The notes under the pieces: model-generated
The model's database searches: none
Told to the model about the DNA's origin: nothing
What the model saw: only the letters and a program-made list of their open reading frames with translations
Source of the DNA: a virus
Length of the DNA: 40,704 nt
UHGV virus genome: UHGV-0244400
Reading direction: 5' to 3' (one strand)
In this document: in pieces, positions 1-40,704 of the stretch
Layout of the letters: each line of letters starts with the position of its first letter
How positions within the stretch are numbered: position 1 is the stretch's first letter
Made by a program: the position numbers and the translations under genes

Positions 1-1
1 T

Positions 2-460
2 CTCGGTTACTATGATCAGGACGACTACCACATTCAAAGAGGAATTCGTATTAATGGTGATAGTCTCACCCAATATTGTAGTGAAAAAGCCAGGAATGCT
101 TCAGCGTGGTTTGAAAGCAGTAAAGCTATCATGGCAGAATCATTTGCAACAGGTTCCGATCATCAGGTTGTAAACGAGCTCAACGGGGAAAGACTGAGAG
201 AGCCAAACGAAGTTTTTAAACGTTTAGGTCGAGCAATAAGATATAATTTTCAAGTAGACGATGCAAAATTTAGACGCGATAATGTAAAAGAAATAATTTC
301 TACTTTAGTCGATAACGAAGTTGACCGTTCTCAAAATAAATATGACCACTTTAAGGAAATCGAAGATAAAGTTGAAAAAAGGCTTCAAAATCGCCAGGCT
401 AAATATCAAAATGAAATTAATCAACTATCTGCATTGGGTGTTAATTTTGATGATAATTAA
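2..460 (+). CDS. 3' portion of a host gene whose start lies left of the window (hypothetical protein)
   Basis: Frame of ORF 131..460 stays open back to the window edge with no stop; followed by a hairpin terminator. Confidence 0.5.
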   Translation, partial: LGYYDQDDYHIQRGIRINGDSLTQYCSEKARNASAWFESSKAIMAESFATGSDHQVVNELNGERLREPNEVFKRLGRAIRYNFQVDDAKFRRDNVKEIISTLVDNEVDRSQNKYDHFKEIEDKVEKRLQNRQAKYQNEINQLSALGVNFDDN

Positions 461-603
461 AATTGTCCAGTTTTTTTGATTTTTCAACGCCTGAATATCG
501 GAAATAGTCAGTGACGAACATCAGTATTTTTACATAATTATGTTCAGGTCATTGTCGGTTTATCTTCTTTTACTTGGGGTAATTGAGGGATAACAACAAA
601 AAA

Positions 604-630
604 GGTGAGTTTTGTGACTCACCTTTTTTA
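604..630. terminator. Hairpin (ggtgagt..actcacc) flanked by an A-run and a T-run; bidirectional rho-independent terminator between convergent genes
   Basis: Inverted repeat followed by T-run on + strand and by T-run on - strand; sits between the stop codons of two convergent ORFs. Confidence 0.55.
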
Positions 631-638
631 TTTGTTTC

Positions 639-1394
639 TTATTCAGAATCGATATCTTTTAAATCATCCTGAATCGCTTGCGCGTTCGGATTTTCCTGCG
701 GTTTGAGTTCGCCGCCATTAGCGATGAAATCATGACGCTGGAAGTACGCTTCGCGCACCATAATATAAGGATCGGACGACTGACGCAGCAGACCATCGGA
801 ATCCAGCAGCTGTGCGCGGGTTTCGATCCCTTCAAGCGTCCATTTACCCACAGACATCGGCCAGGTCAGCCAGGAAAGAACCGGGTAAAGACCATCCGCC
901 ATATCACCACCGTCATCACGCAGCGTGAAGCTACCGTAGAACGGTAACTGAACGTATGGCCCATAACCCACACCATAATGACCAAGCGTACTACCGAAGC
1001 GGTGAGGTTCAGTCCGTTGCAGTTTCGGGTTCGCCATCCCTGCAACATCAATAAAGCCGCCCATCCCCAAAATGGTGTTCAGGAAAAAGCGGGTAAAGTG
1101 GACCATCCCCTGATAAGGGTCGCCCTGCAAGAAGTAGTTAACCATCACCGCAGGTTCTTCAAGGTTGCCAGTAAAGTTGCTCAAACCGTTACGCGCCGGT
1201 TGCGGAACATAATCACGCCAGGCGACAGCGACCGGTCGAACAATATACGGGTCTAATACATTGAAGTTGAAGTTGTACATGGTGCGGTTGAACCCTTCTA
1301 ACGGGTCAGAACGCCCTTGCTGATCTGTACCGGAACTCGCACACCCCACCAGAAGCGTAGTTCCCAGAGCAAGCGCCGACAGGCGAAGCTTCAT
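639..1394 (-). CDS. mlaA: Outer-membrane lipoprotein MlaA (VacJ), phospholipid-asymmetry maintenance
   Basis: 251 aa; N-terminal signal with lipobox LLVGC; sequence matches my recollection of E. coli MlaA; expected neighbour of yfdC/argW. Confidence 0.9.
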   Translation of the reverse strand: MKLRLSALALGTTLLVGCASSGTDQQGRSDPLEGFNRTMYNFNFNVLDPYIVRPVAVAWRDYVPQPARNGLSNFTGNLEEPAVMVNYFLQGDPYQGMVHFTRFFLNTILGMGGFIDVAGMANPKLQRTEPHRFGSTLGHYGVGYGPYVQLPFYGSFTLRDDGGDMADGLYPVLSWLTWPMSVGKWTLEGIETRAQLLDSDGLLRQSSDPYIMVREAYFQRHDFIANGGELKPQENPNAQAIQDDLKDIDSE

Positions 1395-1687
1395 AAATGT
1401 CTCCCTGTTTTTTTATGGCTTATGCAGTTTGCCATCCATGACGGAACGATACCGTATCCGCCTGTTTAGGTGTGGGCGATTGTAACAGCACGTCAACTGA
1501 TGTCCAGACGCCCTGATTTGCTGATTTGATCATAGCCTGGTAATCGCCGCCCTGTAGGCTACTTGATTCTATAGAAACAGAAAAAGGCAAACGCGGCCTT
1601 TTCTACATTTTCAGAGTAACTCCCGCCAGTTGCGAGCAAAAAAGCCGCTACGCTTTAGCTATACGTGCTAATTCAAGAGAAGAAACC

Positions 1688-2620
1688 ATGGACAACGACA
1701 AAATTGATCAACACAGCGACGAAATTGAAGTTGAGAGCGAAGAAAAAGAGCGCGGCAAAAAAATAGAAATAGATGAAGATCGACTCCCCTCCCGGGCGAT
1801 GGCAATTCATGAGCATATCCGCCAGGATGGTGAAAAAGAGCTGGAACGCGACGCAATGGCGCTACTGTGGTCAGCCATTGCGGCGGGTCTGTCGATGGGC
1901 GCTTCGCTACTGGCAAAAGGGATATTTCATGTCGAACTGGAAGGCGTGCCGGGCAGCTTCTTGCTGGAGAATCTCGGTTATACCTTTGGTTTTATTATCG
2001 TCATTATGGCCCGCCAGCAATTATTTACCGAAAACACCGTGACTGCGGTACTACCCGTCATGCAAAAACCGACAATGAGCAACGTTGGCTTACTTATGCG
2101 GTTATGGGGCGTCGTGCTGCTGGGTAATATTCTCGGGACAGGTATTGCGGCGTGGGCATTTGAATATATGCCAATCTTCAATGAAGAAACTCGCGATGCA
2201 TTTGTCAAAATCGGCATGGATGTGATGAAGAACACCCCCAGCGAGATGTTTGCCAACGCGATCATTTCCGGCTGGCTGATCGCCACTATGGTATGGATGT
2301 TTCCTGCAGCGGGTGAGGCAAAGATTGTGGTGATTATATTGATGACCTGGCTTATTGCCCTGGGTGACACCACTCACATCGTTGTCGGTTCTGTTGAAAT
2401 CCTCTATCTGGTGTTTAACGGTACGCTGCACTGGAGCGATTTCATCTGGCCCTTCGCACTACCTACTTTAGCGGGGAACATCTGCGGCGGCACCTTTATC
2501 TTCGCGTTAATGAGTCATGCACAGATCCGCAACGACATGAGCAACAAGCGCAAAGCAGAAGCACGCCAAAAAGCAGAACGTGCGGAAAACATTAAGAAAA
2601 ATGATAAAAACCCGGCATAA
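1688..2620 (+). CDS. yfdC: Inner-membrane protein YfdC (formate/nitrite transporter family)
   Basis: 310 aa polytopic membrane protein; matches E. coli YfdC in size and sequence character; conserved synteny mlaA-yfdC-argW. Confidence 0.85.
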   Translation: MDNDKIDQHSDEIEVESEEKERGKKIEIDEDRLPSRAMAIHEHIRQDGEKELERDAMALLWSAIAAGLSMGASLLAKGIFHVELEGVPGSFLLENLGYTFGFIIVIMARQQLFTENTVTAVLPVMQKPTMSNVGLLMRLWGVVLLGNILGTGIAAWAFEYMPIFNEETRDAFVKIGMDVMKNTPSEMFANAIISGWLIATMVWMFPAAGEAKIVVIILMTWLIALGDTTHIVVGSVEILYLVFNGTLHWSDFIWPFALPTLAGNICGGTFIFALMSHAQIRNDMSNKRKAEARQKAERAENIKKNDKNPA

Positions 2621-2695
2621 ATGGCGAGGGTTTAAGCAATCGAGCGGCAGCGTACTTACCCCGCAGTCCATTAGCGGGTATACTCATGCCGCATT

Positions 2696-2770
2696 GTCCT
2701 CTTAGTTAAATGGATATAACGAGCCCCTCCTAAGGGCTAATTGCAGGTTCGATTCCTGCAGGGGACACCA
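2696..2770 (+). tRNA. argW: tRNA-Arg (anticodon CCU), integration target of the prophage
   Basis: 75 nt cloverleaf ending ..GGGGACACCA; anticodon loop CUCCUAA; sequence matches E. coli argW as I recall it. Confidence 0.9.
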
Positions 2771-2931
2771 TTTATCAGTTCGCTCCCATCCGTACCAGTC
2801 CGCAAAATCCCCTGAATATCAAGCTTTCCGTAGATTTACAGTTCGTAATGGTTCGCGTCAGATCGTTGACAGCCGCACTCCATGACGGGTAAAAAGTGGA
2901 TAAAATAATTTTACCCACCGGATTTTTACCC

Positions 2932-4089
2932 ATGCTCACCGTTAAGCAGATTGAAGCAGCAAAGCCGAAAGAAAAACCATACCGCCTACTCGATGGTAAT
3001 GGCCTGTACCTTTATGTCCCTGTATCCGGAAAAAAGGTCTGGCAGCTTCGCTACAAGATTGACGGTAAGGAAAAAATACTGACCGTAGGAAAATATCCGC
3101 TTATGACTTTGCAGGAGGCAAGGGATAAAGCATGGACTGCGAGGAAAGACATCTCGGTTGGCATCGATCCGGTAAAGGCGAAAAAGGCCTCGTCTAACAA
3201 CAATTCCTTTAGTGCGATTTACAAGGAATGGTACGAACACAAGAAGCAAGTCTGGTCAGTAGGGTATGCGACTGAACTTGCAAAAATGTTTGATGACGAC
3301 ATTTTACCCATCATCGGCGGTCTTGAAATTCAGGATATTGAGCCGATGCAACTGCTGGAAGTAATCCGCAGATTTGAAGATCGCGGTGCAATGGAGCGAG
3401 CCAACAAGGCCCGCAGAAGATGCGGCGAGGTTTTCCGTTACGCTATTGTCACCGGAAGGGCTAAATATAACCCGGCACCTGACCTTGCTGACGCCATGAA
3501 GGGATACCGCAAGAAAAACTTCCCGTTTCTTCCTGCAGACCAGATCCCGGCATTTAACAAAGCACTGGCAACATTTTCAGGAAGTATCGTATCGCTCATT
3601 GCGACCAAAGTTTTACGCTACACAGCCCTAAGAACGAAAGAGCTTCGTTCCATGCTATGGAAGAACGTCGATTTTGAAAACAGGATTATCACCATCGACG
3701 CCAGTGTGATGAAGGGTCGCAAAATTCATGTGGTCCCTATGTCAGACCAGGTGGTTGAACTTCTCACTACGCTAAGCTCTATCACCAAACCAGTATCAGA
3801 GTTTGTTTTTGCCGGGCGCAACGATAAGAAGAAGCCAATCTGCGAGAACGCGGTATTGCTTGTGATCAAACAAATCGGCTATGAAGGTCTGGAAAGCGGT
3901 CACGGATTCAGGCATGAATTCAGCACGATTATGAACGAGCACGAATGGCCTGCTGATGCTATTGAAGTGCAACTGGCACATGCCAACGGCGGATCTGTGC
4001 GCGGGATTTACAACCATGCTCAGTATCTCGATAAGCGCAGAGAAATGATGCAGTGGTGGGCGGATTGGCTTGATGAAAAGGTGGAGTGA
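2932..4089 (+). CDS. intS: P4-type tyrosine integrase (IntS-like)
   Basis: 385 aa from the first ATG (track ORF begins at an upstream GTG); N-terminus MLTVKQIEAAKP and C-terminal catalytic region typical of P4-family integrases; adjacent to tRNA. Confidence 0.9.
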   Translation: MLTVKQIEAAKPKEKPYRLLDGNGLYLYVPVSGKKVWQLRYKIDGKEKILTVGKYPLMTLQEARDKAWTARKDISVGIDPVKAKKASSNNNSFSAIYKEWYEHKKQVWSVGYATELAKMFDDDILPIIGGLEIQDIEPMQLLEVIRRFEDRGAMERANKARRRCGEVFRYAIVTGRAKYNPAPDLADAMKGYRKKNFPFLPADQIPAFNKALATFSGSIVSLIATKVLRYTALRTKELRSMLWKNVDFENRIITIDASVMKGRKIHVVPMSDQVVELLTTLSSITKPVSEFVFAGRNDKKKPICENAVLLVIKQIGYEGLESGHGFRHEFSTIMNEHEWPADAIEVQLAHANGGSVRGIYNHAQYLDKRREMMQWWADWLDEKVE

Positions 4090-4251
4090 TCAGCTTTAAC
4101 CACCTTCGAATAGCGCAAAGCTTTGCAATCCAGTGCAAAGCCTTATGTGTCTCATGATGTATCGCTCAATGTGTTTTGTGGTGATATACTTAGAATCTTT
4201 CCTAGCACACTGATTTTCATAGTGACAACTTTAAAGATCATAACTACACAC

Positions 4252-5367
4252 ATGACCAGACAACTTAATGGGATACAGGTTTTGCGTGGTATCGCAGCCT
4301 TAATAGTCGTTTTAGGACATAACAGATCTCTGTATGGGCACATAGATAGTGGTTCTTTTATAGACTATTTGACAATGCAGGCAACGTTTGGTGTTGAGGT
4401 ATTTTTCATAATAAGTGGATTCATAATCACTTATTCCACAAGAAATGCTTCAGGAGATTCACTCTCTAGATTTTATTCATTTCTGACTAAGCGCATATTT
4501 AGAATATATCCAATATATTTTATTGTATTAAGCGTATATATCTCTTTGTTTTGTTATAATTTTAAAGAAGGACATTTCGCTCTTTATGAATTTACCTTAA
4601 GTAACATCATCAAATCTTTCTTACTTATACCGCTTAATCCAAATATAAGCCCTCCATTTTATGGATGGGGGACTCTCATTGTGTCATGGACTCTTGGATA
4701 TGAGATGTATTTCTATATGGTTTTTTCATTTTCCTTATTAATTTCCAAGAAATACAGAAGCTATATATCAATGGCAATATTGATGGCTGTATATTTGTGC
4801 CTATCGGTTTCCTTTGGTAATCCAATAGACTTTAATGCCAATACATTTCATGTTCCTTTCTATGGGTATCATAGTTATCTAGGATTCATTGGAAATCCAA
4901 TAATATTTGACTTTGTACTAGGGATGATAATTGCCGAATGTTATTTGCGATTTCATGATAAACTGTTCGAAAATAAAACAATTGGATATCTATCTATTCC
5001 AGTTATAACTCTATGCTTTATGATGTGGCTTACAGGATTTAAATCAGGCCAAGGTATAACCAATACTGGATTTATTGCTTGCTTGATAGTCTTTTGCGCA
5101 ATATGCATAGAAACATCTACCAAGATTGAGTTTCCAAAGTTCATGGTATTGATGGGTACGTGTTCATACTCTCTTTACCTTATTCATGTTCCGATTAAAA
5201 AAATAATAGAGATATATGGAAAGGATATTCCATTCATTCCGCAAGAACCATCAGTAATGATGTATTTAATGTCCATCTCAGTATCAATAAGCCTGTCTAT
5301 ACCAATGTACTATCTGGTAGAGAAAAAATTTATAGATATAGGACATAATATTTCCAAAAAAATATAA
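4252..5367 (+). CDS. Acyltransferase family 3 integral membrane protein; putative O-antigen (LPS) O-acetyltransferase, serotype-conversion cargo
   Basis: Multi-pass hydrophobic protein with the N-terminal LNGIQVLRGIAALIVVLGHN motif typical of acyltransferase-3 (Oac/OafA-like); strongly AT-rich; located between int and tail-fibre genes; start chosen at first ATG (track ORF starts at TTG 4123). Confidence 0.75.
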   Translation: MTRQLNGIQVLRGIAALIVVLGHNRSLYGHIDSGSFIDYLTMQATFGVEVFFIISGFIITYSTRNASGDSLSRFYSFLTKRIFRIYPIYFIVLSVYISLFCYNFKEGHFALYEFTLSNIIKSFLLIPLNPNISPPFYGWGTLIVSWTLGYEMYFYMVFSFSLLISKKYRSYISMAILMAVYLCLSVSFGNPIDFNANTFHVPFYGYHSYLGFIGNPIIFDFVLGMIIAECYLRFHDKLFENKTIGYLSIPVITLCFMMWLTGFKSGQGITNTGFIACLIVFCAICIETSTKIEFPKFMVLMGTCSYSLYLIHVPIKKIIEIYGKDIPFIPQEPSVMMYLMSISVSISLSIPMYYLVEKKFIDIGHNISKKI

Positions 5368-5415
5368 TGATAGTGCCGCCAAAAAAAGGCGGCATTAGAA
5401 TAAAAAGACTAATTA

Positions 5416-5847
5416 TTATTTACTTGGAGGTTCAGGCCAAGTAACATATGATACAGTAGATGTATCAATTTTCTCAAGCTCATCAAGATAATCAAGCCAC
5501 AAATTGTATTGCGCTAATTCATCCCCTTTCAGCCGACCAATAGCTGCTTTCCCTGGCCATTGTTTACTGTTCATGAAGTTGTTTGCTTCAGCGATGCGTG
5601 ATGCCTTTTCATTTTCAGCAACTGCAATCTGCTGTTCATGGGTGAGTGGTGGCGTTGAAATCCAGACAGGGTGGCCATTTTTATCACTGCCTCTTATGTT
5701 ACCTGGTTGGGGTATTCCGGTATATGTTGCAAATACATCCTCATCAACAACAACTCCGTCAACAGGCCAATCACCTGTAGCCTCATATGAACTTTTCAGA
5801 GACATTGGATAGAAAGCATTACTGGTGGCGCTATAAACATATTTCAT
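5416..5847 (-). CDS. Tail fibre assembly protein (Tfa-like chaperone)
   Basis: 143 aa; position immediately after the tail fibre gene; conserved C-terminal Tfa-like sequence character. Confidence 0.75.
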   Translation of the reverse strand: MKYVYSATSNAFYPMSLKSSYEATGDWPVDGVVVDEDVFATYTGIPQPGNIRGSDKNGHPVWISTPPLTHEQQIAVAENEKASRIAEANNFMNSKQWPGKAAIGRLKGDELAQYNLWLDYLDELEKIDTSTVSYVTWPEPPSK

Positions 5848-5849
5848 TT

Positions 5850-6491
5850 TTAAATCCCTATTGCTATCCAGGAAATATTTGTCGCTGTTCTGTTAAATAC
5901 AGAGCCCGCACTCACTAACCACGCTGAAAGAAAAAAACCTGACTTATCGATGACCTGGCAACCTACAATATTTGCTGCACTGGCATCTGTTCCACCCCCT
6001 GTGACTCCGTAACATTGAGTCGGGAAAGGAATAGGGAAATTAATAATGATTGAACTACTGTTACTGGATGTATGATAGCCATACTGAATAATTTTACCAG
6101 ATGGAAATTTCATCCAACCCGGACCAGAAGCAAACGAAGCCATGTCTGGTATTTGGTTTGTCTTTGTCCCCACATTCCTTTTTGCCGCTTCTCCCAAACC
6201 AAGGTTTTTGAGAGCCGTTTTCACGGTGCCATCCGATTTGATATCGCCAAACGGATTCTTGCGGCTTAACAGCAGCGCACGAAGCGCGGTAAGCAGCTGG
6301 TCGTGCCGCGCCTTCTCAAGACTGGCACCGGATGCCTCAACAACGCTACAAAGTTCTTCCTGCAACATGTCAAAGTAGTCATCATCCAGATCGGTGGCAG
6401 GCGTGCCAGTCTGGGGGTTACCACGGGTAAAACCGTTCTTACCCGCGCCGAACTTATCCTTCTGCGCGGTTTTCGTGTCTATACGATGCAT
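5850..6491 (-). CDS. Tail fibre protein (short, Mu S-like position)
   Basis: 213 aa; last gene of baseplate cluster before tfa; Gly/Ser/Thr-rich C-terminal region. Confidence 0.7.
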
Positions 6492-6494
6492 GGA

Positions 6495-7079
6495 TTACTC
6501 CGGATATTTAAAAATTACGTAGGTATGCGACGGGCAGAGTTTGTTAAGCACACACTCGACAACGGTGTCACCCCAGATACGCAGTGCGGAATCACAGGGA
6601 TCGACACATGTCATCCAGGTGGTGTTGGTGGTGGTTGGCATGTTGACCTGCCAGTAATACCGCCATTCCGGCGCATTCACCGCGTCAGTACAGGCCGATG
6701 AGCAGGTGAACGTGCTTTTGTCGTATCGCGTGATGGTGGCATCTGGTCTGCCCAGGGCAGCAAGCTGTGCAAGATAAAAATCCTCGTTGATGCCGCCCGC
6801 CAGGTTAATCTTCGCATCCAGCCGTTGCTGACGCTGGCGAAGGGTCTGCGTTCCCGCCGGAATACATTCATCCGGCAGACCGCACAGACGCTCCCAGCGG
6901 TTTATCAGTTCAGTGGTGGTGCGCGGATCCAGCTCCCGCATCAGGGCATCCGCACGCTGATGAACACGGGTTAATGACGGTGCCGCACCGGCAATCGCCG
7001 GATCGCTGGCTGACCACGCCGGACCGGGCGGCAACAGTGCCGATAACAGGCGGATGTAATCATCGTTTGTCACGTCCAT
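6495..7079 (-). CDS. Baseplate/tail protein (Mu gp48-like, DUF2313-type)
   Basis: 194 aa; position between baseplate J-like gene and tail fibre as in Mu-like tails. Confidence 0.65.
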
Positions 7080-8128
7080 GAAATCGTCCCCAGTACCGCC
7101 AGTTCGTTTTTCGCAATGGAGATATTGTCCACCGGTGCAAGCAACTGATGGCTGTATTCCCCGTTCGCACCGGAAATCGCCTCACTGATACGCGATACCT
7201 TCAGTTCTCCCTGCGGATAACCATCACGCAGCAGGAACGAACGCAACTCCGCGGTAATGGCAGCCCGTATTTCCGGTGTGTCCGGCGTCACGCGGATATG
7301 AAAATCCACCGTATGTGCCACCGGCCTGAACACATACAAATCAGAGCCTGCCACCGGGGCCAGTGGCTCGATATGCAGCCTTGCCGCCGTTTCCGTTGAT
7401 TCTTCCGGAATGGGATTAATCAGGTCGCTGCTGGCAATCATCACACCGACAGTCCCCGTTCCCATCCAGTGACGGTATGTCCATGCGCGGGTAATGCCGG
7501 GCACTTCTTTAGCCCAGACGACATAGTCCCCGTCAGCCCCGCCCTGAGGTGTCCAGTAATACCGCTCAATGACGCGGGCGCGCCACGTTTCCAGCTCTTC
7601 AGTATCAAATCCACCTGTCAGGGTATCTGCCACGCCGGAAGACGGCAGACCATTCACCGGCGTGACCAGGATTAATGCCGTACCGTCGTCAGCGTTACCG
7701 ACCGCGCCTGCACTTGAGCAGGCGATCGGCACGCGCAGGACACCACCGGAGCTGGTTGCATCGGCAGTTGCCGTGTACTGAACCAGGTCATCGCGCTGAA
7801 TAACACTCCCGGCAGTCACCTTCAGGCCATCGCTGACACCTTCCCAGCGCATATACCCGCTGGCAGCCGTGGCCCCCTTGCGCGGACACCGTTTCATCGC
7901 AGCATGTCGCGCCAGCCAGGACTCATCGCACAGGTCAGGCAGCATATTCATTGCCAGATAATCGATGTACCCGTAAACCGTATGCAGCGCCGCCGCATAC
8001 ACCTTTGCCCGCACGTCTTCATCCATGCGCCGGAGCGTGTCGCTGACGTCCAGCCTGGCGAATAAATCGTTACGGAGCATACTGATATTTTCTGCCAGCG
8101 TCGGGCGCTGAAATTCACTGTCCGCCAT
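7070..8128 (-). CDS. Baseplate J-like protein (Mu gp47-like)
   Basis: 352 aa; size and position in baseplate cluster; overlapping start/stop with neighbours. Confidence 0.8.
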
Positions 8129-8543
8129 GCGTTATCGCACTCCACAGATCATCAAAAGAAATCATTACCGGTCCGTCACGACGCCAGAGGGTGATACTGT
8201 TACCCAGTTCATTAATCCCGGTGCGGCGGATATCCAGATCAATACGGGACACCACGCCGTCATCAATCATCCATTGCAGGCATTCACGGATATACCCCCT
8301 TACCGTCTGCACCAGCTGATTGGTCAGTTTGCTGCGCTGAAGCAGCCACAGTCGGGAGCCGTAACGGTCATTCTGTACCGCAGGCCAGGTATCCCCCCAC
8401 CATCCCATCGGGACGTCGGCGTTGTCATCAGGCTCCGCCCGCCGCCAGGTAAACAGGGAAATCACCACGGCGCGGGTCAGCGGATCCAGCGGTGCGCTGG
8501 CGCAGGTGCGTTTACCGTTCACCGTCAGCCACAGTTCCATCAT
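8115..8543 (-). CDS. Baseplate wedge protein (Mu gp46 / gp25-like)
   Basis: 142 aa; position between baseplate spike and J-like genes. Confidence 0.7.
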   Translation of the reverse strand: MMELWLTVNGKRTCASAPLDPLTRAVVISLFTWRRAEPDDNADVPMGWWGDTWPAVQNDRYGSRLWLLQRSKLTNQLVQTVRGYIRECLQWMIDDGVVSRIDLDIRRTGINELGNSITLWRRDGPVMISFDDLWSAITHGGQ

Positions 8544-9088
8544 GCCTCCATCGCTTTATCAGGTTTGTCGGTGTTACTGCCCTGACCGTTCTCTCTGTGA
8601 CAATGCCCGTTATAGGCAAGCCGCATCGCTGACATGGTGGTGCCGCCGGAGTCGCACAGGTCTTTCACCTGTCCGGTCACTTCAAGGTCCATTTCAAAAC
8701 GTGCTTCAGGTGCATTGCGAAACGTGATCGTTTTACCTGCACCGTCCACTACGATCCCCTCCCGGGTCAGCGTCACGGACTGCCCCTGATCGTCATAGAC
8801 AGCCACCTCACCCGTCTGCAGCCCTTTCAGGCGGTAGCGCCGGTCCGACACCGTAACAACCACCGCATGAGAACGGTCGCCATCCGGAAACAACACCACC
8901 GCTTCCGCACCGCTGTTTGCCCTTGCGGTAAAACCGTAGGGTTCAAGATGTTCAACCCCGGCTTTGGGTTCACCGGCAATCAGGGACACATCCACGGTCT
9001 GACATTTCGTGGCGGCACTGATGCTTTTCACCACGGCCCGCCCAATCAGGCCGAGGAGTTGTCGCTGCATGGCTTCAATCGTCCTCAT
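8540..9088 (-). CDS. Baseplate assembly protein V / central spike (Mu gp45-like)
   Basis: 182 aa; position and size in Mu-like baseplate cluster. Confidence 0.7.
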   Translation of the reverse strand: MRTIEAMQRQLLGLIGRAVVKSISAATKCQTVDVSLIAGEPKAGVEHLEPYGFTARANSGAEAVVLFPDGDRSHAVVVTVSDRRYRLKGLQTGEVAVYDDQGQSVTLTREGIVVDGAGKTITFRNAPEARFEMDLEVTGQVKDLCDSGGTTMSAMRLAYNGHCHRENGQGSNTDKPDKAMEA

Positions 9089-10167
9089 CAGAACGGGTCC
9101 TCCTGTACTCTGGCTTTTTTCTTTTTCCGCGCGCCGGGGGCTTCTGGTTCAGGCAGATAAGCATCAGGTGGGCCGACACGGATTTCCGTCAGGGTGCCGT
9201 TCTGGTCCTGAGTAAACGTGACTTCCGAGACAAGCAGTTCGGTATTGTCGAAACCACAGACCGGATCGAAGACAATCACCCGCTGGTTGGGCTGCCACAG
9301 CGTACCGTTACCCTGTCGCCAGCCCTGCACCACATAGGTGGTTTCATCCGTCCGCGCCGCCCGTTGTCGGGCTTCAAAGTCAGCACGCGCAATACAGCCT
9401 GCCCCCGTGGCCTGCCCTGTCTGCCTGATATACATCGGACGGTAACGGGCAATAAATGCGTCCTCTGTGCGGGCCCGCAGCGCGGTGGTGGTGGCCTCAC
9501 CGAAATCATCGTCGTTTCCGGCACGCTGCCCCGCCACCTGGTAAACTGAAAACCGCTCCCGGATACTCTTCTCCGTATCACAGGAAAGGATGTTTTCCCC
9601 AAGTACCAGCGCGGTATGTGCCCGCGTTGAGCCAATACCGCCAATCACCAGCCTGCCGTGCGGGTCGTCATAAGCCAGCGCCTGCTGCTGACCGAGTATT
9701 TTGTTGATCACCTCGATCACCGTTTCACCGTGATCAGGCTGGACATCAGGAATAACACCCGACGGCGCATCGCTGTTCACCACCTCAATGCCGAAAGGCG
9801 CAGCAAGCGCCTGCGCAATCTGTACCAGCGATCGTCCGTTAAACTGTGTCGGTTCGGCTGCACAGTCAATCAGGTCAGCAGTCAGACTACGTCCGGCAAT
9901 ACCGGTGCTGACCGAACGGGCATCGTAACGAACGGGGGTCGCCTCCACCCAGCCGGTGATCACCAGCTCATCACCAATCAGCACTTCCACTTTTGAACCA
10001 TTTTTAATGCGCGGCTGAAGCGTGGTGATACCCTCATCTCCCGGCCACTGGCGGGTGATCTCCACGCTGAAATCCCGCGCCAGCCGTTCAATACCGGCAC
10101 CGATGCGCACCGATGTCCAGCCATTCCACTCCCGGCCATTTACCCGTAGCGTGACGTTATCGTTCAT
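9088..10167 (-). CDS. Tail protein, P2 gpD / Mu gp44-like (baseplate hub)
   Basis: 359 aa; position after DNA-circularisation gene; translationally coupled (start overlaps upstream stop). Confidence 0.75.
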   Translation of the reverse strand: MNDNVTLRVNGREWNGWTSVRIGAGIERLARDFSVEITRQWPGDEGITTLQPRIKNGSKVEVLIGDELVITGWVEATPVRYDARSVSTGIAGRSLTADLIDCAAEPTQFNGRSLVQIAQALAAPFGIEVVNSDAPSGVIPDVQPDHGETVIEVINKILGQQQALAYDDPHGRLVIGGIGSTRAHTALVLGENILSCDTEKSIRERFSVYQVAGQRAGNDDDFGEATTTALRARTEDAFIARYRPMYIRQTGQATGAGCIARADFEARQRAARTDETTYVVQGWRQGNGTLWQPNQRVIVFDPVCGFDNTELLVSEVTFTQDQNGTLTEIRVGPPDAYLPEPEAPGARKKKKARVQEDPF

Positions 10168-11498
10168 TGCACTGGCACCTTCAGAGGGATCACCGGCACA
10201 AAGCCGGGATGCGTAATGGCATTACGCCGAATAATGTCCGCGTCACGCGCCGCGTTATCAAACCAGGTCGCCGCCAGCACCAGCGCGGGTAAAACCTCAT
10301 CCGGTGTGCGATGAATGATCCGTGCAGACTGCTCAAGGCGCGTGTTGATATCCGCATTCAGATCTGCTTTCACCCGGCGCAGCGCCAGAAACAGCGCATC
10401 ACTGGTTGTACGGGACAACTCCTTATCAATTGCCGTATTCAGTGTGTCGCGAATGTCAGTCAGTTCTTCCCACGTCGGCAGGTCAACCGTGTTTTTCACC
10501 GCCGGTGCATTGTTCAGTGCCGGATGCGTGACGGAAGGCCAACCGGTGCTCTGCGCAGGTGTTGTTGCCTGCCCCACTGTGGCATTCTGCATCACCGCGG
10601 AAGTTGTTGGCGCAGGCAATCGGATGACGGCATACGCCGCTTCGCTGATTGCGGTCGTACGAAGGGTGCTGGCAACCACGTTACGCTGCTGCGTCGCCGT
10701 GGCGGTGGTTTTACTGTCCGTTTTCCAGACGCCGCGCGGTTGCAGATCGCTGCCGAGGCTGACACCGGAAAGCGTTTTGATCATGGTGACCAGGTCGCTG
10801 GCGTTACCATAAAGGCGTTTCCCGGTACGCCACATTTTCTGCACCTGCTCAACGAAATTTTTGCCTGACGATGGCGGCGGCAGAAGTACCGAGATATCAC
10901 CCTGCAACAGCCTGGCGGCATCCGATACGGCAGAATCCACCACTTTCATCGCATCAGAAACATACCCAAGCATTGTGCTGGCATTACCGATAACGTCGTT
11001 CTGCACAAAATCCGCCACGCCATCGATACTGAAACCGCTGAAGCTGTCACTGATGCAGTCATCCAGTGCAGAACAGGATGACATCAGCGTCTGCGCCGTC
11101 GCCACGCCTGATGTGGGGTAAGAGAGATCTCCCGCTTCGACAAACTTCAGGTCAAAGCGGACAATACGCCCTTCACTCTTCGATGTGCTGACCCGAACTT
11201 CCCCGTCAACACAGACTTTCAACTCACCGTATGTCGGGTGGACAAGCGTGCCGGGACCGGGTTTATTCAGCGCGTCAATCAGGCGATCGCGCTGGTCAAA
11301 GCAGTCATCTCCCACCACATAAGCCGTGATGGACGGGCGGAAAGTGACTTTTCCCAGATCTTCGGTATAGGGTTTGTCGCGGTTCGGATATTCGTGTGTT
11401 TCCACACGACGGCCGGTTCCCGCACTTTCTTCTTCAACCTTAAACGGCACACCTCGAAATGACGCATCCTGAAGCCTGTCTTTCCACGTCATATACAC
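10164..11498 (-). CDS. DNA circularisation protein (Mu N / gp43-like) tail component
   Basis: 444 aa; position between tape measure and baseplate hub as in Mu. Confidence 0.75.
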   Translation of the reverse strand: MYMTWKDRLQDASFRGVPFKVEEESAGTGRRVETHEYPNRDKPYTEDLGKVTFRPSITAYVVGDDCFDQRDRLIDALNKPGPGTLVHPTYGELKVCVDGEVRVSTSKSEGRIVRFDLKFVEAGDLSYPTSGVATAQTLMSSCSALDDCISDSFSGFSIDGVADFVQNDVIGNASTMLGYVSDAMKVVDSAVSDAARLLQGDISVLLPPPSSGKNFVEQVQKMWRTGKRLYGNASDLVTMIKTLSGVSLGSDLQPRGVWKTDSKTTATATQQRNVVASTLRTTAISEAAYAVIRLPAPTTSAVMQNATVGQATTPAQSTGWPSVTHPALNNAPAVKNTVDLPTWEELTDIRDTLNTAIDKELSRTTSDALFLALRRVKADLNADINTRLEQSARIIHRTPDEVLPALVLAATWFDNAARDADIIRRNAITHPGFVPVIPLKVPVQ

Positions 11499-11499
11499 T

Positions 11500-11533
11500 C
11501 CGAAAATAAAAAAGCCACCTATTAGAAGGTGGC
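11500..11533 (-). terminator. Rho-independent terminator downstream of the moron gene (hairpin gccacc..ggtggc followed by T-run on minus strand)
   Basis: Inverted repeat plus TTTTTTATTTT on the transcribed (minus) strand immediately 3' of ORF 11554..12084. Confidence 0.5.
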
Positions 11534-11553
11534 CTTGTAATGAATTTTATTAA

Positions 11554-12084
11554 TTAGCGAGTCAGAAACAACGAATCTTTATACTTTTGCTGTTGTTCAT
11601 TTAAATACTTAGCTGTTTCATCGCTGGCAAATGGAAATATTACCGTATTTTTAGGCATGGTAATTTCTTTTTTGTCCAGCGTCAGAGTAAACATAGGAAC
11701 ATACTGAGCAGAGTAACGCACCGCAGAAACGAGCTCTAGTTTAGACTCTTCAATAACACTTAAATTATCCAGGCTAACTTTCTCTTCATCTTTTTTCTTT
11801 GACGCATTTAAAGTTTTTATTACTTTATTTAATTTCTCCTGAAAATCCTCCTTAAAGTTTTCAGGATTGCCGTCGACAACAAGAATCTGTTCACCCTGAT
11901 TATCTGGAAAAATAATCTTTGCACTTATCAATTTATTTTCTTTATAAACATCACCAAGTTTTATGGCTCCTCCAGATAACTGAATAATATGTTCATCTTT
12001 AAAGGAGATGTTGCCAGAGATTATGAGAGATGAAAAAACAGCCGCTGCTCCAAGAATTATACTTGCTGTGATATAGCCTTTCAT
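11554..12084 (-). CDS. Moron: secreted or membrane-anchored protein of unknown function inserted in the tail operon
   Basis: 176 aa; N-terminal hydrophobic signal/anchor (ITASIILGAAAVFSSLIIS), Lys/Glu-rich body; markedly AT-rich versus flanking tail genes; own terminator; interrupts the otherwise Mu-like gene order. Confidence 0.6.
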   Translation of the reverse strand: MKGYITASIILGAAAVFSSLIISGNISFKDEHIIQLSGGAIKLGDVYKENKLISAKIIFPDNQGEQILVVDGNPENFKEDFQEKLNKVIKTLNASKKKDEEKVSLDNLSVIEESKLELVSAVRYSAQYVPMFTLTLDKKEITMPKNTVIFPFASDETAKYLNEQQQKYKDSLFLTR

Positions 12085-12175
12085 TTTTCGCCTATTAACA
12101 TTTTTCTAAATGTGCATTAATTCTATCACTCTATTTATGACTTACAACCAGCAATACCTGTGAGGGGAATCCTGG

Positions 12176-14008
12176 CTACCAAAATCGGGTATAGCCAACA
12201 TCGTGATTTATATCAATGCCACTGGAGCGTGTTTCCGTAACCCGCATACCTGGTGGCATATTTATAAATGATACCTTGATCTCACCATCAACTTTTGGCG
12301 CAGAAGCTTTGTTAATCATGAAGGGATTCGGGCCTGTGGCATCGGAGGCGTTGTTTGACTGAGCCAGATCTACCGCCGGATAAGGTGTGTATCCCCGCGC
12401 CGGTATTCCCGTCCCATAAGCATCATAAGCACCCGCGCCCCACTGCGCAGAGTTAATGGCATCGACCGTGTCACCGGAACTGTCGGTAAACCACTCAATA
12501 ATTGGCTTCAGCTTATCCCACATATCCTGAAACCACTTAACAACCGGTCCCCAGTTATTGATCACCATCCCCAGCGGCGACCAGGCAAAAACCTTCTTCA
12601 GAAGTTCCCAGCCAGCCTCAAAATAAGGACCAATGGTTTCCCAGAGCTTCTTAAAATAAGGTCCGACAACATCCCAGTTAGTGATAATTAATCCCGCAGC
12701 CAGAGCAATCGCCGTCGCAATCATGCCAATCGGCGTCATCGACATAATCCTGCTGACAATACTGATGGCACTGCCCACGCCCATCAATCCCAGTTTCAGA
12801 ATCGCAAGACCGGCAGCAAGCCCGACGACGCCGCGAATAACCCGGGGATTTTCATCCGCAAACTTCGTGAATTTCTCCCCCAACTCCCCCAGCCACTGCG
12901 TGATATTTTTGGCGTCACCAGAAAATGCGCCGCCAATAGCTGCAAGACCGTTAGTTGCGGTCCCCGTCATTGCCTCCCACAGGTTGGACAGCGTACCAAG
13001 CTGAGCCTGAACACGTTTATTCAGGCTGGCCTGTTTATTCATCTTCTGCTGGATCTGATCGTAGCCATCCTTTCCTTTATCGATTAGTGCATTGACCACC
13101 TGAAGGGTTTCGGCATCATCACCAAATATTGCCTTAAGTACGCCTGTTCGCTTAACGTCGGTCAGTTTTCGCAGCTTTGCCAGTTGCCTGAACATGTTAT
13201 CAAGACCGCCAAAACTCCCTTTGCCGTCAGTAAAATCGAGCTGTACCCCGAGTTTCTGGCGGGCCATGATTTTATTGACGTCCCTGATTTTCTTAACGCT
13301 TAATCCGGACTGGATAACTTTTCGCAGGGCGTTACCTGCCGACTCCCCGTTCATCCCCATCTGATCCATCATGACGCTGATGGGGGCAAGGCTCTGTGCA
13401 GCCTGAAGACCGTCCTTGTTCACCATCTTCAGAACAGAGCTGGTTTTAGTGAAGAAGGACAACATGTTGGTATCGTCAACGCCCAGATAAAACGCCTTCT
13501 GGATAGTGTCGAACAGCCCCATCATGTCTTCTGACGCCGTTCCGGTAGCATCCTGCATCTTTGCGGCAAACTCGGCAGCCGCTTCCGGTGTTTTTTTCAG
13601 TTGTACCGCAAGATAAGCTGTCGCTTTACCCACACCGCCAAGAATGTTTTCTGCCGGGATCCCCTGACGCACCAGCATCTGCATCATGTTCTGGAAATCA
13701 GCCGTTGTACCGGGTAGCTGATTACCCAGGCCAATAGCCAGTTTATTGATGTCCTGAAAGCTCTTTCCAACCTCGCCGTTCGCATCCATCATGGCGACTT
13801 TCAGCCCGGTGGCGGCGTTTTCCTGATCGGCATAAGATTTCAGGGAAAGCGTCAGACCCGCTGCCAGTCCGCCACCAAGCGCCAGCCCACCCTGTGACGC
13901 TTCTTCCGCCTGGCGTTTAAATCCCCGGATTTTCTTTTGCATTTTCGACAGCGCGGGAGAAAGCCTGTCGACACCGGTGATCAACGCCTTAAGCTCAAAT
14001 TCCGCCAT
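12176..14008 (-). CDS. Tail tape measure protein
   Basis: 610 aa; Ala/Gly-rich with hydrophobic central segment; position after chaperone genes. Confidence 0.85.
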   Translation of the reverse strand: MAEFELKALITGVDRLSPALSKMQKKIRGFKRQAEEASQGGLALGGGLAAGLTLSLKSYADQENAATGLKVAMMDANGEVGKSFQDINKLAIGLGNQLPGTTADFQNMMQMLVRQGIPAENILGGVGKATAYLAVQLKKTPEAAAEFAAKMQDATGTASEDMMGLFDTIQKAFYLGVDDTNMLSFFTKTSSVLKMVNKDGLQAAQSLAPISVMMDQMGMNGESAGNALRKVIQSGLSVKKIRDVNKIMARQKLGVQLDFTDGKGSFGGLDNMFRQLAKLRKLTDVKRTGVLKAIFGDDAETLQVVNALIDKGKDGYDQIQQKMNKQASLNKRVQAQLGTLSNLWEAMTGTATNGLAAIGGAFSGDAKNITQWLGELGEKFTKFADENPRVIRGVVGLAAGLAILKLGLMGVGSAISIVSRIMSMTPIGMIATAIALAAGLIITNWDVVGPYFKKLWETIGPYFEAGWELLKKVFAWSPLGMVINNWGPVVKWFQDMWDKLKPIIEWFTDSSGDTVDAINSAQWGAGAYDAYGTGIPARGYTPYPAVDLAQSNNASDATGPNPFMINKASAPKVDGEIKVSFINMPPGMRVTETRSSGIDINHDVGYTRFW

Positions 14009-14419
14009 GTGTGCGTTTCTCCTGCTCTATCCTGTTTGCCTGACTGACCAGCAAGGGAATTTCACTGATCGGCATATTCAGCAATTCGAAGGGATTAATG
14101 CGCCAGTAGCTGGCGCAGTCAAAGAAGCGATCAGTGAGGTATTCAGCCGTCAGGCCTGGAGGAAAAAACCAGCCACAAGCCACGCCGCTGCATTCAGGTC
14201 TGCCGGAGACATCTGGTCGACAGAGCTTTGCGGCACTTTCGCCAGCCGCACAATGTATTTCGATACCACATGTGCCAGAAGTCTGACGGACTCATCCTGA
14301 TTCATCTGGTAGGGATACCCCAGCTCGCGGACATCTTTCCCGGTGGGCTCATCAAACTCCAGTACGGAGAGTGTCTCGCCATGAGCGGTAATCGGTTTCT
14401 TTAACTCAAGCTCTTTCAT
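13995..14419 (-). CDS. Tail assembly chaperone, putative -1 frameshift-extended form (fusion of 14150..14419 frame with 13995..14183 frame)
   Basis: Slippery heptamer T TTT TTC at about 14162..14168 in the zero frame 4 codons before the stop; the -1 frame stays open for 54 further codons to the tape-measure start. Confidence 0.4.
14150..14419 (-). CDS. Tail assembly chaperone (short form)
   Basis: 89 aa ORF between tube and tape measure; ends just past a UUUUUUC slippery heptamer. Confidence 0.6.
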   Translation of the reverse strand: MKELELKKPITAHGETLSVLEFDEPTGKDVRELGYPYQMNQDESVRLLAHVVSKYIVRLAKVPQSSVDQMSPADLNAAAWLVAGFFLQA

Positions 14420-14775
14420 TACTGGTAATCCCCTTCTTCACCGTGGAACTCAAGATCAACCGTGCCTTCTTCGGCATTATGGTTCGCTTCTCCGTGCAGC
14501 CAGGCGGACGACAATACATAGACCTGACCGTTCGCCAGCTCGGCAGTGATAGTCATCTCATCAGACGAGGTGATTTTGCTCACCGGAAAATTCTTCGGCA
14601 CCTTGAAGGTCCCTTTGACATAAGGCGCACGGTGAGTTTCCTTGCGGTCCACTGAACCGTCCAGGCCGATGATGTCATCATTGACCGTCCTGTTCATGGG
14701 CACCTCAATGCCGCCGGTCAGCGATAGCTGCTGACCGTCAATTTTGAAATAACAGGTTCCCCCGATACGGGCCAT
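14419..14775 (-). CDS. Tail tube protein (contractile tail)
   Basis: 118 aa; directly downstream of sheath gene with overlapping stop/start. Confidence 0.8.
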   Translation of the reverse strand: MARIGGTCYFKIDGQQLSLTGGIEVPMNRTVNDDIIGLDGSVDRKETHRAPYVKGTFKVPKNFPVSKITSSDEMTITAELANGQVYVLSSAWLHGEANHNAEEGTVDLEFHGEEGDYQ

Positions 14776-16271
14776 TATGCAAACTCCTCTGAATACTGAA
14801 GACGGAACTGGTTAACCACGGCAAAGACACGCAACTGGTTAACATAGTCAGGCGGGAACAGCGTGTTCAGGCGGTTCGGATCGCTGGCATCACGCTCCAC
14901 AACCAGGTACTGCTTAAACAGTTCGTAGTTTTCCACGATCCCCGCACGCTCAAGCTGACGGTAGGTTGCCAGCAGTTCCCCTTTGATCACCGCCGGGGTG
15001 ACAATCGCCTGACCGGGACCAAAGCGGGTACCGTCACTGGCAAGCTTGTGACGCCCGTACTTACTGGTAATGACGGATTTCAGTTTGCGCAGTACATACG
15101 CGCTGGTATGCAGCGTCTCACTGTCGAGGTAACTGTTATCCGCAACCCCGTAAGCGTTTTTCCTGTACGTGGTGACATCACGCTGAATGCGCAGTACCCC
15201 GCTTTCGACATACGCCGTTGCCACGCCATGAGACAGCAGGGTCTGTTGTTCGGTCATCGTGAACCGTTTCCCCTTCGGCGCAGGCAGCATACCCACCAGC
15301 TCACCGGTCTGCGTGGGACGTGCCGGATCGTTGCGGATAAACACCGCTGCGCGGGCGGTACGGCTTGCCGCCAGCTCGTCGGCAGGCGTCTGGGTCTCTT
15401 TTTCGTACCCCGCCAGGGTGATGTGCTGCTGGTTAAACTGGTCACCTGCGTTCACCAGTTCTGACAGTGTGCCGGTCTTTGCCGTATACACATGACCATA
15501 CAGCTGACGCGCATAGCTCCAGCGACCGCTGGTATCGTTCATCTCGGTCACCAGCGTGTTAACGGAGGCCGTGTCGTTGAACGGCAGACCGATATAATCA
15601 AACGGCTCATCCGCCATTGCAGCCACCGCGCCGGTGAGAACTGGAGCGCCCGTTCCGGCGGTACCCGTCGCCACGGCAATCTGTACGCCCGCTGGCAGCA
15701 CTTCGCCCCCACCAAACCCGTAGTAATTGAGGCTGACAGGAATTTCATTCCCGCAAAGCCCCTTATGACGCGCGGTCAATGTGACCACGCCTGCCGAAGA
15801 TGAGGCCGTAAACGGCAGGGCCGGAACGGCATTGATGGCATCCTGGATACTGCTGGCAATCGTCGTGACGTTATCGCCGTTAGTCACCGGTGCCTGCACG
15901 CGGGTACGTCCCACATAAACATTCACCGTGCCGGTTTCGGTTGCCGCCCCGGTCACCGTCAGCGTAACTGTTGCCGCCGCGCCCGTGGATTCAGGAACGG
16001 CAATCACATACAGTTCGCCAAACGGGTCAGTCTGGCGATAAGCCTCGACCATACGCGCCAGCTGACTTCCCGCACCACAAATCTGGCGTGCATAGTCTGC
16101 CGACGGCATCAGCACCAGACTGTTGGCAACAATCTCTGCACCGTTATTGGCATGACCAATCAGCAGCGATGCTCCGCTGTCCTGTGCAGTATTCGCCGCC
16201 TGGTTATCCATTTCCGCATAAAACAGCGGAACCAGCGTATTCGACGGAATGGTGTTAAAGCTTATCGTCAT
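14775..16271 (-). CDS. Tail sheath protein (contractile tail)
   Basis: 498 aa; size and sequence character of myovirus sheath; followed by tube. Confidence 0.9.
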   Translation of the reverse strand: MTISFNTIPSNTLVPLFYAEMDNQAANTAQDSGASLLIGHANNGAEIVANSLVLMPSADYARQICGAGSQLARMVEAYRQTDPFGELYVIAVPESTGAAATVTLTVTGAATETGTVNVYVGRTRVQAPVTNGDNVTTIASSIQDAINAVPALPFTASSSAGVVTLTARHKGLCGNEIPVSLNYYGFGGGEVLPAGVQIAVATGTAGTGAPVLTGAVAAMADEPFDYIGLPFNDTASVNTLVTEMNDTSGRWSYARQLYGHVYTAKTGTLSELVNAGDQFNQQHITLAGYEKETQTPADELAASRTARAAVFIRNDPARPTQTGELVGMLPAPKGKRFTMTEQQTLLSHGVATAYVESGVLRIQRDVTTYRKNAYGVADNSYLDSETLHTSAYVLRKLKSVITSKYGRHKLASDGTRFGPGQAIVTPAVIKGELLATYRQLERAGIVENYELFKQYLVVERDASDPNRLNTLFPPDYVNQLRVFAVVNQFRLQYSEEFA

Positions 16272-16425
16272 CGGTGTTCACCTTTTTATTCACGCGCCGG
16301 ATATCACCCGCTGCTTCACGGCGCAGCCAGTAGTTGTTCTCGTCAACATTTCGCCCTTCGGCGGGCAAAAGGTCGCCGCGGGCAGGATCAGGAACTGACC
16401 GCCCTTTAACAGGTTTGACAAACAT
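16255..16425 (-). CDS. Small hypothetical protein (56 aa) between tail-terminator-like gene and sheath
   Basis: ATG preceded by GAGGA 8 nt after upstream stop; overlaps sheath start by 17 nt; below the ORF-track length cut-off. Confidence 0.3.
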   Translation of the reverse strand: MFVKPVKGRSVPDPARGDLLPAEGRNVDENNYWLRREAAGDIRRVNKKVNTDDDKL

Positions 16426-16433
16426 GAGGATCC

Positions 16434-16994
16434 TCAGGAAGGAAGGGTTATTTCGGTGTGATGTTCGATATCGCCGTCAGGCCCGTTACCGGGCTCGAGA
16501 TAATCAACATCAATCGCCAGCGTTTGCAGTTCATCCAGACTGTTCAGATCATCCTGCTGGCGGGTATCGTCTTCAGTCAGCTCGCTGATGACCGAAAAAT
16601 CGAACTGATAAATCAGCTCATGACGATTCAGATCCAGCAGCGTGCCGCCGTCATAGGTAATCGGGTTACCGCACGCCTCCGGGTTCCAGCCCAGCAGAGC
16701 CTTAAAGAGCATCTGCCGGACATCGTCCACCACATCATACGAGGCAAACTGACCGCGCTCATCACGCCCGTTACTCAGTATGACAACCACGGAGAAACCC
16801 TCTTTCAGCTCCTGCCAGTAGTCGGTCTGGCTTTTATTTTCTCCCGGAGAATCATCACCCGGCACCACATACGCCGCCGGGAGTCTCAGCTTTCCGACCT
16901 CCGGCAGATTTTTGAACTGTGCCGCGCCTGCCACCCGGTTTTCAAAATACGGGCAGCGGGCACGCAGCGCAGCAATAACAGGCGTCAGTTTCAT
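16434..16994 (-). CDS. Tail completion / sheath terminator-like protein (Mu gp37-like)
   Basis: 186 aa; acidic; position between head-tail joining genes and sheath. Confidence 0.55.
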   Translation of the reverse strand: MKLTPVIAALRARCPYFENRVAGAAQFKNLPEVGKLRLPAAYVVPGDDSPGENKSQTDYWQELKEGFSVVVILSNGRDERGQFASYDVVDDVRQMLFKALLGWNPEACGNPITYDGGTLLDLNRHELIYQFDFSVISELTEDDTRQQDDLNSLDELQTLAIDVDYLEPGNGPDGDIEHHTEITLPS

Positions 16995-17497
16995 CTGTGT
17001 CGTCGCTCCGGCTTCAGTGATTTACGTAATTCCCGCGCCAGAAAATAGCGTGTCCAGCTGCGGTTCTTTTGAAGCGTTTCCACCATAAAGTTATTACGTG
17101 GAGCCAGTCGCCAGCCGCTGCCACCGGATGCACCACGATGATGGCTGCGACGACGCTTTGCCCCTCGCCTCACGCCATAGAACAAAAAAGCCGGATAAAA
17201 ATCACCGGTGATGCGGCGGTTTCCCTCACCATTACGCTGGTTAGGGGCTATACGTGCCATAAAACCGGGGCGATGTTTACTGGCTCTGGGTACCATATAA
17301 CCAATCGAACGTGCCAGGCGTCCGGTCTGATAACCGGGGTTTTCACCCGGTGCCGACCGCGCACGGCGCATCACCAGCCGACGGGCATCACGCATATGAC
17401 GCTGACCAATCGTGACAAACGCCCGCCGGACACGGGCGCGGTTAAAGCGCATCTCCGCGGGCTGCTGAAAATCAACGTGCAAAAAGGAAGTCGTCAT
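16991..17497 (-). CDS. Virion morphogenesis / tail-component protein (HK97 gp10-like), highly basic
   Basis: 168 aa; Arg-rich; position in head-tail joining cluster. Confidence 0.55.
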   Translation of the reverse strand: MTTSFLHVDFQQPAEMRFNRARVRRAFVTIGQRHMRDARRLVMRRARSAPGENPGYQTGRLARSIGYMVPRASKHRPGFMARIAPNQRNGEGNRRITGDFYPAFLFYGVRRGAKRRRSHHRGASGGSGWRLAPRNNFMVETLQKNRSWTRYFLARELRKSLKPERRHR

Positions 17498-17882
17498 TGT
17501 TGCCTCCGTGACTCTGCCTACATTCGCCCAGCTCCGTACACTCCAGCAGCAGAAAGCGCCGCGCCCCGTTCAGATCGCGCTGACGTTTCACCCGATACAC
17601 ACTGTCACCGCAGACCACCTCATAATCAGCGGTGATCCCCCGGCGGTAGCGAATGGTGATGTAATGGGTGATGGCGTCTCCGATCTGCGCGGTTTCCTGC
17701 CAGGTGGTGGCACTGGTCTGGATAACCTTCGCCCATGCCCGGAACGCAACCGGGTATTGAGGCTCCACGCCAAAGTTATCCGCGGGCATATCCACCCGCT
17801 GGCGGATCAGGACGCGTTTGTTCAGTTCACCGGGGTCCGGCAGAATGTAGGTTGCGCTGGTCTGCGCCTGACGAATTTTCAT
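17472..17882 (-). CDS. Head-tail adaptor / head closure protein
   Basis: 136 aa; position downstream of connector gene. Confidence 0.6.
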   Translation of the reverse strand: MKIRQAQTSATYILPDPGELNKRVLIRQRVDMPADNFGVEPQYPVAFRAWAKVIQTSATTWQETAQIGDAITHYITIRYRRGITADYEVVCGDSVYRVKRQRDLNGARRFLLLECTELGECRQSHGGNNDDFLFAR

Positions 17883-18202
17883 TGCGGAAAGTACCTGTAC
17901 GGGCCGACAAGCCAGCCAAAACTCTGCGGCATGTCGAGTTTCTCCACTTCCGTAACCGACGAGCGGTTTTCGTAAAAATGGCTGATAAGCATCAGCATCC
18001 CCAGACGAATATCATCCGGCAGGTGCAGCCCGTCCGGATCGCTGTCCGGAATGGATTCATCCGGTGCATAGAGCTTCCGGTTCAGATACGTTTCCGTCCG
18101 CTTTTGCGCCGCACAGGCCAGCAGTTGCAGATGGCGGTCATCAGCATCGAAATCCTCATCCAGCCGGAGTTGGGCTTTAATCTCTTCCATTGTCAGAAGC
18201 AT
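17879..18202 (-). CDS. Head-tail connector (gp6-like DNA packaging) protein
   Basis: 107 aa; position after capsid gene cluster. Confidence 0.6.
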   Translation of the reverse strand: MLLTMEEIKAQLRLDEDFDADDRHLQLLACAAQKRTETYLNRKLYAPDESIPDSDPDGLHLPDDIRLGMLMLISHFYENRSSVTEVEKLDMPQSFGWLVGPYRYFPQ

Positions 18203-18204
18203 AC

Positions 18205-18405
18205 TCAGCTCTCTTTACTGGTCGTGGCTTTTTTCTCTTTTGCCGCTTTACTGCTTTTTGCACTGGTTCCGCGCTCAGCTAACCCGGCCTGAAGTGCAAT
18301 CTCCTGCACCCGGGCAGGAAGCGCCCCGTCGTCATACTCACCGGCCCGAATGACCTCAACACGCATACCGTCCGGTGACCATTTCAGATCTTGTTTCAGG
18401 ATCAT
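18205..18405 (-). CDS. Small hypothetical head-module protein
   Basis: 66 aa ORF between major capsid and connector genes, tightly packed. Confidence 0.45.
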   Translation of the reverse strand: MILKQDLKWSPDGMRVEVIRAGEYDDGALPARVQEIALQAGLAERGTSAKSSKAAKEKKATTSKES

Positions 18406-18426
18406 GATTCTTCACCCGTCAGAACA

Positions 18427-18447
18427 GGGGGCGCGGTTCCGCGCCCC
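18427..18447 (-). other. GC-rich stem-loop (ggggcgcgg..ccgcgcccc) immediately 3' of the major capsid gene
   Basis: Perfect 9-bp inverted repeat with 3-nt loop in the 49-bp gap after the capsid stop; no T-run, so likely mRNA-stabilising/attenuating hairpin rather than a full terminator. Confidence 0.4.
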
Positions 18448-18454
18448 TGAATGA

Positions 18455-19660
18455 TTACGCCGCTGCAATCTTCAGCAGTTTGATGGCCTGCGAATCGACC
18501 AGCATCCCGCCGGTGCGCTTGGTGGTATAAAAACCGACAAACGGTTTATTGGTGTACGGATCACGCAGAATGCGGGTGCCGATACGGTCAACGATGGTGT
18601 AACCCCGTTTGAAGTTACCAAATGCAATGGCTTTCGCATCAGCGGCGATATCCGGCATCTGTTCGTTTTCAGCGATACCGTAACCCGCCAGAGAGGACGG
18701 CTGCCCCAGTTCCAGCCCCGGACGCCACAGATAGTTACCCTCGGTGTCTTTCAGCAGACGGATGGCAAACAGGCTGTTGTTGTTCATCATGAACTTCGCG
18801 CCAGTGCGGTGTGCCTTTCGCAGCGTGTAAATCAGTTTGATAATGGCGTCTGCGGTCACCGCGGTCGCTTCGCCGGATACAATATGCTGAAGTTTGCCGA
18901 ACGCCCGGACCTTATCGGTTTCATCAGTGGATTCATACGCCAGGAACCCTTTCGGCTTCTTGGTACCATCGCCGGTGGTAAAGGCAATTTCTTCCTGTTC
19001 GGCAAATTCGGTTGCCAGCTCGCTGTTGATCCAGGCCTCCACGTTGAAGAAGGCATCATCCAGCATTTTCTGGGTGGCCTGCGGGTTGCCGTAGATTTCC
19101 CCCATGAGAGGTTCAATCAGCTCCAGTCTGGAGGTGGCAGTCTGGGATCGCGTATCCGTTTCCCCCACCCATCCGGAAGCCGTGCCGCCCAGATTCACCA
19201 GTTTTTTGTAGTCGGAACCGCCAACGGTGATCACCGTGGCTTCCTGGCGCATCACCACTTCATCTTTCAGCAGGGTGAGAATGTTGCGATCCAGCGCTTC
19301 CGGCACGGCATAGCCACCATCTTCATCGGTGCCCACCTGCAATGCCTTACGCTCCAGATCGCGCAGACCATCTTCACGGCCTTTACGCAAAAAGCCCACA
19401 AACGCTTCTTTATGCTCGGTGGCCAGTTTATTTTGCGCGCCACCTGCCGGACGTTTCAGCTCAAGCAGCTCTTTTTCAAGATCGCTTTTGAGATTTTCCA
19501 GCTCGCTGAGTTTCCCGTTCAGGGTTTCCACCTGCCCGGCAAGCTTGCCTTTTTCCTGCTCAATCGCATCCACGCGCTTGTCGTTCTTTGCTTTGAAGTC
19601 GTCAAACTTCTGCTGCAGCTCCTGCGCGACCTGTTCGACATCTTTAATATCTACCGCCAT
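18455..19660 (-). CDS. Major capsid protein (HK97 fold family)
   Basis: 401 aa; N-terminal coiled-coil/scaffold-like delta region followed by capsid domain; follows prohead protease. Confidence 0.9.
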   Translation of the reverse strand: MAVDIKDVEQVAQELQQKFDDFKAKNDKRVDAIEQEKGKLAGQVETLNGKLSELENLKSDLEKELLELKRPAGGAQNKLATEHKEAFVGFLRKGREDGLRDLERKALQVGTDEDGGYAVPEALDRNILTLLKDEVVMRQEATVITVGGSDYKKLVNLGGTASGWVGETDTRSQTATSRLELIEPLMGEIYGNPQATQKMLDDAFFNVEAWINSELATEFAEQEEIAFTTGDGTKKPKGFLAYESTDETDKVRAFGKLQHIVSGEATAVTADAIIKLIYTLRKAHRTGAKFMMNNNSLFAIRLLKDTEGNYLWRPGLELGQPSSLAGYGIAENEQMPDIAADAKAIAFGNFKRGYTIVDRIGTRILRDPYTNKPFVGFYTTKRTGGMLVDSQAIKLLKIAAA

Positions 19661-19674
19661 CGTATTTCTCCTGA

Positions 19675-20361
19675 TTAGAAGTTCAGATTTTTCAGTGCAT
19701 TCAGTGCAGAGCCCACATCCTCAGCGTCGCGCAGGGACAGTGCGCCATAGCCCCCGGCCATGAATGCTTTGGCCTGGGTACGGGAGAGTCCGACATCACG
19801 CAGGACTCTTTCGATTTTTTTCTGTTCGGGGATTTCCCCGCGGGCCAGCGCGTTCTTGACGTCGCTGATCCGCGCCTCGTCGTTAGACGGAAACGTCACC
19901 AGACTGACTTCCCAGAGGTCGATTTCTTTCAGCAGAAAGGCTTCTTTCGTCCGGTCGTATTCCCAGTCCTTCAGGACGTACCCAATAGAAAGGCCGGTTA
20001 ACGAACCGGCCTTCATGTGTGCATGTGCGCGTTTTGCCAGGGGATCATCATCAATGAGCAACCGCCCCCTGACGTAAAGCCCGACATCGTCTTCCTTCAT
20101 TTCGGTGTAAACACCGATGGGTTCATCCATGCGGTGCTGCCAGAGCAGCGCAGGTAACGCTTTTCTGTCACTCCACGCCCGCAGGGAAGCAGCAAATGCC
20201 CCGGACATCACCACATCATCGTGGCTGTCCTTTACACCAAAGACGGAGCCATACCCTTCAAACTCACCGGAGTCACTGACAGATTTCAGACTCAGCGGTA
20301 CATCAAGACGTTGTTTCGTCTGCATTGGCGTTATCCTTCTGCTTACCGGCTTTACTGCCAT
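19675..20361 (-). CDS. Prohead maturation protease (HK97 family)
   Basis: 228 aa; position between portal and capsid; true start may be the internal Met 12 codons downstream. Confidence 0.85.
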   Translation of the reverse strand: MAVKPVSRRITPMQTKQRLDVPLSLKSVSDSGEFEGYGSVFGVKDSHDDVVMSGAFAASLRAWSDRKALPALLWQHRMDEPIGVYTEMKEDDVGLYVRGRLLIDDDPLAKRAHAHMKAGSLTGLSIGYVLKDWEYDRTKEAFLLKEIDLWEVSLVTFPSNDEARISDVKNALARGEIPEQKKIERVLRDVGLSRTQAKAFMAGGYGALSLRDAEDVGSALNALKNLNF

Positions 20362-21544
20362 CGGAGGGTTTCGTGGTCATGTTCATCGGTGTGAGATAGA
20401 CATCACCACCGGGACGCGGATTCATATCTTCCAGGTCGCGGCAGTCATTGGGAGAGTAAATTCCCCAGTTGATCCCGGTGGCGTAGGCTTCAAAACGGGA
20501 CTTCATATCCCCGCGCAGTAACGCCCCGGCGTTAAATTTGGCGTAATAAACGCCCTGCTTACTTTTTCGTACCAGTCCGGTGTTGATCCGCTGTTCGATG
20601 CGGGTCAGATACGGCACCAGTGAATAGTTGATAAATCCCAGCCCCAGCTCTTCGATATTGTTGAAGGTGGCGCGATCGGTGTTCTGCACCATGTGCAACG
20701 GCACCCGGAACAGACGACAGATTTCTTCAAGCTGAAACTTGCGGGTTTCCAGGAACTGGCTGTCCTCGGCGTTCAGCGCCATCGACTTCCAGTCCAGCCC
20801 CATCTCAAGGATCATCGGGCGGTGAGCATTGCCAAGCCCGGTGTGACGCTCCTCAAAATCTTTCTTCAGGCGCTCATAAGCCTGATCCGACAGCGTCTGC
20901 TCTGTACGCAACACACCGGACGTCACCGCACCATTGCTGAACAGTCTGGCCCCGTGCTCTTCGGTCGCAGCTGCCAGCGATATTGCCTCGCGGGCATAGG
21001 CGATGGGATTCAGCCCCACCAGACCGTCCAGCGTCAGCGTGCGCACATGCCAGATATCTTCCTGGCTCAGTACATCCGTGGAGCCGTCCGGGAATGTGAC
21101 CTGATAGACCGGCTCCCAGCTACTGTTAAGCTTCGGTACCACACAGCCGGGATCGACGGGCAGCAGTTCAGCCACTTCGCCAAATGCTTTCACTTTGTAG
21201 GCGTAAAAGTTTCCCCGCAGGCACAGACAGGTGACCACCAGCTCCCAGAACTCCTGCGGCGTCATATAGCCATTGGGATGCGTGGAGATCAGCTTATGCA
21301 GACGCTCGCCGGTGGCTCTCTGTTTCAGGCTGCCGTTCAGGTGATACAGATTGCAGGGCAACATCCCGACCGACTCTGCCAGCACCCTGACGCAGGAAAA
21401 AACCGCCGTCAGTCGCATGGCCCGCTGGCTGCTGATCTGCTTTCCGGTATAGGTGTCGTAGGACAACCCGATAGCATCCGCCAGCTCTGCTGGCGTGGTC
21501 ACCGGTGCGTCACTTTTTCGTTGAAATAATCCCGAAAAGAACAC
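20303..21544 (-). CDS. Portal protein (HK97 family)
   Basis: 413 aa; follows terminase large subunit. Confidence 0.9.
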   Translation of the reverse strand: MFFSGLFQRKSDAPVTTPAELADAIGLSYDTYTGKQISSQRAMRLTAVFSCVRVLAESVGMLPCNLYHLNGSLKQRATGERLHKLISTHPNGYMTPQEFWELVVTCLCLRGNFYAYKVKAFGEVAELLPVDPGCVVPKLNSSWEPVYQVTFPDGSTDVLSQEDIWHVRTLTLDGLVGLNPIAYAREAISLAAATEEHGARLFSNGAVTSGVLRTEQTLSDQAYERLKKDFEERHTGLGNAHRPMILEMGLDWKSMALNAEDSQFLETRKFQLEEICRLFRVPLHMVQNTDRATFNNIEELGLGFINYSLVPYLTRIEQRINTGLVRKSKQGVYYAKFNAGALLRGDMKSRFEAYATGINWGIYSPNDCRDLEDMNPRPGGDVYLTPMNMTTKPSDGSKAGKQKDNANADETTS

Positions 21545-21726
21545 TATTTACCTCCGCCGACAGACGACTGTGTACGGTCGAGATATCGCGCCACCAGCCA
21601 CGACCAGAACAGGCACAACGCCCCGGCAACAACAAACCCCGCCGGGGGATAAATCAGCCAGGCACCATACGCCAGCAAAAGCGCCCCCAGCACGCCCACC
21701 AGAGGCGCGAGAATCAGCATGATCAT
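21544..21726 (-). CDS. Small hydrophobic protein (2 predicted TM helices) between terminase and portal
   Basis: 60 aa, almost entirely hydrophobic; start overlaps portal-side junction. Confidence 0.4.
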
Positions 21727-21737
21727 AATTACCTCAG

Positions 21738-23471
21738 TTAAAGCGAGCGGATCCCATAGGACTCAATGTGGTCAGACAGCGTGTCTTCTTTCTCGTACAG
21801 CATGGCTCTGCCAACCGCCATAATCAGCGCAACTGCACCGTCAATTTTGTTTTCCGCCTGCTCTTTGACGGGTTTCACCACATCATCGTTACCCGGAATG
21901 GTTTTGCCGACCACATTGCCGATACACCAGGTCATGATGGGATTGCCATCATGATGAAAGCGCCCCGATTCAATTGCCGCTTCCAGCTCTTTCATCGGGT
22001 CGGACATGTTGGTGTAGTTCTGAATGATAGTGACGGGATTCAGGTCTTCATCAGCAAGGTCATGTGACAACCCGGTCGCCCCGAAGGGGTCGATGGGTGA
22101 CTCACTGACCGGGCTGATTTTGTTCGCCGCTTTGGCCTCCTCGAGGATGTAGCGATAATCCACTTCCGCACCATCGGTAACGGTCAGAACGCCCATTTCC
22201 ACCCATTTCTGAAAGCGTTCGGCTGTCCGGCGATCTTCATTTTTCTCGACGCTGTACACCGTGTCATACGGTACCCAGAAGCGCGGAGCCACACTGTAGT
22301 AATGCGTTTTACCGTCAATCTCGCGGGTATAAAGTCGCGCCATGCTGTTCATATCCAGTTTACGCGCCAGGTCAAAGGCCAGAATGCACGGCTGCCCCTC
22401 GAATTGCTCAAGAGTCAGTGATTTATCCTCGCAGCTCTGCCAGCTCACCAGGTTGAAATACGCCGAACGCGCCGACACCCAGATATTGAGGTGTTTTGTT
22501 TTAAAGACGTTTGCCAGACGGGCGTTATTTTTCGCACGCTGTTGCTGACTTAACAAAAACTCACGGTAAACCGACACCCCGATATTCGGGTTGGCTTTTT
22601 CCAGCACCTGTGGGTTGGTCCAGTCGTCACCTTCGTCAACGGTATAGATGATCCCGAACAGTTCATCGTTGGGTACCGAACCGTTGAGCATCTCGATAAC
22701 TTCCCGCCGTTTGTCGTAGCACGGCCCCTCAATGTTGTACCCGGCAGTAGTAATGGCCCACATCAGTGGCTGACGTCGCGCCCCCATCCCGGTAAGCATC
22801 GTGGTGTAAAGCGCATCGGTGGCGTGCTCGTGATATTCATCCACCACCGCACAGTGGGGTGATGATCCATCACCGGGGTTACCGATCAGCGGTTCAAACC
22901 GCGCGCCATCCTCCGGACGGTTCATGTTTGAGGCGTTAACCTCAATCCCGAACGCTTCCGTCAGCATGGGTGTGCGTTTACACATCAGTCGCGCCGGGCG
23001 AAAGACTTCCCACGCCTGTTTCTCTGTCGTGGCACCGGAATACACTTCCGCGCCAAACTCGTTATCACAGGCAAAACAATACAGGGCGACACCGGCAGAG
23101 ATTGCCGATTTGCCGTTCTTACGGGGGATTTCGGTATACACCTCACGGAAGCGGCGCAGCCGGGAGCCTTTATTGACCCAGCCAAACGCGCAGCAGATCA
23201 CAAAGAGCTGCCACGGCTCCAGCGTGATGGGCATCCTCTTAAATGCCCACTCACCCTTGGTGTGCGGCAACAGCTGAATAAATTTGGCGGCCCGTTCAGC
23301 CAGGTCCTTGTCGAAGCGGTAACGAAACGACTTACTTTTTTCCGCCATCAGGTCATCAAGATGGCGCTGGCAGGCCTGAATCACAAACTGGCAGGCCACA
23401 ATCTTTCCCCGCACGACATCACGGGCATACTGATTGGCAGCATTTACGTTGGGGTAAGATTTCCGGCTCAT
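21738..23471 (-). CDS. Terminase large subunit
   Basis: 577 aa; ATPase-like N-terminal and nuclease-like C-terminal halves; follows small subunit with 4-nt overlap. Confidence 0.9.
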
Positions 23472-23962
23472 GATTCGATGATTTTCAGAAACGGGTTAGT
23501 GGCTTTCTTCTGCCCCGCCAGGCCTATCAGACGCTGGCGACTGCTGGGGTCGAGTCCGAGCATTGCCCCCGTGCTGCTCATCTCGGACTCCTGTTCTTTC
23601 TTGGCGGTCAGCTCCGGGTTTTTGACCCTGCCGCCCATTGCACCGGTGATGGTGTTGCCCTGGCTGGCAATATTTTTCACGGCACGTCGCCAGAACTCAT
23701 AGGCCACGCACCACCGCTCAAGTACCGCCAGGTCAGTCACGCACAGCAGGCCCTGACCGCAGAGTTCTTTGGTTGTCAGTTGCCACATGATCGTGGCGAG
23801 AGGGAGATCTTCTTCTGCGAACCACTCCGGTGGCTCAACACCTTTGATGGGCGTAAAAACAGGTTCATCTTTGTTCAGGGCTCGCTTGCCGGGGTTTCCG
23901 GCCAGCGCCTTGCGCGCCGTTGGCTTGGGGCGACGCCCGGAACGCCCCGCCGTTCCAGCCAT
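23468..23962 (-). CDS. Terminase small subunit (P27 family)
   Basis: N-terminal [27 protein letters not shown] motif typical of P27-family small terminases; start set to first ATG. Confidence 0.8.
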
Positions 23963-24087
23963 ATGCGGCACTCCTGGTTAAATTTCATTTTTCGCGGGTA
24001 TAAAAAAACGATGGGGCGGGCAGTCCGGAAGACGTCAGGTCACAGGGATTTGACCCGCCCCTCCCCTCTGGCAGTGGGAACTGGTTC

Positions 24088-24438
24088 TCACCTCAGCCGT
24101 TCACGGGCCGTCTTCGCCTTATGACACGGCCAGCACAGGCTCTGCAGATTACTGTCGGCATCTGTGCCGCCATGCGCTTTAGGGATGATGTGGTCAACGG
24201 TTTTCGCCTCACGCACCACACCAGCACGCAGACATAACTGACACAGGCCTTTGTCACGCTTCAGCACACGTTCACGGATAGCATCCCATTTCGAACCATA
24301 ACCGCGCTGATGACGGGATTGTCCTGGCTTGTATTGCTTCCAGCCCTCGCTTTTGTGGCTTTCGCAATAGCCTGACGGGTCAGTTGTGGTATGGCGGCAG
24401 CCGCGAACACGGCAGGCTTTTGGGGTTCGTAGGGGCAT
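24088..24438 (-). CDS. HNH endonuclease (terminase-associated)
   Basis: 116 aa; Cys-rich with H-N-H signature (DHIIPKAHGG..N..SLCWPCH); immediately upstream of terminase genes as in HK97-like cos phages. Confidence 0.85.
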   Translation of the reverse strand: MPLRTPKACRVRGCRHTTTDPSGYCESHKSEGWKQYKPGQSRHQRGYGSKWDAIRERVLKRDKGLCQLCLRAGVVREAKTVDHIIPKAHGGTDADSNLQSLCWPCHKAKTARERLR

Positions 24439-24717
24439 TATTTATCTCTCAAACTAATGCAACATTTCATCAACAATTCATGATGAAGATCACATATGCA
24501 ATAATTAGGTTATTGCATTGCACTTAAGATTAAGCGACCTTTGATTGGACATCATTTTTTGGAAAACATCTCAAAAATTGTGCGGTTAGTAATATTGATT
24601 TTATGCTTCTCTTAAACAACCGCTTACATGGTATTGATACCAAAGTAGCATTCTCGCCAAGCATCTCTCGCTGGTTGATGAATGCCTTTTCCCTTACTTT
24701 TTAGATGAGATATATAC

Positions 24718-24900
24718 ATGTCTGTACGTTTTTCTGACGGAACTGTTGTTCAACTTAAATCTGGCAGCCCTCTTATGACTGTTAGTCATTTTGATGATGA
24801 ACGAGAACAGTACCTCTGTGAATGGTTTAATAAAGAAAACGTTGAGCGAACATACTTCAGCGGAGCCTCTTTAAAAGAATATCGAGACGAACAGTATTAA
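24718..24900 (+). CDS. Small DUF2158 (YodC-like) protein, opposite-strand moron at the bor-equivalent position
   Basis: 60 aa with LKSGSPLMTV motif; lone + strand gene between lysis and packaging modules; AT-rich upstream region and own terminator. Confidence 0.6.
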   Translation: MSVRFSDGTVVQLKSGSPLMTVSHFDDEREQYLCEWFNKENVERTYFSGASLKEYRDEQY

Positions 24901-24908
24901 TGTGAATT

Positions 24909-24940
24909 GGCGTTTGGTATATGCCAAACGCTATTATTTA
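24909..24940 (+). terminator. Rho-independent terminator after the DUF2158 gene
   Basis: Hairpin gcgtttgg..ccaaacgc followed by T-rich run directly after the stop codon. Confidence 0.5.
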
Positions 24941-25012
24941 TCTGACGTTATTCTATTTTCCCTGTATTCACTTTCTAACTAATACTGCATTTAATCAGCG
25001 AATATAATAGCC

Positions 25013-25267
25013 TCATTTCATCCTCTGCTTCTCAATTCGGCGAATGTCGACTTTATCCCGATTACATTGCCCTAACGCTGACAACAGATTAACATTCAAC
25101 TCTAGGCTGGCACCATACGTCAGGGGCTCTGGTATGAGCGGCACAGGTGATTCAGAAGTCAGACTAGTTGGTAGTGGTGTAACCGGAGTGCTCACGTAAA
25201 CTGTCCGCGTATTTCCGCAACCGGTCAGCAGCGGCAGCAGGCACAGGACGTGAAGCACAATCATCAT
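25013..25267 (-). CDS. Rz1: Rz1-like outer-membrane spanin lipoprotein (embedded in Rz, +1 frame)
   Basis: Internal start MMIVLHVLCLLPLLTGC with lipobox LLTGC followed by Pro-rich mature region; start derived by frame arithmetic from track ORF 25013..25492. Confidence 0.7.
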   Translation of the reverse strand: MMIVLHVLCLLPLLTGCGNTRTVYVSTPVTPLPTSLTSESPVPLIPEPLTYGASLELNVNLLSALGQCNRDKVDIRRIEKQRMK

Positions 25268-25541
25268 CCGCAACAGCCATTTTGATATCTTCCTGGGTTC
25301 TCTGTGACTCCAGTGCGATCTGCTGTTTTGCATGCTGGTTAGCCTCCAGTACTGTATTGACGATTTGCATTGATTGCAGGACGTTATTGGTAATGGCAGT
25401 TGCTGATTCAGCATTTCGTACAGCCTCATCAGCACGTTTCTTTTCGTGCTGATATTTGCTGTAGTAGTCGGCTGACCAGATGAACAAACCAATGACAGTA
25501 ACGAAGAAAGCAGAGATAACCAGCTTATAACTCAACTTCAT
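25164..25541 (-). CDS. Rz: Rz-like inner-membrane spanin
   Basis: 125 aa; N-terminal TM anchor then coiled-coil; overlaps endolysin stop; contains the Rz1 frame. Confidence 0.85.
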   Translation of the reverse strand: MKLSYKLVISAFFVTVIGLFIWSADYYSKYQHEKKRADEAVRNAESATAITNNVLQSMQIVNTVLEANQHAKQQIALESQRTQEDIKMAVADDDCASRPVPAAAADRLRKYADSLREHSGYTTTN

Positions 25542-26001
25542 TTACCACCCCACCAGCCTCTTTAAATCGAGCAATCAGGTCACCGATTTTATGTTCATAC
25601 TGACCGTAACCTGAACCGGGTAACGACGCCCAGATATTGCTGCAACGATCGATAGCCTGACGGATATCACCGCGATCAATCATCGGTAAAGCGCCACGCT
25701 CTTTAATCTGCTGTAATGCCACTGAATCCTGGCTTCTGGGCGAGAAGTCTTTCAGCCCAAGCTGCTTACGGTAAGCATCCCACCAGCGTGAAAGAAGCTG
25801 GTAACGTCCGGCGGCTGTTGACTTGAGTTTCGGGTTTAGCGTGACAAGTTTGCGAGGGTGATCGGAGTAATCAGTGAATAGCTCTCCGCCTACAATGACG
25901 TCATAACCATGATTTCTGGTTTTCTGACGTCCGTTATCAGTTCCCTCCGACCACGCCAGCATATCGAGGAACGCCTTACGTTGATTATTGATTTCTACCA
26001 T
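25525..26001 (-). CDS. R: Endolysin R (lambda-type lytic transglycosylase)
   Basis: 158 aa; near residue-for-residue match to my recollection of lambda R ([24 protein letters not shown]..). Confidence 0.95.
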
Positions 26002-26308
26002 CTTCTACTCCGGCTTTTTTAGCAGCGAAGCGTTTGATAAGCGAACCAATCGAGTCAGTACCGATGTAGCCGATGAACACGCTCGTTATATAAGCGAGAT
26101 TGCTACTTAGTCCGGCGAAGTCGAGAAGGTCACGAATGAACCAGGCGATAATGGCGCACATCGTTGCGTCGATTACTGTTTTTGTAAACGCACCGCCATT
26201 ATATCTGCCGCGAAGGTACGCCATTGCAAACGCAAGGATTGCCCCGATGCCTTGTTCCTTTGCCGCGAGAATGGCGGCCAACAGGTCATGTTTTTCTGGC
26301 ATCTTCAT
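25985..26308 (-). CDS. S: Holin S (lambda class I holin with dual-start motif)
   Basis: 107 aa beginning [34 protein letters not shown] as in lambda S107/S105. Confidence 0.9.
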
Positions 26309-26550
26309 GTCTTACCCCCAATAAGGGGATTTGCTCTATTTAATTAGGAATAAGGTCGATTACTGATAGAACAAATCCAGGCTACTGTGTTTAGTAATCA
26401 GATTTGTTCGTGACCGATATGCACGGGCAAAACGGCAGGATGTTGTTAGCGCGACCTCCTGCCACCCGCTTTCACGAAGGTCATGTGTAGAAGGCCGCAG
26501 CGTAACTATCACTGATGAATTCAGGATAGCCAGTGGCTACGGCTCAGTTA

Positions 26551-26626
26551 TGGTGCTGTTTAACGGACTTGAACCGCTACCCATTCGCTTACAAGGCGAC
26601 CGCTCTACCATTGGAGCTAAAACAGC
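26551..26626 (-). tRNA. Phage-encoded tRNA-like gene, predicted tRNA-Thr (anticodon UGU)
   Basis: 76 nt; perfect 7-bp acceptor and 4-bp D stems, T-loop TTCAAGT, anticodon loop CUUGUAA, ends ACCA; one mismatch in anticodon stem; lies between Q and S where lambdoid phages often carry tRNAs. Confidence 0.55.
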
Positions 26627-26631
26627 ATGTT

Positions 26632-26706
26632 TGGCGGGACAGCGTGGACTCGAACCACGATAAGAAGGTTAACAGCCTTCCGTAATCACCTTTATACGAC
26701 TGACCC
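26632..26706 (-). tRNA. Phage-encoded tRNA-like gene, predicted tRNA-Asn (anticodon GUU)
   Basis: 75 nt; anticodon stem-loop GAAGG-CUGUUAA-CCUUC and T arm CGTGG-TTCGAGT-CCACG perfect, ends GCCA; one mismatch each in acceptor and D stems, so possibly a pseudo-tRNA. Confidence 0.5.
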
Positions 26707-26769
26707 AAATAAAAAAAGCCACCGTTGCAACTTAAGAGTCACTAACGGCAGCTTACCTTCTAATTATGG

Positions 26770-27288
26770 CTAAATGGATAATTGCATGTCAAGGCTTTTA
26801 ACAGCAACATGCTTAACTTTCTCAACACGTTTACGCATTTTGAAAGCATTTTGCATTGGCTGGTACAAAACAAATAACGATGCTTTCAGGATGTCGTCAA
26901 TTTCGTTTCTACAGGTTGCCAGTGAAGGTTTTCTCCATCCCTCGCCACCACGTCCACACATCTTGCGTGGCTTTGCAGTCGCGTGATAGTAGGATGCAAT
27001 TGCTCGCTTAGATGAACCATGAGCGTAGTAGCTGAGGAGGATGCCAAAGGCTTTCTTGTCAATGCACATGACGGAATCGACGACCTGAGAAATCAACATT
27101 CCATCATCATCATTGCACATTGGCCTTGTCATAACTCTTCCCGGCTCTACGCTCTCCATGAACTTCGCTATTACGCTGCTCATGCGCTTTTCCAGACGAC
27201 CTGAATAAACCCATGCGCCCCACAGTTCAAGCCAGCCATTCAGCCACTCATGCTGTTCTTTGGTGAGGTTTAGTTCTCTTATGCCCAC
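26770..27288 (-). CDS. Late-gene antiterminator Q (non-lambda Q type)
   Basis: 172 aa; Cys-containing; directly upstream of tRNAs and lysis cassette and downstream of nin phosphatase; track ORF begins with GTG. Confidence 0.7.
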
Positions 27289-27950
27289 GCGCCTTCTCCC
27301 TGTACCTGAATCAATGTGAGGTTTCCGCAGAACACTGCGCCGGTATCGATATACATTTGGTTGGCAAATTTAAGTGGTTTCACTGCTGGCGTATGACCAA
27401 AGATAAACGTGTCCGCGCCTTTAATTTCTTTCACGATCCCGTCTTGTGAGTTGCTGATTCGTTCGCGGTTCCAGATTACCTGCTGATGATCAACTGGCTT
27501 TCCAAATTCGTATTCGTCACAAGGATAATCGGCGTGGCAGATGACATATTTTTTACCTTTGCTCACCAGTTCGATGATTAACGGAAGTTCTTCTGCTTTA
27601 TGGGCAAGAGCTTTAGCCAGAATTTCTTTGTCGTAATCGAGATTAAAGAACCAGACACCGCCATTAAGCAGCCAGTGATTGACGTTTCCACGCTCTGATA
27701 AGCCATCAATCATCATGTGCTCATGGTTTCCACGTACAGCTCTGAACCAGGGGAATGTGATTAATTCCAGGCATTCAACGTTCTCTGCACCACGATCAAC
27801 CAAATCGCCCACCGAGATAAGCAGGTCTTTTTTGTTGTCGAATCCAATCGTATCCAGTTTGTTCATAAGGTTCGTGTAGCATCCGTGCAGGTCGCCAGCT
27901 ACCCAAATATTTCGGTATTTGCTGCCATCAATTCTTTCGTAGATATTCAT
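27279..27950 (-). CDS. Ser/Thr protein phosphatase (lambda NinI/ORF221-like metallophosphatase)
   Basis: 223 aa with GDLHG, GDLVDRG and GNHE metallophosphatase motifs. Confidence 0.9.
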
Positions 27951-28558
27951 GCAGCCTCACTTCTGCTGTTTCGCAGTTTTTTAAGTTTCTGTTGATACTC
28001 CGCCTTGATGGTCCTGCACTCTTCGACAGTCCAGCGATGGCGGTTATGGTTTGATTCGATTTCGTCTACTGCTTCCTGCCCGATGCGGTTAATCAGTTCG
28101 ACGCGATACGGAACGAGATTTCCGCTTTTGTGCTGGTTGCACACCACGCATTGCTTGTGAATATTGCGTTCATCAAATCGGAGTTGAGGCGCCGCAGCAG
28201 TTGTCCGGTAATGCCCGGCATCCCACTGAGCAGACGTGAGCGTTCCGCACGAGATACATGGTAAGTCGCGGTCTCTTTCTCTGATGAAGGCGTTTACGGC
28301 TTGTTGGGCTTGTTTAATCCAGTAACTGCGGGGCTTTAAGGCGAGTTTTCGAATCTTAAGTTTATCTTTCTGTTTCTGATCCTCTCGTCGTCGTTTCTTC
28401 TCTGCTGCTTTTTCCGCTTTTTCGCGTTCTTTACTTCGTCGTTCGAGTGCTATCTTGGTTCCACACTCTGGAGAGCACCACCACTGATTAGCGAATGCAG
28501 GGTGAAACCATTCCCGACATTCATCGTTTTTACATCGTCTTCGCGCTGGTTTAGCCAT
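27947..28558 (-). CDS. ninG: NinG (Rap) recombination protein
   Basis: 203 aa; Cys-rich N-terminus [18 protein letters not shown] as in lambda NinG. Confidence 0.9.
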
Positions 28559-28721
28559 CGTCTTCTTCCTCGTACATTGAGCTATTCGGATCGCTCATCA
28601 GTTCTGCGCAGCAGTGCTCACACACGTGAACTTCCAGCACATGCAGCTTCTGACCGCAGTTAGCGCACGTTAAAGCCCGCTCGACGCTTTCTTGTTCGTA
28701 ACTTCGATTTTGGTCAATCAC
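28551..28721 (-). CDS. ninF: NinF-like small protein (56 aa, GTG start)
   Basis: Translation [38 protein letters not shown].. matches lambda NinF as I recall; GTGA overlap with ninE stop and ATG..TAA overlap with ninG start; below track cut-off. Confidence 0.6.
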
Positions 28722-28900
28722 CTTGTTTTCCTCGCACGTTCTCTAAGCCACCGGATATCCCACAGGTGAGCCGTGTAGTTGAAGGTTTTTACGTCAGATT
28801 CTTTTGGGATTGGCTTGCGTTTATTTCTGGAGCGTTTCGTTGGAAGGTATTTGCAGTTTTCGCAGATGATGTCGGTGATACTTCGTCGCTGTCGCCTCAT
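28718..28900 (-). CDS. ninE: NinE-like protein
   Basis: 60 aa [33 protein letters not shown].. matches lambda NinE as I recall. Confidence 0.8.
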
Positions 28901-29307
28901 TCATACCTCCTGTCGGTAAATCTGACACCCTGACCAATAGCCCAGGCTGTTGTGTACTCGATAAGACTTGCCATACGCTTCACACTCATCTGCGCGCTGC
29001 TTTCGCGAATGTTGACGTATTCGCCTTCAAGCCCGGGCAAAACATCAGCTTCCTGCTTTGTTGCCACTGCATGACCGCTGATCAACAAAACCTTCCATTG
29101 TTCTGGTTTTAACCATTTATCGCGCCACTGAACTTGCCTAGCGATATCTGCGACCATCGCGTGAAATTTTGCGTTCTGGTCAAGGTTGCGCTTGTAGTCA
29201 GTAATGCGGATGGTGACTGGCTTGTCTTTATCGAGTGGTGTTGCGAGGATGGCATTTATTGCGGCTTGCTGTTGTTGCTTAGTTCGGAGGAAGATTGTTT
29301 GCTTCAC
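28897..29307 (-). CDS. ninB: NinB-like recombination protein
   Basis: 136 aa; conserved NinB-like core (..SLDQN.K....DI.RQV.W....L..E.WK..). Confidence 0.75.
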
Positions 29308-29318
29308 TGAATACTCCT

Positions 29319-29510
29319 TTATTTTTTATGCCTGTAACCCCATTCTTCCAGCAACCTTGCGGCGTACCACCCAAGAAACAAAGGAAAGAACATTACAATG
29401 AGATATTCCCCGCCACGGTCAATGTTCGAAATTGACCAGATTACGATGTAACCAGTGCAGGACAGGAATATTACAAACCCCAAAAAGCTACTTCGTCGAC
29501 TCATGCTCAC
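29319..29510 (-). CDS. Small membrane protein (2 TM), nin region
   Basis: 63 aa hydrophobic ORF; tightly packed between nin genes. Confidence 0.45.
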   Translation of the reverse strand: MSMSRRSSFLGFVIFLSCTGYIVIWSISNIDRGGEYLIVMFFPLFLGWYAARLLEEWGYRHKK

Positions 29511-29791
29511 TCCTTCACTTTGATTCCAGCGGCGCGGATGGATTCATCGATATCGTCACGGTCGTACACAGCAATAGCATCACTGACAAACCATACAGGC
29601 AACTCAATTTCAATAGCTGCTCGCGATGCCTGCCACGTTTGCCAGTGGCCTTGAACATCGTCCATCACGTATTGACCACCAATATCACCACTGCCAATTT
29701 CATGGTGATTTTCAGGGTAACGGATAAGGTCTGATGATTCGCCTCCACGTCGCAACCAACTTTCTTCAAACTGCTTTCTTGATTCGTCCAT
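29507..29791 (-). CDS. Hypothetical protein, nin region
   Basis: 94 aa acidic ORF with 4-nt overlap to the downstream gene. Confidence 0.5.
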   Translation of the reverse strand: MDESRKQFEESWLRRGGESSDLIRYPENHHEIGSGDIGGQYVMDDVQGHWQTWQASRAAIEIELPVWFVSDAIAVYDRDDIDESIRAAGIKVKE

Positions 29792-29808
29792 CGATACTTA
29801 CCCTCAGT

Positions 29809-30015
29809 TCAACTCACAAAACGCCACGCCATTTTGGCTACAGCGACAGGCATAACACCGATAATCACCCAGACAAATGCAGCGCCAAACAACGTATACC
29901 ATGGTTCTTTACCGTCATTCACAAGACGAATGTAGCTATGCAGAACAATAAAAAACGTCAGAAGAATCCATCCAACGCCAACGAATTTGAGTGCGACGAG
30001 CATAAACTCAACCAC
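29809..30015 (-). CDS. Small membrane protein (2 TM), nin region
   Basis: 68 aa hydrophobic ORF. Confidence 0.45.
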   Translation of the reverse strand: MVEFMLVALKFVGVGWILLTFFIVLHSYIRLVNDGKEPWYTLFGAAFVWVIIGVMPVAVAKMAWRFVS

Positions 30016-30090
30016 GATTTACTCTCCCCCAAATAAAAAGGCCTGCGATTACCAGCAGGCCTGTTATTAGCTCAGTGATGTAGATGGTCA

Positions 30091-31542
30091 TCAGAATCCT
30101 CCTTTCTTCTTGGACTGCGGTTCCTCGCGTTCACGTCGGCGCATTTCAGCAGACTGTTGGTCTGTGTCATAAATAGCGCCATTTGCCTGAATGCAATACA
30201 CCGTGCCGGTATTGCCATGACGATTGAGACGAAGGATTAGTTCAGTTTCACCAGGTGGAACACTGTCATCAAAAGCGCCTTCACGATGGATCCCGACCCA
30301 ATAATCGCAATCCTGTTCAATCTGCCCTGTATCTCGTGAGTCACTTGGTAATGGGCGTTTATTGGTTCTGCTTTCCAGTGCGCGGTTAAGCTGCGTCAGA
30401 AGCACAACAACGCAATCAAGCTCTTTGGCAAGGTTCTTCAGTCCTTTGGTGATCATGCCGTAAGCAAGGTCGTTGCGATCGGCCTTCTCAGCGGTCATTA
30501 GTGTCAGGTAATCGACCAGAATCATGCCAACACATCCTTTTTCTCGCTTGATTCGACGGCTTTCGCTGACGATTTGAGCCAGAGATAATCCCGGCGTGTC
30601 GTCGATGTAAAGCAGGTCTATTTCACTCAAGCGATTGGCTGTTTCTATCGCCCTGTTGAAGTCACCATCGTAATCACCCTGATAGCCGTCATCGGCGTCA
30701 TTTGTCGCCGGAAGGTAAAAAATATTCGGGTTAACACCAGACTTCTGCCCTACCAGTTTTTCCAGTATCTGATCACCTGGCATTTCAAGGCTGAACATCA
30801 ATGCGGGCTTTTTCTCATGCACTGCGCAATTGATTGCCATCTGGCTGTATAGCGTCGTTTTCCCCATCTTAGGGCGAGCGCCAATGACAAACAGAGAGCC
30901 TTTCACCAGACCTTTCGGTGACAGCATCCTGTCCAGCGATGGGATCCCTGTGCTCATTCCCCGTTGTTCGCCTGATGGGTCAAATCGCTTCTCAAGGTCG
31001 CTAACCCAGTCTTCCATGACCTCACCAAATGAGCGAAGGCCGCGACGCGATCCGGTTTTTGCATGGTCTGTCAGTTGCGTGAAAATCGCCTGAATAGCTT
31101 CGTACTTCTGCGTTGCAGTCATTCCGTTGCGGGAATAGAGCAATTCCGTCGCTTCAGTCATGCGGTTGATGGCGTAGCGTTCCATTGCGGTTTCACGAAC
31201 CTGCATTGCATAGGCAACGATGTTTGCTGCGCTTGGCGTGTTCTTTGCGATCTCAGAGATATAAGCAAAACCGCCAACAGACGCCGTTAACGATTTGCGC
31301 TCCAGTTCATCGAAAAGCGTCAGGCCATCTACTGGCTTTTGCTCCCGGTGCATTCTGGTTATTTCTTCGAAAAGGATTTTGTGTGGTCGGCTGTAAAATG
31401 AATCAGGCTTCAGCATCGCCAGAACTTTCTGGACGCGCTCACTGCTGTCATCATCCAGAAGCAATCCACCAATCACCGCCTGCTCTGCCTCGATGCTATG
31501 GGGCGGCGCATAAAAATTATCGGTCATCGTGTTCACCCTCAC
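30091..31542 (-). CDS. Replicative DNA helicase (DnaB family, phage-encoded)
   Basis: 483 aa; Walker A GARPKMGKTT and DnaB-type C-terminal domain; replaces lambda P. Confidence 0.9.
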   Translation of the reverse strand: MRVNTMTDNFYAPPHSIEAEQAVIGGLLLDDDSSERVQKVLAMLKPDSFYSRPHKILFEEITRMHREQKPVDGLTLFDELERKSLTASVGGFAYISEIAKNTPSAANIVAYAMQVRETAMERYAINRMTEATELLYSRNGMTATQKYEAIQAIFTQLTDHAKTGSRRGLRSFGEVMEDWVSDLEKRFDPSGEQRGMSTGIPSLDRMLSPKGLVKGSLFVIGARPKMGKTTLYSQMAINCAVHEKKPALMFSLEMPGDQILEKLVGQKSGVNPNIFYLPATNDADDGYQGDYDGDFNRAIETANRLSEIDLLYIDDTPGLSLAQIVSESRRIKREKGCVGMILVDYLTLMTAEKADRNDLAYGMITKGLKNLAKELDCVVVLLTQLNRALESRTNKRPLPSDSRDTGQIEQDCDYWVGIHREGAFDDSVPPGETELILRLNRHGNTGTVYCIQANGAIYDTDQQSAEMRRREREEPQSKKKGGF

Positions 31543-32407
31543 GAACTTTCAGGTAGGTATTATCGTTAAGCAGGAAATCAAATCCCTTTTTGTGCCAGAC
31601 GGTTCCGCGTTGATGGTTTGGGCGTTCTTCGAACATCCATCGGCAATTTTCGCCTACGTAGCTCAAATAATTTCTCCAGTCCTGCATCGTGAACCCATGC
31701 CCGTCAAGCTGGCGGGTTATCACTCCGGCTTTGCGCCAGAACGTTCGGATCTGGTTTTTACGCTTGTCATTCAGTGCGCGGATTCTTGGCGCTTCAGGAA
31801 GGATTTCGTGGTAAGCATCGACAACATCCTGACAGCTGACGGAAGGTTTTTTCTTGTCAGACTTTTTATCTGCTGTGGCACTCTCTAATACGTCAGTATT
31901 AGAGATATTATTTATATTATTGTTTATGGACAACCGTTGGACAACCGTTGGACAATCTCCGCTGAGAGCCACGCCATTACTGGTGTTTGCGTTGGACAAC
32001 CGTTGGACAACCGTTGGACAATTTTTTGCCTGAAAATCGTCATATTTAACGATTGTAAACAGGCTAAATTTCTTCCCCATCGAGCAAATATTAAGCATCC
32101 CTTTCGACTCAAAAGTCCGTAATAAGCTCCGAACTTTGTTGTCGGGGATGAATGTTTCTCTGACCAGCGACGGGCGTCCAGTTATCATCTGACCGCGATC
32201 AACAGTTATCGGACCGATATCCGTATTGACGACAGTAGATTCGTGATTAGCCTTGAGGATTAAGTGAAGCCAAAGATGTACTGCCTGAGAGTCCTTATAG
32301 AGCCTGCTGTCCATAAACTGGCGGTGTATAGAGACATACCCCATACTGGATGCCTCCTGATGTTGTACAGGGTTATGCCTGTAATCAGCTAACTTAACGA
32401 CGCCCAT
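31517..32407 (-). CDS. Replication initiator protein (O-like, contains the origin iterons)
   Basis: 296 aa; gene contains tandem iterons that encode the repeated peptide CPTVVQRLS; position after cII as for lambda O. Confidence 0.75.
   Translation of the reverse strand: MGVVKLADYRHNPVQHQEASSMGYVSIHRQFMDSRLYKDSQAVHLWLHLILKANHESTVVNTDIGPITVDRGQMITGRPSLVRETFIPDNKVRSLLRTFESKGMLNICSMGKKFSLFTIVKYDDFQAKNCPTVVQRLSNANTSNGVALSGDCPTVVQRLSINNNINNISNTDVLESATADKKSDKKKPSVSCQDVVDAYHEILPEAPRIRALNDKRKNQIRTFWRKAGVITRQLDGHGFTMQDWRNYLSYVGENCRWMFEERPNHQRGTVWHKKGFDFLLNDNTYLKVREGEHDDR
31928..32021. repeat. Replication origin iterons: two clusters of about 2.5 tandem copies of the 11-bp unit ggacaaccgtt, followed by an AT-rich stretch
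   Basis: Direct repeats read in sequence at about 31928..31955 and 31994..32021 with A/T-rich DNA to about 32060; inside the initiator gene as in lambda ori. Confidence 0.7.
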
Positions 32408-32555
32408 GTTTCACTCCTGCTTTGGCTAGTCTGTAAACACCAACAAGGCGCTCTGCGAACGCCCTGTTATTTGCTGCGGCTACCACTAATCCCTCAGGTG
32501 AATCAGGGTGTCGAATCTCTTCTTTTTCCTGGTATTTCTTACGACGTTTTGTCAT
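32394..32555 (-). CDS. Small hypothetical basic protein (53 aa) between cII and the initiator gene
   Basis: ATG-initiated ORF whose stop overlaps the initiator start (ATGGGCGTCGTTAA); no recognisable family; may be non-coding. Confidence 0.3.
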   Translation of the reverse strand: MTKRRKKYQEKEEIRHPDSPEGLVVAAANNRAFAERLVGVYRLAKAGVKHGRR

Positions 32556-32559
32556 AATT

Positions 32560-32630
32560 ACTCCTGTGGATTGATCCAGTCTTTCTACATCAGGCCTCGA
32601 AGAATTCGCCGTTCTTCGGGGCTTTTTCTT
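32560..32630 (+). ncRNA. oop-like antisense RNA ending in a rho-independent terminator that overlaps the 3' end of cII
   Basis: On + strand, hairpin cgaagaa..ttcttcg followed by GGGCTTTTTCTTTT at about 32598..32630, antisense to the last cII codons, analogous in position to lambda oop; 5' end not determined. Confidence 0.35.
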
Positions 32631-32868
32631 TTGTCAGCATTCTGGCTACTTTCTTAGCCAGTTCCGCCAACTCCTCGTCTTCAACACCCCATTCAAGAAC
32701 AGCCAGAAGCATTCCCATTTTGGGGATGAAGCTGTCTTTCCATCGCGAAATTTGCGATTCATTAATCCCTAACGCATCAGCAACCTTTCGCTGACCACGT
32801 ACAGCAATTCGATTCAGGATGTTGCTTGTAATTGCATTCGCTTTCTTGCGAGTACTTGTATGTTGCAT
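32590..32868 (-). CDS. cII: Transcriptional activator CII
   Basis: 92 aa from the ATG preceded by TAAGGAAATACTTACAT (lambda cII leader); HTH core ..DKSQISRWK.. and C-terminal LLAVLEWGV as in lambda CII; track ORF extended upstream. Confidence 0.85.
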   Translation of the reverse strand: MQHTSTRKKANAITSNILNRIAVRGQRKVADALGINESQISRWKDSFIPKMGMLLAVLEWGVEDEELAELAKKVARMLTKEKAPKNGEFFEA

Positions 32869-32947
32869 ATGTAAGTATTTCCTTAGATAACAATTGATTG
32901 AATGTATGCAAATAAATGCATACACCATAGGTGTGGTTTAATTTGAT

Positions 32948-32979
32948 GCCCTTTTTCAGGGCTGGAATGTGTAAGAGCG
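32948..32979 (-). promoter_or_regulatory. nutR (boxA CGCTCTTACACA and boxB GCCCTGAAAAAGGGC) N-utilisation site
   Basis: Reverse complement of + strand at about 32948..32979 reproduces lambda nutR boxA/boxB; between cro and cII. Confidence 0.7.
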
Positions 32980-32986
32980 GGGTTAT

Positions 32987-33196
<210 letters not shown>

Positions 33197-33213
33197 TTAG
33201 TACATGCAACTAT

Positions 33214-33277
33214 TATCACCGCTAGAGGTAAAATAGTCAACACGCACGGTGTTGGATATTTATCCCTCGCGGTGATA
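33214..33277. promoter_or_regulatory. Right operator OR1-OR2-OR3 with divergent promoters PR (towards cro) and PRM (towards cI)
   Basis: Three 17-bp sites TATCACCGCTAGAGGTA, CAACACGCACGGTGTTG, TATCCCTCGCGGTGATA in the 100-bp cro-cI gap; lambda-type, with OR1 differing at one position from my memory of lambda. Confidence 0.85.
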
Positions 33278-33284
33278 GATTTAA

Positions 33285-34001
<717 letters not shown>

Positions 34002-34087
34002 GTCCGCAGCAAGAGACTTTATACGCATCTAGATGTAGGAAATAAAAAAGAAGATCCCTACAATAAAAATAAGGAAATCATTAAGAT

Positions 34088-34993
34088 ATGTCGATTAACA
34101 GCAATAGCGAATCCCTGCATCAAATGCAGCTTTTCCCTGTAGTAGAGGTTGTTTCTGATGATATTCCTATGGGCGTTCTCAATGATGGAACTCCTTACCT
34201 AACTCTCTACGGTCTCGCAAAGTTATGCGGCATTGATGACACGCCACTGAGGGTGTTCACATCAAACTGGAACACAGAGAAAAACAAACCCAGAGGTCAA
34301 AAAGTAGCTGCGTATTTAGCTGAGAAAGGGTTTCATAACGTCGAAAAGCTATACACTCGCGTTTTAAATAGCTCAAACGTGGAAACTCATGCTTATCCTG
34401 ACTATGTTTGCATGGCTATCCTCCGTTACTACGCTCTAGATGCCACCAATTTTGATAGGTCAGTCGCAATAGGTAATTTTGTTCGCTTGGCTGAGTACAC
34501 GCTTAAGCGAATGATTTATGAAAAGTCAAATTACAACCCAAATGCTTCAATAGATATCTCATTCGAGAACTATAGAGCAAGGATTAAGCTAAACGATCAG
34601 ATACCGACAACTCATTTTGCAGTATTCAGAGAGATAGCTGACATTGCCATGAACCTGATCGGAGGAGGATTCCCAATGGATGACACCACATCTTTGGATG
34701 GAAGTGTTGGAATTCACTGGGGAAAGTATTGGACAGCTAATGGGCTATCTGAGAAATTCGGGGAAAGGGTGCAGTACCCACATTTATTCCCCGAAAATTA
34801 CAGGCAGTCAGCTGCAAATAAGCATATAACAGCTTGGATTTATCCTATTGAGGCACTTGGCGTGTTCAGAAAATGGCTACACGATAATTACGCAATGGAA
34901 AAACTGCCAAATTACCTTGGGAACAAAAAGATTAGTAACGCCTCCGAGCTATTAGAGTCGATAAAAAAACCAGCACTCCCAAATAAGCATTGA
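34088..34993 (+). CDS. Unknown 301-aa protein at the rexAB-equivalent locus; candidate prophage-encoded anti-phage / abortive-infection protein (possibly BstA-like)
   Basis: Complete ORF with SD (AAGGA) 86 bp after the cI stop, no intervening terminator, followed by its own terminator and then OL/PL; AT-rich; no similarity to RexA/RexB; N-terminal region looks like a KilA-N/Bro-N-type domain (from memory, low confidence). Confidence 0.8.
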   Translation: MSINSNSESLHQMQLFPVVEVVSDDIPMGVLNDGTPYLTLYGLAKLCGIDDTPLRVFTSNWNTEKNKPRGQKVAAYLAEKGFHNVEKLYTRVLNSSNVETHAYPDYVCMAILRYYALDATNFDRSVAIGNFVRLAEYTLKRMIYEKSNYNPNASIDISFENYRARIKLNDQIPTTHFAVFREIADIAMNLIGGGFPMDDTTSLDGSVGIHWGKYWTANGLSEKFGERVQYPHLFPENYRQSAANKHITAWIYPIEALGVFRKWLHDNYAMEKLPNYLGNKKISNASELLESIKKPALPNKH

Positions 34994-35004
34994 TCTCCAC
35001 CACA

Positions 35005-35030
35005 ACCCGGCATCTGCGCCGGGTTTTCTT
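35005..35030 (+). terminator. Rho-independent terminator ending the cI operon (hairpin cccggc..gccggg followed by TTTTCTTT)
   Basis: Inverted repeat plus T-run 12 bp after the stop of the 301-aa gene. Confidence 0.6.
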
Positions 35031-35180
35031 TGCCTAACGCCCCCAAAAAACGCATAACCAATTGTATTTATTTCAAAATTAATAGATACAACTCACTAAA
35101 CATCGCAATTCAGATCTCTCGATCACCTTCCCAATCCACACAACCCTGCAAAAAATAAATCTATATAAAAAACATACAGA

Positions 35181-35244
35181 TAACCATCTGCGGTGATAAA
35201 TTATCTCTAGCGGTGTTGACATAAATACCACTGGCGGTGATACT
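35181..35244. promoter_or_regulatory. Left operator OL3-OL2-OL1 and promoter PL
   Basis: Sites AACCATCTGCGGTGATA, TATCTCTAGCGGTGTTG, TACCACTGGCGGTGATA with -35 TTGACA and -10 GATACT; lambda-type. Confidence 0.85.
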
Positions 35245-35283
35245 AAGCACATCAGCAGGACGCACTGACCACCATGAAGGTGA

Positions 35284-35314
35284 CGCTCTTAAAAATTAAG
35301 CCCTGAAGAAGGGT
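35284..35314 (+). promoter_or_regulatory. nutL (boxA CGCTCTTA, boxB GCCCTGAAGAAGGGT)
   Basis: Matches lambda nutL with one change at the 3' base of the boxB stem (still G-U pairable). Confidence 0.75.
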
Positions 35315-35512
35315 AGCATTCAAAGCAGAAGGCTTTGGGATTGGATGAATGAGCAGGCTGATGCTCGACCAATGTATAAACAGCGCTCATGGCAAGCAGT
35401 AACCAATCTGCGCCTCAAGACAGCGTCACTGGTAGTGCGGGCGCTCTAACCAGTAAGCCGGGGTTCAGCGCCGGCCATCCAATCACCAAAGCTAACTGAC
35501 AGGAGAATCCAG

Positions 35513-35845
35513 ATGGATGCACAAACACGCCGCCGCGAACGTCGCGCAGAGAAACAGGCTCAATGGAAAGCAGCAAATCCCCTGTTAGTTGGGGTAAGCG
35601 CAAAACCAGTTAACCGCCCTATTCTCTCGCTGAATCGAAAACCGAAATCACGAGTAGAAAGCGCACTGAATCCGATAGACCTTACGGTGCTGGCTGAATA
35701 CCACGAACAGATTGAAAGCAACCTGCAGCGTATTGAGCGCAAGAATCAGCGCACATGGTACAGCAAGCCACGCAGTGAAATAGGTGTGACTTGCTCAGGC
35801 CGCCAGAAGCAACGCGGAAAATCAATTCCAGCTTATTACGATTGA
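35513..35845 (+). CDS. N: Antiterminator N
   Basis: 110 aa; N-terminal Arg-rich motif MDAQTRRRERRAEKQAQWKAAN as in lambda N; SD AGGAGA upstream. Confidence 0.95.
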   Translation: MDAQTRRRERRAEKQAQWKAANPLLVGVSAKPVNRPILSLNRKPKSRVESALNPIDLTVLAEYHEQIESNLQRIERKNQRTWYSKPRSEIGVTCSGRQKQRGKSIPAYYD

Positions 35846-35853
35846 GGTGAGCC

Positions 35854-35991
35854 ATGCTCAAGAAAGTCAAGCGCCGACTTTACAAAGAAGGTAGATATTC
35901 ATGCCAGTTGCCAAAATGCGACACAACAAAATGGAGTGTCGATGATTGGTGTAACTGGATAGATAGATACGGAACTTGGTGGGATAAATAA
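35854..35991 (+). CDS. Small Cys-containing hypothetical protein (45 aa) directly after N
   Basis: ATG 8 nt after N stop with SD GAGGTGA; contains 4 Cys (C..C...C..C spacing not a classic zinc ribbon); below track cut-off. Confidence 0.35.
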   Translation: MLKKVKRRLYKEGRYSCQLPKCDTTKWSVDDWCNWIDRYGTWWDK

Positions 35992-36045
35992 CAGGTAACT
36001 TAAGCGTATTTACTTTCGCAGCAAACCACTTATTTGAGGTGAGAT

Positions 36046-36516
36046 ATGACAAAATCATGGAGCGTACCTTTTCCTGAATCAGAAACTGAACATGATGGAA
36101 TGCCTGTTTTCTGGAGATTCCAGGCGACAGTTGAAGAAGATGGGATAAAAATATTCGCACTTCAATATATAGCTTTTCATCAGACAGAGCATTATGCATG
36201 GTTGGTTCCTGCGCATTGGATTGTTAATTTTAAACCAGCACCAAATCAGTGGTTACAGGAATGGAAACAAAGGAGAAATAGATATGCAATTAAGAAAGTA
36301 GCAAAAAATGCAGAAAGATCTTTTGCATTCCCAACGAAGAAACTTGCTATTGAAAGTTTATTGCGCCGGAAGAAATACCATTTAATGAGAATAAAACAAG
36401 ATTTGGCTGTTGTATCAACTCTTGTTGATGGGATGAAAAATATTGATACATCAACACCAGATATTGAATATAACTTTGGACACAACCAAGAAACAGAAAA
36501 CTGGGTGTTTTATTAG
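36046..36516 (+). CDS. Hypothetical 156-aa protein in the N-cIII accessory slot (lambda ral/sieB/ea10 position)
   Basis: ATG with SD GAGGTGAGAT; AT-rich; Trp-rich N-terminal half and basic C-terminal half; no family recognised; followed by a terminator. Confidence 0.6.
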   Translation: MTKSWSVPFPESETEHDGMPVFWRFQATVEEDGIKIFALQYIAFHQTEHYAWLVPAHWIVNFKPAPNQWLQEWKQRRNRYAIKKVAKNAERSFAFPTKKLAIESLLRRKKYHLMRIKQDLAVVSTLVDGMKNIDTSTPDIEYNFGHNQETENWVFY

Positions 36517-36620
36517 TACGAATAAGCACTGTGTATTCATTCCAACGAGTGAATACACGGAGCAATGTCGCTCGTAACCAAACAGGAGCCGACTTGTTCT
36601 GATTATTGGAAATCTTCTTT

Positions 36621-36645
36621 GCCCTCCAGTGTGAGGGCCTTTTTA
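36621..36645 (+). terminator. Rho-independent terminator (hairpin gccctc..gagggc followed by CTTTTTA) upstream of cIII
   Basis: Inverted repeat plus T-run about 100 bp after the 156-aa gene; analogous to an N-suppressible tL terminator. Confidence 0.6.
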
Positions 36646-36706
36646 TATGCATACCAATAACGCTTCACTCGAGGCGTTTTCGTTATGTATAAATAAGGAG
36701 CACACC

Positions 36707-36871
36707 ATGCAATATGCCATTGCAGGGTGGCCTGTTGCTGGCTGCCCTTCCGAATCTTTACTTGAACGAATCACCCGTAAATTACGTGACGGATGGAAAC
36801 GCCTTATCGACATACTTAATCAGCCAGGAGTCCCAAAAAATGGATCAAACACTTATGGCTATCCAGACTAA
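36707..36871 (+). CDS. cIII: CIII (FtsH inhibitor, CII stabiliser)
   Basis: 54 aa [54 protein letters not shown] as in lambda; SD AAGGAG; track ORF extended upstream. Confidence 0.9.
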   Translation: MQYAIAGWPVAGCPSESLLERITRKLRDGWKRLIDILNQPGVPKNGSNTYGYPD

Positions 36872-36983
36872 ATTCACTATCGCCACTTTTATTGGCGATG
36901 AAAAGATGTTTCGTGAAGCCGTCGACGCTTATAAAAAATGGATATTAATACTGAAACTGAGATCAAGCAAAAGCATTCACTAA
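36840..36983 (+). CDS. kil: Kil (host cell-division inhibitor)
   Basis: 47 aa [47 protein letters not shown] as in lambda; overlaps cIII 3' end in another frame. Confidence 0.85.
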
Positions 36984-37058
36984 CCCCCTTTCCTGTTTTC
37001 CTAATCAGCCTGGCATTTCGCGGGCGATATTTTCACAGCCATTTTCAGGAGTTCAGCC

Positions 37059-37355
37059 ATGAACGCTTATTACATTCAGGATCGTCTTGAGGCTCAGAGC
37101 TGGGCGCGTCACTACCAGCAGATCGCCCATGAAGAGAAAGAGGCAGAACTGGCAGACGACATGGAAAAAGGCCTGCCCCAGCACCTGTTTGAATCGCTAT
37201 GCATCGATCATTTGCAACGCCACGGGGCCAGCAAAAAAGCCATTACCCGTGCGTTTGATGACGATGTTGAGTTTCAGGAGCGCATGGCAGAACACATCCG
37301 GTACATGGTTGAAACCATTGCTCACCACCAGGTTGATATTGATTCAGAGGTATAA
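37059..37355 (+). CDS. gam: Gam (RecBCD inhibitor), short GamS form
   Basis: 98 aa beginning [21 protein letters not shown], matching lambda GamS. Confidence 0.9.
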
Positions 37356-37360
37356 AACGG

Positions 37361-38146
37361 ATGAGTACAGCACTCGCAACGCTGGCAGGGAAGCTGGCTG
37401 AACGTGTCGGCATGGATTCTGTCGACCCACAGGAACTGATCACCACTCTTCGCCAGACGGCATTTAAAGGTGATGCCAGCGATGCGCAGTTCATCGCATT
37501 GTTGATCGTCGCCAACCAGTACGGCCTTAATCCGTGGACGAAAGAAATTTACGCCTTCCCTGATAAGCAGAACGGCATCGTTCCGGTGGTGGGCGTTGAT
37601 GGCTGGTCCCGCATCATCAATGAAAACCAGCAGTTTGATGGCATGGACTTTGAGCAGGACAATGAATCCTGTACATGCCGGATTTACCGCAAGGACCGTA
37701 ATCATCCGATCTGCGTTACCGAATGGATGGATGAATGCCGCCGCGAACCATTCAAAACTCGCGAAGGCAGAGAAATCACGGGGCCGTGGCAGTCGCATCC
37801 CAAACGGATGTTACGGCATAAAGCCATGATTCAGTGTGCCCGTCTGGCCTTCGGATTTGCTGGTATCTATGACAAGGATGAAGCCGAGCGCATTGTCGAA
37901 AATACTGCATACACTGCAGAACGTCAGCCAGAACGCGACATCACTCCGGTTAACGATGAAACCATGCAAGAGATTAACACTCTGCTGATCGCCCTGGATA
38001 AAACATGGGATGACGACTTATTGCCGCTCTGTTCCCAGATATTTCGCCGCGACATTCGCGCATCGTCAGAACTGACACAGGCCGAAGCAGTGAAAGCTCT
38101 TGGATTCCTGAAACAGAAAGCCACTGAGCAGAAGGTGGCAGCATGA
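37361..38146 (+). CDS. bet: Bet (Red-beta single-strand annealing protein)
   Basis: 261 aa beginning [48 protein letters not shown] as in lambda Bet. Confidence 0.95.
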
Positions 38147-38823
38147 CACCGGACATTATCGTGCAGCGTACCGGGATCGACGTGAGAGCTGTCGAACAGG
38201 GGGATGATACATGGCACAAATTACGGCTCGGCGTCATCACCGCTTCAGAAGTTCACAACGTGATAGCAAAGCCCCGCTCAGGAAAGAAGTGGCCTGACAT
38301 GAAAATGTCCTACTTCCACACCCTGCTGGCTGAGGTTTGCACCGGTGTGGCTCCGGAAGTTAATGCTAAGGCGCTGGCCTGGGGAAAACAGTACGAGAAC
38401 GACGCCAGAACTCTGTTTGAATTCACTTCCGGCGTGAATGTTACCGAATCCCCGATCATCTATCGCGACGAAAGTATGCGCACCGCCTGCTCTCCCGATG
38501 GTTTATGCAGTGACGGCAATGGCCTTGAGCTGAAATGCCCGTTTACCTCCCGGGATTTCATGAAGTTCCGGCTCGGTGGTTTCGAGGCCATAAAGTCGGC
38601 TTACATGGCCCAGGTGCAGTACAGCATGTGGGTGACACGAAAAGATGCCTGGTACTTTGCCAACTATGACCCGCGTATGAAGCGTGAAGGACTGCATTAT
38701 GTCGTGGTTGAGCGGGATGAAAAGTACATGGCGAGTTTTGACGAGATGGTGCCGGAGTTCATCGAAAAAATGGACGAGGCACTGGCTGAAATTGGTTTTG
38801 TATTTGGGGAGCAATGGCGATGA
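38143..38823 (+). CDS. exo: Exo (Red-alpha 5'-3' exonuclease)
   Basis: 226 aa beginning [40 protein letters not shown] as in lambda Exo; 4-nt overlap with bet. Confidence 0.95.
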
Positions 38824-39002
38824 CGCATCCTCACGATAATATCCGGGTAGGCGCGATCACTTTCGTCTACTCCATTACAAAGCGAGGCTGGGTATTTCCC
38901 GGTCTTTCTGTTATCAGAAATCCACTGAAAGCACAGGGGCTGGCTGAAGAGATAAATAATAAACGAGGGGCTGTATGCACAAAGCATCTCCTGTTGAATT
39001 AA
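38814..39002 (+). CDS. Small hypothetical protein (lambda orf60a-like position)
   Basis: 62 aa ORF overlapping exo stop, as in the lambda exo-ea region. Confidence 0.55.
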
Positions 39003-39460
39003 GAACGAGTATCGAGATGGCACATAGCCTTGCTCAAATTGGAGTCAGGTTTGTGCCAATACCAGTAGAAACAGACGAAGAATTTCATACGTTAGCCGCA
39101 TCCCTTTCACAAAAGCTGGAAATGATGGCGGCGAAAGCAGAAGCAAACGAGAGAGAGACCCGGCATGACAACAACAGAATGCATTTTTCTGGCAGCGGGC
39201 TTCATATTCTGTGTGCTTATGCTTGCCGACATGGGACTTGTTCAATGACACCTCAGCAAGAAAACGCCCTTCGCAGCATTGCCCGTCAGGCTAATTCTGA
39301 AATCAAAAATGCCAGACAGCAGTTTCCGGATAAAAACGTCGATGACATTTGCCGTAGCGTACTGAAGAAGCACCGCGAAACGGTAACGCTGATGGGATTC
39401 ACACCGACTCACTTAAGTCTGGCAATCGGTATGTTAAACGGCGTCTTTAAGGAACGGTGA
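38975..39460 (+). CDS. Hypothetical protein resembling an in-frame fusion of lambda orf63 and orf61
   Basis: 161 aa; N-terminal half [23 protein letters not shown].. and C-terminal half MTPQQENALRSIARQANSEIK.. each recall separate small lambda ORFs. Confidence 0.55.
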   Translation: MHKASPVELRTSIEMAHSLAQIGVRFVPIPVETDEEFHTLAASLSQKLEMMAAKAEANERETRHDNNRMHFSGSGLHILCAYACRHGTCSMTPQQENALRSIARQANSEIKNARQQFPDKNVDDICRSVLKKHRETVTLMGFTPTHLSLAIGMLNGVFKER

Positions 39461-39558
39461 ACATGAAAAGCAAAATCATCAGGGAGCTACAGGCTCCTTT
39501 TTTATTATTCGCATTCACCCTCAAGCGTATTAACCAACAATTCAGGGATTAATGAAAG

Positions 39559-39780
39559 ATGGCAGATATCATTGATTCAGCATCAGAAATTGAAGAATTA
39601 CAGCGCAATACAGCAATAAAAATGCGTCGCCTGAACTACCAGACTGTATCCGCAACTCATTGTTGTGAGTGTGGCGATCCGATAGATGAACGAAGACGCC
39701 TGGCAGTTCAGGGTTGTCGGACTTGTGCAAGTTGCCAGGAGGATCTGGAGCTTATCAGTAAACAGAGAGGTTCGAAGTGA
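39559..39780 (+). CDS. TraR/DksA-family zinc-finger protein (lambda orf73-like)
   Basis: 73 aa with CxxC..CxxC motif (CCECGDPID...CRTCASCQ). Confidence 0.8.
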   Translation: MADIIDSASEIEELQRNTAIKMRRLNYQTVSATHCCECGDPIDERRRLAVQGCRTCASCQEDLELISKQRGSK

Positions 39781-39850
39781 TTCCACTGTCGCCAGGCCAT
39801 GCCTACGGGATGTTTATGGAACGTTTTAACGAGTTATCGGAGTTACGCAA

Positions 39851-40201
39851 ATGCGCATGAATGTTTTCGAAATGGAAGGGTTTCTTCGCGGGAAATGTGT
39901 ACCACGAGATCTGAAAGTGAATGAAACAAATGCTGAGTATCTGGTGCGTAAATTCGATGAAGTACGTGCTGAGGCTCGCAACGAGGGTATTAACTATACC
40001 GCAAGCCGTCTTGCTGCGGCTTTCAATCACGGATTTATCAATAAGTCTTTACGTGAAGTTTTCGACGTTACACGCATGATTCTGTCAGCGAAAGAAGAGT
40101 TGGCTAATGAACCACACCCGATTGATGGCCTGTCCGGTGAATATGCGGAGAAATCCCTAGAAGAATGGGCGGAACAGATTCGCAAAGGAGGCAACCAGTG
40201 A
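39851..40201 (+). CDS. Hypothetical protein, early-left accessory region
   Basis: 116 aa ORF; no family recognised. Confidence 0.55.
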   Translation: MRMNVFEMEGFLRGKCVPRDLKVNETNAEYLVRKFDEVRAEARNEGINYTASRLAAAFNHGFINKSLREVFDVTRMILSAKEELANEPHPIDGLSGEYAEKSLEEWAEQIRKGGNQ

Positions 40202-40704
40202 GCAAGATTGACTATCAAGAACTGCGCGAGGCGGCGGAACAGGCAACGCAAGATGAATGGGTAGCATATATTTTGCCGGGTCATAACGGCATTTATCCTG
40301 CGCGCACGTCTGAGGGTAGGCATTGCGGATACTTTATTGACTGGCCTGGCGTCTGTCAGGGGCGGGAGAGCATCAGCATCAGAACCTACGCAGTGAATTG
40401 CAATGACGCATGGCTAAACACCGAAGGTGATGACATCTCCGGCTCATACGTTAAGTACAAAGACCATCAGGAAGTGGTTGCCGCTCTTGAGGCCAAGTGC
40501 GCGGCGCTGGCTGCTGAGAATGCGGGAATAAAGTCTGCAATTCCAAAATCACGGGATATTGAGGATGACAATGACAATATGGATGACGTATCTCTCGCGG
40601 AAGACTTCGGGTTCAATCATGCAATAGAACGGATGAGGAGACAGATACCTGAAACGCCAACCACTGATGCTTTCCTGGCTGAAGTCCGGGCGCAGGGGGT
40701 GGAT
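40198..40704 (+). CDS. Hypothetical protein, 3' end beyond window (GTG start overlapping upstream stop)
   Basis: Open frame from GTG at 40198 (SD AAAGGAGG upstream) to the window edge, 169 codons without stop; acidic C-terminal region. Confidence 0.45.
   Translation, partial: MSKIDYQELREAAEQATQDEWVAYILPGHNGIYPARTSEGRHCGYFIDWPGVCQGRESISIRTYAVNCNDAWLNTEGDDISGSYVKYKDHQEVVAALEAKCAALAAENAGIKSAIPKSRDIEDDNDNMDDVSLAEDFGFNHAIERMRRQIPETPTTDAFLAEVRAQGVD

Follow-up and report, generated by a model that had tools for sequence, protein, structure and literature searches.

In phage lambda, the part of the early-left operon between the antiterminator gene N and cIII holds accessory genes concerned with restriction alleviation and superinfection exclusion. 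The gene ral, which encodes a protein of 66 aa and is found there with orf28, is driven from the promoter PL and is non-essential. Just downstream of N lies sieB, a gene annotated on the strand opposite to that of the PL operon; it has a promoter of its own and encodes a membrane protein. Other phages have different genes in this operon. HK97, 933W and Phi24B carry members of one protein family in it (named Gp45, L0079 and vb_24B_11c, respectively), and Sf6 and SfI have a small gene (gene 36 in Sf6, gp44 in SfI) that is linked to a particular variant of N. Between ral and ea10, lambda also encodes a small RNA, LPR1 or PreS, which is Hfq-dependent and is converted from ~88 nt to ~68 nt (bioRxiv 10.1101/2024.10.31.621285). 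The GC hairpin and U-tail at the 3' end of PreS form the terminator tL2a of the early-left operon, and the RNA is present within 10 min of induction but absent from the lysogen. By activating translation of the host gene dnaN, PreS boosts phage DNA replication (bioRxiv 10.1101/2024.10.31.621285).

We compared these arrangements with the virus genome UHGV-0244400. The window that we analysed is the whole of this 40,704-nucleotide stretch of DNA, and all coordinates below are positions within it. The window comes from a lambda-immunity phage. In the direction of the leftward operon, cI (33288..34001), which is adjoined in this phage by a BstA abortive-infection gene, is followed by a gene for a 301-aa protein at the rexAB position, then by Timm, the PL promoter (35216-35244; TTGACA-17-GATACT in a promoter scan), nutL and N (35513..35845, plus strand, 110 aa; Pfam N36, E = 1.6e-26). 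N forms the left edge of the slot that concerns us here, and the right edge is the RNA thermoregulator located at the beginning of cIII (36694..36752, plus strand; Rfam RF01804, 88.5 bits, E = 2.6e-21), after which come cIII, kil, gam, bet and exo. By BLASTN, lambda matches the window at 33000-34008 (97.8% identity), 35004-35339 (91%), 35484-35769 (97.9%), 36526-36648 (96.7%) and 36649-39172 (97.6%). There is no lambda match in the interval 35770-36525, where the GC content is 34-41% as compared to 50-54% in the flanks, so the observation in the first-pass annotation that the slot between N and cIII is filled by AT-rich DNA foreign to lambda was correct. That annotation had also called N and the genes from cIII to exo lambda-like, which holds for the block from cIII to exo (97.6%, from 36649 onwards) and for codons 1–86 of N (up to position 35769), but not for the C-terminus of this hybrid N protein, which is of the type seen in Sf6 gene 37 and SfI. 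Two plus-strand open reading frames had been noted in the interval, one of 45 codons (ORF45, 35854..35991) and one of 156 codons (ORF156, 36046..36516), both with good Shine-Dalgarno sequences. We found them exactly so, with GAGGTGA located 5–7 nt ahead of the ATG in both.

The slot is a mosaic of sequences with different relationships. Positions 35487-36048, containing N and ORF45, match Shigella phage SfI and phage phi458 with 98% identity in BLASTN searches, whereas positions 36018-36687, containing ORF156, the terminator segment and the sequence beyond it, have a contiguous match to HK97 (98.5%), and positions 36018-36648 match 933W (98.3%). The SfI-type and HK97-type homologies overlap at 36018..36048 (plus strand), a shared linker and translation-initiation region of ~30 bp with the sequence GCAGCAAACCACTTATTTGAGGTGAGATATG. 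This linker precedes ORF156 in our window, in HK97 and in 933W, and it precedes orf28-ral in SfI and, in a slightly diverged form, in lambda. It is likely to be a recombination joint between two cassettes. Because ORF156 and orf28-ral have the same linker upstream and the same segment downstream, ORF156 is a positional alternative to orf28-ral. Gene content varies accordingly among phages: the order is N, gp44 (equivalent to ORF45), orf28, ral, ea10, cIII in SfI; N, L0079 (equivalent to ORF156), ssb/ea10, cIII in 933W; and N, gp45, cIII in HK97. ORF45 is thus followed by ORF156 in our window but its equivalent is followed by orf28-ral-ea10 in SfI, and ORF156 is preceded by ORF45 in our window but its equivalents lie directly after N in HK97 and 933W. 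In phage Bas106 there are four further genes after ORF156, prophage Sp5 of E. coli Sakai carries ECs_1180 at the same site, and the RefSeq annotations lying under our matches at this site in other E. coli prophages include DUF7446, DUF2528, Nmad5 and a TolA-like protein. The N–cIII slot is a known variable site and a recognised mosaic hot spot. The lambda sieB gene is missing from it in our window, as is ral, and tblastn found no Ral homologue anywhere else in the window (the best hit, at E = 0.58, is outside this region). An ORF45-like gene and ORF156 occur together in only one other phage, Bas106, and among the complete E. coli genomes in our collection none has the whole combination contiguous at full length. 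The combination is unusual, but we take it to be the product of ordinary module shuffling, and every module of the interval is present already in public phage records.

The first-pass annotation had the foreign cargo ending at a hairpin terminator upstream of cIII. A terminator is indeed present: our terminator scan identified a hairpin at 36621-36638, with a GC-rich stem of 6 bp followed by a T-run, as an intrinsic terminator of the early-left operon (36621..36645, plus strand), and in the HK97 record this element is likewise listed as a putative terminator. However, because it lies within the lambda-homologous segment 36526-36648, it is outside the foreign cargo. Positions 36527-36638 are identical to lambda 34044-33933, in the ral-ea10 intergenic region, at 111 of 112 sites, and this segment is a homologue of PreS with tL2a as its 3' end, an identity that the first-pass annotation had missed; we name the terminator tL2a on the basis of the published description of the lambda RNA. 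We place the homologue at 36559..36646 (plus strand, ~88 nt), the 5' end being approximate and derived from the published length. Its predicted fold is the same as that of the lambda RNA, from which it differs by one substitution in a loop and by a U-tail that is one U shorter (5 versus 6). A scan with Rfam 15, which contains no PreS model, hit only the cIII thermoregulator. Directly upstream of the PreS body, RNA folding shows a perfect 12-bp hairpin (36531..36558, plus strand; GUGUAUUCAUUC-CAAC-GAGUGAAUACAC) that is invariant in an alignment of six phages and is possibly a processing or insulating element. The PreS element itself is nearly invariant across lambda, SfI, HK97, 933W, Bas106 and our window. 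Its neighbours differ, being ORF156 upstream and cIII downstream in our window, as opposed to ral upstream and ea10 downstream in lambda. The absence of ea10 (ssb) is due to a separate, clean deletion, which BLASTN maps to a junction at 36648..36649, two positions that correspond to lambda 33923 and 33522; ea10 is present in lambda, in SfI and in 933W (as a 400-bp insert at the junction), and is absent from our window and from HK97, which are contiguous here. The 3' fifth of the interval originally flagged as cargo is therefore backbone, corresponding to an RNA of known function in lambda, and it is the protein-coding cassettes flanking PreS that have been exchanged, with PreS itself staying invariant.

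It could be argued that ORF45 and ORF156 are chance open frames in spacer DNA, which would fit with the AT-richness of the interval, the shortness of ORF45 and the existence of overlapping ORFs on the minus strand. But both ORFs match curated or clustered protein families. ORF45 is a real gene because it hits the Pfam family DUF5484 (PF17583) above the gathering threshold of 27 bits, scoring 46.7 over residues 5–42; it also matches PHROG 1871 (E = 1.4e-22). The ORF45 protein is identical to the Sf6 gene 36 protein and 98% identical to SfI gp44, and its exact sequence is found, under the name Sf6 gene 36, on 998 contigs in a protein collection. It is conserved at ~50% identity in gp55.4 of the T-even phages, a protein present in over 1000 records of T-even-type phages, and the conserved core shared with these homologues is PK.DTTKWSV.DW. 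ORF156 matches PHROG 1636 from end to end (E = 2.7e-112, residues 1–156 of 156), and all 12 of the 12 nucleotide differences between it and the Bas106 copy are synonymous and at third positions, so it too is a real gene. Third-position differences also predominate in comparisons of ORF156 to homologues with 57–64% identity, a pattern which indicates that purifying selection acts on it. The minus-strand ORFs of 110 and 101 aa overlap this constrained frame and had no match in a PHROG search, which bears out the earlier opinion that the 110-aa ORF is non-coding. We conclude from these comparisons that ORF45 and ORF156 are real genes; the family matches, the conservation in T-even phages and the synonymous pattern refute the idea that they are chance frames, to which we give almost no credence.

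Neither gene is new. The first-pass annotation described both ORFs as unknown, but identical proteins are catalogued in 933W, Phi24B, H-19B, BP-4795 and Sf6, and HK97 Gp45 is a close relative. In particular, ORF156 has 100% amino acid sequence identity to L0079 of 933W, vb_24B_11c of Phi24B and proteins of H-19B, BP-4795, Min27 and many other Stx1 and Stx2 phages, and it is found on at least 1000 contigs in a collection of 15 billion proteins. There is no Pfam model for its family. Our literature search found no functional or experimental study of the ORF156 family or of the ORF45 (DUF5484) family, and neither ORF sequence occurs in the text-form supplementary files of the accessory-gene screen of Silas et al.

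ORF45 encodes a basic (pI 9.4), Trp-rich peptide with no match in a PADLOC scan. Its cysteine content had been singled out in the first-pass annotation, but its three Cys residues are replaced by L, G and I in gp55.4 of phage JS98. Because the cysteines are not conserved in the T-even homologues, a metal site is unlikely. Transcripts of gp55.4 are included in a list of early-to-middle transcripts of phage T2, and we suggest that ORF45 may be an early accessory peptide that this phage shares with the T-even phages.

For ORF156, an AlphaFold (AF2) model built on a deep alignment has a pLDDT of 95.9 and a pTM of 0.82, superseding an earlier AF2 model (pLDDT 62) that was based on close homologues only. 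The model consists of three long antiparallel strands (residues 19–55), two short helices, a short strand (83–86) and a 33-residue helix (98–130). The protein has a pI of 9.1, close to the family median of 9.0, and it has 15 K/R as against 4 D/E between residues 76 and 130. There is no transmembrane segment, because the maximum Kyte-Doolittle value in any 19-residue window is only 0.56. Residues G33, T47, K87 and A101 are conserved in the family, as is the motif (R/K)(I/V)xK...SRFAFxTKxxA...RKxxQxxHLxR. A search with the model among solved structures found no fold match, and scans of ORF156 against Pfam, NCBIfam and PADLOC gave nothing meaningful. The only candidate in PADLOC was a Cas1 match with E = 0.018 that we consider spurious, and we made the same judgement of three isolated coiled-coil matches in a Pfam scan of 66 members of the family. 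Two apparent domain fusions (P0059 and P0081) were due to low complexity or were spurious, and in a profile search of 5.8 billion proteins the relatives were all single-domain proteins of 135–165 aa. We also considered a three-strand-plus-helix DNA-binding domain of the AP2/integrase type. In hhalign the expected motif was aligned, but we rejected this interpretation because the probability was only 0.6%. The homology and structure checks proposed in the first-pass annotation therefore succeeded in assigning the ORFs to families (PHROG 1636 and DUF5484) and in producing a confident model of ORF156, but they yielded no link to restriction, defence or exclusion: in our scans and fold searches, ORF156 resembles none of the characterised anti-defence, anti-restriction or DNA-binding proteins in sequence or fold. 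DNA mimicry of the Ocr or ArdA type needs a strongly acidic protein, and this mechanism is excluded for ORF156 because of its charge; ORF45 is as basic.

The layout of the operon bears on when these genes would be expressed. Between 34900 and 37100, PL is the sole promoter-like site found by our promoter scan, which is a crude consensus match, and no site resembling an intrinsic terminator was found between PL and 36621 by our terminator scan, which covers terminators of the intrinsic type and not Rho-dependent termination after N. From this lack of intervening signals between PL and tL2a, we infer that N, ORF45, ORF156 and PreS are co-transcribed from PL. They would form one early transcript that is repressed by cI and silent in the lysogen, and that is made during the first minutes of lytic growth. 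The insert does not have the organization of a moron (a promoter-gene-terminator unit), because it contains no promoter-like site and the terminator is part of the backbone that the phage shares with lambda.

This expression pattern is relevant to the proposal, made in the first-pass annotation, that the ORFs are candidates for exclusion of superinfecting phages. ORF45, ORF156 or both would then be superinfection-exclusion or defence genes expressed from the prophage, like the sieB gene they replace. The slot does hold sieB in lambda, and the presence of the BstA abortive-infection gene beside cI shows that this phage does invest in defence. In contrast to sieB, however, ORF45 and ORF156 are co-directional with PL, no promoter-like site is detectable upstream of them or inside them, and they are downstream of a promoter that cI represses. 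They are soluble proteins without the membrane segment expected of a SieB analog, and they have no PADLOC match. Moreover, the ORF45 family occurs in the strictly virulent T-even phages and the ORF156 family occurs in LIET2 and other virulent phages. For these reasons we regard an exclusion function as very improbable, and the PL-driven lytic expression favors a role in early host takeover or counter-defence instead.

Close relatives of ORF156 are confined to prophages of Enterobacterales, and a profile search of 1.84 billion representative sequences found 87 related proteins, mostly of 130–160 aa. More distant relatives are found in a variety of genomic contexts. The virulent Pantoea phage LIET2 has one located two genes after a DNA methyltransferase, and there are others in Erwinia phage phiEa2809, Achromobacter phage phiAxp-3 and Delftia phage RG-2014, all three of which we take to be virulent. 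In Salmonella phage NX263 the relative is the opening gene of a plus-strand cluster, and in Brenneria and Pectobacterium prophages it is immediately upstream of xis-int. In prophages of marine gammaproteobacteria and in metagenomic phage contigs, it is among the small accessory ORFs of early operons that are adjoined by recombination genes (RecT, YqaJ, RdgC, SSB), with the integrase mostly at the far end. A PL-type early-operon position, co-directional with recombination and int genes, is seen in our window, in HK97, 933W, Phi24B and Bas106, and in the Brenneria, Pectobacterium and marine prophages. Different recombination modules are involved–for example, Gam/Bet/Exo in our window, Erf/Abc2 in HK97, and RecE in a Vibrio phage. 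A DNA methyltransferase is present near the relative in six annotated distant contexts. In five of them it is within ~2.5 kb and in the same operon, and in the sixth (L029) an MT-A70 methyltransferase is encoded on the opposite strand at a distance of ~5 kb; L029 also has a gene for Lar restriction alleviation, positioned two genes upstream of the ORF156 relative. Orphan methylases are frequent in operons of this kind, and as evidence of a counter-defence role the shared ral slot and the methylase neighbors are circumstantial. What the relatives have in common is that they lie early and in a non-essential position, close to genes for DNA modification and recombination.

These contexts bear on two further explanations of ORF156. 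The first, and the main rival to our own, is that ORF156 assists the phage in its own DNA transactions or in gene regulation, as a co-factor for recombination or replication or as an early transcriptional regulator, for example; its target would then be phage DNA or RNA and not the defences of the host. The family's constant proximity to recombination modules points in this direction, and the basic patch and compact fold predicted by the model, together with the presence of relatives in virulent phages, are compatible with it; overall we consider it doubtful, though deserving of serious attention. The second explanation is that ORF156 is an alleviator of type I restriction like Ral. ORF156 is at exactly the orf28-ral position, with the linker upstream and the PreS segment downstream as they are for orf28-ral, in a window where there is no Ral homologue, and a gene matching Lar_restr_allev as well as DNA methylases adjoin its distant relatives. 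On the other hand, ORF156 is much longer than Ral (156 aa as compared to 66) and unlike it in sequence, it had no match to Ral or Lar in Pfam and PHROG scans, its predicted fold differs from Ral's, and its pI of 9.1 is not that of an acidic protein mimicking DNA. Its relatives also occur in hosts and phages for which restriction systems of the EcoKI type are not an obviously relevant barrier. A Ral-type activity therefore seems improbable to us, and the earlier anti-restriction suggestion survives only as an argument from the position of ORF156 at the orf28-ral site; our searches gave neither ORF a link through homology or fold to restriction alleviation, anti-defence or exclusion.

The explanation we prefer, which we put forward as a whole with modest confidence, is that three catalogued modules make up the interval, as a mosaic within the PL operon of a lambda-immunity phage. 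The first module is a block of the Sf6/SfI type, comprising the C-terminus of N and the 45-aa gene similar to gp55.4 (DUF5484). The second is the HK97 gp45 / 933W L0079 gene (ORF156), joined via the ~30-bp linker at the position of orf28-ral, and the third is the backbone from the PreS/LPR1 sRNA to tL2a, lacking the ea10 cassette. We are confident about this anatomy and about the logic of expression from PL. As regards function, ORF156 as modelled is a soluble, compact and basic protein that combines a beta-sheet with a long basic helix, and early in lytic growth it would most likely bind either nucleic acid or some acidic protein of the host, to the advantage of the phage. We tentatively propose that it is an accessory factor for host takeover or counter-defence that occupies the niche of Ral in lambda, rather than an exclusion protein expressed by the prophage; we see this role as possible but short of probable. 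The proposal builds on the properties of what appears to be a soluble, basic early protein that is kept by virulent phages and alternates with ral at one slot. A more specific version, which we think rather unlikely, is that ORF156 represents a novel class of early counter-defence proteins, replacing Ral in many Stx and HK97-like phages and perhaps acting via its basic helix; its target might be a component of host restriction or defence, or nucleic acid.

ORF156 belongs to an uncharacterised family found in Stx phages of medical importance (933W, Phi24B, H-19B and BP-4795), and we regard it as a lead. The value of this lead is in the gene's exact position in the ral slot, with flanking joints that are shared, and in a confident structural model that has no counterpart among solved structures. 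If ORF156 does act in counter-defence or host takeover, a conserved gene of Shiga-toxin phages would be explained and the anti-defence repertoire would gain a new fold.

The accessory region between N and cIII, where lambda carries sieB, orf28-ral and ea10, holds an exchangeable cassette, either ORF156 (the 156-aa gene homologous to HK97 Gp45) or orf28-ral, that is enclosed by two conserved joints. The left joint is a linker of about 30 bp containing a Shine-Dalgarno sequence and an ATG (36018-36048), and the right joint (36526-36648) is the segment homologous to that of the lambda Hfq-dependent sRNA PreS. These joints look like homologous-recombination boundaries at which cargo enters and leaves the slot. 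Immediately beyond the right joint, at the junction 36648/36649, a cassette of approximately 400 bp containing ea10 (ssb) is precisely missing, and therefore the cIII leader directly follows PreS. The gene is present in 933W, SfI, phi458 and lambda, but it is absent in the window and likewise in HK97.

Two hairpins, both on the plus strand, lie near PreS. The first is a perfect 12-bp hairpin (36531-36558) directly 5' of the PreS body, which is unchanged across lambda, SfI, HK97, 933W, Bas106 and the window; the entire 141-nt segment in which it lies has a folding z-score of -4.2. We found no prior description of this upstream hairpin, which may mark the processing site that generates the PreS 5' end, or may insulate the upstream ORF. 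The second is terminator-like (AACGCTTCACTCGAGGCGTT followed by a T-rich tail, 36659-36678) and is located inside lambda-homologous DNA, about 15 nt 5' of the cIII thermoregulator.

Upstream of the slot, the N gene (35513-35845, plus strand) has a hybrid make-up, being lambda-like over residues 1-86 (97.9% DNA identity up to position 35769) and of the Sf6 gene 37/SfI type over the last 24 or so residues. This type of C-terminus travels together with ORF45, the 45-aa gene that lies between N and ORF156. In lambda N, contact with RNA polymerase is made by this C-terminal portion.

In the position of lambda rexA-rexB, the window carries a 301-aa homologue of the abortive-infection protein BstA (34088-34993, plus strand; PHROG 6287, E = 6e-133; PADLOC BstA, E = 1.3e-105), flanked by cI and Timm. 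Phage CL707, known from a partial record (EF120459), has the same gene order at 99.9% identity, and its BstA-type gene is annotated as hypothetical.

DNA methyltransferase genes recur near distant relatives of ORF156, in loci L011, L026, L027, L029, L031 and L032. They are of the DNA_methylase and Dam kinds, with an MT-A70 gene in L029 on the opposite strand about 5 kb from the ORF156 relative. In L029, and in that locus only, a Lar_restr_allev gene is located two genes from the relative. As raw recurrence, these methyltransferase and Lar_restr_allev neighbors are suggestive of an anti-restriction neighborhood for the distant ORF156 relatives.
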